A stretch of DNA of 64,000 nt from Rebecca billardiae RCC1528 (Eukaryota; Protista; Haptophyta), in contig OZ251226.1 of NCBI GenBank assembly GCA_965240325.2, forward strand, positions 2,666,001-2,730,000, written 5' to 3'. How positions within the stretch are numbered: the stretch's first letter is position 1; each line of letters opens with the position of its first letter. The notes under the pieces are model-generated. The model had not been told where the DNA came from. It searched no databases and worked only from the letters and a program-made list of their open reading frames with translations. Positions 1 through 64,000 of the stretch are shown one piece after another. A program made the position numbers and the translations under genes.

Positions 1-552
1 CTCGACGTGCATGAGGTGCGCGACGCGGTCGGCGAAGTCGCCAAAGTGGACGACGGTCGGCGGGCCGACGACGCGCGCCCTCGGCCCGAGCAGCGTCAGG
101 CAGCCGTCCCCGCGCCCCGGCCGCGTGCACAGGTGCGCCGTGTACCCGCCGTCGAGGCAGAGCTCGCGCTCGTACAGCTCTCGATACGCGTCGGGCCCGC
201 CCGCCCAGTACTCCTGCAGGGCGATGATGTCCGGGCGCGAGCGCTCGAGCTGCCGCACGATCGCCTGGTGCCGCGGCATCCACAGCCCCTCGTCCGTGCT
301 CTCGCGCACCCCCTCGTTGTTGATGCGGTTGAAGATCGGGTTGAGCACGTTGAACGATGTGATCTGCAGGTCGACCGCGCCCGCCGGCACGGCGGCGCCG
401 TCGGGCGCGCCGAGCACGGCCATAGGGCCGGGGGCGGTCGCCACGTGGCTCCGCGGGCCAACGCGCCATGCCACGGGGAGCAGCCGCCCGCCGCGGCGCA
501 CGGGGGCGGCGTAGGAGAGCGCCAGCAGGCACCACGCCTCGGAGAGACCCAT
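1..552 (-). CDS. Endonuclease/exonuclease/phosphatase (EEP) family protein, 5' part only; gene runs off the window start
   Basis: Not in the ORF track (no stop inside the window). Manual translation from ATG 552: MGLSEAWCLLALSYAAP...DLQITSFNVLNPIFNRI...RES...WMPRHQAIVRQLERSRPDIIALQEYW...RPGRGDGCLTLL...HFGDFADRVAHLMHVE. The SFNVL and DIIALQE EEP motifs and the DFxDRVA motif resemble the plant At1g02270-type EEP family. Hydrophobic N-terminus suggests a signal/targeting peptide. Confidence 0.8.
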   Translation of the reverse strand, partial: MGLSEAWCLLALSYAAPVRRGGRLLPVAWRVGPRSHVATAPGPMAVLGAPDGAAVPAGAVDLQITSFNVLNPIFNRINNEGVRESTDEGLWMPRHQAIVRQLERSRPDIIALQEYWAGGPDAYRELYERELCLDGGYTAHLCTRPGRGDGCLTLLGPRARVVGPPTVVHFGDFADRVAHLMHVE

Positions 553-785
553 CCCCCCGCGATGGCAGCTCCGCTCGGCGTGCGTGCTGACGAAATGAGC
601 TGTCTCCGCTCGACAGACGAATTCTTCGTCGCGAAAACATCAGCGCGCCATCGTGGCATCGTCGTCGTCGTCAATGCTGATCGAAAGTCCGGTGCTGCGG
701 GCCTTACAACGTTGAAATTACGAGCCTTTGGCGTCCCTGACGACTGACGGCCAGGCGCGCCCCGGCCCGAGCCCGGCGTGGCACG

Positions 786-3700
786 ATGGCGAAGCTACAG
801 CGCATCCACTCGATGACGAAGCGGTCGATCGCAATGGGTGACACGGACATTGAGCGCGTCGCCGTCGAGCTGGAGGCCATCATGTCCGATGAGCACTTTG
901 CCGGCCACCCGGCGCTGCGCGAGTGCATGCTGCCGGGCGGCTGGCTCCCGATCGCGTCCGTGCTCAACTACACGCCGCTCGGCCGGGCCGTCTGGCCTTA
1001 CGGCGGCGTGGGCGTGGTCGGCGACTGCCTCACCACACGCGGCTCGCTCGTCGTCGAGCTGAGCGGCGACCGCATGTGCGTGCGCAGCAAGCCGCTGCGC
1101 GTGCAGCTGCGCGAGCAGCTCGAGTTTGTCTTCTCGGACACCAACTACCCGAAGGACATGCACCTGCAGCTGCTCGAGGACGCGGAGGGGTTCGCGAAGC
1201 TCGACGTCGTGTGCTCCACGTACACGCAGACGCGGATGCTCCTCAACCCCGTCCCGACCGACGCGCAGCGCGCGGTGCTCGTGCGCGAGGCGGTCGAGTC
1301 GAGCTCCGAGCTGATCTTCAAGCCGCCGTCCAAGCCGCAGGACGGGATGGGCTTCGTGCGCCGGATGACGCTGAGCGAGAAGATCCGCTCGCAGGTCGAG
1401 TTCTACCTCGAGCAGGAGCGCATGGCCTCCGACCGCTTCCTCATCGAGCAGGCGCGCGACCACGACGGGTACGTGCCGATCGCGACGATCCTCTCGTTCC
1501 CGCGCATGCGCAAGCTGGTGCACCCGCAGGTGGCGGCGGTGGCGCACGTGCTCTCCAAGTCGGCCAAGGTGGAGGTGTCGGCGGACCGCACGCTCGTCCG
1601 CCCGCGCGTCGCGCCGCCCGAGTCGCCCGCGCGCGCCAGCGTGCCCACGGGCACGGCGCGCGCGCAGGTGCTCTTAGTGCTCGAGCGGCTGCTGTCCGAT
1701 GCGTCGCTCACGCTCGACCGGCGAATGCAGGCGGCGATCGTGGCGCACTCGCCGGCGGACGCGCTGCGCAGCGGCGGGTCGGGCGTGCGCCTGCCCGTCG
1801 AGGAGGTGCTGCTGCACCCCGACGTCGCGCGCGTGCTCGGCGCCGCGGGCGCGATGGGCGACGGCGCGGCCGAGCTGCTTGGCCAGCCGCACCCGCCCGG
1901 CTCGTCGGCGGGCGCGGCCGCGGCGCTGCTGCGCAAGAAGCTGGTCGGGCTGCTGCCGCAGGTGGGCGAGTCGTCGCTGCTGTGCCTGTCGGCCGACGGC
2001 GCGTTCGTCGAGCGCCTCGTGCCCACGCCCGAGGTCCGGCAGCTCCGCTCCGCCGAGCCCGCCGGCGTGCGCGCGAGCGGCACGCCCGCGCCGCCGTCGG
2101 TGCCGCCCGACTTCAGCCTGATGACGTACAACCTACTGGCAGACATGCTGTGCACCGTCGAGCAGTTCCCCGAGGTGAACGTGGACGCGCTGGACTGGGC
2201 GCACCGGCGGCCGCTGATCGAGAAGGAGATCGTCTTCCACTCGCCCGACCTGCTCTGCGTGCAGGAGCTCCAGGGCACCGCCGAGGGCAAGGGCGAGGGC
2301 GACCACCGCGCAGAGCTCAGCGCCGCGCTCTCCGCACACGGGTACGAACACCGGTACGTGCGCAAGGTGAAGCGCGACGGCTCGAGCTGGCCGGGGCCAC
2401 AGATCGGGAACGCGATCTTCTGGCGGAGCGCGACGTTCGAGTACGTAGAGCACGAGGAGGTGCTCATCGCGCCGCTCCTCAACGGCGCGTGCGACGACGA
2501 GATCTCGCGCGCGTACTTCTGCCGCGGCGCGCAGGTCGGGCTCGTGCTGGTGCTGCGGCACCGCGCGACCGGACGGACAGTCGTCGCCGTCACGACGCAC
2601 CTCTCGTGCAACTTCCAGGAGCCGGTGACGCAGATCGCGCAGATACACCAGGTGCTCACCGTCGCGGCGGGCGTCGTCGAGCGCCACGAGGGCGCGGCCG
2701 TCGTCCTCGGCGCAGACCTCAACTCCATCCCCGGCTCCGGCTGCTACCAGCTGCTCACGGCAGGGACGCTGCACACGGCGCACCCGCACATGCACATCGT
2801 GCACTCGGACGTGCGCATGCCCTCGTTCGGCGACTACGGCGGCGACGGCGACCCGCTGTACCACCCGCTCGGCCTGCAGTCCGCGTACACACACTTGCTC
2901 GGTGCGCGCCGCCGACGCGCGTCAGCACGCCCGTCGCGCCGCGGGCCAGCGCACCCTGGCGGCGGCGCCGCGCCGCCCGCGCTGACGTGCGCCCGCCGCT
3001 CGCGCGCGCGCCCACGGCCGGCGTGGCTCCCGCAGGCCAGGAGCCGCTCTTCACCAACTTCACCGGGCCGCCGTCCAACTTCGTGGGCACGCTCGACTAC
3101 ATCATGCACAGCGCAAATACGCTCGTCGCCAAGCGCGTGCTCGAGCTGCCGTCCGAGGTGCGCCGTGCGCGGCGCTGGCCGCGGCGCCGGCGGAGCGCGC
3201 GCGCCGCGCGCCGGCCCCGGGCCCCCTCGGCGCGCGCGCTCAGCTCCTGGCCCTCGTGCGCGCGGCGCCCGGCTCCGCAGGACACGGTGCGCAAGGAGAA
3301 GTGCCTGCCGTCCTCTCGCTTCCCAAGCGACCACCTGCCGCTGCTGGCCGAGTTCACGCTGCGCGAGCTCCGCCCGGGGCGCGCCGCGCTGCCGCGGCCC
3401 ATCCAGGTGCACACGGCGCTGGCGGGCGCCGCGCCCGAGGCAGTGGACTCGCCCACACCGACCGACATGCTGGTCTCGCCAAAGCGATCGCGAGAAGGCG
3501 TGCTCATCAGCTCGGTGCGCGAGCAGGGGATGGAGACCGACGGGGCCAGCGGCACGGCGGGCGCTGCGCAACAGCTGCTGCCGCCGCCGCCGCTCCCGGC
3601 TCGCAATGGAGAGGGAGAAGGCTCGCCTGGCGACAGCAGCGGCGGCGGCAGCGCCTCAAAGGCAGGCCGCCACCACCGCGCCCGTGGAGGGCGGCGGAAT

Positions 3701-3820
3701 TCGCGCGGCGGCGCCGACGGGCCATGGCGCCAGCAGGCTGAAGCGGGGGGCGACCCAGCGTCAGCTGACGGGCGACCAAGCCCGCCACTGCCGCGGCCGC
3801 GGAGCGTCTTTCCGGATTGA
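786..3820 (+). CDS. Multi-La-motif (winged-helix RNA-binding) protein fused to a CCR4/Angel/nocturnin-type EEP nuclease/phosphatase
   Basis: join(786..2901,3036..3157,3281..3820); GT-AG introns restore LLG|QEPLFTNFT and LPSE|DTVRK. La motifs: QLEFVFSDTNYPKD, QVEFYLEQERMASDRFL...DGYVPIATILSFPRMRKL, plus two more degenerate copies. EEP motifs: MTYNLLAD, LCVQE, GADLNS, TLDYI, PSDHLPL. Confidence 0.85.
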
Positions 3821-4160
3821 TCGCTGGTGCGCGCGAGCAGGACTCGTCGCGTGCTGCGTGTAGACTGATGTGCCACGCGGTCTGACGATGCGCATCGGCA
3901 TCTGGCTGCCGGCGCCGGCCTCGCGACGAGGACTTAACGCGTGGAGTGCGCGCTTATTTATTCCTAAGCGGAATCTTTTTTATTAAATTATCTTATAGAC
4001 TGATTATCCGTGACGGGACGTACTTAATACCCTGGATGATGATGGGACCATATTGTGATTGACAGTTACTGCCGTTGGCAGCCTCAGATTCGCTGCTGGT
4101 CGAGTGGTCGCTTGGCAACGCTTGCAGACGACTGAGCGCCCGCGGCCATGCAGCGGAACG

Positions 4161-4943
4161 TCATGCCTCATCAGGCTCACCATCGGCATCAGCCACTGCT
4201 GGGGCTGATGCCTCGCAGGAATCGTCCAAGGCTTCAGGGCGCGGGGTGTAGATGTACAGCCACTCGTCCGCTGGGTCGTGCGCCTGCTCCGCGGACGCCA
4301 CGGACTCGGGCACGGCGCTGCTCAGCGAGATGGTGTCCACGTCAAAGCTCTCGAGCGCGCTCGTGAAGAAGTGCATGTCGTCAAACAGCTCGCCTCGGAA
4401 CTCATAGCACACGTAGACTTTTGTGCGCGCGTGCGAGAGCTGGCGCATCGTCCAGAGCAGGGCATCGAATGTCTCCGGCGCTTGCTTGTATAGCAGCTCG
4501 CTCGCGATGATCACGTCGAAGGCGCGCGTGCCGGCGGCGTGCCGGAGCGCGCGCACGTCTTGCGCACTCCCCCACGTGCACTGGTGTGCCCTGCACACGG
4601 TCTGCAGCTGATTGCGCGAGATATTGTCCTCAACCAACGGAAGCGCATCTGGGACGTCGGTGATCCACACCTGCGTGGCGCCCAGGGCCGCGCAGATCAT
4701 TCCTGCCGCTCCGGATCCTGCTCCGAGCTCGACCACTGTGCGGCCGCGGACCTCCGCCGGACGCGCGCAGAGCCAGCGGCCAAAGGTGAGGGTGGCGGGC
4801 CAGACCTTCAGATTGGTGCCGTCTGCCGTGCGCCTGGTGGCGGCGCCAGCCTGTGGACGCTGCTCGAGCTCGAGCTCGACACCGCTCGCGGCATCTGCGA
4901 ATGAGATGCACGCGTCCTCGTGCGCCTTCCACGTCCGCAGCAT
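4161..4943 (-). CDS. METTL21/Methyltransf_16-family protein-lysine methyltransferase
   Basis: GTNLKVWPA, VVELGAGSG (SAM motif I), ITD, W-G, FDVIIASELLY (DxxY-like). First ATG at 4943. Confidence 0.85.
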   Translation of the reverse strand: MLRTWKAHEDACISFADAASGVELELEQRPQAGAATRRTADGTNLKVWPATLTFGRWLCARPAEVRGRTVVELGAGSGAAGMICAALGATQVWITDVPDALPLVEDNISRNQLQTVCRAHQCTWGSAQDVRALRHAAGTRAFDVIIASELLYKQAPETFDALLWTMRQLSHARTKVYVCYEFRGELFDDMHFFTSALESFDVDTISLSSAVPESVASAEQAHDPADEWLYIYTPRPEALDDSCEASAPAVADADGEPDEA

Positions 4944-5387
4944 GGCGCCCAACGGCGCCTGATCGGAAAAGGTGGATGCCCACGGTGGATCTCAAGCCGT
5001 GGAGATCGCAACGTCGGCAACGACCTTTTACTTGGCCAACGATGATGTTGAGTGAGGTCACATGAATACTGGGCTGGTTTCTGGGTATCTAAAGTCATAT
5101 GGCGAAAAGCTGTTCGTAACGAACAATTGCGCCGGACTTCCAAACCTCGTCGGCCAAGACTCTGATTTGCTGCCGTCACCGTCACAGGTCGCTGGTCGGG
5201 CAGGAAGGCGCCAACCTGAGGCGGGCGTCACAAGGCGAAAGGCCACTCGGAGGACGAGCCCTCCTCGGCGCGGGGCTGGTGAAGGCGCAGCCCGCGGCGC
5301 GTGCGGGTGAGGAGGCGCTCGACGCGGCGGATCTGAGCCCTACCCCGACGCCAGCCGCGCTTAGCCACCGCCTGCCCCACCACCACC

Positions 5388-7134
5388 ATGGAGGTCATCT
5401 GCCACACGGAGCACGCTCACATCTCGACTGACGCGCAGCAGCTTCTCGTCGTGGCTGAGCTGACTCCCCACGCGCTGAGTGCGGCTGGGCTCGACGCGCG
5501 CTCAGTTGCAGCCGAGCTGCGGCCCGAGGCCCCGCCAAGCGGCGACGAGCACACATCGGCATCGCCACCGCCCATGCGCGCGTCATCTCGCTCGGGCTCA
5601 CCCGATCGCGCCGAAGCGTCTCCGCGGCCTGCCGCCGCCGGTGATGAGGCGCGCGCGCCCTCCCCGAGAGCTCCGCCGCCGGGGGAGGCACCGCCACCGA
5701 CCTCCCACCCGTCCCAAGACGCCTGCCTGCTCGAGCAGTGCGGCCTGGGCTGGCGCGTGCGCAGCCCGCACCCGAGGCGCAGCCCGTGGACGGTGGTCGC
5801 GCAGCGCGTGCGCCTCTCGGTCGAGGTGTCGGACGGCGTGCAGGTCGAGCGCATCTGGAATGTCCGGTGCGTGGCACGGCTCCCGGCCGCGCATGCGCGC
5901 GCGCGCGCGCACGCGCCCCTCCCCGCCCCGCCGCCCATCCGCACGCCCGGGCAGCGCGCGCCCCCCGTGCTGCCGCGCCGCCCGTGCCGCCTGCGCCGCC
6001 TGCGCCGCCTCGCGCGCCCGCCTCGCGCACGCGCACGCGCATCCTCCCCGCGTGGGCCCGCCGCCACGCCTGCTCACCGCCGCGTACGTGCGCGCGCGTG
6101 CCCCGCCCACGCGCCCCCCGCGCGCGCGTCGCTCCCGCGCGCAGCGCCGGCCAAGCGGTGCCGAGTGCGTGCGCGCCCTCGGCGCCGTGCGAGGCTTCGC
6201 TCGACGACGTGCACGGCGGCGCCAGCCTGCGCGTGCCGATCCTGCTGCAGCTCGCGGCGGTGCAGCCGCCGACGCCGCCGGCCGAAGACCCGAGCATGCA
6301 CCCGCCCAACGGCGGCGCGGAGCGCGGCGGCGCGTCCGACGAGGCGGGCCCGCCGCTGCTCAGCGTGACCGTGCGCGTGCACTACTTTGACGCGGTCGGC
6401 ACGTGCGCCGCCGACTGCGAGGCGGAGGTGCAGGTGCAGCGGCTGCCGCACGCGCAGCTCGGCGCGCGGCAGCGCGAGCACGCGCGCGAGGCCGGCGCGG
6501 CCGCCGCGCACAGCGCCGCGCTCGTCCACGCCGAGCGCGCGCGTCTCAGCTCGGAGGATGGCCTCGAGCGCGCCGCGGCCGAGGCGAACGCTGCAAACCT
6601 GCCGGGCGCGCGCGCGATCCTGCTGGCGGTGCTCGAGCGGCTGGGCGAGCACTCGCGCGGGGGCGAGGCCGAGGCGGCGGCGGCGCACGCGCTCGCGGCC
6701 GCCGTGCGCGCGAGCCTCGCGCGGCTGCGCCCGCACGACGCGCGCGACGGCGCGGTGAGGCACGCGGGCCCGGCAACCGCCGCGCCGTGCTCTGACAAGG
6801 ATCGAGAGAGGGAGGTGCTGTCTGCCGGCGCGCTCGACGTGCGCCCGTCCGCCGGGCTGACGGGGGGCAGCCTCACGCCGCCGCCCGCGAGCGCGGCCTT
6901 TGGCAACGGCGCCGCCAGCCCCGAGCTCGCGACCCTCGGCTCGGCCGCTCTCAGCGGGGGCGCCCTGCTTGGGCGGCAGGGCGGCGCGCACGTGTCGCCG
7001 CCCGCGCAGGGCCACGGCTTTGACCTGCGCGCGCCGCTCAAGCCGCGCACGTTCTCGCTGCCCTCGTTCGGGGCGACCTCGCCCGGCGCGGCCGGCAGCG
7101 GCGGCAGCGGCAGCGCCGGCGGCGCCGCCGCCGC

Positions 7135-7166
<32 letters not shown>

Positions 7167-9752
7167 CGGCCGGCGGCCCCAAGTCTCATGGCGGTACGGA
7201 GGGCGGCGGCAGCGCGGCGAGCAGCCTCGCCGGCGTCTTCGGCCTGAGCGCCTTCGACGGCGGCGCGCGTGCGGCGGGCGCCGACCGAGGCGCGGACGGC
7301 GCAGGCCAGCTGGGCGTCGCGGGCGCCGCGCTCGGCGTGGGCCGCGGCCTCGCGGGCGGCGGCGGCGGCGGCGCGTCGGGCAGCGCCGCCAGCCTCACTC
7401 GGCAGTGGCAGTGGCGCCGGCGCTCCGTGCCGCGCGACGCGGGCGAGCAGCCGCGCTCCTCCCTCGGCGCGCCGATGCTCGGCCTCGCGCGCGGCCTCAC
7501 CGTCACCGGCTCCGCGGGCGGCGGCGCCGGCGGGCCCGCCGCCGCGCACGCCCACGCGGAGGGCCTCCCGGTCGACGGGCTCGAGGGGTTGGGTGTGGGC
7601 GGCCATGGGCACGCGCCCGCGCCTCCGCTCGCACTCGGGCCGAGGCTGACGTCCTCCGCGTCGCTGCGGCTGCTGCGCGGGCGCGGGCGCGGCCCGCCGC
7701 CGCTGCTGATGCCGCTGCACACCGCGCAGGCGCACGCCGCCTCGCTGCCGCCGGGCGCGGCCGGGCCCTCCGCGGTGGGCGGCCTGGCCATCACGCAGCC
7801 GCTGCCGCCGATGGGCGGCGGGGGGCTGACAGGCACCTCGGCATCGCGCGCGCCGACGCCGGGCAAGCCCTCCCTCGAGGAGTGGCTGTGCCGGCTGCTC
7901 CGCCGCCCCGTGCCCGCCTCGCTGCCCGACGACGTCGTGTGGCACATCCTCTCCTTCCTGCAGCCCGCGCACGCCTTCTCCGAGGCGCTCGCCTCGCCCA
8001 CGCACATTGTCGACCGCGCGGCGAGCGTGCGCGGCACCTTCACGACCATCTCTGCGGCGCTGCGCGCGGCGAGCCACGGGGACCGGATCATCGTGCGGCC
8101 GGGGATCTACCGCGAGAGCCTGCGCGTCGACGTGTGCGTGGCGATCATCGCGATGAACGGCGCGGGCGTCTCCGTCGGCGCGGGCGCGGGCGCGGCGGCG
8201 CCGGGCGCGAGCGGCGGCGCCGTGCTCACCAGCGCGCGCAACCACACGCTGCAGTGCACCGCGCCGCTCGCGCGGGTCGAGGGGATGACGCTGCGCCAGA
8301 CGGGCTCGTCGGGCCGCTCGTGCGTGCTCACGCCGCGCGGGCAGCTCGAGGTGTGCGCGTGCGACGTGAGCTCCGCCTCCGGCCTGTGCGTCGAGGTGAC
8401 GGACCGCGCACTCCCCACGATCCGCTACTCGCGCGTGCACGACGGCGCGGCCGCCGGCCTTTGGTTCCGCACCGGCAGCGGCGGCATCGTCGACGGCAAC
8501 GAGATCATGGGCAACGGCTGGTCGGGCGTGCAGATCTCGGAGGGGTCGAACCCGACGCTCGTGCGCAACTTCATCCACGACAACAAGTCCGCCGGCGTGA
8601 TCTCCTTCAACGGCGGCCGCGGCGTCGCCACGCACAACGACATCTCGACCAACGGCAAGGGCGGTGTGCAGGTGCGCTCGGGCGCGTCGCCCGAGCTGCG
8701 CACCAACCGCATCTTTGACGAGCGCTCGTTCGGGATCTGGGTGTACGAGCGCGGGCTCGGGCACTTCGAGGACAACGAGATCGTCGACAACGCGTGGAGC
8801 GGCTTCCAGGTGGAGGAGGGCTCCGCGCCGACGGTGATTGCGAACCGGCTGAGCGGCAACCGCAGCGCCGGCATCGTCGTCTACAACCGCGGCTCCGGTG
8901 CGCGCCGCGCCGCGCCGCGCCGCGCCGCGCCGCGCCGTGCGCGCGCGGACGGAGGGCACGCGGCGGGCGCGCGCCCGTCACGCCAGGCCCGTGGCTCACG
9001 CCCGCGCGCCCGCGCGCCCGTGCGCCACCGCCCCCGTGCGGCGCAGGCGTGTACGAGTGGAACGACATCAGCGCCAACGGCCGCTGCGGCGTTCAGATCA
9101 AGAGCGGCAGGTGAGCGCGGCGCGGCGCGGCGCGGCGCGGCGCTGCAGACGCGGACGCGGACGCGCGCGCGCCGGACGCCGGTGGGCTCGGTGGCGGCGG
9201 CGGGCGCGCGCTCTCTCGCCCACTCGCGCCGGCCCGCCCGCGCTTCCCGCCGCCCCCGCCCCGCTCGCCCCGCGCAGCGCGCCGTGCTTCCGGTACAACC
9301 GCATCCACCACGAGAAGCAGGCGGGCGTTCTCACGGCTGAGGACGGCACGGGCACGCTCGAGGACAACGACATCTTCGACAACCAGTGGTCGGGCGTGCA
9401 GACGGAGGGGCCGTCGGACCCGCTGCTGCGGCGCAACCGCATCCACCACAACGGCGGCGCCGGCTTCATCGCGTACCAGAACGGCTCGGGCCGCCTCGAG
9501 CGCAACCACATCTACGACAACAAGAAGTACGGCGTGCAGTCAAAGACGGGCGGCCACCCGACCGTGCGCGCCAACCGGATCCACGACAAGACGTACGGCA
9601 TCTACCTCACAGAGTCGGGCGCGGGCGTGTTCGAGAACAACACGATCCACTCGCTCGGCGCGGCACGGCAGGGCGGCGGCGGCGGCGCCGGCGCAGGGAT
9701 CTACGTCTCGGCCGACTGCAGCCCCGTGCTCAACAACAACGAGGGCGCATGA
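5388..9752 (+). CDS. FBXO11/FBXO10-like F-box protein with right-handed parallel beta-helix (CASH) repeats and a long N-terminal extension
   Basis: join(5388..5866,6145..8897,9047..9110,9278..9752). F-box-like SLPDDVVWHILSFL; FTTISAALRAASHGDRIIVRPGIYRE; many NxIxxNxxxGV/I repeats. The first exon structure is less certain. Confidence 0.75.
7139..7165 (+). repeat. (GGC)9 coding trinucleotide repeat (poly-Gly)
   Basis: Direct read; encodes GGGGGGGGG in the low-complexity linker. Confidence 0.9.
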
Positions 9753-10599
9753 CTTGAGCAGTCGATAATAGCAGTCGATCTTTCTCTTAGACGGGAATAT
9801 ATCGCTTATATATCGGAGCGAGGCGCGTCAGGCGGGGTGACTCTATACATGACGATGATGACGACGACGATGACTGATCTTTCGTGTTAAAGTGAAAGCC
9901 GTCAGGTTGTAGTTGTACAGATTTATTGTCCGGTTAAGTACGACCCGGCGGCATATATTAATGATGTATATACATACATATGCGCATGGTCGTCTCGGAA
10001 GAAGCAGCAGCGCATCAGTCACATCCGCCGAGTAGTCGTGCTGGCAGCGCGGCCTCAATGGGAGTGATGAGGGACGATACGCACGCCCCGGAACGACGGG
10101 AACGAACACGCGTGAGCATAGTATTAGTAGCGCCAGACCGCAGTCTGCCTATCTGGACGAGCCGTGCCTCGCAGCGGAGACAGACGAGTCGTGCTTCGGC
10201 GACTGCGAGTTCTTGTAGTGATGGTGTACAGGAGCAAGTCGCGCGCCGCAGGTTGATGGTGCGGGCGTGCTCATCGTGTGACCGTGCTGGAGTGGAGTGG
10301 TAGAGGGGCGCCGGCTGCCGTGCCCCGGCAGATGGCGACAGGCCTTCTGCTGGAGTCGGGCGCGGCTGTGGAGAGAGGCGCCGCGAGCAGCGCGCGTCGA
10401 TGGGTGGGCGCACAAGCCGCCGCGGTGCTCCAGGCATGCCGCGCGGTCGGCGCTCGGCTCGGCGTGAGCCAGCCAGGCCATGTCGGGTGCGCGTCCGGCG
10501 CACCGAGCGCACGGCTCGGCGCGCGGCGCACACGCGCGCCCAGCCGGCCTCGTCGCCGGCGCGCCCCCGTGATGGGCGGGGGACAGCGGCCGCGCGGCC

Positions 10600-12796
10600 T
10601 CAGCCGTACATGTTCATCTGGCGGCCGGACGCGCTGCCGAAGCGGTCGAAGCGCGAGCCCCCGAACGCGCCGGTGAGGCTCGGCGCGGCGCTCGCGACCG
10701 GCTTCGCGCTGGGCGCCGAGTCGGCGGTCGCGGGCGTGCAGCCCACGTCCGCGACGGCGGCGGCGGCCTTGAGCTGCTCCGCGTCCTCAACAATCTCCGC
10801 CTTGAGCGCGGCGCGCACCGAGCGATAGAGCGAGCCGGACTCGGCCGCGCGCGCGCCCTCGGAGGCGGGCGCGTGGATCGCGCCGAAGGCCTCGACGCTG
10901 CCGTAGTGCGCGACCAGGCCGTCGCGCACGTGCAGCAGCTTGGTCGGCCAGCCGTCCAGCCCGTCCAGGATGTGCGTGGCGTACACAACCGTCACACCGC
11001 GCACCTCGCACTCCTGCGCGCACGGGAGGGCCGAGGGCAGGGGCAGGGGAGCGGGTGCGCGCGTGAGCGAGCGAGCGAGCACGGAAGGACGGGCGCTGGG
11101 CAACGCGCTCGGCGTGCACCACCGCGCAGGGCGCACCGCCCACCCCTCGCGCCGCGCCGCCGCTGTGCCGCGCGCGCACCTCCTTGAGGAAGGCGAGCAG
11201 CGACTGGCGCGCGAGCACGTCCAGGTCCGTGGTCACCTCGTCCATCAGCACGACCGCCGCGGGGCGCAGCAGCTTGAGCAGGATCTGGATGCGGCGGCGC
11301 TGGCCGTCGGAGACGGCGTTCATGCGCCACTCGCCGTCGATGTCGAGCGCGTGCCGCAGCCGCGCCAGCCGCGCGTCCAGCGCCGCCTCGGCATAGGTCC
11401 CCTCAGCCTTGAGCGCGGTGAGCGCGTTCGTGGCCATGAAGTCTGCGCTGAAGTCCGCCTGGTACGGCACGCCCGAGCCCACGCACGCGACGGTGCGGGA
11501 CCAGTCGCCGGTGAGCAGCGCGACGGTGGTGTTCAGCGTGGTCACGTCCGCGAACGCGTCCTTCCCCAGCACGCGCACGCTGCCCGACGTGACGAGGTGC
11601 TTGCCGCCGAGCACGCGCAGCAGCGTCGACTTGCCCGCGCCGTTCGCGCCTGTCAGCAGCACGCGCTCGCCGCGCGCGACGCTGACGCTCGCGCCGTCGA
11701 GCGCGAGGCGGCGCTGCGCGGCGCCGGGCGCGGCGGGGTAGCCCCAGCGCAGCTCGCGCACCTCCACCGCGCCCACCCCCGCCTCCACCGGCACCGACGC
11801 CGCCGCGACCGCGCCGGCCGTCGCCGCGTCCGCCGGCTCGAGCAGCGAGATGAAATCTGGGCGCGCCTCGAGCAGCCAGCCGCGCACGGCGCCGAAGAGG
11901 CGGCCGGCGGCGGCGGGGGCGGGGGCGCCCGCGGCGGCGCCGGCGAGCGGCACGGCGTGCAGCTCGGGCACGTCCTCCGCCGCCGCCGAGCGCAGCACGC
12001 GCGTCTGCTCGATGTGCGCGACGTGCGTCGCCCAGCCGTCCAGCCCGTCAAAGATGTGCGTGCAGTACACGACCGTCACGCCGCGCTCCTCGCACTCCTC
12101 GCGCAGCCACTGGAGGAGCTCCTGCCGGACGAGCAGGTCGAGGTCGGTGGTGATCTCGTCGAGGAGCAGCACGCGGAACGGGCGGAGCAGCTTGAGCAGG
12201 ATCTGCACCCGGCGGCGCTGGCCGTCGGACGCGGCCGTGAGGTTCCACGAGCGACGCACGCCGAGCAGCGCGCACAGCCGCTCGACGCGCTCGGCGTCGA
12301 TGCCCTCGGCGTGGGTGTCGATGAGGGTGGCGACCTCCATCGCCTGGTACGGCACGCCGTGCCCGACGAACGCGACGGTGCGCGTCCAGTTGCCCGTGAG
12401 CAGCGCCACCTCGTTGGTGAGCGCGGTGTCAGTGAAGCACTGGCGCGAGAGCACGCGCACGTCGCCCACGTTCACCATGTGCTTGCCGCCGAGGATGTTG
12501 AGCAGCGTGGACTTGCCCGAGCCGTTCGACCCGACGAGCAGGCAGCGCGCGCCCTGCGGCAACGCGAGGTTCACGTCGCGCAGCTGCACCTTGTACACGA
12601 TCTCCTCGTTCGCCTCGTACTGGCGGCGCGGCATCGTCACCGACAGGCCGCCGTCGTGCGTCGTGCGCTGCGATGGCGCGGGGGGCGCGGGGCGCTCATC
12701 CTCGACTGCCAGCCGCTTCACCACCTGCGAGTTGATGTTCTGCGCGACCTCGTAGCTGAAGCTGAGGTGCGTCACGTCGATTGCGTTCGCGGACAT
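10600..12796 (-). CDS. Soluble ABC ATPase with two tandem CAF16/ABCI19-21-like nucleotide-binding domains (no transmembrane domain)
   Basis: complement(join(10600..11013,11180..12796)). Two copies of Walker A (GSNGSGKST, GANGAGKST), SDGQRRR signature, LLDEITTDLD/LMDEVTTDLD and THIxDGLDGW, typical of yeast Caf16/plant ABCI20. Confidence 0.85.
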
Positions 12797-13172
12797 GACG
12801 GCGGCACGAACGACGACGGCCCCTTCGCGAAGAATCAATGCTCGCAGTTGGCAGACCGGCTCGAGTCTTCACCGTTTGTTTAGCGTGTTTACCCGCACAA
12901 GCACCGGAAAGATGCGCATCCGGCCAGAAGCTTTGGACTTCTGTCTTCTACTCTTCTCACTGTCTTGATCATCAGCCGGAGCGGATCCGGGCCAAGGCTC
13001 CGGACGCGAGTTCCGCTGGATCGGAGCCCCAACTGCCGCGGCGCCACCCCCGGCTTGATCAGCCACTCACCGACCGAAGGCTTTCCTTCAAAGGGCGCCG
13101 TTCCACCTCGGCGCCCGACCGCGAGCACAGCGCGGGCATCCTAAAATACCCTCGCCGCGGCGAACGGGACCG

Positions 13173-13872
13173 ATGTCGTGCATCCGGCGCGTCACCACGA
13201 GCTCGCTGCGCACGGCGCTGCGCGGGAGCCCGACTCTGGCCTGCCTTCCTGCCGCCGGTCGCCAACCGATTCGCAGATCGCTCGTCCGCGCGGCCGGCGC
13301 TGGTTTCACCACGGCCGCGCTCGTGCAGGCGCACCGCATCAACCGCCTGCACTGCCGGGAGCCATCGAGTACCACCGGGGCACCCCCGACCGGCGGACCC
13401 GCGTCAGGCAAGGTGTGCGCTGGTTGCAGGCGTGGGAGCGCGCCATCCGCTAAGCATTGCCTCGCTGACACGCCCTCCCCATGCGCCCCTGCAGGATGAG
13501 CCGGCAGGCATCGATCCGCTGGCCGATCAGATCGCGACGATGGTGACCAACGCACTCATGAAGCTCGGATTTGCGGGCGTGATGGGCTTCTGCGCCGGCG
13601 TCGCGCTCAAGCGCGCGTCCACAGAAGCTGCGTACACCCTCGGCTGCGCGTTCATCTTCCTGCAGGGCCTCGCCTGGCGTGGGTACATCGAGATGAAGTG
13701 GGCGAAGATCCGAACGGACCTCGTCGCCCTGGTCGACACGGACGGCGACGGACAGATCACGAGGAGCGACGTCATGCGGTACGTGAAGAAGGGCTTCTCC
13801 ATCCTGGTGTACCAGCTCCCTTCAACGTCGGGATTCAGCCTCGGCCTGATGTGGGGATTCAACTGGGCATGA
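13173..13872 (+). CDS. FUN14-domain mitochondrial membrane protein with an embedded EF-hand-like loop
   Basis: join(13173..13412,13495..13872). Arg/Ser-rich presequence; LGFAGVMGFCAGVALK...FIFLQGLAWRGYIEMKW...PSTSGFSLGLMWG (FUN14); DTDGDGQITRSD EF-hand loop. Confidence 0.8.
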
Positions 13873-14358
13873 GCGGAGCATGTCAGCAGAGTCCGGGGAA
13901 CTGGACGCCGGACGGCGGGCGGCGAGGCGGCAAACCGCAAAGCCGCGGCGCAGGCTCCGCGTCAACGGCCACCGTGCGGTGCCCTGCCATGGTCCCCTTC
14001 GGACCCTTCGGAGTTGACCAGTTGGACTGCCGGCGAGCCACTGATGAAGCAAATATTCCGCGGGGACGAGTACTTATAGAGAGAGAGCTCATCACACAGT
14101 TAGACAGATAACTGATCCCCGATCCGGCGAATCCGTAACTCGTAAGTAATATTAAATAATAGTGACAGTTAACTGATCCGAATCTAAGTAATATTTAAAA
14201 ATAATAATATGAAAATTACGTCAGTCATACGTCATCAGTGATCAGATACTTTCAAGAGACAGAGTGATAATACTTCGACGGACCGCGGGTTCTAACGGAC
14301 TGGCACCGCGCCGACGCGCCGTATCTAAGACGGTTGCCGAGCGGCGTGAGACGACCCA

Positions 14359-16263
14359 TCAGCACGCCGGTCCGCACCTTCGAGGCTGTTGCATGAATTG
14401 CAACGGTCCATCCCCGCGCCGGGACCTCCTCAGTTCAGACTCCATTTGGTGCCGCTCGACCATGAGCGCGTCCAATTGATGACTGCGCGGGGGCAATGGC
14501 GCAGGTGACGTCGGCTGTGAGCAGGTGAGCGGCTCCGCGAGAATGAGCGAGACCGCGGCGTTGAACGCGGGAATACCTCCCGGGTAGGCCTCAAGCACAG
14601 TCAGCAGTAGCTGCCGGTCCTCGCTGTAGTTGCACTGCGCCTGGCGCGCGTCAAAGTGCTCGATGCTGAGCTCAGGTGAGGTGTCGGTCAAGCTCGGCAG
14701 GCGCAGCACGTTCATCATGCGGGCACGGTCGCGGCCAATGGTGAGGTGGATGAAAAGCTCGACGACACACCAGCTGCACACCATCACCGTCGCGCGCACG
14801 CCGGGGGCGAGGCGAGCACACCACGCGGTCGCGGACAAGGCAGCAGGGCGTGCGAGCGTGAGCGGTGCGCAAGCGTCAGCCATGAGAGGCGGCAGGCATG
14901 CAGACCCACAGCAACGCAGCATGGGAAACATTGCGCGCGCGCGCGCGTGCGCGCACAGGCGCTGCTGGACCGTCGGGCCGTGCAAGACGAGCACCCGGTC
15001 GCAGGCAGCCAGGTACACGGGCAGGCATGCCAAGCTTGAGTCGGGAGACGAGTTGTCGAGGCAGTACTGATCCAGCCACAGCCGGGGCACGCGCCCATGC
15101 GCGAGCCTGAACTCCTCCGCCCACAGCCGCAGCTGCTCCTCCTTCTCCTCCGCGCTGTCATGGTGCGAGTGGCACACGAACGCGTCCACGCTGCCAAGCG
15201 CTGCGGGATCGGACTGGCGGAAGCACTCCTCCTCGGAGAGCCGGCTGGCCAGCCCGTCGGCATCCACCTTGTCCGCGCTCACCGACCGAAACGACTCCTG
15301 CGCCTCAAAAAAGGCCTCCTCCATGGAGCGCCCGTTGAGCAGCACGCTGATCAGGATGGCTGAGCTCACGCGCTCGCTGCGCGACGCGAGCCAGCTCTGC
15401 ACGGCCTCGCGCAAGCGACCTGTTGCAGCTACCACGCCAGCGAGCAGCAGCACCACCGAGTACGTGAAGGGCGGCGCCCTGCCGGGCCTGGCGCCCAGCG
15501 CGTTCTGGATGTCCTCAAACAGCGCCACTGCGCCCATCGCAACGTGCGTCACCGCGTACACGCGCCAGACGAGGTCGAGCTTTGCCCGCGCTGGCATGCG
15601 CGCGGAACGCTGCGCGCCGAGCACGAGTACGATGGCGCACGCGTGGATGAGCGCGAGGACGGTGCCTTGCGCGAGCTGAATGAGAATGATGGTGCACGCG
15701 GGCGTGGAGCGGCCATCCGCACCGCACACGCCCGCGGTGTCCACCAGCTCGTGCGCCCGTGGCACGACGATGATGGCAACGTACGCCCAGACGGTGTACA
15801 CCATGAAACACGCGTATATCACCATGCCGACCCGCACGACGCGCCGTTGTGTGGGGACGAGCGCGAGGAGCAGGACGAGCGAGCCGAGCGCGTAGGTGAT
15901 GACGAGCCCAATCCTGCGCATGTCGGCCGCCTCCCGGGCGGACAGGCCCGGCATGGGGCCTAGGAAGCCAATCACGACAGCGGCAAAGAACAGGCCGATC
16001 CCCAATGCCATCACGGGAATTTGGATCGCCATCTCGCGTCGCCGACCCTGCACACGCGGGCCAGGGTGCGGAGGGGCGGAGGTCAGGGAGCGGGACAGCG
16101 CACGCGTCGCGCGCACAGGTATGCAGGCGGTTACCTCCTTGCGAGCGCGCCCGAGCGCCTCGCCAATGGCGAGGTGCGCAGGCTGTCGCGCGAGCAGCGC
16201 CACGGGGTCTCGCTCGGCGCCCGCGACGGGCGGCGACGGGTCGTCGGAAGGGTGCGTCCTCAT
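14359..16263 (-). CDS. Multi-pass membrane protein with a C-terminal TIR-like domain
   Basis: complement(join(14359..14773,14957..16047,16135..16263)). About 6 hydrophobic helices, then DAFVCHSHHD, LWLDQYCLD, LPVYLAACDRVLVL and RL|WCVVELF (TIR box1, betaB and the WCxxE helix). Both introns are in frame. Confidence 0.7.
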   Translation of the reverse strand: MRTHPSDDPSPPVAGAERDPVALLARQPAHLAIGEALGRARKEVTACIPVRATRALSRSLTSAPPHPGPRVQGRRREMAIQIPVMALGIGLFFAAVVIGFLGPMPGLSAREAADMRRIGLVITYALGSLVLLLALVPTQRRVVRVGMVIYACFMVYTVWAYVAIIVVPRAHELVDTAGVCGADGRSTPACTIILIQLAQGTVLALIHACAIVLVLGAQRSARMPARAKLDLVWRVYAVTHVAMGAVALFEDIQNALGARPGRAPPFTYSVVLLLAGVVAATGRLREAVQSWLASRSERVSSAILISVLLNGRSMEEAFFEAQESFRSVSADKVDADGLASRLSEEECFRQSDPAALGSVDAFVCHSHHDSAEEKEEQLRLWAEEFRLAHGRVPRLWLDQYCLDNSSPDSSLACLPVYLAACDRVLVLHGPTVQQRLCAHARARAMFPMLRCCGSACLPPLMADACAPLTLARPAALSATAWCARLAPGVRATVMVCSWCVVELFIHLTIGRDRARMMNVLRLPSLTDTSPELSIEHFDARQAQCNYSEDRQLLLTVLEAYPGGIPAFNAAVSLILAEPLTCSQPTSPAPLPPRSHQLDALMVERHQMESELRRSRRGDGPLQFMQQPRRCGPAC

Positions 16264-16555
16264 CTCCCGCGAGCACGATCGACTACAGTTTACTAAGAAT
16301 AAGAGACGCACACAGCTCAGGCAGGCGAGATATCGAGAGCTGAGCCGCCGCTCAATGATTGAGAGTCAAGTCGTACTACGCCTTAACCAAGTGTGCACGT
16401 TAAAACATATAGTAAACTGTATACGTCGTACGGTATCACGTTGTGCAAAAATTGCATGCGCGGCTTCGCCTTCCGCCTTCGGCTGGACCATAATTGAAGT
16501 GGCGGTGTCCTACAGTCCTAACTACGCATCATCGTCGATAAATCAGACATGCCCA

Positions 16556-17638
16556 TCAGACGGTAACAGCGCGGATGAGTGGCGGCGGCTCTGACAGCAC
16601 AGACAGGTCGCGCATGCGCGCGTCCGTGTTCGTGCCGCCGTACTCGACGGGGATGTGGTCGTCGGCAATCAGCTGCTTCAGCGCCGGCCGCCAGTAGCGC
16701 TCGGCGGAGATGATCTGCACCTTGGCGCGCGTGGCCGGGTCGAGCCAGGTCGAGATGATGGCCCAGCACGCGGAGAGGGTGTAGGGTGCATTGATCGTGA
16801 TGATGACGCCCATGCGCTCAGGGTAGTGATCCTGGTCGATGCCGGCCAGCATCTTGAGGAAGCCCATCGCAGTGCGTGTGGCCAGCCCTGGATGCCAGTG
16901 CGCTGCGTCCACCACGTTCACCACCTGCGACAGCCGCACGCCCTCGGCTCCGGCGAGGGCTCGCATCCGCTTGAGCATCTGCTCGGACTCCCATACGTGA
17001 TATCTCACCAGGCGCTCCATGGACGTGTGCTTCAGCAGCTCGTCCACACGTAGGTCGCCATACTTGGACCACAGCACCGGCCGGCACTGCTTGTCCACCC
17101 CGCCCCGCCATGAAGGCAGATAGTGCTCGATCAGGCTGGGGTCGCACCCCAGCACCTCGGCCGCCGACATGTCTGCGAGGGAAGCGATCTGCTCCTGCTG
17201 ACGCCAGCGCAGGTCTGCCTCAAGCAGCGCGGCGGCCTTCTCCACGTCGAAGGCGCGCGCACGCAAGAAGCGTAGGAGCACGTCGGTCTGGTCCTCGGCA
17301 GGAGTCGCCGCGGCAGCGTCCAACGCGTGGACGAGACCGCGCGAGTGCATACGGTCACGCAGGTCGTCCACAGCGGCAAGCTGATCGGCCGAGAGCGCGC
17401 CCTGATAGCCCGGCTTTGGCATTCCAGAGAGCGGGTGGTACTTGACCTCCCGCGCATGCGGCTTGGCGTGTACGATGCTGCGAGAGGCAGGCTGCACGAA
17501 GGTGTGCGGCGTCGCGGCGATGAGGCGAGGCGAAGAAGGCGCTGTACTGAATCCAGACGAATCTGCCTGTGCGCCGGGCACCCCGGACGTCTTCGGCCTG
17601 GAGCCTGTGCTCGCTGCGCGCGACTGCGTGGAGCCCAT
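16556..17638 (-). CDS. SEC14/CRAL-TRIO lipid-binding protein
   Basis: LLRFLRARAFDVEKA, GVDKQCRPV, QDHYPERMGVIITINAP, WLDPATRAKV, HIPVEYGGT. Likely start MGSTQS (possible N-myristoylation). Confidence 0.9.
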   Translation of the reverse strand: MGSTQSRAASTGSRPKTSGVPGAQADSSGFSTAPSSPRLIAATPHTFVQPASRSIVHAKPHAREVKYHPLSGMPKPGYQGALSADQLAAVDDLRDRMHSRGLVHALDAAAATPAEDQTDVLLRFLRARAFDVEKAAALLEADLRWRQQEQIASLADMSAAEVLGCDPSLIEHYLPSWRGGVDKQCRPVLWSKYGDLRVDELLKHTSMERLVRYHVWESEQMLKRMRALAGAEGVRLSQVVNVVDAAHWHPGLATRTAMGFLKMLAGIDQDHYPERMGVIITINAPYTLSACWAIISTWLDPATRAKVQIISAERYWRPALKQLIADDHIPVEYGGTNTDARMRDLSVLSEPPPLIRAVTV

Positions 17639-20169
17639 CGGGCCTCGCGGATGCACCCTCTCGGCGCGATTTGAGATTCCTCCTGCAGCTGGACGGGTTC
17701 CGAACCAACGTGGTGAGCAGTGCGGTTGAGCTGTCCGGGTGCGCATTGGCGACCCGGCCCGGGGCGGCGGGGGCTCTGCGCTGTCGGCCCACTTGCGCCC
17801 TGCCCGCAGGGGCCCGCCCCGCGCCGCAGCCCGTGTACGATGATGTATTATCGTCATTGATCGGTCATCACGCCCACGGCGGTGTCGTCATCTGAGAGTA
17901 GCTAGTGACGACTATTGTCTATTGACCGCGGATTTGACAGTCCAATGACAGTCGTCTTTACCGAGTTTATGACTAAGACGGACTAGTATTATATATATAC
18001 TGTGAGCGAGTGCTCAGTACTCAGTCTGTGTGAGTAGTGTATTCCGCTTTGCTGGTGTGACGGACTCGACCGCTGACCTGATCGGCTCGGATGAGATCGA
18101 TATCAGTATTATTCGGGCTATCCCAGACTGGCCCCCTGGCCCTGATCGCCAACCGAGTCAGTAGCCTGGTCCATCCCGATTTTCGCCAGTGAAAAAGCCT
18201 TTTCGGATTTTGGGCGCGCCTCATTTCTCCCGATTTTTCTCGTCGCTCGTCGCGCTCGTCAAAAATCGCCACCGGCCGTCCGACGGCTCGCCGCGACGAA
18301 GGTCGGAAGGGGCTCGAGAGCCTCGACTGGACGACTGCGCCGCCTCATGTCAGGTGTAGTGCTGGACACATCGTTCGGGTGCCCCGGCGGTGTGCGTGCA
18401 CACCTTGAGCGACATGTCTGCGTTACTTCCGCCGCCCGCGGTCCGTCGCCAGGTCGACTTCTCGCCCGACGGTGCGCGTCGAACGCTCAGCTGCTGGGTT
18501 GCGCCGCGCCTTCGAGACGGGCCAGTTTGGGCCAGATGCGGGCCACGCGACCGCTCGTGTCGGCCTAAGCCCACCCCTAGCGTGCACTCGATGCCTTCAC
18601 CAACGTTAGGCGCGCTGCGCATCGCCAACGCTTCATCCGGCCAGTCCCGTCACGTTCGCGCATGGGTCGCCCAGGGCGGCGGCAGTCGATCTGTGCTTCT
18701 CGTGGAGCTGTATGACGGGCTGGGGGCGATCAGGATGGCTCGCCTTGCGGGGCTGGGTATGTACAGTTACATTGTAGTGTCTGCCAGCTGACTCCCATCC
18801 CCTGGGTGCTGCTTTACCGTCATGGCCTTTGCTGCGAGCACAAGGTCGAGGATCGTACCGCGGTCTGCGAGGCAGAGTCGACAGAGTCGTCGCTTGAAGA
18901 TGGTTGAGAGCGCTCATACGTCTTCCTTGGTGTCGTGCGGCTACTCCAGCACGCAAGGCGCGCGCTCTGGCACGTGTTTGGTGTCCATGGGTGGCACATT
19001 GTGCCATTCGGGTGGCTCGGAAGCACGTGCTCGGGTGTCTTTCCCGTTTACGCGCGGTGGGCCAAGTCACCACGCACGGCCAGAGCATGTCATGGCACGC
19101 GGACGGTGCCCATGAACGATCCCCACCCCGGTGGTGGCCGTAGGCGCACTCAAAGCGGTCGCATCGTCACCCGCGGATCGCATCAGTCCGCCGTTGAGGC
19201 TGTCGGGCGAGCAAAGACGTGCGATCTGACCCTTGGACGGGCAGCTAGAACCGCGAGTATGCCTCGTCTAAGGACGCACATGTCGTCGTTGTAGGCAGTA
19301 CTGATGCCCCAAGTGAAAGGGCGGGCGTGGCACGCGACTTGACAGCTTGAATGACTCGATGTACGCCGCCATGGACACGCGATCCGGATCCATTGCGAAC
19401 CTGCCGTGTGGCTCACGGCGGCGCGCGTTGTGCCGCAGATCGGCCAGTCGCCACGCAGGAGATGGTCTCCAGACCAGGTCCAGCACCTGACCGACTGCCG
19501 CACGCCTGGCCGGGTGGGAGTCCGGCCCTCTTCTTGTCTGCAGGAGTGCGCGGAAGGCCAGGCGGAGCCTCGTCCGACCACTGCACCCCGAGCGCCGCAC
19601 TAATCGTGCAGCCTGGGACAGCTACCCACCTATGGCGAATATGTAACGACATAGTGGCATTTTAATTATACAGGTCCAGAACTCATACTTATGCGGGTAC
19701 ATTGCCCATCATATGCGGGTAAAATGGGTAATGTTGTCGATCTTGCAGTGGTTGAGTACGGCCACTTGCGCACAGACCACAGCCCATCCAAATGGCCTGT
19801 ACCAGGGTTCATGCTCGCCTCGACGTACGCCAATAAGTAAGTTCGTGCGTTTGGGCTCATTTCGGCTAAGTACTTACCCACATTCAGACTGACGATTCTC
19901 TATGTGTCCGTAGTTGTCCGCGGCTCGCGCGCGCACGCTCACGACGGGCCGCGGATTCGATTTTTAGGCCGAAACTTTTGCTCCGCCCGGGCTGGGCCCA
20001 TTTGTTACGCTGTTTCCGGGTGTGAGCGCGTGCCTAGGGGCCCGCATTCATTTGGCGATAAAATCCCCGAACGTGCTCCAGTGGCGTTTGGACCAGGCTA
20101 CCGAGTGTCTGATTCCGCGAGCTGGCTGGCGTATTACTGCTGCTTAGCTAATCTGAAGACTGCTAAGCT

Positions 20170-22517
20170 TCAATACGTCGTCTTATCCGACGTCGCATGC
20201 TCAGCGCTAGCTGCCGCCCCCTTCTTTGGCCGCACCGTGTTGGGCTGTCCAGTCACGCTCAAGACGCGCTCCCACGTGCGGCCGTTGGCATCGAGCATGC
20301 GCGGCGAGTTATGCACGAGGGCGCGGATCGGGATGTAGACCAATCGGTTATTCGCCATCCCCACCGAGAAGGCGGTGTACCCAGCCTGCCGCCGGCCGCG
20401 TGCACGGTCGAGGGCGATGCTCACGTGAGCGACGGGCGGGCGGGCGCGGGCAATCGCAGGCGCCGAGGTGCGTGAGGGTGGGGTGCAGGGCAAGCGGGGG
20501 GCGTGGCGCACCATCGCGCCGTGCACAGCGTTCTGCGCAAGCAGCAGGCAATAGATGGCGTCGTTCGAGTTCGCCGCGACCGAGCGGATCATGTACGACG
20601 GGTCGATGTACTTGACCGTCACCTGCTTGTCGCGCGCCTTCATGTACCTTGCCAGCTCGTCCTTGAGCCACACGCCCAGCTCGGGCAGCTTGCGGTTGCC
20701 GCCCGCGTCGACGGTGGCCGACTGGCCGAGGATCTCCTCGCCCGCGCCCTCGGCGACGACGATCACAGCGAAGCCCTTACGCTCGAGCGCGCGCTCGACG
20801 TGCGGGAAGCAGCCATTCGGGCCCTCCGTCACAACCTCCACCTCGGGGATGAGGCAGAGGTCGACCTCGGTCGAGCAGAGGGTCGCGTGCACGGCGATGT
20901 AGCCCGAGTGCCTCCCCATCAGCTTCACGATGCCCACGCCGTTGGGCACGTTGCACTTGGCCTCGACGTGCGCCGAGCGGATGGCCTTCTGCGCCTCCTC
21001 CACGGCCGTGTTGAAGCCAAAGGAGCGATCGAGCAGGTCGATGTCGTTATCGATCGTCTTGGGCACGCCGCACACCTGCGAGCCGCGAGCCGCGAGCGGC
21101 GCGGCGCGGGCGTGCCGCGCGGACGGTTGGCCGTGGCGCGGGGTCATCTGGTGGCGCACCCCGCATGCGGAGGCGTGCGCAGTGCGCGGCGGGCCCGCGC
21201 ACGCACCGCGATGTTGAGCTTGCGCGCGCGGGCCTCGTCGGCGATCTTCGTCGCCGCGCGGTGTGTGCCGTCGCCCCCCACAACGTACAGCTGGTTCACC
21301 TCGTGCCTCTGCAGCCAGCCGAGGGTGCGGTCGACGTCGAACGAGCCACGGCCGGAGCCGAGCCGCGTGCCGCCCTTCTTGTGGATGCCCTGGACCACGT
21401 CGATCGTCACGTCGATGGGCTCGAAGCCGGGCGCGTCTGAGAAGCCCTGGTACCCACCGCGCACGCCGAGCACCCGCCGCGCGCCGTACGAGTCGAGCAG
21501 CGTGCGCGTGATCCCCTGGATGATGTTGTTCAGCCCGGGGCACAGCCCACCGCACGTGACGATGGCCGCGCGCACGGACGAGGGCTCAAAGTGCAGCAGC
21601 GGCCGCGGGCCGGCGCGCAGGTACGCGGTGGTGATGGGCTGGGCGTCGGGCTTGCGCACGATGTCGTGCAGGATCACGTCCTCCCGCCCGAGCAGCTTGT
21701 TGTACTCCTGCTGCTCCGCCTCGACGTGCCCCATGCCCATCTTGTTGGTCGTGCCCACCGAGGGCGCGTACTCGCTCAGGCTGGGCACCGGCAGCAGCCA
21801 CACCGCCTCGATGCTCACCGACTTGAGCTCGGCGAGCTCGACGCCGAAGCCCTTTGGGTGCCGCTTGGCGAAGCCCTCCTCGAGCGCCTTGAGCGAGCCC
21901 ACCCGGTCCCGCCCGCTGCGCCAGCGCCTGGCGACCGCATCCATGTCCGCGCCGACGGGCATCGAGTGGCGCCGGCCTCCGCTCTTGGCCGCCTGCAGGC
22001 CGTGCCCGTCGCCGCTCGGCACGCCGTCGCTGCCACGCCGGCGCCTGGGCGAGCCCGCATCGTGCACTAGCTCCTTCCCGTCCGCAGACGTGTGGGCCTC
22101 CGTCACACCCTGCGCCGCACCCGGCTCCTCGATCGTCTCGAGCTGGCCGTGCTCGTCCGCACCCGTTGTCGTGGCCGCCGCAGCTACGTCCTCTTGCATC
22201 TGGCTGATCTCCGACTCGAGCTGAGCCACGCGCAGGTTCGCGTCCGCGGTCTCCGCGCGGGCAGCCGAGAGGCCAGTATTGGTCTCTCGCCTCGCCGCAT
22301 CCAGTGCCTCCTCAGCTAGCTTGAGCGCCGCTGTCAGCTGCTGCACACGCTCGCGCTCAACCTCGAGCTCCTTGCGCGTGCGCTCGACTGCCTCCTCCTG
22401 CTGCCGCGCCTTGGCGTGGGCCGAAGGTTCTTGCTCCCGCTCCGTGCCACCGTTGGCGTCAGCCGTCAACACTGGGTGAGGCGCTGTCTTGCGCTCGCGT
22501 GAGGCGCCGCTTCCCAT
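20170..22517 (-). CDS. PFK: ATP-dependent 6-phosphofructokinase (plant/protist type) with an N-terminal coiled-coil extension
   Basis: complement(join(20170..20385,20512..21075,21207..22517)). TCGGLCPGLN, GGDGT, PKTIDND, KLMGRHSG, YIDPSYMIRS. The GGDG + PKT combination is characteristic of ATP-dependent group X PFKs. Confidence 0.92.
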
Positions 22518-22866
22518 TCTCGGTGATGGTGGTCTGCGCAGATGAGTGATGGACGGCGCTTTCCAGGTCGTTCGGGCCGAACGAACGCGAATAGGCCAAA
22601 TGTGGTTGATGTGGCGTCGTAAATATATGCGGACGGACGCCGGCATCATGCCGCCAGCCAATCAGCAGACGAGAGCCACTGGCTCATCAGCTTCCACCGT
22701 TCTCGTTGGAATCCGACGAATATCTAACCGAGAGCCGGACAATCATCGCCGGACGTGAGTATGGTTTTTGGCGCGCTTCCGCGGCTGACAAGGGCGCTGA
22801 GCGCGCCAAAACGCCGAGCAGGCCGGCGACGACGCGCGAACAGGCGGACGAGTGGGCGTGGCGGAC

Positions 22867-24831
22867 ATGTCGGCTGGCGCGCCCGCTTGCCATGCCCCAG
22901 GGTGCACGCAGACCGCGACATTCGTGTGCGGGCGGTGCAAACACGCGCGATACTGCTCCTCGCAGTGCCAGCGCTCGTCATGGCCCTCCCACAAGGCGGA
23001 GTGTGTCACGGCGCGCGCGCGCACATCCGCGGCAGAGCAATCCGCACTGCCCCGCGGCTACCCACAGGAGCCCCTCCTCGAAGTGCACGCGCAGGCCTTT
23101 CCCTTGGAGGCTTGCTCTCCTGACAAGAAGGTGCCTCGGCTCTTCGCGGACATCGACATGCCGCGCATCCTGAGTAACCGGAGTGCGGGCAGTGTGGTCG
23201 ACGCCGCTCTGTTCAAGACGCAGTTCGACGCGTTTACCGCATCGCTCTTCGCGGGCTGGGATGCCGAGATGTGGGCGAACGTGCTCGTCGCGGGCGGAGC
23301 GGTGCTCGCGAGCCTACTGCCCGTGCCAGATGCCTTCGCCTCGCTGCGCCCGTCGCGGGCCCACGCGCTGTACGACCTGTCTGGCTTCCAGCGCATGCGC
23401 GTCGCGCGCGACGCGGCCGACGAGGCGATGCTCGGCACGCGCGGCGGGCGCGACGAGTTCCTCCGTGGCACGCGATGGCCCGAGTCGGATGTGGACATTT
23501 TCGTCTACGGCGTTGACGAGGCCGCGGCGCAGCGCAAGCTGCACGCCATCTGCCGCAGCCTGCGGCGAGTGGTGAAGAGCCGGCTCGGCGTTGCATGTGA
23601 CGTCAGCTTTGTGCGCACGGAAAACACCATCACGATGGCGCGGTGCACGCCGTTTCGCGCGGTGCAGGTGATCACGCGCATCTACCAGTCGGCGGAGCAC
23701 GTGCTCAACGGCTTCGACATCGACTGCTGCTGCTTCGGCTTCGACGGCGTGAAGGTGCTCGCGACGCCGCGCGCGGTCTGCGCCGTCGCCACGCGCACCA
23801 ACACGATCAATCTCTCCATCCGCGGCGCGGCGTACGAGTACAGGCTGCTCAAGTACGCGGAGCGCGGCTTCGGCGTGGGCGTGCCCGGGCTGGAGGCGGA
23901 GAGGCTCGATCGCGAGCACCTGGCCATCGAGATGCACGCCGACAAGTACTGCGTGCGCCCCGACAACGAGAGCTCGCGCAAGTGGCAGGAGGCGGAGGGG
24001 CTGGAGCGCCTGCTGCTCGCGGACCGCTGGGCGCGCGCGGCGGGCGGCGTGCTGCTGCGCAGCGACTTCCCCAATCGAGAGCGCCGCTTCCGCGAGACGA
24101 ACGTGGAGGCGGATGCGATGCACTTCCGGCTGCTGCCGAACGGCGTGGGCGACTTCTACAGCTTGGCAAGCGCCAAGACGGCGGCGAAGCACGGCTGGCC
24201 CGCGTTCACGAACGTGGACTGGCTTGCCGCGCCGGGCGACACGCGCGGCGCAAACAAGCCGTTCTGGCTGCACGTGAAATGGGCGGTGGGCAACATCGAG
24301 CGGCAGCCGCAGACACTCGAAGAGTGGACGCGCCGCGCGTACCGGGGCTTCGGGCACAAGCGCGACACGGTGACCGATTGGAAGCAGTGGGCGAAGGAGC
24401 GAGAGGCCCGAGAGCGCGCCGAGAAGGAGCAGGCGGAGGCAAAGCGGCAGCGCGAGCTCGACGAAGCGCGGCGCGAGGCGGCGGCCGCGGCCGAGCTCGA
24501 GCGCGATCGTGCAGCCGCGGAGGCATGCGCGGCGAAGGAAGCCGCGGGTCAGCGCGCCGCCGAGCTCGCGCGCGTGGAGGCAGCGCGACGCCGAGAGCTG
24601 GTACGCAAGCAGCAGGTCGAGGCCGAGGTGGCGGCGCTCTCAGCCGCCAATCGCGAGCTCGCCGATGCGGCCGACGGCACGCTCTGCATCGTGTGCCTCG
24701 AGGCGCCCAAGCAGATCCTGCTCGAGCCGTGCCACCACATGGCGCTGTGCGGCGAGTGCGCGGCGCAAGTTGACACCTGCCCCGTCTGCCGCGCGCCAAA
24801 GACTGGTGCGCAGCGCGTGTTCACGTGCTGA
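22867..24831 (+). CDS. MYND zinc finger - nucleotidyltransferase-like domain - coiled coil - RING-HC (IAP/C3HC4_3-type) fusion protein
   Basis: Intronless ORF. CHAPGC...CGRCKHARYCSSQCQRSSWPSHKAEC (MYND); NVLVAGGAV...SDVDIF...GFDIDCCCFGFDG...RLLKYAERGF (Pol-beta-superfamily NTase); CIVC...PCHHMALCGECA...CPVCR (RING). Confidence 0.8.
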   Translation: MSAGAPACHAPGCTQTATFVCGRCKHARYCSSQCQRSSWPSHKAECVTARARTSAAEQSALPRGYPQEPLLEVHAQAFPLEACSPDKKVPRLFADIDMPRILSNRSAGSVVDAALFKTQFDAFTASLFAGWDAEMWANVLVAGGAVLASLLPVPDAFASLRPSRAHALYDLSGFQRMRVARDAADEAMLGTRGGRDEFLRGTRWPESDVDIFVYGVDEAAAQRKLHAICRSLRRVVKSRLGVACDVSFVRTENTITMARCTPFRAVQVITRIYQSAEHVLNGFDIDCCCFGFDGVKVLATPRAVCAVATRTNTINLSIRGAAYEYRLLKYAERGFGVGVPGLEAERLDREHLAIEMHADKYCVRPDNESSRKWQEAEGLERLLLADRWARAAGGVLLRSDFPNRERRFRETNVEADAMHFRLLPNGVGDFYSLASAKTAAKHGWPAFTNVDWLAAPGDTRGANKPFWLHVKWAVGNIERQPQTLEEWTRRAYRGFGHKRDTVTDWKQWAKEREARERAEKEQAEAKRQRELDEARREAAAAAELERDRAAAEACAAKEAAGQRAAELARVEAARRRELVRKQQVEAEVAALSAANRELADAADGTLCIVCLEAPKQILLEPCHHMALCGECAAQVDTCPVCRAPKTGAQRVFTC

Positions 24832-25248
24832 CCTGCGGCTCGCTCCCGGACTCGTGGCGGCGGCATACCCGGCCGCGCACCGCGCATTCACGTGCTGGCG
24901 TGCAGCTCGCAAGCCTTCCTATGCACCCTCCCAGCGAGGCACCTTAGAGCCAAGGGTTAGAGCCGCACACAAGACACGACCGCGCCATCATTTTCACCCG
25001 ACGACGAATTCTCAAGTATCTGAGAAAAGTTACCGTGTAAAAGGCAGCTGTTGATATGAAATCGCGATTCCTCGAATATCATCATCGTCGTCCCTCAATG
25101 AATTGCAGAAGGCACCAACTCCCTCTGGAAGCTTCGCCCATCGAGACGTACGGCCCGGTTGCAATCGAGGCTGCGTGAAGATTTGTCCGTCCTGCCGCTG
25201 CGCGTGAGGGCGTGGGGCACTGGCACAGCCGCCTGCTGGCGGCACTAG

Positions 25249-27231
25249 ATGGGCGTCGGCGCGGCGCTGTCCTCGCGCAGCTGGCGGCTCCTGCCCGCGC
25301 TGATGGTGTCGTCGTCGAACGCCATCAGCATGCTCGGCACCTCGCCGAGCAAGCCACGGTTCGACAACGACGCGCTGCGCACGCTGCGAGTGCACGCCGA
25401 CTTCCACGGCCCGCCGCGCCAAATTACGGGCGCGCACTTCATTCGGACTCGGCCGCACGCCCTCAAGGCGCCCGCGGTGGTTGCCACGAGTGATGCGGCG
25501 CTACGCCTGGTGGGCCTCGACGGCTGCAGCGAGGAGGAGCTCGCCGCGTTCCTCTCGGGCAACGAGCTGCTGCCCGGCTCCGACCCGGCGGCGCACTGCT
25601 ACTGCGGCCACCAGTTCGGCAGCTTCGCGGGGCAGCTCGGCGACGGCGCTGCCATGTACCTGGGCGAGGTGATCAACGACCAGACCGGCGAGCGCTGGGA
25701 GCTGCAGCTCAAGGGGGCGGGGCCCACGCCCTTCTCACGCTTCTCCGATGGGCGTAAGGTGCTGCGCTCATCGATCCGCGAGTTCCTCGCCTCCGAGGCG
25801 ATGCACCACCTCGGCATCCCAACGACGCGGGCGGGGTCGTGCGTCACGTCGGGCACGACCGTTGAGCGCGACGTCCTGTACACGGGCAACGCGCAAGCCG
25901 AGCGCTGCACCGTCGTCTCGCGCATCGCGCGCACGTTTGTGCGGTTTGGCTCGTTCGAGATCTGCCGCCCGGCCGACGCGCAGACGGGCCGCGCGGGCCC
26001 GAGCGCCGAGCGCGAGGCGGGCGGGGCTGCGGCTGGGCCGCCGCGCGAATGCCTGCCGCTGGTCAAGGACCTCGTCGACTACGTCGTCACCTCGTGGGTC
26101 CCGGCCGCCGCGAGCGCGGGCCCCAGCGGCAGCAGCGAGCGCGCGCGCGCGCTGCTCGAGCACGCCATCCAGGCCTCGGCGCAGCTGGCGGCGCGCTGGC
26201 AGGGCGTGGGCTTCACGCACGGCGTGCTGAACACGGACAACATGTCCATCCTCGGCGACACGATCGACTACGGCCCCTACGGCTTCATGGAGCACTTCTC
26301 CTGGTCGTTCACCCCGAACCGCTCGGACAACGGCGGGCGGTACTCGTACCGCGAGCAGCCGGGCGCGGTCGAGTGGAACGTGGCCAAGCTCGCAGAGACG
26401 CTGCACCTCGCGGGCGCGCTCGACGAGGCGGACGTCGCGTCGAGCCGCGAGCGCTTCCGCCGCGCGTACGACGCCGCGTGGCTCGCGACGTTCCGCGCCA
26501 AGCTCGGCATCACGCCCGTGGCCGCTGCCACCGCCGACGACGCGCGCCCGGACGCGCTGGCCGCGGAGGACACCGCTCTGATCCAGGACCTGCTGGCGAC
26601 GATGGAGCACACGGGCGCCGACTTCACCGCGACGTTCTTGGCGCTCGGGCTGGTCCCCGCCGAGCCCGACGCCGAGTGCGGCCGGGCGCTCGACATGCTG
26701 TGCAAGGCGAGCGTCTCCCTCGCCAACGCGCGCAAGGTCGCCCGCCCCTCGCTCCCGGAGCCGGCCATCCGCCAGCTCGCCGTGCTGCGCGAGACCGACC
26801 CGCAGCGCCTCGCCATGTTCGGCGTCCCGCCCGAGATGGTGGACCAGCAGCTGGCGCTGCTCGATCGGCAGGAGCAGCTCGAGGCGCTGGGGAGCGAGGC
26901 GACGAAGGGCAAGCGCGACCGCGGGCTGTGGTCACGCTGGCTCTCGCGGTACACCGTGCGCCTTGCCGCGCAGGCGGCGGAGCGCGCAGGCGGCGCCGAG
27001 CGCGCGCTCGAGATGCAGCGCGCCAACCCGACCTTTGTGCTGCGCGAGCACCTGCTGCAGGCCGCCATCGCGCGCGCCGAGGCGGGAGACTTTGGCGGTG
27101 TGCGCGAGCTGCTCGCGCGCTGCGCCTCGCCATACGCCGACGCCGAGCTCACCCCCGAGCGCCTCCACGCCGTGCTCGCCGAGCTGCCCGCCAAGGAGGC
27201 GTTCGACATTGTGCTCACCTGATCCTCGTAA
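25249..27231 (+). CDS. SELENOO: Selenoprotein O (protein adenylyltransferase pseudokinase); UGA 27220..27222 read as selenocysteine, true stop TAA 27229..27231
   Basis: YCGHQFGSFAGQLGDG, QLKGAGPTPFSRFSDGRKVLRSSIREFL, HGVLNTDNMS, TIDYGP, NPTFVLR. The end reads ACC TGA TCC TCG TAA = T-U-S-S-stop, matching the conserved SelO terminus. SECIS downstream. Confidence 0.93.
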
Positions 27232-27322
27232 GCGGCGGCGCCCACTCAGGCGCCGCTAGCCGACGACGTGCCATTTCCAGACAGCGCTGGGCCTGGGTCA
27301 AGGCGACCTCGCGCACCAAACA

Positions 27323-27430
27323 CGATCGAGCAGCAATGACGGGCGCGCCCACCATCCTGTCTCACGCAGGAGGGCGCGACCCTGACGACACCCCGAGCCG
27401 CGCGGCACACGCGGCTCGGTGGCTCGATTG
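27323..27430 (+). promoter_or_regulatory. SECIS element (form II-like) in the SelO 3' UTR
   Basis: ATGAC 27336-40 / TGAC 27383-86 quartet; helix II GGGCGCGCCC (27341-50) pairs with GGGCGCG-a-CCC (27372-82); unpaired ACCA; mini-stem TCCTG/CAGGA; helix I ATCGAGC 27325-31 / GCTCGAT 27422-28. Confidence 0.85.
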
Positions 27431-28266
27431 CAGCGTGACGGTTCCGACTCCGGTTCCCTGGGGCCAGGGGCTGCCGGCCTGGGGGTGGCCTGCGGGCTGC
27501 TTCCTGTGGTGCCGAGAGCCCCCAGCCGATGAAACATGATCGGTCACGGCCTGTCCTGTCGTAGCATTGTGATGTACGACATCTAACTATATATACCAAT
27601 TCTATGTAATTTAAAGACACAGTCAATAGTCATCACACACGGGCAGTCACTCCACACTGTCCGAGTCCGTCGCTGCCGTCGCAGACGGCAGAATTAAGCT
27701 GGCTAAATTATTGACTGCTGCTGATTTTATACTGCTTATATATATTATAATATAATAATATAAATACTTAAATTGGCAATACATAGCAATATAATGATTA
27801 TTCTTTGATGCGCTCGGCGCGGCTCTGCTGAACGCAGTAGTTAACAGTTACTCGCTCATCGCTCAACTCTGTTTACTGGATAGTTAAAGTCAGTCTCAGT
27901 AGTCAGTCTGACCGTACTGCGTCTGACGGGGCACCGGGGCCCGGGAGGCCGGACCGCAAGGCTGCCGCCAGCAGCTTGGCTGAGTGTCTGTCCCGCACAC
28001 GGGCGCACCGCCTGGCGAAGCGGAGTGCGCGGCCATGCGCCCCCACCCACCACCCGCCCTGAGCCGCCCAAAAGCCGCATTCGGCCATCCTATTCAGACA
28101 CTGTGGAGCTCACTCGAGCTGCAAGCTGCACGAGCGCGCAAGCGCGCGGCACGCCCGCGCAGCAGACCTGACGCTCGCGCTGCGATGAGCGGTGCACTCG
28201 CCCCTGCCCTGCGCGGCGGCGACCGGCGCGCGGGTGCGTGCGGCGCCGGCACGCGTGTGCGCGCGC

Positions 28267-29262
28267 TCAGGCGTCGAGCGAGCCGTAGAAGTCGGAGTAC
28301 GCCTGCACCATCGTCTCACCAATCTTGGCAGGCGACGGCGTGACGTAGATCCCGACCGACTCCATCTTTTTGATCTTATCCTGCGCGCCGCCCGATTTCC
28401 CCGAGACGATCGCGCCGGCGTGGCCCATGCGCCGCCCGGGGGGCGCCGTCAGGCCGGCGATGAAGCCGACGACCGGCTTCTTGGTGGCCTGCGCCGCGAT
28501 GAAGTCGCACGCCTCCTCCTCGGCCGTGCCGCCAATCTCACCGATCATGATGATCCCCTTCGTTTCAGGGTCGGAGTAGAAGTAGTCGAGGCAGTCGATG
28601 AAGTTGGTCCCGTTGAACGGGTCGCCGCCGATCCCGATGCACATCGTCTGCCCCAGCCCCGTGCTCGTCGTCTGCCCGACCGCCTCGTACGTGAGCGTGC
28701 CCGAGCGCGAGACGACGCCAATCTTGCCCGGCAAGTGGATGTAGCCCGGCATGATGCCGATTTTGCACTCCCCCGGCTTGATGATCCCGGGGCAGTTCGG
28801 CCCGATCAGCCGAGTCGCGCTCTGCTGCATCAGCGCGCTCTTCACCTTGATCATGTCGTGCTGCGGGATGCCCTCCGTGATGCACACGACGATCGGGACC
28901 TCCGCCTCGATCGCCTCGAGGCACGCGGCGGCCGCGCCCGGAGGCGGCACGTAGATGACGGAGGCGTCGGCGCCCGTGGCCTTCTTGGCCTCGGCGACGG
29001 ACGCGAACACGGGCAGGCCGAGGTGCTCCGTTCCCGCCTTCTTCGGAGACACGCCGCCCACCATTTTTGTGCCGTAGGCGATCGCCTGCTCGCTGTGGAA
29101 GGTGCCCTGGCGGCCGGTGAAGCCCTGGCATATAACCTTCGTGTCCTTGTTCACGGCGGGAAATGGCGGCTTCGCCGCGTACCCCGCGTGCTTCCCGGGC
29201 CACGCGCCCGAGGAGAACGCCCGCCGCAGCGTGGCGAGGCCGCGAAGTCGTGCTGACGCCAT
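28267..29262 (-). CDS. SUCLG1: Succinyl-CoA ligase alpha subunit, mitochondrial
   Basis: [58 protein letters not shown] (phospho-His); presequence [18 protein letters not shown]. Confidence 0.95.
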
Positions 29263-29547
29263 GGCGAGGCCGACCGTCACCGCCCTACCGACGTCGGGCG
29301 GTCGAGCGCGGTCCCAGGACAGCAGGCAAATAAAAAGCCAAAAAAGCGATATCATCGCGAAAAAAGACGGTCCAGCTGCGCCCTCGTGCCTGTGTCTTTA
29401 AATCATAGAATTGGTCCGGATTCAAACATCCAGACTACCGCCACCCTGCCGTGCCGGACTTTCGCAAGAGACGTTAAGGGGCTGGCGGTCGAGCCTGAGC
29501 AACCCGCTTGACCGGCGTGCGCGCAGGCGGCGCGTTCGCGGGCGGGC

Positions 29548-32425
29548 ATGGCGCAGGGCTACCCGAACCCGTACGGGCAGCAGTACAACCAGGAGGATGA
29601 CATCTACGAAGGCTTCGGCGGCGGCACCGAGCCATTCCGCGGCGGCGAGATCGGCGGCAGCAATGCGACGGCCATGCCGACAATGGCACCCATGACCGGC
29701 CAGCCGATGGGCCCTCTGAGAGTACCGCAGAGCCGGGGGGGCGCGCCCCCCGGCACGCGCGGTGGCGTCTCGCGTATGGGCCCGGGCCAGACCGCTGGCG
29801 GCGGGGCGGCCGGCGCCTCTGAGGACGCGCGGCCGATGACCGCCGTGCGCGCGGCGGGCTACACAGCGGCGGGCAAGCGCCCCGGCTCGGCGGCTGTCTT
29901 CGACCCGGCCGGGCTGGGCGGCGCGTCGCGCGGGCCGGCGCCACCTCTGCAGAAGCGCGCGGACAACTCGCCCGAGGACCTCTGCCGCGAGATGGAGAAG
30001 GAGGTGAACACGCTGATCGAGGAGTCGGCGCAGCTCAACCTCGAGCGGCGCTACTCGGAGGCGCTCGAGAAGGCCAAGGAGGCGGGGAAGCGCGAGCGCA
30101 AGCTGAGCCAGAAGCGCGAGGAGACGGGGCTCGCGGACCAGATCAACATCGACCTCACGTACTCCGTCTTCTTCAACCTCGCCAACCAGTACCACGCCAA
30201 CGGGCTGTACGTGGAGGCGCTGAAGACGTACTCGATGATTGTGAAGAACAAGCAGTACCACCAGAGCGGCCGGCTGCGCGTCAACATGGGCAACATCTAC
30301 TTCGAGCAGAAGAAGTACCCGAACGCGATCAAGATGTACCGCATGGCGCTCGACCAGATCCCCAACAACAGCCGCGAGATCCGCTCCAAGATCATCCGCA
30401 ACATCGGCGTCGCGTTTGTGCGGCTCGGCCAGTTCCAGGACGCGATCGCGTCGTTTGAGCAGATCATGGAGGGGCAGCCCGACGTGCAGACGGGGTTCAA
30501 CCTGTTCCTGTGCTACTACGCGCTGGGCGAGCGCGAGGCGGAGAAGATGCGGCGCGTCTTCACCCGCCTCCTCGCCATCCGGCAGCACGGCATGTCCGAG
30601 CTCGACGACGAGGAGGACATCGGCGTGGGCGTGGACGACGTGCTGCAGGACGACGGCCTCAAGGAGGCGCTGCGTGCCAAGCACAAGATGGTCACGCGCT
30701 ACATCTCGATGGCGGCGAAGCTGCTCGCGCCGGTGATCGAGCAGGACGTGGCGAGCGGGTACGACTGGGTCATCGTGCAGCTGCGCACGAGCAACCATGC
30801 CTCGCTCGCCAACGAGATGGAGATCGCCAAGTCGATCTACTACATGCGCACGCGCCAGTTTGACCTCGCGGTCGAGGCGCTCAAGTCGTACGAGAAGAAG
30901 GACCAGCAGCTCGTCGGGCGCGCGGCGACGAACCTGTCGTTCATCTACTTCCACGAGGCGGACTACAACAACGCGGTGAAGTACGCCGACCTCGCCATGC
31001 GGCACAACCGGTACAACGCCAAGGCCCTCGTCAACAAGGGCAACTGCCTCTTCATGCGGGACGAGCTCGAGCACGCGCGCGCCATGTACCAGGAGTCGAT
31101 GGGCGCGGACGCGGACTGCATCGAGGCGATCTACAACCTGGGGCTGGTGAGCAAGCGGCTCGGGCTGAACGGCGAGGCGCTCGCGCTGTTCGAGAAGCTC
31201 CACGCCATCATCCCCAACTCGGTCGAGGTCGTCTGGCAGATCGCCGACCTGCAGGAGCAGTTCAACTCGGCGCGCACCGCGATCAAGTGGTTCAACATCC
31301 TCACGACGCGCGTGCCGACCGACCCGGGCGTGCTCTCGCGGATGGGCAACCTGTACCTCAAGGAGGACGACGAGGCGCAGGCGTTCCACTACCACCACGA
31401 GTCGTACCGGTACTACCCGGTCAACATGAACGTGATCTCGTGGCTCGGCGCCTACTTCGTCAAGAACGAGATGTACGAGAAGGCGGTGCACTTCTTTGAG
31501 CGCGCGGCGCAAATACAGCCGGCCGAGGTCAAGTGGAAGCTGATGGTGGCGTCGTGCCACCGCCGCTCGGGCGACTACCAGATCGCCTTCGAGATCTACC
31601 AGCAGATCCACGTCGAGTACCCCGACAACGTCGAATGTGCGCGCGCGCGCGCGCCGTACCGCGCGGCCTGCTGGGCGCCCTGCGCCCCCACGGCGCGCAC
31701 TCATTGGGACGCGCGCGCCACGCGCCCGGCACCGCGCTCGCTCCGCGCCGCCACGCGCCGCGCGCAGGTCTGCGCTACCTGGTTCACATCGCCGACGACC
31801 TGGGCAAGAAGGACCAGGTGCACGAGTACGTCGTCAAGCTGCGCAAGGCGGAGCGCGCGCAGGAGCAGCAGGCGGCGCACGACGCGTCGACGACTGCCGC
31901 GCAGGTGAGGTCGCCGCCGCCGATCGGCTCCGCCCGTCCGCGCGCCCGCCTGTCCAGCGGCCCGCTCGCCGCTCTCGCGCCGACGCTGCGCCCACCACCG
32001 CCCGTGCCGCTGCGCAGGGCACGAGCGCGCCGCAGAACGAGAACCTCGCGCACAACGGCTTCGGGGGCCACCCCACCCCGCACGACGCGGGCATGCACAA
32101 CCAGCCGCGCAACAGCCAGCTCTCGCCAACTGACGACCCTTACGTGGAGAGCGACTACCACAACGCGCAGATCGCTGCAGCGGGGCAGGTGCGCGAGGCG
32201 CGCGCGCCGAGCTGCGCCGCGGGAGGCGGTGGCCGCGCGGCCGTGGGGCGCGTGCTGGCGACCGGCCCGCGCACCTCACCGCCGCCGCGCGCTCTCGCGC
32301 CCGCCTGCCGCCCGCCGCGCGCGCAGGGTGGACCCGGCGCAAAGAAAATCGCAAAGGCGAAGGAGAAGGGCGACGCGGACGAATGGGGCGACGACATGCT
32401 CGGCGATGACCTGCTGCCGATGTGA
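29548..32425 (+). CDS. IFT88: Intraflagellar transport protein 88
   Basis: join(29548..31636,31768..31904,32018..32188,32327..32425). ARPMTAVRAAGY, ALEKAKEAGKRER, INIDLTYSV, RLRVNMGNIYF, YPDNVE|CLRYL, C-terminal WGDD-LGDDLLP. Confidence 0.95.
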
Positions 32426-32908
32426 TGTAGGCTGCGCGGCCCCAGCCTGGCGGAGCGCGTGGGCACGTGCGCACGCGTCAGTGGGCGGGTCGATTGTCTG
32501 AGGGGGGCGGCGGACCGCACCATGAGTCCAGCTGCGTGGCAGCGTGGCCGGTGGTCACGCGTCGTCCGGAACGAGGTTCGTGATTGACTCATGAACGCGC
32601 TGCGATCAGCGACGTCGTCGGAGCGGGCCACAGCACAGCCGCCACAAGGCCATGCAGCCCGGTCAGTGGCGCCGCGCCTCCAGCCGGTGATGTCACTGAT
32701 GGCCGCTGACGGCCTCAGTGCCTCACCAGAGTAACTGACAAGTGTAGGACCGCGCCGAGTTATAGTGAGTTACCGCGACAATACCTGACAGCCGACTCCG
32801 CCCGTCCCGGCTCCCGCGGCGTCCGCCGACGCGGGCCGACTGGCGGACTGGCTCAGTACTCAGTCTTCTCATCAGATGCCATTAACCTACACCCTGGCCG
32901 GGCCGATC

Positions 32909-33802
32909 TCACAGGGCGGTGCCGCGCTCAAGATTGTTCTTGATCTCCGACGTGTACTTGTCGAACGTGCGCGCGACCTTGCGGTTGAACACCCTGTTGC
33001 GCTCGTTGATGTAGGTGATCTCGTCCTCCTCGTAGTGCTGCCTCCGCCGGCTGAACTTGTTGCGCTTCTGCTCGATGTCGGCGAGTGAGCCGACGAGGGC
33101 ATCGACGCGCTCCTCGGACGGCTGGTAGGTCTCCGCTGTCCCATACGCCAGCGGGTCCAGCGTTGCGTCCGCCACGTCCCTCGCCGCGTCCACCACGCCC
33201 CACCCATCCAGCTCTTTCTCGTGCCGCTTCTGCGTGCGGTGCGTGAGCTTTTCCTCTGTCATGTCCCACGCTGTCGTCTCCATGTTCTTCTGCTTCTGCT
33301 TCTTGCGCTCGAGCGCCTTCTCGGCCTCCTCGGCGGTAGCCGCGAAGAGCTTCTCCTCCTCGGTCATCGACGCCTGCTTCTTCTCCCAGGCATCCTGCCG
33401 CTTGGTGCGCTCCTCTTGGCGTCGCTGCTGCTCTGTCATCCGATTTTGCCTGTCCTCGTTCACGACTGCCTTGTGGTTGCTCGAGCGCGCCTCCGTCTGC
33501 GGCGGCCAAGCGCGGGGGTGGGCGGAAGGAGCGTGGGGCTCAATGGGCGGGCCGGAAGTGCCCACAGCGACGCATTGAGGCCATGCGCGAGCGGGCTGCG
33601 TGCACGCGCAGCCGCAGGCGCGCACCAACTTCCTTCGGATGGCGTCGAGACGTTGCTGCGCGGCGGAGCGTGGAGGAGCAGGAGCTGCAGCCGGTGCATC
33701 CTCCACCGTGCCCTCCTGCTGCGTTGGCGCAGGAGGCTGCGGCGGCGGTGGGACCGCGTTGTACGTCGGCGCCGCGTCGAGGTCGATCTCGGCGTCGTCC
33801 AT
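32909..33802 (-). CDS. SYF2: Pre-mRNA splicing factor SYF2 (NTC complex)
   Basis: complement(join(32909..33496,33626..33802)). KRNKFSRRR...DEITYINERNRVFNRKVARTFDKYTSEIKNNLERGTAL. Confidence 0.93.
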   Translation of the reverse strand: MDDAEIDLDAAPTYNAVPPPPQPPAPTQQEGTVEDAPAAAPAPPRSAAQQRLDAIRRKLVRACGCACTQPARAWPQCVAVGTSGPPIEPHAPSAHPRAWPPQTEARSSNHKAVVNEDRQNRMTEQQRRQEERTKRQDAWEKKQASMTEEEKLFAATAEEAEKALERKKQKQKNMETTAWDMTEEKLTHRTQKRHEKELDGWGVVDAARDVADATLDPLAYGTAETYQPSEERVDALVGSLADIEQKRNKFSRRRQHYEEDEITYINERNRVFNRKVARTFDKYTSEIKNNLERGTAL

Positions 33803-33888
33803 GGCGCCCGCCCCAAGCAAGATGGAGAGCAAGCTTCTCCGCCCGCCACACAGGCGGCTGCAGAGGCTGCCACCCCGTCGCGACCGCC

Positions 33889-34887
33889 ATGCTGGCCGCC
33901 AAGGGGTCCCCCCCTCCGCCGGCCCCCGGCGACTTCCCCATCGTCTGCGCCAAGTGCCTGGGCCCGAACCCGTACCTGCGCATGATGAAGGTGCCACACG
34001 GGGCGAGCTGTCGCATCTCCGGCACGCCCTTCACCGTCCACCGCTGGAAGGCGCCTGGCTCGGGGCGTCAGCGCGAGACGATCATCGCGCCTGAGGTGGC
34101 GACTGCAAAGAACATATGCCAGTGCTGCCTGGATGACCTCGAGTACAACGTGCCGTCGCACGTCGTCGACGCCGTACTTGCCGCCGTGGACGATGCGCCG
34201 CGAGCGGCCGAGTCAGATGCAAACCGCGAGTTCTATTGGGATGAGAAACGGCGAGCCGTCGCGGATGGCCGCGAGGATGGGGGCGGGACATATGGCAAGC
34301 TGCGCGCCAACATCGACAAGCTCGAGCGGCTGGCCAGCAGGAAGCCTTACGATAACCCCTACAAGCACGGCCCAGGGCAAGTGCCCGCGCCGCGCCCAAA
34401 GCGCGAGCCGCGAGACCCGGCCAAGGAGCACCTGCCGCCGCGCGACAAGTCGATCACGACTCTCTTTGTTGCGGGCGTGTCTCCGGGCATCTCGGAGCGG
34501 GAGTTGACGCGGCATTTTGCTGCATACGGACCCATCTCGTCGATCAAGATGAATCCCGAGAAGCTGTGTGCGCATGTCACGTACCACGCCCGCGAGAGTG
34601 CCTTCAACGCGTGCAATGCGCTGCGCGACAACCTCACCATCGACGGCACCAGGCTGCGCGTATTGTGGGGTCGTTCCACGGGGAGTGGCCGGGATCGCGC
34701 CTCCGACCCCAATGCGGATTACGGACCGCCGTCCCTCCCTCCGGGAATCAGGCAGCTGCCGCCTGGCGTCCGTGCTCCTGCACAGAGCACCGGCATGGCT
34801 GGCGGGGGGGCACAGGCAGCACTGACCTACCCGAGCATGCACCGAGAGGCGCTCGATGCAGCGGGCACTCGGCCTGAGGCGAATTGA
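33889..34887 (+). CDS. RBM22/Slt11(Ecm2)-like splicing factor (N-terminal zinc-binding domain + RRM)
   Basis: DFPIVCAKCLGPNPYLRMMK, PFTVHRW, KNICQCCLDDLEY, PPRDKSITTLFVAG RRM. The CCCH finger appears to be absent. Confidence 0.85.
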   Translation: MLAAKGSPPPPAPGDFPIVCAKCLGPNPYLRMMKVPHGASCRISGTPFTVHRWKAPGSGRQRETIIAPEVATAKNICQCCLDDLEYNVPSHVVDAVLAAVDDAPRAAESDANREFYWDEKRRAVADGREDGGGTYGKLRANIDKLERLASRKPYDNPYKHGPGQVPAPRPKREPRDPAKEHLPPRDKSITTLFVAGVSPGISERELTRHFAAYGPISSIKMNPEKLCAHVTYHARESAFNACNALRDNLTIDGTRLRVLWGRSTGSGRDRASDPNADYGPPSLPPGIRQLPPGVRAPAQSTGMAGGGAQAALTYPSMHREALDAAGTRPEAN

Positions 34888-35660
34888 GCAGACTTTTGTG
34901 CGACGCTGCTAAGACTGCGGCGGGCCTCCTATGATATGTTATGGGAGCGCGTCTGAATAAATCAGATTAGATCATGAGACTCAGACTCAGTAAGAGTGTG
35001 ATGATGGAGTACTACTAGTATTCTAAGTACGAGTAGACTCACTAGACACTGCCGCTGTGAATCGTCTGATGGGCACCGGCCGGCGCTGAACACAGAAAGA
35101 ACAGTCACGGTATCGTCACGACTATATTATTGACAGTTTCAAGACGCCGCGCCTCGAGTCGTCGCCTCGTCGGCGCGAATCAATCCTCGGGCTTCCTGGG
35201 CTGGTGCGCACGTGACGATGACACTTGACAGCAGTAGCAGTCACGTCATCAGAATATATCATCAGTGATGACGATTATCACTGCGACGTAGTTATTATAC
35301 TGTTACGACCGACGATTCTAATCTTCGTACTAATCGTAGCTTGAGTGTCTGCTGAGTCGGACTCGTCCGGAGTGTGTCACCGCCAGTCACGTGATGATGC
35401 CCACGTGGCTGCGGTGCCGACGACTCTTGCGCCGGAGTCCCTGCAGTGAATACTGCCACGCTCACAACCAGGGGCAGGGTCCGCGTGTCGCCATTGTCAT
35501 CGTGCCGCAGGCGAGGCCGTGCTGTCAGTACTGCATGGGCCGCAAACAGTTCACTGTTCAGCTGCGCAGATGGCGATGCAAGGCGATAGACGTGGAGGGG
35601 CGCAGATGTTCGTCTTGGTCGCGCATGCACCGCGTACAGGGGGGCATCTGTTGAGGTGGG

Positions 35661-36104
35661 CTATTCCTCAGCCTCTTCTTCGCTGTCCGCTTCGGCCGCA
35701 AGAGAGACGATTTTGGGTGTCTGCTCATCAAAGTCTGTGTCCAAGTCGAACTGCAGGTACACGCGCTGCCCGGGTCTGAGCTTGCGCGAGAGCGATCGCA
35801 TCCGCCCCGCACGCGTTGCAGTGAGCTCGTGCCCACCGTCCAGCCTGATGGTGTACTTGCCGGAGTTGCGCTGCACAATCATGCCAGCCACGACGCCTTC
35901 CGTGCTGTCGTCGATGGGCTTCGGCTGCGCATAACCTTTGTACGCGCGCTCCTGCCCTGCAATCGCCAGGAGAACCTGGGGTCTGTTCGGAGCGCGCAAT
36001 CCGTGCAGCACGGGCGACAGCCCGGCACTGAGACCCGGTGTGCGCGCTGGCGATTGGCGCAGGAGGACACGCGTGCACGAGGCAAGCCGGCGGAGAGAGG
36101 ACAT
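35661..36104 (-). CDS. Translation initiation factor IF1-like (S1/OB fold) protein with an organellar, mitochondrial-type presequence
   Basis: MSSLRRLASCTRVLLRQ presequence; GMIVQRNSGKYTIRLDGGHELTATRAGRMRSLSRKLRPGQRVYLQFD...PKIV aligns by eye to the IF1 pattern (F.V.L.NG..L.A..SGKMR...I..GD.V.VE). Confidence 0.65.
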   Translation of the reverse strand: MSSLRRLASCTRVLLRQSPARTPGLSAGLSPVLHGLRAPNRPQVLLAIAGQERAYKGYAQPKPIDDSTEGVVAGMIVQRNSGKYTIRLDGGHELTATRAGRMRSLSRKLRPGQRVYLQFDLDTDFDEQTPKIVSLAAEADSEEEAEE

Positions 36105-36305
36105 GAGCGGGCGGCGCGTGGATTCCGGGTGCGCAGGCGTGCGGCACCGGCCGACGCCCGACGGCCGTCGATTTGTCTCGCGCAGCATTTCATGATTCGT
36201 CGATGAATGGCGGGCCGTTTTTAATGCACGTCTCGCGCTTCCGGACGTAGTGAAACTCACCCCCGTGAGGACCCTCGAATGAACGGGTGCCATCGTCGTC
36301 GGCCG

Positions 36306-37841
36306 ATGCACGCGCACGTGGCCTTGCGATGGCTCGGCTGCTGCCTGGCGCTCGTCGGGGCGGGGGTGCAGGCGGCACCGCCGCGCTTCTCCGCGCGCCC
36401 GACGATCGCAACGCACGCCGTGCGCGCTCGCGTCCGCAGCAGTGCCACCGACTCGGCGCGACCGCCTGTGAAGGCGCGCGCGCAGCGCCTTCGTGAGGCC
36501 GACCCCGAGGTGTGGCGCATCATCGCGGACGAGGCGAATCGACAGCGCACGGGGATCGAGCTTATCGCGTCGGAGAACTTCGTCTCCGGCCCCGTGCTCG
36601 AGGCCCTTGGCTCGTGCATGACCAACAAGTACTCGGAAGGGTTGCCTGGCGAGCGGTACTATGGCGGCAACAAGCACATTGACGAGATGGAGCGGCTCTG
36701 CCAGTGCCGCGCGCTCGAGCTGTACGGGCTCGACCCGGTCGTGTGGGGCGTGAACGTGCAGCCGTACTCGGGCAGCCCGGCCAACTTCGCCGCGTACACC
36801 GCCCTGCTGCGCCCGGGCGACCGGCTGATGGGCCTCGACCTGCCGTCGGGCGGCCACCTCACGCACGGCTACTACACGCCGACGCGCCGCGTGAGCGCGA
36901 CCTCGATCTACTTCGAGTCGCTGCCGTACGGCGTGAGCGAGGAGACGGGGCTGGTGGACTACGACGAGCTTCGCAAGCGCGCGCTCCTCTTCCGCCCCAA
37001 GCTCATCATCGCCGGCGCGAGTGCGTACCCACGTGAGTGGGAGTACGAGCGCATGCGCGCGATCGTGGACGAGGTCGGGGGCGGCTGCCGGCTGCTGACG
37101 GACATGGCGCACATCTCGGGCCTCGCCGCGGCGAGGGCGTGCGCCGACCCGTTCGAGCACTCGGACGTGGTCACGTCGACCACGCACAAGAGCCTGCGAG
37201 GGCCGCGCGCCGGCGTGATCTTCTTCCGGCGCGAGCTGGAGGAGCGTGTGAACGCGGCCGTCTTCCCCGCGCTGCAGGGCGGGCCGCACAACCACCAGAT
37301 CGCCGCTCTGGCCGTCGCGCTCCGAGAGGCGAAGAGCCCCGAGTTCGCCGAGTACATCGGCCGGGTGAAGGAGAACGCGGCGACGCTCGCGCGCGCGCTC
37401 GAGGCGCGCGGCTGCCGCGTCGTCACGGGCGGTACGGACAACCACCTCGTGCTGTGCGACGTGAAGAGCTCGTTCGGCCTGACCGGCTCCAAGCTCGAGG
37501 CGCTGTGCGAGGCGCTCGGCGTGTCTGTGAACAAGAACACGATCGCCGGGGACAAGTCGGCGTTCAGCCCTAGCGGCGTGCGCCTCGGCACGCCGGCGAT
37601 GACCACGCGCGGTGCCACGCCCGCGCACTTTGAGGTGATCGCCGACATACTCATCGAGGCGGCGCAGCTCGGGCAGAAGCTGCAGGCCGCGGCGCCGAGC
37701 GCCAAGCTCGCCGACTTCCGCGAGCAGCTGCGCGCGGCCGAGGCAGAGCCTCACCCCGAGCTCGTCGAGCTGCGGCAGCGCGTCGAGGCGCTGGCCGCAG
37801 AGTTCCCGCCGCTTCCACACGGAGGAGTGCTGGACGAATGA
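36306..37841 (+). CDS. SHMT: Serine hydroxymethyltransferase, probably plastid-targeted
   Basis: [52 protein letters not shown] (PLP Lys), GGPHNH, GTDNHL. Signal peptide followed by an Arg/Ala-rich transit peptide. Confidence 0.95.
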
Positions 37842-38300
37842 GGGCGAGTGTTCATCTGATCAAAGGGCCGCAGAGCGCGCAATCACAAGGCGCCAGGCGA
37901 GCACTGATGGGCAGGCTCCGGCGTCGTCCGGCTCATGACGAGCAGCTAGGAGTAGCCAGTAGTAGGACAGCAGGCAGTGCATGACGCCGGTAGTATCACT
38001 TATCAGGCGGAGGGCAAACCGGACTCTGGCAGAGAGAGCCTGCATGAAGTTCCATCATGAGGCTTCGAGGCGTGTCACCCGGTCCGAGGCCGAGCCCGAG
38101 CAGCAGCGAGCTATACCTATCACCTAGGCTAGCGCCGTCACGGCGTCAGTCCTAGGATCTGCCGACGTTATTATATTTAATCTGCTCATAACGACATCTC
38201 GGAAACGTGATGGTCTAATAATCGAATCAGCTATATAAGCATACTATTAACCGATATATAGTAGCAGATAAGACAGTAATCATCGAAAGACGACGCTAAC

Positions 38301-38331
<31 letters not shown>
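38301..38331. repeat. (TA)n microsatellite
   Basis: Direct read; one CA interruption. Confidence 0.9.
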
Positions 38332-39447
38332 TCTGCGCTTGATCCGCGATCGATCGCGCTCGGCGGCACAGATGACCGGGATTCGTCGCAGGATGTCTCT
38401 GCTAAGTGAGCCCCACCCGCTGGCGCGGCCAGCCCGGCAGGATGAGCCCGGCCCAGGAGCGGCCTCAGGCGCGGTGAGGCGCGGCGGTCCTGCGGCCCAC
38501 CGGACAACAATGTTACTGTCCGACAGAGTCACGGACTGACCAGGCACGTTGGACGACGACACTATTCGACTACTGCTTACAGCGGCGCCGCCGCCCGCCT
38601 GCTGCATCGGTGACAGTGACTGCAAGTGATTCGGTGACTCGGTCTCAGTGTCAGCTTCACTCTCAGTCAGACGGTGGGCGCGGCCGGCGGGCCGCCCGGC
38701 GGCGACGGCGGCGACTTCATCACTCACATCAGCAGTTTGCCAATGATGTGCTGATCGGCGGCCGCGCCGACGAAACAGCCGCAGACCGCATCACGGCCGT
38801 CTGCGCAGTTTACGTTGGTCTTCACCTCTACTCGGTAATTTCGGGCACGGCGGACGGCCACGCACGGGACCGAGTATTATTAGGCCGGGCAGGAGTCAAC
38901 CGAGTCTGCCTGCGTGACGCCGGGTCGCCCGCAGCCGCCGCGCCGTCCTGACGGGAAAGTCGCCAACAATACGACTGACTACTCGGACTCTAGAGCCTCA
39001 CTGAGACGCATCACTCAAGCACGGGTCTGAAGAGTCTGACTGTGACTCCGTGAGGCGCGGAGTTCATAAAACACTCAACAGTCACTAAAGCGTCGATCCT
39101 ACGGAACGCCGAGCCCGGCTGGCAGCGCGGCCGCGCGACAGCAGTGTCGGGCTGTCATCCAGTCAGCTAGCCCAGGTTACTCACTGTAGCGGTGCCGGGC
39201 ACTGCTCGCCCCCAGTGCCCCGCACTCTCCCTCTCCCGAGGTTACGCGCTACGTGCTTCCCAGGCCCGCTGATTATGCCGGATTCGTCGTCCGCCATTGT
39301 GAAGTGGAGCGGCGATCCCACACAGGGCTACCGGGATCTGCAGCCGGCGCCTTCCGGCACTTTCAGAGAAGTCCAGCTCCGATCACGGCGTCCGCCCGGT
39401 GGACTGCGCTGTGGAACCGCAACCTGCAAACACGACGCGTTCGAGGG

Positions 39448-39789
39448 ATGCGGCCGCCCTCGTACTGGAGAACAATCGACGCTTTCAATGATGGGAGTAC
39501 GCCCATCATGCTGACAGTGAGCTATGGCGACGATTCCAACGGCCACCACGTCGTCACCGAGAGCCATCAGCTACAGCCTGGCGAGGAGTTCGTTTTCCAT
39601 GAGCACTCGTACGACGAGGGCAGCTGGCTTTCAGTTGCTGGTGTGCACGATGTCATCGCGCGTTGCATCTCGAATGGGCACGCTGGGCCGACTGTGAGCA
39701 TCACTGCGCACCCATCGGCTGGCGTGGAGGGTGCACATGGCGTGCACGTCCACTGCAGTGGAGGCGGAGGCCCGGAGATGGAGATGTGA
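39448..39789 (+). CDS. Hypothetical small beta-rich, His-rich protein (113 aa)
   Basis: MRPPSYWRTIDAFNDGSTPIMLTVSYG...LQPGEEFVFHEHSYDEGSW. Globular-looking composition unlike the neighbouring spurious GC ORFs. No recognised family. Confidence 0.5.
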   Translation: MRPPSYWRTIDAFNDGSTPIMLTVSYGDDSNGHHVVTESHQLQPGEEFVFHEHSYDEGSWLSVAGVHDVIARCISNGHAGPTVSITAHPSAGVEGAHGVHVHCSGGGGPEMEM

Positions 39790-40627
39790 GGGCTTCTGGC
39801 ATTCGTGCGCCAAATCACTAGGCTGGTCACGGCATAGCTTTCGCCGCCGCGCTCGGGCGCTCGCGATCGCGGAGATGCCATCAAGGCCGGCGCTGGATCC
39901 TACTCACTGCAAGGCCCGCTCGATACTCTCTCTCTCTCGATTGGTCGCCGTGCGGCTGCGCGGCACGGCTAGCTAACTAACTACCGCCTGCGCCCGTGCT
40001 GCCGCACTGCTGGCTGCGGGACAGGCTCCTGCATCAGTGCACTCGATCGACTGCTCTATTATTGACGCGGATCACTACTATTGTCATCATAGTAGTCAGT
40101 GACCTCATCAGGGAGGCAGCGCAGTCAGATAATAGTGAGATATATCTCAGATATGCGCGGCCGGCGATAATAATATCGGAATATTCGGAATTCGCCGAAT
40201 TCAGTGAATTCTGAGCTGACAATTATTACTAGCTGCTAGTTAGCACGATCGACGCGCCTCAGGCGGATCTCTCATGGCTGACTGCCGCGTTTCTGAAAGG
40301 CTTGGCTTGCGAGCCGGCGAGATCGACACGCGGAGGACAAAAGAAAATCATATTCCTGCTTCGTCGCACCAATAGACTAAACGAAGATCGGACGGAGATC
40401 GTGGTCTTCAGATGCAAGACCTGGAAGCCCCCCTTGGGAGTTTTCAGTTGGGGCTCTCAACGCGGCCCGGCGAGGCGGACTTCTGAGGATTCTGAGGATC
40501 CTGGAGCAGGCGGCCGGCGGGCGAGCACACGACGCCGCCCTGCGGCGGGGAGCCGTCCGCGCCGTGCACGCTCACTGGCACCCACGTCTCCTCCGCCGCG
40601 CTGCTCGCCTCCCGCCGGAGTCCACGT

Positions 40628-41165
40628 CGTCTGACCGACGCCCGTCGGCACGTGACGTTCACGTTGCCCACGTCGCGCTCTCAGTGGGAGCGCGACGAGC
40701 ACGCGCTGCCCGCACCCTTCGATGCTTTCCTCTTCGCATCGGGCGCGCTTGTGCTGTGGAGCCTGCGCGTGCAGGAGGAGGAGCTCTTTCTCAATCAACG
40801 TCGTGCGCGCCCGCCTTCATTCACGCTGCGCCGCGCGGAGGGGGAGAGCGCGCGCGGCTGGGCGCCGCTCGGCCGGCTGCTGGGCTCGCGCAAGTCGGAA
40901 GTTCCGGCGCTCGACCTGACGCTCCCCAGCGAGGAGGCCGAACAGATGGATGTCCCAGCTGCGGCTCACTGTGAGAGCAGCTTGTGGGAGCGGGCTCCTG
41001 CACGGCACGGTTTGTAAACAAGGTTGTCGACGCCCAGGGTGGGCTGGCTGCGGTGAAGCTCAGGGCGTCCACCGACACCAGCGCAGCCAGGCGTGAGGCC
41101 CGCCTTCTCAGGAAGCACAGGTACGCGTCCAAGGCGTTGCCTGGATGCAGCATGCAGCTCACGAG
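40628..41165 (+). pseudogene. Degraded RMND1/Rmd1 (DUF155)-like gene fragment
   Basis: DAFLFASGALVLWSLRVQEEELFL resembles the DUF155 start (F.F..G..V.W....EE..FL). EEAEQM and, in another frame, LLRK..ASKAL...SMQL follow. Interrupted by frameshifts/stops, with no clear start. Confidence 0.35.
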
Positions 41166-42607
41166 TGCGGCCTCGTCGCCCGCCGCACGGTGCGCCGTTC
41201 TACGCGGCCATGAACTCGTACGGAGGCACTCGCGGCGTACGCGGGTAGTGGGGAGGGCAAGCACAGACTATGGAATTGTCATGTCTTATCACTCTGGCAT
41301 CGAATCCAAGGTCAGCCCGGGCAGCACGCTCGCGGCAGTGCACGCCGCTGGGTTCACCAAATCGGCCGAGGCCCGTGCAGACTCGTGACGATGCCGAGTT
41401 GGCGAGTTATTGCAGCGCCGGTGCGCACGGCGCCCCGCGTCAAAGGCCCGCGACGACTCTTGGGAGCTTGGCACTAGACGGACGACAGCGCGGTGGGCGT
41501 CGTCGTCACTCTGCTGCCCGCCAGTCACTCAATATACAGATGACGATCATCATCAGAGCATGCAGTCACCGCGTGTCGAACTATCGCGATTGGCGAGTGC
41601 CGCCGCCGGACCAGACTCATGTCCCATCACGGGACACGGTGCCATCACGTCTGACGGATACTCGGATCTAGCAATAGCGCCAGCAATTCATCTAGATACG
41701 ACTTCTAGCGCCGGTCCGACCGGCGGCGGAGACGTTCCGCCGGCGGCGACAGAAGTGGTGACGCCGCCCGCACTGATGGCGCAGCGCCCGGATCTGACAC
41801 TGACTTCTGAGTCGGACTCGGATCGGGATGAGGAATTCAGGAAGTAGGTGAACAACGACGAGTATAATAATAACGGGCTAACATGCGCGCGCGGCGGCCC
41901 GACGTCGGATGAGTCGTCGGAACGAATAGGCGGAATAACGTCCTGGAATCGGCACGACTCGGCGGCGCGCCACGGCCCGCCGGTACTACTACACGGTCCG
42001 ATAGTTATACCGCCGTTATTATAGCAGTACGTACGCGGCCGTAATCCCGTATAGTCGACGACCGGTAGTCGTCGTCGCCGAGCGATCATTCGCGGCGAAT
42101 CAACACGCGCGGCTCACCGCCCGGCAAAACAAGCGTTGCACTCCACGCTGTGATCCTCTGGCCCGGTCTTGAGGACGTCGCCGCATAACTCCATCAGCTC
42201 AAATGCGACCTGCGGGAGGTGAAAACGGCACATGCCGCGGACGCCAGGCCCTAACGACATGATGAGCTTGCCCGCCGCGGACCGGCCCGCCACCACCCTT
42301 TTGATGTGCATCCGGCCGATCGACTGCGCAGCGAGTCTGGCCACGCAGAGGCAGCGTCGTGAAAGGCGTCGCCATCGTCTTCATCCATGTCACCGTCACC
42401 GTCGCAAGAGCCGTGGTGAGCGCCTATAGGAAGGCCGGCGACCCCAACCTGCGGCGCGACGCAAGCCCGGGGCCTGCCGTGTACAGACCAGTGGCCGGGC
42501 CCGCATCACAGAGCTGCAGTGTTGGTCGGCTGGAGTTGAATACGATGCCTGGTCTTTCAGCCCATCTTCCAATCCCCAATCCCACTTGAGTTGCGACCAT
42601 CGCCAGC

Positions 42608-43326
42608 CCAAGGGCCGTAAGGGCACCCAACTCCCAGTGCGGAGGTTGGGGCGCCTCTGTTGTGCTCGCCTCCGTGAGTGCCCGCGGTGAGTGGCCCGTC
42701 GCCGAAGACGCGGGAGGCGAGGGTGCGGGCATGACGGGGCGCCGCGGCGGGCGGCGCGCGGCGGGCGGCGCGCGGCGGGCGAGGCGGACAGTGCTGATGG
42801 CGAGGCGGAGGTGGAGGCGGAGGTGGGGGCGAGCCGAGCGCAGCTCGGCTGAGGCCACCGGACGCGCGACGAGTCGAGCAGCCGACCGCCGGGAACGGAA
42901 GTGAGTCAGGCGGACATGGAGGCTGCCCGTAGGGGCCTGCAAGCCAAAGTGCGGGCGGGCGCCCACGCTTGCCCCTGCGTGCCCGGTGCAAGCAGCCCGA
43001 GCGCTCCGTTTGCTGCTGGCGCGCACGGCACGAGTGAGCTCGCGCGCCGCGTTGGCAACTGCCGATTGCACGGGCCGAGAGGCGAAAGAGGCGAGCCTGG
43101 CGGACTCACGCGCGTGTCAGGAGAGCATTGACCCGCGCCGCTCAGCGGCGAGCCGTCCGGGTTCGGCATCGCCGCCAGTCATCCAGGCAGAGCGCTCGAC
43201 GTCGCGCCCTCGCGCAGCGTTTGAAGCACGCCGGCCGGACGCGAGTCGCGAGGCCACGAGACAGACAGAGGCACCTCAACCTCCGAGCTGGCCGCACTGG
43301 GAGTTGGGTGCCCTTACGGCCCTTGG
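42608..43326. repeat. Inverted repeat pair (35-bp perfect core, about 55-60 bp with one indel) about 600 bp apart
   Basis: 42608..42642 is the exact reverse complement of 43292..43326 (CCGCACTGGGAGTTGGGTGCCCTTACGGCCCTTGG); similarity extends to 42660/43265. Confidence 0.85.
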
Positions 43327-43965
43327 CCAGCCGCCGTCTTCGCCATCAGCGTCGGCGGCTAGCTGCCTTGAACCTCACGGAGCCAGCGAGCCAGCGGCTC
43401 CCCTCGCTTTGACGCGCTCTACTCGAGTCTCGACCCGAAGCCCTTCCGCTCGCAAGCGATCTCGTCCAGGCCTCGTGGAGGTGGAGAAGGACACAAAAAA
43501 GGAGCGAAGATTGCTGAGATGCTAAGGAGATTGCGGCCAAGCCATCATGCCTTCCGGGACGACCATTGGCTCGTTTTCTTCCTGATTCCAGTCTTTCGCC
43601 TGATGGTATTGAGATAATATGTCTCACTTTGGCGACCGCTCATTTTTCGATCCCCCCCCAACCGACCAATGGGAAGGCGGAGCCGCGACTCGCTCTGAAA
43701 ATGCGTGAATTGTTTCGCGGTCTGGCGGACCGGCCCGTGGAAAAACGCAGCAGTGGCAGAGAGACTCAGTATATATTATATATATATATAATATATTTAT
43801 TTGCTGACTCTGTACGGTCTGTCTCTGACTCTCTGAGTGGACTGCTGACTGCAGATGACTCAGTATTAGACTTAGTCAGACGTTTAGTGAAGCCGTGCGG
43901 AGCCGACTGGTAACAGTCCAGTCCCAACCAATGATGGCGCAAATGTCTGAGACCGCTCAGCGCGC

Positions 43966-45518
43966 TCATCCCTGGTCATTCTCACCGGCAAAGCTCTCTG
44001 CTGCATGCCGATGTGGATCATCTGGCCGCTGCTCCGGATCTGCTTCGTCAGGCCCAGCTTCGTCGTCGCTCTGCAACGCCGGTGGCATCTGAGCCATCTG
44101 CACCGACGGCGCACCCTGCAGCGCACGCAAGTTCTCCAGCACCTGCGATTTGATGCCCTCAAGGTACTGGCGCGAGTTGAGGTTGTCCATCGTGGGGTTG
44201 GGCTGCAAGTGGAGCTTCCAGTCGGGCACAAAGTATTCATAGTAGTCGTTGGGGGGCAAGTCGTCCTCCAGCTCCTGCGTGCGCGCGGGGCCCCGTGCAC
44301 GGGCGTGAGTGGTCGGCGGTGCGGGCGTGGGGCGCCTGCGCAGTTCCGCCTCGGAGCACCGCGCTCCATGCGCTCGTCGCGCGCGGCTCTCGCGGCGGCG
44401 GCTGCGATCAATATGCGCGCCGCGCCGCGACCAAGCAGGCACCTGGTTGAGGACGACTGCTGTCTCGTACGTCCAGCAGCGTGCCACGTTGCGGATGGTA
44501 TAGCCGCCCCCGCCGAGGACGAGCGTGGGCAGGCCAAAGCCCATCACATAGCGCACGCATTCGGCATGCCCGCGCACAGTCAGGTTGAAGCAGCCAAGCC
44601 GATCGCCCGTGATGGAGTCCGAGCCGCACTGCAGCACGACGGCAGTTGGCTTGAACTGCTCCATCACCTGCTCGATCACGGGCTCAAAGATCGACTTGTA
44701 CGCCTTGTCGTTGATGCCGTCCTTGAGCGGCACGTTCACCGAGTAGTGCTTGCCCCGGCGGGCGCCGATGTCCTTCACGTCACCCGTGCCTGCCCGCAGG
44801 GGGGGGCGCGCAGCGCGAGGGCATCACGCCCCATCGGGCCTCGCAGGGGCAGGAGGCCGGCGGGGCGCCCGCGCGCGCTGCGCCCAGCGCCCGACGACGC
44901 GTACGCACCGGGGAAGAAGAAGTCGCCGTACTTGTGGAACGAGACCGTCATCACGCGGTCCGTGAGGTAGAACGCCTCCTCGACGCCGTCGCCGTGGTGG
45001 ATGTCGATGTCGATGTACAGCACGCGCGGGTGGAACTTGAGGAGCTCCAGAATGGCGAGGACGATGTCGTTCACGTAGCAGAAGCCCGAGGCCTCGCTCT
45101 TCTTCGCGTGGTGCAGCCCGCCGCTCCAATTGATGGCGACGTCCACATCCCCATTGTTCAGCTTGACTGCGCCATCGATCGAGCCGCCGGTGTACACGCG
45201 GCAGTAGTCGTACAGCCCGTCGAAGACGGGGCAATCGTCACCGACGGTGTACTTTTGCAGCTGCTTCGAGAAGTCGTTCGCGTTGTCAGGCGTCACACGC
45301 CGCAGGAAGTCGATGTAGTCGTCCGAGTGGAAGCGCTGCATCTCGGCATCCGTCGCGACGTGTGGTCGATACACGTCCATCTGCCGGTACAGGTCGTAGT
45401 TGAGCACGAGATTGTGCGTCATGCACAGCCGATGCGGCTTCATCGGGTGCCCCGGCCCATAGTGGTACGTGCCCAGCAGGTCGTCGTGGAAGTAGCACAC
45501 CTTACGAGCTCGCGCCAT
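43966..45518 (-). CDS. RPD3: Class I histone deacetylase (HDAC1/2, RPD3)
   Basis: complement(join(43966..44274,44443..44789,44909..45518)). [40 protein letters not shown]|[26 protein letters not shown]. Confidence 0.95.
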
Positions 45519-45668
45519 GCTGACTCGGAAGCACTGGCACCCTGCTGCAGCTGGCGAGCGAGCGGTCGGGAGTGCGCAGGCACCACTTGCTCACCAGGAA
45601 GCAAGCCGCACCCGTCAGTTGGCCCGGACTCTCCGACTCGGGCGGTCTGGACGCAAAGCTGCGCGACC

Positions 45669-46301
45669 ATGTCGGCGCTCGTGAGCGCGCTCCTCATTAA
45701 CGCGCCCGCACTTCTCCGCGCGCCTAGCAGCGCCCGGTCTCTGGACTCGCGTCATATGCCACGACCTCGATTCAATGTGGGAGACTCCGCCGCCATGGAA
45801 TGCCTCCAGCACCTCAACCGCCGCAACGTCGCTGCTGGCTCGCTGGCTCTGCTTCTGAGCACGCTCGAGCCACAGAGCGCGCATGCCTACCGCACCGTGC
45901 AGCAGGCCATGGAGGACACGCAGCAGGTGTCAAAGCAATCAGAGCTGTACGCTCGGTTCGCTGTCGTCCGGGAGCGGATGGGCCAGACAGACGAATTTGG
46001 CAAGCTTGCCGACGAGGAGAAGTGGGACAACCTGCAAGCACTGGCGCGAAACTACAACCGCGTGGTGCAGCAGGACGAGATGCTACGCATCGTCGACATG
46101 CTGTCGGGCTCTACCAAGGACGACGCCAAGAAATATTCTGAGCTCGTGAAGAACGACCTCAAGGCGGTTGACAGTGCCGCACGCAAGAAGGACGCGGGGA
46201 AGGTGAAGGAGGCCACGGGCAAGCTCGAAGAGAACATGAAAGCCTTCTTGGTGCTGCAGCCGAGCGACCTTCGGGAGCAGTTCGGCGTGCCGGACTTGTA
46301 G
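45669..46301 (+). CDS. Plastid thylakoid-lumen protein, PsbQ-like four-helix bundle
   Basis: Targeting region followed by a twin-Arg lumenal signal (LNRRNVAAGSLALLL...AHA) and an all-helical Lys/Asp-rich mature part (…DLKAVDSAARKKD…). Confidence 0.65.
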   Translation: MSALVSALLINAPALLRAPSSARSLDSRHMPRPRFNVGDSAAMECLQHLNRRNVAAGSLALLLSTLEPQSAHAYRTVQQAMEDTQQVSKQSELYARFAVVRERMGQTDEFGKLADEEKWDNLQALARNYNRVVQQDEMLRIVDMLSGSTKDDAKKYSELVKNDLKAVDSAARKKDAGKVKEATGKLEENMKAFLVLQPSDLREQFGVPDL

Positions 46302-47175
46302 GTACGAGCCCGTAGCTTTAGTGTGCCAGCAGACGTGGCCATGCGCGCCTGAGGCGTCTCGCCGTTGCCACGGCCGCATGCTGGCCGAAACAGCTGTGAG
46401 CGCATTGCGGTCGGACTTCCGCGCCGTTGCGACGCCGTCGGTTGACGCTGCGTCAGGCGGTCAGTCGCGTGCGCGCACGGAAGCCTTTGACAGCATCATT
46501 CTCGGTCTCTGCTGGAACTCCGACGCACCCGCGAGTCTTATTAGCTGCGCGACGCTTTGTGCGCTGCTCGCAGCCTGGTCATCCTAATAGAACTACACTG
46601 CTAAAGTATTATTCAGAATTGATGATTTAATTAACAATAAGTACTACACTGCTTTTGTGTAACTCAGTTCTAATCAGCGGCGCGCCAATAGTTGACGGAC
46701 CGTGTCCGTGTCGGCCACTCTACTACGGTCTCTGTGACTGTCTGTCGCCGGGAGACGGGGAGTAGCCGTGAGGCTGTGCAGTTGACTGGCAGTGTGCAGC
46801 GGCGCTCGGCCCGTCGGCCTCGGGGCCACCGCGCTCCGCGACAGTGTCGGAGTATCACTCCGAAGTGACTCGGACATTATACTCCGGAGGTCAGTCGTAG
46901 TAACTGATGCAGATGCTGACGACGGCCGCTGCAAACGGCGCGGCTCAGAATTCCGATTAGGCTGATGAGACCGCTGAGACGGCTGAGAGTCAGAGTGAGA
47001 GTGAGACCGCCGCCAGAGACCGCGATTCTATAGCCGGTCTAGCCCGGGTAGCGGGAGTCGCCACGGGCGGCATACGTAGCAGCGGGATCATGTCACGCGG
47101 CCCGCGTGGCGACAACCAGCCGCTCCGTATCACGTTGACAGGCAGCCGCCGAGTCCTCCCCAGACCGCGAGGTCA

Positions 47176-48420
47176 TCATCTGTCGTGGCTGACAGAAGGC
47201 TGTCCCGAGCCTGGGTCGTCTGCGTTACCATCAGCCTCGAGTCCCTCCGATGACGTTGAGCTCGACGTGGCGTCGCCATTCGCCTGCTTCCGGCTGCGGA
47301 TCGCGGCAAGTGCTTGGCGACACACACGGAGAAGCTCGTCCACGTTTGCACCGTCCTCCGCGCTCACCTCCACGACAGGCGCGATGCGCTCGGCAAAGGC
47401 TGGCACGCGCTTTGCGGCCCACGCCAGGCCCTGGAACTCGTGCAGCTGTGCAGACAGCTCGGCCGCAAGCCGCTCAGCTCCTGCTTGTGCGCCGGGCAGG
47501 TCCATCTTGTTGGCGACGACAATTCCCGGCCTCGCCGATAGGCCCTCCTGGTACGCCTCGAGCTCGTCGCGCAGGTGCGCGAGCGTGTCGAAGGGCCGCT
47601 CGCTCGCCGCGTCGATCACATAGCAGAGCAGTTGCGTGCGCTCGACGTGGCGCAGGAAGGTGTGCCCGAGCCCGCGGTTGGCGTGCGCGCCGTCGATGAT
47701 GCCCGGCACGTCTGCGAGCGAGAACTCGTGCTCGGCCGCTTCGGGCCCGAGGCCACGCGAAACGATGCCGACGTGCGGGTGCAGCGTCGTGAACGGGTAG
47801 GACGCGACCTCGGGGGTGGCGCGCGACACTGCGCGCAGCAGCGATGACTTGCCGGCATTCGGAAAGCCAACAAGCGCGGCGTCGGCAATCAGCTTCAGCT
47901 CGAGCTCGAGCATCAAGGACTCTCCGGGCTGGCCCGGGTGGCGGATGCGCGGTGCCACGTATCGACTCGAGCGGAACGCGCGGTTGCCCTTGCCGCCGCG
48001 CCCACCCTCGGCGACGATCAGCTCGTCACCATCGCGCAGCACCTCGCCCAAGTGCACACGGGCTGCGCTCGCTGTTGGCTGCATCATGGTTTGCTTCAGC
48101 CGGTGAACCTGTCCGAGCCTGCGCACGACCGTGCCCGGCGGCACTGCGATCACGTGGTCCTTACCCACCGCGCCGTCCATCGCCTTGGAGCGCCCATGCG
48201 CGCCATCTTCGGCCGCGTGCACCGTCTGGCCGAAGCGCAGGTCGCCCTTGCTGGCAACGGCGCGCACGATCACGTTGCCGCCACTGCCACCGTGCCCGCC
48301 GTCCGGGCCGCCAAAGGGGCGGCCTTTCTCGCGCAGGAAGCTGATTATGCCCATGCCGCCCGAGCCGCCCTTGGCCAGCACGCGCACCTTGTCGATAAAC
48401 TGCCTCGGGGCGCCACGCAT
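47176..48420 (-). CDS. Obg family GTPase (MTG2/ObgE-like)
   Basis: FIDKVRV.AKGGSGG, GGPDGGHGGSGG, LELKLIADAALVGFPNAGKSS, YPFTTLHP, DVPG, NKMD, SA. An alternative upstream ATG lies at 48501. Confidence 0.9.
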   Translation of the reverse strand: MRGAPRQFIDKVRVLAKGGSGGMGIISFLREKGRPFGGPDGGHGGSGGNVIVRAVASKGDLRFGQTVHAAEDGAHGRSKAMDGAVGKDHVIAVPPGTVVRRLGQVHRLKQTMMQPTASAARVHLGEVLRDGDELIVAEGGRGGKGNRAFRSSRYVAPRIRHPGQPGESLMLELELKLIADAALVGFPNAGKSSLLRAVSRATPEVASYPFTTLHPHVGIVSRGLGPEAAEHEFSLADVPGIIDGAHANRGLGHTFLRHVERTQLLCYVIDAASERPFDTLAHLRDELEAYQEGLSARPGIVVANKMDLPGAQAGAERLAAELSAQLHEFQGLAWAAKRVPAFAERIAPVVEVSAEDGANVDELLRVCRQALAAIRSRKQANGDATSSSTSSEGLEADGNADDPGSGQPSVSHDR

Positions 48421-48488
48421 GTTTGATGATTGGCGGCAACGGCAGCCATGGATTTCGTCGCGGCCGAGTCCGCCACCGCCTGACGACG

Positions 48489-50624
48489 ATGGCGGCCGCA
48501 TCCCGGCGCGCACGGAGATGGATGGTGGTGGTGGTGTCCATCGCGTGCGCCATCGACGCGAAAGTGCTCGAGGGGCACGTCACAGGCAGCGCCAGGCTGC
48601 ACAGTCGCGACCATGACCTCGTCGTCCTGGGCAGCTTCGGCTATCAGCGAGGCAGCGGCAAGCTTGACGATGCTGGCTTCCTCGAGATCGAGGCCCATGG
48701 CCAAGCGGGCGTCCACGGGCAGGCCGTCGCGCTCTTCTCGTCAGAGTGGACGCACCTAGACGTGTCCCCGCCTCGAACGCTCCCGCTGTGGACGGCGGTG
48801 TACCGCAACCCGCATATGAGCTGCCAGCAGAAGCTCAACGCCTCCATCTTCCACCTGCCGGTCGACGGCGGTGCGCGACGCGAGCTGGATGTGCTGCACT
48901 TCTTCAGCGAAGTGCCGCTAGGGCCGGCGCCACGGTTCGTGCACCTCGTTGCGCTCAACTGCGCGCCCCCCGGCCAGCTCGCCATGTACTACCGCGTCAC
49001 GCTGCAGAACCCGCCCGGCTGGTGGTCGAGCCAGTTCTCGTACGAGGACCAGGGCGTGCTGCAGATCCACCTCGTGCTGCTGGCGTGGGCGGTTGGGCTG
49101 GGGGTGCTCGCGGGGCTGACGGTGCTCAGGCTGCGCGCCGCGCAGCTCAGCCATCCGCCCCTCCTGGTGCTCACCGCCGCCATCTGGGTGAGCGCCCTCT
49201 CCCGGCTGCTGCACGTCGTCTTCTTCTCCGAGTACGCGCTGCACGGTCACGGACCGGAGGGCGCGCTCGTCTGGTGCGTGGCCGCGCGCTCGGCGAGTGG
49301 GATTCCGGCGCGGTGGTCTGCCCGTCGTCTGTTCGCGCCTGCGTCTACTCGACGCCCATCTGCCCGACGCTGCACGCCGCCTGCGCTCCACGCGCGCCCC
49401 CCTGCTGCGACGCGGCTGCATTCCACACGGCGCATCCCTCGCTGCCGTGCCGGGCGCTCTGCGCTGTGCGCGCAGTGGCGAGGCGGCGTTCACGCTCGCA
49501 GACCTGGTGGTGATGGTGCTCTTCCTGCTGCTCGCGCAGGGCTGGCGGCTCACCGAAGAGCTCGCGCCGCGCAAGGACCAGCTGCTCACCGCTGTCGCCG
49601 TCGTCGTCTACGTGTGCAGCTACACAATCATCTACGCAGTGGACTACAAGACGCGCGACCCCGCGGCCGAGGTCTACGTGCTCCTCACGACCGGCGCCCT
49701 CTTCCTTGCGGCCGTGCGCGTGATGTGCGCGCGTGCGCGAGGGAGCGCGCGCGGCGCGCGCGATTGCGCGCAGCCCGCGCTGACGCGCGTCTCCACGCCT
49801 GCCCGTCGCCTGCGGCCGTGCGCGCTCCGTGCGTGCCGGACCGTCTCGCGGGCCCGACCGCGCCGCCCGCCCGCCCTCGCTCGCGCAGGCTCCTCAGCCT
49901 GTGCGGCCTCTTCTTCGTGGACACGTACCGACGAGAGCCCTCGGTCGAGCGGCTCGCCTTCTTCCGCCGCGCGCTGGTGTGCTGCGTGCTGTGGTTCGCG
50001 CAGATGCCTATCACCTCGATCCTCGCACTCAGCATCCCCAAATGGAACCGCCATCACATCGCCACGCTGATGATCGGGATGGCGCACACGACGCTGCTCG
50101 CTGCGCTGCTGCTGCTCTTCGAGCCCGAGCGCGCGAAGGACTACTTCGTGCTCACCGCAACCGAGGCCGAGCTCAGCTGGCTCACTGCCGGCGAGCCGCA
50201 AGGCGACGGCGAGCGCGGCCAGCAGGCCCTGGCGCAGTACGATTCGTATGTCGAGCTCGATGATCGCGATGGCGGTGACACCGAGCATGCGCGTGCAACC
50301 GTTGCGCGCGACGACAGCTCAGCCCGACCCGGCGCGGCGACGGGCGCGCGCAGTGCCAATCTGGATGAGACTTCTCGCAGAGCCGGCGCGCACTGGGAAG
50401 AGCGGCCCTCCGCAGCGCACGCGGGCGGAGGGCTTTCACGGAGACGAGATGGAGAAACCGCGCACGGTAGTGCTGGGAGCGGGTGCGTGGCCTCATCATC
50501 ATCACGGGTAGGCTGCACATCAGACTCGGGCTGCTCACCAGCATTGCCGTCATCAGCGACGACAAGGGCGACGACAGCAGGCTCAGCAGCAGCTGCCGCT
50601 GAGCCCGAAGGTGGCATGCTTTGA
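48489..50624 (+). CDS. GPR180/TMEM145-like (GOST family) seven-transmembrane protein
   Basis: join(48489..49273,49476..49724,49889..50624). Signal peptide ending IDA|KVLEG, lumenal domain with PRFVHLVALNC, SQFSYEDQG, LLLLAQGW-type motif (FLLLAQGW) and multiple TM helices. Confidence 0.75.
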   Translation: MAAASRRARRWMVVVVSIACAIDAKVLEGHVTGSARLHSRDHDLVVLGSFGYQRGSGKLDDAGFLEIEAHGQAGVHGQAVALFSSEWTHLDVSPPRTLPLWTAVYRNPHMSCQQKLNASIFHLPVDGGARRELDVLHFFSEVPLGPAPRFVHLVALNCAPPGQLAMYYRVTLQNPPGWWSSQFSYEDQGVLQIHLVLLAWAVGLGVLAGLTVLRLRAAQLSHPPLLVLTAAIWVSALSRLLHVVFFSEYALHGHGPEGALVWCVAARSASGIPARWSARRLFAPASTRRPSARRCTPPALHARPPAATRLHSTRRIPRCRAGRSALCAQWRGGVHARRPGGDGALPAARAGLAAHRRARAAQGPAAHRCRRRRLRVQLHNHLRSGLQDARPRGRGLRAPHDRRPLPCGRARDVRACARERARRARLRAARADARLHACPSPAAVRAPCVPDRLAGPTAPPARPRSRRLLSLCGLFFVDTYRREPSVERLAFFRRALVCCVLWFAQMPITSILALSIPKWNRHHIATLMIGMAHTTLLAALLLLFEPERAKDYFVLTATEAELSWLTAGEPQGDGERGQQALAQYDSYVELDDRDGGDTEHARATVARDDSSARPGAATGARSANLDETSRRAGAHWEERPSAAHAGGGLSRRRDGETAHGSAGSGCVASSSSRVGCTSDSGCSPALPSSATTRATTAGSAAAAAEPEGGML

Positions 50625-50977
50625 CGGGCGCCGCCTGCCCGGAGCGTGCCGCGTGCCTCCGACTTGTTACAGTGAACTGAGGCTGACAAGTGGCTGCTAA
50701 GACTGTCGTCAGCGCGGCGGCGTCACGCGCGCGAAGTTATCGGGCGGCGAAGACTCGTCGCCGCCTTCTGCCGGCGGCGCCCTTCCCGCTTCCGGCCTTT
50801 GGAACCCTTTGACCTTCGTCACGCCCACGGCCAGCACCGCGTCGGCGCGTAGCCTGCGTAGTGCGTCATCGCCTATTCGCCGCCTCGGCCCACCATCACC
50901 CATTCCCATGTCAATATCTTGCCGATGCCGTTTCGCACCGCGATCTACCGCAATGAACGTTTCGGCTCGCTCACGGA

Positions 50978-51790
50978 TCAGAGCTCCCACTCCTCGCCGT
51001 TGAACCCATCCTCGCCGAGCACGGCATCGAGCGAGGCCTTGTCAAGGTACACGCGCCGCTCCAGCCATGCAACCTCGGGCTCCGTGAGCAGTCCCCCGGT
51101 GTGCGCGATGCCGACGAGCTCATCCACACCCCTGGTCGCCGCGTCGATGTAGAGCGCCGCCTCGGCGGGCACGAACAGGCCGAGGCCCTCCTGAAGCTTG
51201 CACAGGAGCTGCACAACGTCAGCCTGTGCGCCACAACTGCGCCAGCCGCAGTGGCCCCACTGCCAGCCGATCTCGCGACGCAGGTCGTCTGAGAGCTCTG
51301 TGCACGCCATCAGCGTGCGCGATGCGCCCTCGACGTCGGCGCGAATCTGCTCGGCCATGGTCGCGATCGCGGCCCAATCACGGCGCTGAGCAAGCTCGAT
51401 GAGCTGCTCCATCTGTCGCGCTGTGTCCACCAGCGCGAGCGCAGCGGTCCGCGCCTCCGCGCGTGAGACTGAGCGCGGTGCGGCTCGGTGTGACAGATCT
51501 CGTGAACGTTGTAGATCCACAAGCTCATTCACAGATCGCAGCCGGGGCCCTGCCACTTCCTCGACGCGCACACCGAGGCCGCCCGTCGGACCCTGCAGCC
51601 ACGTGGTGATCGCGCCCGCACCCGCGCTCGCGCAGACACTCGCCGCCAGCTCGAGAGCAACGCGGCGTCCCCCACTCGATGGAGCGCTGACTACGACGCG
51701 CGAGCGCGCCGGTACTCGTGTGCTTGCTTCCACCACGAGCGCCGGCCGGCCGAGCAAAGCCGCCACGATGGCGATGGACGTCGCGAGCAT
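50978..51790 (-). CDS. Hypothetical protein, probably plastid-targeted
   Basis: Signal-like MLATSIAIVAALL followed by an Arg-rich segment; helical body with a distinctive EIGWQWGHCGWRSCGAQAD motif. Confidence 0.65.
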   Translation of the reverse strand: MLATSIAIVAALLGRPALVVEASTRVPARSRVVVSAPSSGGRRVALELAASVCASAGAGAITTWLQGPTGGLGVRVEEVAGPRLRSVNELVDLQRSRDLSHRAAPRSVSRAEARTAALALVDTARQMEQLIELAQRRDWAAIATMAEQIRADVEGASRTLMACTELSDDLRREIGWQWGHCGWRSCGAQADVVQLLCKLQEGLGLFVPAEAALYIDAATRGVDELVGIAHTGGLLTEPEVAWLERRVYLDKASLDAVLGEDGFNGEEWEL

Positions 51791-51981
51791 CCTGATGATG
51801 ATGACGATCACGCCGACGATGCTGATCAAAAATGCGGGCCGAGATTTTTTTCCCGTCCAGCTCCCGTGTTTCGAACGGCGCGCGGTTCAGCGCGGCGTCC
51901 CGCTGCAGGAACTGGCGAGCCCCAGCACGGCCGCCGCTCCGCCGCTCGAGCTGCGCCAGGGCCGGCCGGAGCGCGGTGGCC

Positions 51982-53258
51982 ATGCGCTCACGACTCAATC
52001 ACCTCGGCAAGCTCCGGCAGAAGTGGGAGGTGCGCTAGCGCGTCCTGCGGCCCGCGCGATCCCGCACCTTCGACCACCACATGGACGTGCCAGCCATTTC
52101 CTAACGCGCGCTGATGTGTGCGACATGTGCCTGCAGTTTGAGCTGGAGATCTGCGACGTGCGCAACCTGCCACATGACGTCAAACACGCGGTGGCCGTCT
52201 GGGATCGCGGCAAGAAGGCGCTGATGACCGCACCCGCGGAGGTGCGTGAGGGCTACGCGCGGTGGGACGCAAAGCTCGCTGGTGAGGTGACCCTCTTCTC
52301 GTCTCGATCATCGCACAGCATGGACTCCAAACTGTGTCGGCTCGATGTGTACGATGCCGACGCTATGCGTGGGGGTACGTTGAGCGGCAGGATCGGGCTC
52401 ATCGCGAGCTGCGAGATGGACCTCACGCAGCACGCGCTGCCACTCGATTCGCACCCAGCGCTGTCGAGCGTCAAGCAGCTCACGCTCAGGCGCGTCGGCA
52501 GCAGTCGCGGGGGTGACGAGCTGCTCATGCAGCTGCAGCTGCGGGGGCGGATGCTGAAGGGTAGCGGCGCCGTAGATGACGACGCATCCTCCGTGCACTC
52601 CAACTTCTCCGCCCACAGCACCAGTGACGCACAGCCGGCGCACGGGGTCGCGACAGGCGCGCGCCGTGGGGTGCTCAAGCACGGCAGCATCGGCTCCGGC
52701 TCGTGGGCCGAAGGCGAGGGCACGCCAACGTCCGCGACGTCGGGGATCGCCATCGATGGCAGCGCCAAGGCGCCCGCCTGGTCAGCGGTCAAGCGGCCGG
52801 GCGGAGCACCCAAGCAGCTGCACGATGCCCACGAGCGCATCGCCACGCTCGAGCAGCAACTCGCGCAGGCGCACACACACACGCAGTCGCTCGAAGCGAC
52901 GGTCGGCGTGCTTCGCCACCGGCTGCAGCTTGAGGTGCTGGAGGAGATGGATGCCGCCCTGGAGCGTGGGCGGGAGCGCAAACCGGCTGATGCTGCCGCC
53001 GTCTATGAGCAGCAGCTGCGCCGCTGCTCCGAGCGGCTCGGGCAGCTGATAGCAGGCGACGGATCCAACGAGCCGGTCGGCTCGGAGGCTGAGCGCGAAG
53101 TGGTCCACCTGCGAAGCGCGCTCGCCTCGGAGCGCGTGCAGCTCGCAGAGATCTCGCTTGAGCGCGACGAGTACCGCCATCTCGTGCGCAAGCTCGGCAT
53201 GCAGCTGCCCGAGCTTGCGATGGCGTCCGAGCGAGGCGGGGCGCACCATCATCGATGA
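51982..53258 (+). CDS. NT-C2 (EEIG1/EHBP1 N-terminal C2) domain protein with a C-terminal coiled coil
   Basis: join(51982..52029,52137..53258). MRSRLNHLGKLRQKWE|FELEI..., VWDRGKK, ARWDAKL...VTLF, DSKLCRL, CEMDLTQHA. Confidence 0.8.
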
Positions 53259-53380
53259 TTGTCGTCGTGCTGTCTGCGGCGTTGCCGGTCGGCAGTAGCT
53301 ACACAGTCGTAGTTCTCTGCCCGTGCCCCGTGGGAACTCTCAATGACCCAGGCACCCGCCGCACTGATTGTATATGTAGT

Positions 53381-55219
53381 CGTTGTCTGTCTTGCGTGTC
53401 TCGTAGTAACTAGCACGCGTCAGTATGAGAATCGTCGTAGACAGATGACTATCATCGACATCAGTAGTTAACAGTCTGAAAAACGGTATAGCTACAGGTC
53501 CTCCGTACCTTACTGTAACATAAACACGGGACTACGGTAGTCGTGTCTCAGTCTGACTGGCACCGACCAGCATCACGCGTCAGCGTGCTGCATCAAGCGC
53601 TGCTTGCGTTGGCGGCCGTCATTGTGGACTGTGACATTTCGAGTTCGAGCCGCCTGCCAAGGGCCATGAACGCCAGTTGTGATTTGGCTTATTATTATTG
53701 TGGCGGTACGGCACATCGTCTGACGATCACGACGATGAAATATCTGCGCGCATCATCATGTAGTTCGTCAAATAAATTAGTTATTGAAGCGCGCGCTAAC
53801 GGAGCAGATGGAGTGCCCTGCTCGTCGACAGCGTTGTCTCGCGTGTCTCGTACTAGTCAGTATGAGTAGACAGTGAAAATTCTGAAAAACGGTACAGGAC
53901 TACGGTAGTCGTGTCTGACTGGCACCGACCAGCATCAAGTTCAACGCGTCAGCGTGCTGTGCAGGCCTGTTTTAATTCTACGAGAGCCCAACGGCGACAT
54001 CAGCCAAAACGCGGTGAATTTATTATAATGGCGGCTTGGCAGCCGGCCGGGGCGGGTGCAGCGGTAGTGCAGAGTAGTGGCGGCCCCGCGGCACGTCGTT
54101 GGCGCATCCTCGTACTAAGACGCTGAGCTGTGGCGACAGACGTGGCCCAGACGTGCTGCTTCGACTTGCCGAGGTGCTTAGCCTTGACACAGGGGTTCCT
54201 CGCGGCGCACGCGCGCGACCAGCCACTGCATGAACCGCAGCGGCGGGCCCGCTCACTCGCTGCAAGCTGCAAGCACTCTGCGTTGGCTGCGTCTAGCCCG
54301 TGCCATGTGACGACCAAGGCCGGCTGATAGAAAGATAGTCTGCCATCGAAACCAGCTCTACACGCTCCGCCGCCACTACCTTGTCGGGCTTGAGATGCTT
54401 CCGTTGCGTGCGCTCGCATGCGGCCTGCTGCCTGCTTTTGAACGTGATCGCGGCAGGTCGGCTGGCCGGATTGTCAAGCCTCCTCGGCGTAGACTACGAC
54501 ACGATGCGTGCTACACGCACCCATGACACGCCGAAAGGCGTATGCACGCGTCATCGCGCATCTGGCAGGCTGCAGTCTTGGCCAAATGGATGAGAACAAG
54601 CCTGCATCAAGCGCTCGCCGCGCAGGCGCGAGCGCGCGGAGAGTTCTGGGGCGACCCATGGTGCCTTGTTGGGGGACGCAACTCCTCCTCAACGGCTGCG
54701 AGCAGCGACACCGGAGCTAGATCGCTGCACTCAGCACTCCTCGCTGAGTGCAGCGTGACCCTCGGAGTCGTGCGTCTCGGCTTCCCGTCGGAGCCTTTGC
54801 GTCCCCCAACGGGGCGTGACACCGATCCCACTGGCGGCGGGCACGGGTTTGTCGCCGTGACATAGTAAATGGAATCTGGTAGAAATAAAACAGGCCTGCA
54901 TCAAGCGCTGCTTGCGTTGGCGGCCGTCAATCTCGCCTGCCTGAGCTGTGTGCGTCTCTTATTCTTAGTAAACTGTAGTGGACTGTGACATTTCGAGTTC
55001 GTTCGAGCCGCCTGCCAAGTGCCATGAACGCCAGTTGAGATTTGGCTTATTAATATATTATTAATATTGATGTGCTATGGTGGTATACGGCTCATCGTCT
55101 GATGAAATGAAAATAAGTCTGCGCGCATCATGTACAGTTCGTCAAATAATAAATTAGTTATTGTCAGCAAAGCGCGCGCGCTAACGGAGCAGATGGAGTG
55201 CCCTGCTCGTCGACAGCGT
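53381..55219 (+). repeat. Diverged tandem duplication of a ~450-bp unit (copy 1 53381..53834; copy 2 53832..55219, interrupted by a TIR element)
   Basis: Shared blocks TCTGAAAAACGGTA, GGACTACGGTAGTCGTGTCT, CTGACTGGCACCGACCAGCATCA, GCATCAAGCGCTGCTTGCGTTGGCGGCCGTCA and CTAACGGAGCAGATGGAGTGCCCTGCTCGTCGACAGCGT (the last ~13 codons of the sulfotransferase). Confidence 0.85.
53960..54900. mobile_element. Non-autonomous DNA transposon (MITE-like), 941 bp, 22-bp terminal inverted repeats
   Basis: Left TGCAGGCCTGTTTTAATTCTAC (53960-81) and right GTAGAAATAAAACAGGCCTGCA (54879-900) match at 21/22. The paralogous empty site CAGCGTGCTGCATCAAGCGC is at 53581-53600. No transposase ORF inside. Confidence 0.75.
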
Positions 55220-56275
55220 GTCCAGGCACTGGTAGCCGCAGCCATTGTCGTGGTACAGGCATCCTTCCCAGCGCCCCAGCTCCTTGGTGCGCGTCCCCGC
55301 AACGGCGGAGTCCAGCGCAGCCTCGCGCGCCATGATCTTCGCCACCACCGGCGAGCACACCCTCTGCGCCTGTTCAAGTAGCCGCACGAAATGGGCGTAC
55401 GCCGAGGCGAATGCTGGCTGCAGCCTTGCGATGTGCGCATCGAGCCGGCGCTCCGCCTCGCGGAAGAGCGCGTAGTCTGCGCTGGCCAGCTGCGGGTACG
55501 TCTGCCTCGCAAACTCGACGACCTCGGGCTCCTCCTCGTCCAGGGGCGGATGGCGACTGAGGACGAAGCCCTGGAAGTCGCGCATCTGCCCGTCCGCCAC
55601 CTTGCTCGGCACGTACAGGATATCGTGCGCGCTCAGCCCCAGCAGGAGCTGCAGCACGACGAGCGACTCGTTGAAGCGGTGGGCGAGTCCGACAAAGTGG
55701 TACTGGTCGAGCGTGGCGCCGGCAGAGCCAAACACGGGCCCGCCGACGTAGTTGTACTGGAAGTCGACAAACTTGCGCAGGCGGGCAAGCTTCTGACTGG
55801 CGATAGATCTCCGCTTCCCACGGCTCACGCGCTTGTGATAGTAGTCGGAGAGCGAGCGTTCTGCCGGCTCGCGCAGCATCGTGAGGACAAAGGCGTTCGG
55901 GTACTCACGCTCAAATAGCCCGGAGGCACGCGTGACGGGCTCGTGCTTCGCATGCAGGCCACGCGACCACGGAGGTCCCTGTTCGTCCGCGCTTGCGCCG
56001 CGAGGCTCACCCTCGCCGCGATCCTCCTTCCGCCTGCTGAAGGGGAGGCAGCCTGTCATGTTGTGGTGCAAGCAGATGCGGCGCAGGATGCCGCTCATGG
56101 TGCTGCTGCCACATTTGGGGACCTTGATGAATACAACGTTGGCCGGGAGGTGAAAGACGGGTAGCGACGGCGACGGCGTGACAGTGGGTGCCAACATCAC
56201 GAGCAGGCCCGCCAGTCGGCCGTTCCTTGGCGGCTTGCAAGAGGCTGGCGGCCGCGCGGAGCTGCCGGCAGCCAT
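55181..56275 (-). CDS. Sulfotransferase (Gal-3-O-sulfotransferase/Sulfotransfer_2-like, secretory type)
   Basis: VFIKVPKCGSSTM (5'-PSB), LTMLREPAERSLSDYYH (3'-PB), FVGLAHRFNESLVVL, DYALF; N-terminal hydrophobic anchor. Confidence 0.85.
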   Translation of the reverse strand: MAAGSSARPPASCKPPRNGRLAGLLVMLAPTVTPSPSLPVFHLPANVVFIKVPKCGSSTMSGILRRICLHHNMTGCLPFSRRKEDRGEGEPRGASADEQGPPWSRGLHAKHEPVTRASGLFEREYPNAFVLTMLREPAERSLSDYYHKRVSRGKRRSIASQKLARLRKFVDFQYNYVGGPVFGSAGATLDQYHFVGLAHRFNESLVVLQLLLGLSAHDILYVPSKVADGQMRDFQGFVLSRHPPLDEEEPEVVEFARQTYPQLASADYALFREAERRLDAHIARLQPAFASAYAHFVRLLEQAQRVCSPVVAKIMAREAALDSAVAGTRTKELGRWEGCLYHDNGCGYQCLDTLSTSRALHLLR

Positions 56276-56424
56276 CCTGCCACCTGAGTACCGTCTTCCG
56301 GACCGACGATACGTTTAGGATCCGGACGAGCCGAGATCGGGATCTCTGCTCGCGTAATCATCGACTGCCATCAGCCGCGCCGCGCGCGCGGCGCACCCGG
56401 GCGAAGTGCGCGTGGTGCGTCGGC

Positions 56425-57840
56425 ATGACGGGACGGGCGAGGGCGTCGTCCGCCCTAGTCGCGGCTATGCTGCTCTTGCCCTCCTCAGCCTCGCGACGGT
56501 ACGGCCCGGTGGTGTACAACCGAGCGCGCGTGGCGTACGGGCAGACGTATTGGCTGCATCCGATACCGAGCGTGCGCCGCGCGCACACGAGATGCACCAC
56601 GGATACGATGGACTTGACCGGCGAGCGTCCTGTCTCTCCGGCGGCCGTGCTGGAGGATGTGCTCGCCACTGAGCTCGACACAAATGTCGCCATCGATGGC
56701 GGCGACGTATGGAGCGGCCAGCGCGTCACGAGCCAGGAGCTGCGGGACATCTGCGAGCTTGCGACGAGCACAAGCAAGGCGCGGCCGATCATCGCGCAGT
56801 TCGATCCAACGCGCAATTGGCTGTGGAGGCAGTGGTCAGGGACGATCATCGCGGACGTGTTGCCGCGCGAAGTCCTCTTCAACACGGCGCTCGCGCTCCT
56901 CGTCACATTATTCCTGCGCACACCCAGCCTGCAGTTTGCATGGCGCGCCGAGCTGATCCGCAACCTCGCGAGCGTCGACCAGGTGTGGCTGCTCACCTCG
57001 GGCATCGTATCGTTCACGTTGTCGTTCTTCCTCACGCAGAGCTACAACTTCTTCCGCGAGGTGTACTCCGTCGTGCGCCGCGTGCAGGGCAGGCTGAACG
57101 ACCTCGGGCTGCTCTGCGCCACCTCGGCCGCGCGCGACGAGAACGAGTGCTACACGGAGGAGAGCGAGCAGCTGCTGCTCAACATTGCGCGTTACGTGCG
57201 CCTCTTTACCATCCTACTCTACTCGTCCGTGTCGACGCAGTTCGCGCCCACCGGGACGCCCTCGGGGCTGAAGCAGCTCGTGCTGAACGGCGCGCTCACC
57301 GAGGAGGAGCGCGTAGCACTGCTGCGCTCGTCGACGGGCCACAACGCCGTCTTGGGCTGGATCTCAGCCCTCGTCACGAGGGGGATCGAGAAGGGGCTGC
57401 TGGGCGATGGCGCGACCAGCACAAAGACCGCGCTGCTCGTCACTTTCCACGGCAAGCTGAGCGAGCTGCGCTCGACGTACGCCTCGATCAACGACATGCT
57501 CTGCGGCCGCATGCCGCTCGCGTACGCGCAGCTCGTGCAGATCCTGACGGACCTGCAGATCCTCTTCACGCCACTCGCGCTGATGCACGCCGTCGGCGGC
57601 GTGGGCGCCGTCGTGGGCACGGCGGTCGTGACGCTCTTCAACTCGTCCATCCTCAACCTCGCCAAGCTGCTGCTCGACCCGTTTGGCAACGTCGCGGGGG
57701 TACGCTACGGACGGCAGGCTGGGCTGCATATCTCCGTGTCCACGCTCATCATCGAGACGAACGTCGCCTCGGAGCGCTGGCGCCTGAGCGGCGAGTGGGT
57801 GCCCAGGCGCGCGCGACGCACAGAGGCCGAGAAGCAATGA
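56425..57840 (+). CDS. Bestrophin-like anion channel (bacterial/algal type), probably plastid-targeted
   Basis: FTLSFFLTQSY, VQGRLNDL, RMPLAYAQLV, LLDPFG; four TM segments; N-terminal signal peptide. Confidence 0.8.
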   Translation: MTGRARASSALVAAMLLLPSSASRRYGPVVYNRARVAYGQTYWLHPIPSVRRAHTRCTTDTMDLTGERPVSPAAVLEDVLATELDTNVAIDGGDVWSGQRVTSQELRDICELATSTSKARPIIAQFDPTRNWLWRQWSGTIIADVLPREVLFNTALALLVTLFLRTPSLQFAWRAELIRNLASVDQVWLLTSGIVSFTLSFFLTQSYNFFREVYSVVRRVQGRLNDLGLLCATSAARDENECYTEESEQLLLNIARYVRLFTILLYSSVSTQFAPTGTPSGLKQLVLNGALTEEERVALLRSSTGHNAVLGWISALVTRGIEKGLLGDGATSTKTALLVTFHGKLSELRSTYASINDMLCGRMPLAYAQLVQILTDLQILFTPLALMHAVGGVGAVVGTAVVTLFNSSILNLAKLLLDPFGNVAGVRYGRQAGLHISVSTLIIETNVASERWRLSGEWVPRRARRTEAEKQ

Positions 57841-58137
57841 GAACTGCCGTCAGCCCGTCACACGTGTAACTTACTCAGAGTCTTAGGAGATAGGAATGGC
57901 CACCTGTGCATCCGTGTGGCTGTAGAACTGCTGCCACAGGTCACGATGTTCGATCACGAATTCTATTCAGGTTCGGATTGTTCCAATAAAAAGGTCGGTG
58001 AACTTGCTTCTTAGCGCAGGCCGTTCTCTGATTGGTGCTCCTGGTGCCGAGAGTCATTAGCGCATTTTACCCACGCGCCCACGCGGCCGTCGCGAAGACA
58101 GTAGGACCGCCCGCGCCCGCTGCCCCTTCCTGTCGAC

Positions 58138-59499
58138 ATGCTGTGCATCGTCGCGTCGCTGCTCGCGTGGAGCGGCCCGGCGCCGGCGCCCGCGCGGCGC
58201 TCAGCTCTGCTGCATCACCCGCTCGCGCTCATGTCGGACCCCAACATCTCGCCCGCAGCCGAGGTCGACGCGCCGGTCGAGCACCGCAACGTGCCCCAGG
58301 AGCACCGCGGCCTGCACGACACGCTGTACGGGGACGACGACGACCACGGCGCTTCTTCCGCGAGGTCGGCGAGGTCTTCGGTCGTCGAGATCGACGGCTC
58401 GGCCGAGCCGATGGACGTCGACGCCTTCGCCGCGCTCGTCGACACGGACCGCCCCGTGGCCGCCGTGTACGCGCTGCTCGATGGCTCGTCCACTGTGCGC
58501 TACGTCGGCCGCAGCCGTGACGTGGCGAGCGCGCTGGACACACGGCGCAAGATCTTCCCAGAGGTGGTGCAGCGCGTCCGCGCACAGACCTTCGCCTTCC
58601 CGCGGCGCGAGGCCATGGAGAGCCTCTGCGACGAGTGGATCGGCAGCCTCGACTACAAGCCTGAGGGCAATGACCTGTCGTCGCCCAAGGCGCGGCTGTG
58701 GCAGACGGAGGCGACACCCGCCTCACCAGACCACGAGACGCGCAAGTTCAAGCTGCGCAAGGCGATGGCGGACTCCACGCTCTTCGACGAGGATGACGAC
58801 GACGACCTCTTCGACGACGAGGACCTCGACGACGAGGACATCGAGCGCATGCGCCGCGAGCGGATGCGAGCGGCTGTCGAGCAGGACGACTGGAGCGCGG
58901 AGATCAACGCGCAGGACGCGGAGGTCCGCGGAGCCAGCGCCGCGAGCGTCGTCAGCCCGTTCGCCGCCGACGGCTCCGCCGCCGACGCCGACCAGTCCGC
59001 CGCGCCGCAGCGCGAGCTCACCGTCCAGGCGGTCGATCAAGTGCTCGACGAGGTGCGGCCCTACCTGATCGCCGACGGCGGCAACATCGAGGTGGTGTCC
59101 GTGGACGCGGAGAGCGGCGCTGTGAAGCTCGCGCTGCAGGGCGCGTGCACGAGCTGCCCGAGCGCGAGCGTGACGATGACGGCGGGCGTGGAGAGCACCC
59201 TCAAGCGCGCCTTCCCCTCCATCACGAGCGTCGAGAACGTGGCCGGCGCACCCGCCGCGGCGTCGGAGGACGGCGCGCCCGTGCAGCTCACCATCGATTC
59301 GGTGGAGGAGGCGATCGCGCAGATCCGGCCGGCGATCGAGGGCATGGGCGGATCGCTGCGCGTCCTGGATGCGAGCCCCGACGGGATCGTTCAGGTCGCG
59401 TTCAAGGGCCCCCAGCGCGTGCAGTATGGTGTCGACCTTGCACTCCGCGACAACAAGCTCGTGCGCGATGTGATTTTCACCTCGCCCTCGGACGACTGA
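58138..59499 (+). CDS. Plastid NFU-type Fe-S cluster carrier with an N-terminal GRXS16-like GIY-YIG domain and two NifU-C domains
   Basis: Signal peptide; AVYALLD...RYVGRSRDV...WI...PEGN (GIY-YIG-like); VLDEVRPYLIADGGNIEV...LQGACTSCPSA (CxxC NifU); second degenerate NifU domain IRPAIEGMGG lacking CxxC. Confidence 0.88.
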   Translation: MLCIVASLLAWSGPAPAPARRSALLHHPLALMSDPNISPAAEVDAPVEHRNVPQEHRGLHDTLYGDDDDHGASSARSARSSVVEIDGSAEPMDVDAFAALVDTDRPVAAVYALLDGSSTVRYVGRSRDVASALDTRRKIFPEVVQRVRAQTFAFPRREAMESLCDEWIGSLDYKPEGNDLSSPKARLWQTEATPASPDHETRKFKLRKAMADSTLFDEDDDDDLFDDEDLDDEDIERMRRERMRAAVEQDDWSAEINAQDAEVRGASAASVVSPFAADGSAADADQSAAPQRELTVQAVDQVLDEVRPYLIADGGNIEVVSVDAESGAVKLALQGACTSCPSASVTMTAGVESTLKRAFPSITSVENVAGAPAAASEDGAPVQLTIDSVEEAIAQIRPAIEGMGGSLRVLDASPDGIVQVAFKGPQRVQYGVDLALRDNKLVRDVIFTSPSDD

Positions 59500-59745
59500 G
59501 CACAGACTCCGCACAGAGCAGATCCGCCAAATATCGATCGGCGACACTGTACCCGTCGGACGGTCGTGTAGTGTCTTGCTGATCCAGTGTCTCATGCTGC
59601 AGCAAGCCGCAGCAGCCTGCGCCTCGATCAGAACGCGTACGAGTACTCGACATCTGAGATCTGACTAAGACCGGACGACACTCTTGTAACGAGTTACGTA
59701 CTTATTAGCTACGGTCATAACACCGTAGTCGCGGGACTCATGAGG

Positions 59746-59780
<35 letters not shown>

Positions 59781-59811
59781 TATGTGACGATGATGATGAT
59801 GATGAATTTAA

Positions 59812-59863
<52 letters not shown>
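59746..59863. repeat. Compound microsatellite (TA)n + (GAT)n
   Basis: TA run 59746-59783; GAT runs 59789-59805 and 59812-59863. Confidence 0.95.
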
Positions 59864-60398
59864 TGAATCCGATGGCAATGAATAACAGAATGATTATTGA
59901 CGATGATGAAAGCAGCAGCACTATACTATAGACAGACTGTCTATACCGTAGTAGACGTAGTCCGTAGGCGTAGTTAATAAGTCGATGATAGTAGCAAATT
60001 ACTTAGTATTGTCGGAGTCCGTATTCCGTATAAGTTGCCCGCGTAAGCCGCAGGCTCACGGACACGACTTATTACTAGTTATTACTTCACGAGTCGCGGA
60101 ACTCGAGTGGACGAGTGGCATCACGCACGGACGCACGCTGCCAGAGTCGCCGTCGGAGAGTCGCCGAGTCGGAGTCGCCACGGTCCGGACTCTCCACTTT
60201 CACGACGCGACGACCGAAGCCTCATCATTGTCAGTTGCACGACCGTCCCAGTCGAACAGACGGAGAGGCGTGAGAGTGAGACTCAGACTGAGTAGTGAGT
60301 CGTAGACCGTTTGGTCAAGAGCCTTCACAGTTTATCTCGTCCCATCTCCGGCGCACCAGCACAACCGACGACATAAGGCCGTCCGGCGTTGCGCTCTC

Positions 60399-61920
60399 TC
60401 AACCCTCGTCATGCCTCACGCCTGACACCATCGAGGTGCGCAGCCCGTCATCGTCCCCCTCTGCTCGGAAGATGCGCTGTGCGGCGAGGCTGGGCGTGCG
60501 AGCCCATCGGCGCGCAGGCACGACGCTGCGCTGCCGGCGCAGTACCATCGCACCAACCGTGGCCAAGGCAATGATCAACCCGAGCACGCCAGCCACGGCG
60601 AAGCCGGATGGCGCCACGCCAGGCGAGCCCGAGCCCACGCCGCCGCGAGGCGCCGCGGCACCGCGCAACCGCTGCACGAAGTTGTCTGAGGCCTCCGACT
60701 TGCGCGGCACGTGCGACCACTGCTCCTCAGCCGGGATGTCCTGCAGGCCAGTCACGCTGCCGCTCTGCGCGCCGTGGAGGTAATCGTCGAGCTCGTCGAA
60801 CGTGGGCACCGCGTACGAGCAGCTCGACTCGATGAGGAGCGTGTTCCTCCCGCGCTCAATGCGGAACCAGCCGCCCTCGCCCCAGAACGTGCCCCTGCGC
60901 GAGAGCACCGCGGCGGCGAAGGCGGGCGGAGCGCAGTGCGCGCTCGGGAGAACATTGGCGAATGCGCTGGCCGGGCCGGTCACCTATTCACCCGCTGCCC
61001 TGCCACCAGCTGGCCAGCTGGCTGGCGAGCGCGCGCGTCGCGCGCGCGTGCGCGCACCACGAGTTGCGCGCGACCCAGTACTTCGTGCCGTCCTTCGTCT
61101 CGCCCCACCCCGCGATCTCCACGTCGTGGTTGATGTCGTCCGTCGTCACGTGCGTGTCTGTCACGTACACGCCGCCGTGTTGGCGGGCAATGTCGGTGTA
61201 GCCCGTGTCGAACTCCTCGATCGCGGCGAGCTCGCACACGATGGGCCCACGCGCGTGGATCTCGGTCATCATCGCGTGCTCGCGCTCGGCGTCAGTCATG
61301 TTCATGTCCGTGACCACTGCCCAGGCCGCAATGCCGAATGAGGCGTAGCGCGGCACCGTGAAGCAGCTGGGCGGACCGCCTGAGCCGTCGAGCGCGGGCA
61401 GGCAGTTGGCGCACTGGTGCCGCGCGTCGCACGTGTGGTTGAGCGCCTCGTATGGGAGGCACGTCTCGTCCGGGATGGTGTGGGTGAGCAGCATCCGGTA
61501 GATGTCCTTCTCATCGCCGCCATCGCAGCCGTTGAAGCCGATCGTGACCGAGCCGTCCTCCGCCGACTTGGGCGCGCAGTTGATCAAAAACTGGCGCGCG
61601 AGCATGACGTCGGGGAAGGCGCCGCGGCGTGCGATTTTGAGCCGGTCGTTGAGCATCGCCACGACCGCGTGCACCCAACAGCTCCCGCAGTACACAGGTG
61701 CGTGCTGCTGCACGTCTGCCACCACCCAGTTCACCCCGTCCACGTTGCGCCAGTCAAAGTGCGTGGGCATCTTGCGGATGCTGTGCTTCGAGGAGCCGAG
61801 CCGCGGGAGCGCGGCCTGGATGTGCGCCGGGTCGCCACCGGAGGTGACGCCGGCAAGGTGCGGGTTGCGCACGTGTCCATACGACCTCGCGCCCAGGACG
61901 AGCACCACGATGGCGATCAT
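60399..61920 (-). CDS. Cathepsin Z/X-like papain-family cysteine protease with a C-terminal transmembrane anchor
   Basis: complement(join(60399..60894,61058..61920)). FDWRNVDG, QQHAPVYCGSCW (cathepsin X HIP-type insertion, catalytic Cys), INHDV (His), RNSW|GTFWGEGGWFR (Asn); TM FAVAGVLGLIIALATVGAMVL. Confidence 0.9.
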
Positions 61921-64000
61921 CGCGCGAGGCTTCCTCCGTGCCTCCCGGGGAACTTACAGTCAGACCGTCTGAATCGGCCCCCTCGCTCAGACCGGTCTGA
62001 GCGAGGGCCAGATTCAGACGGTTTTTGGGCCCGCCCCAAGGACTGGCGAGCGCGCTGCGGGACGCGCCTCGCACTGGGGGCGGTGCACACTGCACTCACG
62101 GCGCGCCGCGATGTGTTCGGGCGGTGGATGGGGCTGAATCGGGCGAGAGTGACGGTGCGATCGGCCGCGATGCGTCTGCCATCACCCAGTGAGCTCGTGC
62201 GGTGCCAGCTCGCCCTTCGCTTCGTCGCCACTCGCAATCGCACCAGTCGCGCGCGTCCATGGCTTGCCTTGGGCGCGCTGTGTTCTCGCGCAGTGTGTGC
62301 TTGGCATCAGGGTGCTCGTGGCCGGTGGTTGCCGTCGCAGAGGATCGGAATGTGCGCAGCTACGCTACATCCCAGACACCATGTGCCCGTCCTCGTCGAG
62401 CGTTGGAGAGACACGCGTGTCGCGCATGCTCTCGCGGAAGCAGGCTGCACAGCGGCGCGCGGGCGTGGCTGCGCGCGCATGGTGCACCACACAGCTGCCC
62501 CCGCCATGAGCACCAGCTGTGTACGCACCTCTTCCGTGTTGTCTGATCCGCCAGGCCGCCACGGTGCGGAGACTGCGCGCGTGAGACACCGACAGTCAGC
62601 GGCCACAGCTGACACGGTTGCGTGCGGCAGCAATCTGGCTCACAGCTTTCTCTCGGAAGCGATGGCCACGTCGACCGGCTGGCAACGTCGATCACTCGAT
62701 GCGCTCAGCGATGGCGCGACATCGCTGCCACCTACCGCTGGGGACTCCTCGCGCAATAAAGCCCTCGTTCCTCGTCGGAAGGGCGGGCGCGATCGCTCCG
62801 CGCATCGCTCACGCTGCTCGCATTGCTCACGGCCACGCTTGCGCTCACGCTCGCGACATCGGCCGCGCCACCGCCCGTGGTCGTACTCTCGGTCACCACC
62901 GCCGTGGTGGTTTCGGGTGCTTACGTTTGACCTGGTCTACCGTGCGCCGGCAGCCGCCAGGCGAGTGCATTGGCCTCCGGCCGGCAGGGCGGCCGTTCTC
63001 GCTCTGCGAGTGCGCGCGCTGGCGCGAACTGCTTCGGCACGCATGCCCGGCGTCCTGATTCAGACGGCAAGTGCATCTACATCCGCCCGACACGCCGCCC
63101 ACTGAGCGCCAGGCGCCGGACCGATGGTGCTATTGCTGCAGCTGGGCGGATCAGGTGCCGAGCTTCTGACGCTGTGCACGTTGCGAAACCCACCGCCATT
63201 GCCGCACCCGTCCGCATGCGCATCGGACGGCGCTGCTTGAGGCGCTGCCGTCAGGCGCGCGGCGGGCGGCCTCCGCCCTCGGCACCGCCGCCGAAGTGCG
63301 AGACGCGGAAGCGGCTGTCTCGCCCACGTACAGCGCTGCTCTGCGCGCCGCGCGGGACACGCCCACCACGCCCGGTTCGTGCAAACTCCCGAGGCTCCGA
63401 GCGCCGACGCTGTATGTGACGAGTGGAGCCCTGCTGCACGGCTTCATCCGGTTGCCACATTAAGCCTTGACCACCTGCCACATTAAGGTGGCACCTCCGG
63501 AACAGACGGCGGGAGGCAAGATGGCGAAGAAACAGCCCCGGCGTCGCGCTCGCTCGAGGCTCGGAGGCCCGTGCGAGCCGGCGGGGGCTCGAGCGGCACG
63601 GGACGCACGTCGGGCGGGCAGAACATGCACGCGGGCTTTCCGAACCGCTCGCCGACGGCCTCGCTCCGCCGCTTCTCGCGCTCGCGAGCTGTGTCCGTGC
63701 GCACGCGGTGGGCGGGCGTCGCGCAGCTCGACGCGAGGCGTCCACGGCGGAGGTTGGGGCCAGCTGGGCGCTCGAACGGCCTCGACGTGCGGGGCCGGTC
63801 ATGTACGTGCGCGCGCGCGCGCCGGAGCCGTCTGGCAGCCTTGTGGCTGTGCTGCGAGAACGACGTCACACCCGGGCGGCACGACGAGGTCTGCTCGGGC
63901 CGTCTGTGCATGCATGTGCGCGAGGCGTGGGCGGGCTCACGATGGCGGGGCGCGTTGGTCGAAGGTGCGCCATGGTCGTCGGCGCCGGCTAGGTGCCGTC

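Follow-up and report, generated by a model that had tools for sequence, protein, structure and literature searches.

The locus examined here, close to the start of a 64,000-nucleotide window of the Rebecca billardiae genome, raises the question of whether a single protein couples several La motifs to an EEP nuclease and, if so, what kind of enzyme this is. The initial annotation had proposed such a fusion, and the gene structure bears it out, in a single reading frame that is conserved in orthologues (Table 1). Exon 1, which covers residues 1-705 and the first base of codon 706, by itself contains every La module and some 80% of the EEP domain, as judged from the open reading frame (ORF) and Pfam, and its start codon is supported by the alignment of the N terminus with the 'ALTRIHSIL' start of the orthologues. 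When intron 1 is spliced out, the junction reads LLGQEPLFTNFT, a sequence contiguous in all orthologues, and removal of intron 2 gives LPSEDTVRKE, the same as in the orthologues. Splicing of both introns restores the LDY and SDH motifs of the nuclease, and the 925-residue product contains 0 internal stops. It was aligned with a transcriptome-derived protein from Haptolina ericina (P0002) in a single HSP (residues 4-775, 53.6% identity), free of gaps at both exon junctions. Pfam gave no match on the unspliced C-terminal stretch because intron 2 breaks up the EEP domain. The database entry P0001 (1025 aa) is an ORF prediction that treats intron 1 as coding, and its C terminus is false. A gene-fusion artefact was also considered and can be ruled out: no stop breaks the ORF that runs through the La modules into the EEP domain, and independent transcriptomes show the same fusion, which is present as one ORF in transcriptome-derived sequences from Haptolina (P0002), Acanthoeca (P0025, 'type:complete'), Phalansterium (P0118) and MMETSP (P0295).

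Table 1. Features of the La-CCR4 gene, in positions of the window.
Feature	Position	Strand	Residues	Remarks
La-CCR4 gene	786-2901, 3036-3157, 3281-3820	+	925 aa	three exons
Exon 1	786-2901	+		start codon, four La modules, linker, first ~265 EEP residues; continuous ORF
La module M1	834-1094	+	17-103	degenerate; hhalign to M3
La module M2	1095-1364	+	104-193	pocket partly intact (Q F V D H Y); Pfam La
La module M3	1368-1625	+	195-280	canonical; Pfam La
La module M4	1653-2021	+	290-412	La fold; AlphaFold model and Foldseek
EEP (CCR4-type) nuclease	2106-3367	+	441-775	spans both introns; Pfam PF03372
Catalytic codons	2130-2132, 2226-2228, 2595-2597, 2715-2717	+	N449, E481, H604, D644	
Catalytic codons	2721-2723, 3080-3082, 3095-3097, 3332-3334	+	N646, F721, D726, H764	
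Intron 1	2902-3035	+		134 nt, GT-AG, phase 1; GT donor 2902-2903
Exon 2	3036-3157	+	706-746	TNFT...FVGTLDY motif
Intron 2	3158-3280	+		123 nt, GT-AG, in frame, without a stop
Exon 3	3281-3820	+		EEP end (PSDH), 150-aa low-complexity tail, stop TGA 3818-3820

As for the N-terminal region, four La folds are present, each module directly abutting the next, and the full canonical 3'-end pocket is found in M3 only. M3 matched the Pfam La profile with 60.5 bits, and its residues Q203, F206, Y207, D216, F218 and F238 correspond in a phmmer alignment to Q20, Y23, Y24, D33, F35 and F55 of human La, so that all six pocket positions (6/6) are kept, including the equivalents of LARP1 Q333, Y336 and F348. 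Superposition of M3 on La N-terminal domains gave Z scores of 13.0 and 12.7 (rmsd 2.0-2.1 Å), and all aligned orthologues of the haptophyte type share D216 and F218. M2 also matched Pfam La (31.6 bits, E 1.5e-7), falling under the gathering score when scanned alone, and its model (residues 102-196) was superposed on the La motif of Schizosaccharomyces pombe Slr1 with a Z score of 12.6 (rmsd 1.6 Å, 86 residues). A Pfam scan of M1 gave no match. hhalign nevertheless aligned it with M3 at 97.5% probability (E 8e-12), its model has the La-type order of helices and strands, its pocket positions read E A I H A Y, and it carries a strongly conserved motif, VWP(F/Y)GGVGVV(A/G)DC. A sequence search with M4 likewise found no match, and this module was recognized by its AlphaFold model (pLDDT 87.8), for which the top 27 Foldseek matches in the PDB were all La motifs (probability 0.93-1.00, TM by query 0.57-0.67). 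M4 retains only the D33 equivalent of the pocket, contains a low-complexity insert of ~30 residues and is missing from some haptophyte-type orthologues in the alignment (P0008, P0009). In the R. billardiae protein it is this degenerate module, and not M3, that adjoins the nuclease. The initial annotation had counted three clear La motifs and one degenerate one; four folds are indeed there, but by sequence only M3 is clear, M2 being sub-threshold, M1 visible to profiles only and M4 to fold comparison only. Its statement that no La motif is followed by an RRM was correct, as none was found by Pfam or in the structural model of the protein.

The EEP domain is complete, as had been claimed. Its motifs YNLLA (N449), QE (E481), THL (H604), DLNS (D644/N646), LDY (D726) and SDH (H764) are all present, and in an alignment with human CNOT6L these residues correspond to N195, E240, H360, D410/N412, D489 and H529. 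In the family, the catalytic N/E/H/D/N/D/H residues and the equivalent of CNOT6L F484 occupy invariant or near-invariant columns. A loop that reads HWDP in genuine CCR4 reads SCNF here; it is the site of CNOT6L Pro365, which we take to be part of the adenine pocket, and specificity for poly(A) can thus not be assumed. The LRR through which CCR4 binds CAF1 had been reported absent, and Pfam indeed detected none, the N terminus being filled by the four La folds.

We then asked which EEP group the nuclease belongs to. An EEP profile of the family scored highest against yeast Ccr4 (244.9 bits), followed by CNOT6L (206 bits), PDE12 (197 bits), nocturnin (167 bits) and ANGEL2 (162 bits), and a single-sequence search with P0002 returned the same order (Ccr4 79, nocturnin 50 and ANGEL2 41 bits). 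By structure (VIA-align), ANGEL2 (Z 21.1) and nocturnin (Z 17.9) stand behind CNOT6L (Z 24.2) and PDE12, ANGEL2 being tied with full-length CNOT6 (Z 20.7). A phmmer search had ranked ANGEL2 first (37.9 bits), but it had used the C-terminally truncated product of exon 1, and the complete domains overturned that rank. Profile, sequence and structure agree in placing genuine CCR4 (yeast Ccr4, CNOT6L) nearest to the nuclease, and not ANGEL2 or nocturnin. Of the earlier label 'CCR4/Angel-type', the first half stands and the second does not. The same order of profile scores bears on the suggestion that the enzyme 'trims or heals' 3' ends: a CCR4-like rather than Angel-like nuclease favours trimming and disfavours healing of 2',3'-cyclic phosphates. 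In a tree of EEP domains that contained no nocturnin or PDE12 sequences, with SH-aLRT support taken from a quick search, all La-bearing proteins formed one clade (SH-aLRT 99) on a long stem (length 0.5), which was apart from, and not nested in, the clades of LRR-CCR4 and zf-C6H2-CCR4. With the root placed on plant 'CCR4 homolog 3', an ANGEL2-like protein, the La clade grouped with the LRR and zf-C6H2 clades of CCR4, and the tree gave no clear order of branching among the three. Some members of the La clade (P0077, P0087, P0114, P0142) have long N termini in which no La motif was detectable.

Among haptophytes, Haptolina, Prymnesium and Emiliania have orthologues, and more distant members are found in the choanoflagellate Acanthoeca, the amoebozoan Phalansterium (P0118, whose La match in Pfam is sub-threshold at 29.2 bits) and the dinoflagellate Symbiodinium. 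Many further members come from marine metatranscriptome contigs, among them contigs of ~2 kb with a single ORF each. La-CCR4, whose fusion is conserved in several supergroups, is thus a lineage-rich, overlooked family and not a one-off. Databases label its members automatically as "Ccr4" or "HTH La-type". A search of the ESM Atlas by features and shape gave clusters with EEP only and with LRR, Angel and PDE12 architectures, and no La+EEP cluster of at least 50 members; a word-indexed protein search with a mixed alignment, in which the candidates were saturated by low-complexity words, returned 4 matches. Our literature search found no paper describing a La-CCR4 family, and it is absent from the main LARP survey even though Emiliania huxleyi was sampled there (Deragon 2020). 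The claim of novelty therefore holds in that no published description was found, and has to be qualified in that the architecture is widespread, reaching several protist groups, and its members are already auto-annotated.

Among characterized proteins, genuine CCR4s (yeast Ccr4, CNOT6/CNOT6L and plant CCR4a/b) share with La-CCR4 the EEP fold, all of the catalytic residues and the counterparts of CNOT6L N412 and F484. Animal and fungal CCR4s carry an LRR as their adaptor, and plant CCR4s a zf-C6H2 finger. La-CCR4 resembles plant CCR4a/b in that a C-terminal nuclease follows a lineage-specific N-terminal module, but it differs from all genuine CCR4s in having four La motifs in place of either adaptor, in the substituted HWDP loop and in its separate EEP clade. 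With LARP1 it has in common a canonical La motif (here M3) with no RRM behind it. It departs from the LARP superfamily in the tandem arrangement of La motifs, three of them degenerate, in their fusion to a nuclease, and in the absence of DM15, PAM2, xRRM or LSA signatures. Among the five described LARP families (La, LARP1, LARP4, LARP6 and LARP7), none is singled out by the M3 profile, whose scores are about equal for La (64.7 bits), LARP7 (62.9 bits) and LARP6 (62.8 bits), ahead of LARP4 (47-50 bits) and LARP1 (42-48 bits). ANGEL1/2, nocturnin and PDE12 have the same catalytic core and likewise lack an LRR, but they are less similar than genuine CCR4 and have no La motifs. Judged by analogy, the nearest studied counterpart appears to be Trypanosoma brucei LCCR4 (Tb927.4.2430), an LRR-less CCR4 homologue that stands outside CAF1-NOT, has no deadenylase activity and removes the CCA ends of tRNAs (PMC7897491, PMC2425496). 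Both are protist CCR4-like EEP enzymes without an LRR, and LCCR4 itself acts on RNA 3' ends outside CAF1-NOT. The two differ, as far as the published description of LCCR4 goes, in that no La motif is reported for it and that its substrate is tRNA CCA. Its terminal peptides, deduced from published primers, gave no match among the proteins we collected.

Taking these results together, we propose, with a probability of roughly 60%, that La-CCR4 is an old, undescribed eukaryotic family of self-targeted 3'-5' exoribonucleases acting outside CCR4-NOT. The enzyme would be a Mg2+-dependent CCR4-type exoribonuclease in which an array of La-motif winged helices replaces the usual adaptor domain. M3 would capture single-stranded RNA 3'-OH ends, so that substrates reach the nuclease without CAF1/NOT; a precedent is LARP1, whose lone La motif binds the 3' ends of poly(A) (PMC9458460). 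The degenerate but conserved M1, M2 and M4 may serve as a scaffold or offer surfaces for the body of the RNA or for protein partners. Since a given 3' end can lie in the pocket or in the active site, but not in both at once, the La motif most likely acts either by capture and hand-over or as an end-point sensor, which would retake the end as soon as a terminal sequence that it prefers becomes exposed. Concerning the substrate, our estimate is about 45% for oligo/poly(A) tails, about 30% for Pol III/tRNA-type 3' ends and about 25% for others. Pointing toward poly(A), one family member (P0051) additionally has CCCH fingers of the Nab2 type, which belong to a domain type with known affinity for poly(A); pointing away from it, the M3 profile is nearer to La, LARP7 and LARP6 (about 63-65 bits) than to LARP1 and LARP4 (about 42-50 bits).

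The nearness of the nuclease to genuine CCR4 by all three measures is also consistent with an ordinary CCR4 subunit of CCR4-NOT, in which the La array would dock on CAF1 in the place of the LRR and the enzyme would work as a general mRNA deadenylase. Plant CCR4a/b have already swapped the LRR for zf-C6H2, a separate canonical CCR4 is not established for haptophytes, and the conservation of M1, M2 and M4 despite lost RNA-pocket residues resembles that of a protein-binding surface. We nevertheless consider this explanation unlikely, in view of the separate, long-stemmed position of the La clade outside the LRR and zf-C6H2 clades and of the full RNA 3'-end pocket retained in M3. Moreover, an LRR-CCR4 (P0249) whose record has the style of the Acanthoeca records stands beside the La-CCR4 of Acanthoeca, suggesting that the two coexist as paralogues, with the species matched by record style only.

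Slightly more doubtful still is the idea that La-CCR4 corresponds to trypanosome LCCR4, as its orthologue or its analogue, the La motifs of La-CCR4 reading tRNA or UUU-OH ends and its nuclease trimming, upon stress, the CCA of tRNAs or other Pol III ends. Pol III 3' ends are the classical ligands of La motifs, and the top score of the M3 profile is indeed on genuine La. LCCR4 is, moreover, an LRR-less Ccr4 homologue outside CAF1-NOT with conserved catalytic residues, and the numbering of its active-site residue Asn454 points to an N-terminal region of ~240 uncharacterised residues. Neither of the LCCR4 papers, however, mentions a La motif (PMC7897491, PMC2425496), and the Nab2-type fingers of P0051 suggest poly(A) instead. 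A non-nuclease function, as an ANGEL-type 2',3'-cyclic phosphatase that heals ends or a nocturnin-type NADP(H) phosphatase that hydrolyses a small-molecule phosphate, would fit the same catalytic residues, which are common to all these enzymes, and the first rank of ANGEL2 with the truncated product. We regard it as very improbable: the complete domains placed ANGEL2 and nocturnin last by profile and by sequence and behind CNOT6L by structure, and in the tree rooted on plant 'CCR4 homolog 3' the La clade sits with the clades of CCR4. Our preferred reading remains a self-targeted exoribonuclease outside CCR4-NOT.

CCR4 nucleases and La-related proteins rank among the most thoroughly studied families at RNA 3' ends, and in known systems they oppose each other, tails being protected by LARP1 and LARP4 and removed by CCR4. 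A conserved protein that naturally joins both families would show how 3'-end recognition can be coupled directly to trimming without the CCR4-NOT scaffold. La-CCR4 would also add a class, missing from model organisms, to both the CCR4 and the LARP classifications, and it offers a possible explanation of how CCR4 homologues without an LRR, trypanosome LCCR4 among them, locate their substrates. A broader version, which we offer as a tentative possibility, would make La-CCR4 a third ancient CCR4 class and at the same time a sixth LARP family, dating from early eukaryotes and lost in animals, fungi and plants. The enzyme would act alone, its La motif reading the 3'-terminal nucleotides and gating the nuclease so that trimming stops at a defined end-point, and LCCR4 would be a divergent member. 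If this were true, a whole family would have a role in reversible translation shutdown or in RNA 3'-end quality control.

Behind the nuclease, the protein ends in the RGG-like tail that the initial annotation had described (residues 776-925). Its 150 residues are rich in Gly, Pro, Ala and Arg, include two RGG and contain SPKRSR and RARGGRRNSRGG, and the orthologues likewise end in SPKR and Arg/Gly-rich sequences.

The region encoding the La-CCR4 fusion has a GC content of 66-78%, and nearly all reading frames are open. In frame 3, an ORF starting at ATG 786 encodes a product with Pfam matches to La (PF05383, 85.3 bits over two stretches) and Exo_endo_phos (PF03372) in a single unbroken frame. 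Past '...AYTHLLG', homology switches from frame 3 to frame 2, where 'QEPLFTNFT...GTLDY' and later '...PSDHLPLLAEF' are encoded. Two GT-AG introns were found in the DNA sequence, and the spliced CDS, with zero internal stops, encodes a protein of 925 aa. La motifs and an EEP nuclease thus belong to one gene, as the initial annotation had claimed. The protein aligned with its relative from Haptolina ericina (P0002) in one HSP (aa 4-775, 53.6% identity) with both exon junctions free of gaps, and its start agrees with the conserved N-terminus of the orthologues. A public ORF call for the same locus (P0001, 1025 aa) is translated in frame through intron 1; its C-terminus is false, an Arg/Ala-rich stretch replacing the LDY and SDH motifs.

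Positions of the La-CCR4 gene, its introns and neighbouring ORFs in the window
Feature	Position	Strand	Remark
Spliced CDS, La-CCR4	786-2901, 3036-3157, 3281-3820	+	925 aa
Intron 1	2902-3035	+	GT-AG
Intron 2	3158-3280	+	GT-AG
Downstream neighbour	4161-4952	-	263-aa ORF
Long ORF	5738-9340	+	about 79-84% GC

The nuclease had been described as 'CCR4/Angel-type'. When 21 EEP domains from the family were combined in a profile (A3) and scored against PDB, yeast Ccr4 ranked first (244.9 bits), followed by CNOT6L (206 bits), CNOT6 (203 bits), PDE12 (197 bits), nocturnin (167 bits) and ANGEL2 (162 bits). The complete Haptolina EEP domain alone gave a similar ranking, with CNOT6L (79.4) above yeast Ccr4 (70.6) and ANGEL2 last (41.4). 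Structural alignment of the model of this protein placed CNOT6L (Z 24.2) before PDE12 (22.8), ANGEL2 (21.1) and nocturnin (17.9). ANGEL2 had appeared as the top match with the C-terminally truncated exon-1 product, a result superseded by the complete-domain rankings. Sequence profiles and models therefore point to a CCR4-like rather than an Angel-like nuclease; the CCR4 half of the description stood and the Angel half did not, and an Angel- or nocturnin-type phosphatase is unlikely. The catalytic set was complete as stated, every catalytic residue and the equivalent of CNOT6L F484 occupying invariant or near-invariant columns of the family alignment. The family carries 'SCNF' where genuine CCR4 has the 'HWDP' loop with Pro365 of the adenine pocket.

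The phylogeny of 105 EEP domains (IQ-TREE, LG+C20+F+G4 by PMSF, quick search) was rooted on the plant, ANGEL2-like 'CCR4 homolog 3', with nocturnin and PDE12 sequences left out. All La-bearing rows lay within a single clade (66 rows, stem 0.49, SH-aLRT 99), separate from the LRR-CCR4 group and the zf-C6H2 CCR4 clade (support 98). In an 80-row tree with Pfam-informed labels, one change explained the La label (support 99), and likewise one change the zf-C6H2 label. Unlabelled rows within the La clade were mostly N-terminally truncated fragments; in a few full-length proteins of the clade no La motif was detected.

Three clear La motifs and a degenerate one had been proposed. In a module-by-module Pfam scan, PF05383 matched M3 (aa 195-280, 60.5 bits) and, below the gathering score, M2 (aa 104-193, 31.6 bits, E 1.5e-7); neither M1 (aa 17-103) nor M4 (aa 290-412) was matched. 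Profile-profile comparison of orthologue alignments related M1 (97.5% probability, E 8e-12) and M2 (63% probability) to M3, and did not detect M4. Modelled with AlphaFold (pLDDT 73.7), the exon-1 product repeated the La-type helix/strand order four times and, as noted before, contained no RRM between the modules. Superposition of M3 from this model with La N-terminal domains gave Z 13.0 and 12.7 at an rmsd of about 2 A; for M2 and the La motif of Slr1, Z was 12.6 and rmsd 1.6 A. M4 was modelled separately, using residues 300-406 of Haptolina P0002, a sequence without the insert of about 30 aa in the window gene; in this model (pLDDT 87.8), the first 27 Foldseek PDB matches were all La motifs (27/27). 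The number of La folds was thus correct, and the count of clear motifs was not. A tRNA 2'-phosphotransferase was a weak Foldseek match of the M4 model.

The La residues Q20, Y23, Y24, D33, F35 and F55 correspond to Q203, F206, Y207, D216, F218 and F238 in M3 (phmmer alignment with human La). The same positions are Q F V D H Y in M2 and E A I H A Y in M1 (hhalign alignments). M4 retains the pocket Asp only, as read by eye from the alignment covering this module (A4), hhalign giving no reliable M4-M3 alignment. Alignments and models together indicate four La folds and a canonical 3'-end pocket in M3 only. M1 is strongly conserved despite its lost pocket, with the motif VWPFGGVGVVADC.

A word-indexed search returned 19 relatives, including proteins of Haptolina ericina, Prymnesium parvum and Emiliania huxleyi (EMIHUDRAFT_449888). 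Precomputed PF03372 and PF05383 were present in 14 of them; the other five, shorter (416-521 aa), had PF05383 alone. An exhaustive profile search of 1.84 billion representatives gave 9688 matches at E <= 0.001, of which 322 reached E <= 1e-30, and the first ten scanned (643-1158 aa) all had one to three La motifs and a C-terminal EEP domain. Beyond haptophytes, members came from the choanoflagellate Acanthoeca spectabilis (P0025), the amoebozoan Phalansterium solitarium (P0118, La 29.2 bits) and the dinoflagellate Symbiodinium sp. KB8, whose 'CCR4' (P0296) belongs to the cluster of P0120; another member is an MMETSP transcript (P0295). The family is widespread and not unique. Several members carry the JGI label 'mRNA deadenylase... 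Ccr4'. The triple array M1-M2-M3 looks ancestral, because Acanthoeca keeps this order with a module-specific best match for each module; M4 is restricted to part of the haptophyte-type orthologues. The two longest variants, P0120 and P0134, are about 1500 aa long. Some 1000 uncharacterised residues of P0120 separate a La match near the N-terminus, sub-threshold at 34 bits, from a far C-terminal EEP domain; in P0134 the La match (aa 480-528) is weaker still (21 bits). A weak match to the Tpt1/KptA RNA 2'-phosphotransferase family (27.7 bits) within a La-like module of another relative (P0047, aa 27-58) probably reflects likeness between winged-helix folds.

A survey of 345 LARPs sampled Hacrobia including E. 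huxleyi and described an oddity, the atypical La+DUF3223 protein of alveolates, and no La+EEP protein (PMC7928011). Literature on La combined with CCR4, Angel, nocturnin, EEP or the Pfam accessions likewise yielded no description of one, in agreement with the initial annotation, which knew of no such LARP family. La-CCR4 is a new variant combining known kinds of protein, the La motif and the CCR4 nuclease, seen in databases and undescribed in the literature as far as searched.

From this domain anatomy we infer a CCR4-type exonuclease with a built-in 3'-end reader, M3. With a reader of its own, the enzyme would not need CAF1/NOT for targeting. The La pocket and the nuclease site would vie for one RNA 3' end, so that capture-and-hand-over or end-point sensing would be likely. 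Candidate substrates are 3' ends of two sorts, poly(A)/oligo(A) and Pol III/tRNA. An environmental relative (P0051, 1158 aa) has CCCH zinc fingers, some of them Nab2-type, N-terminal to La and EEP, which hint at poly(A)-related substrates. One main rival takes La-CCR4 as a CCR4-NOT subunit docked through the La array, which would agree with the CCR4-like nuclease. Another main rival, a tRNA trimmer, is modelled on the nearest studied protein, Trypanosoma brucei LCCR4, which is LRR-less and lies outside CAF1-NOT; it lacks deadenylase activity and, under starvation, trims the CCA ends of tRNAs (PMC2425496, PMC7897491). The papers on LCCR4 never mention a La motif (PMC2425496, PMC7897491), and the likeness, drawn from published description and not from sequence, makes kinship only a lead.

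As for the neighbouring genes, the 263-aa ORF downstream of La-CCR4 matches Methyltransf_16, a lysine methyltransferase domain, at 79.3 bits. The later part of the long ORF (translated from 7502-8800) encodes right-handed beta-helix repeats (PF13229, 75.5 bits) with a NosD-like match.
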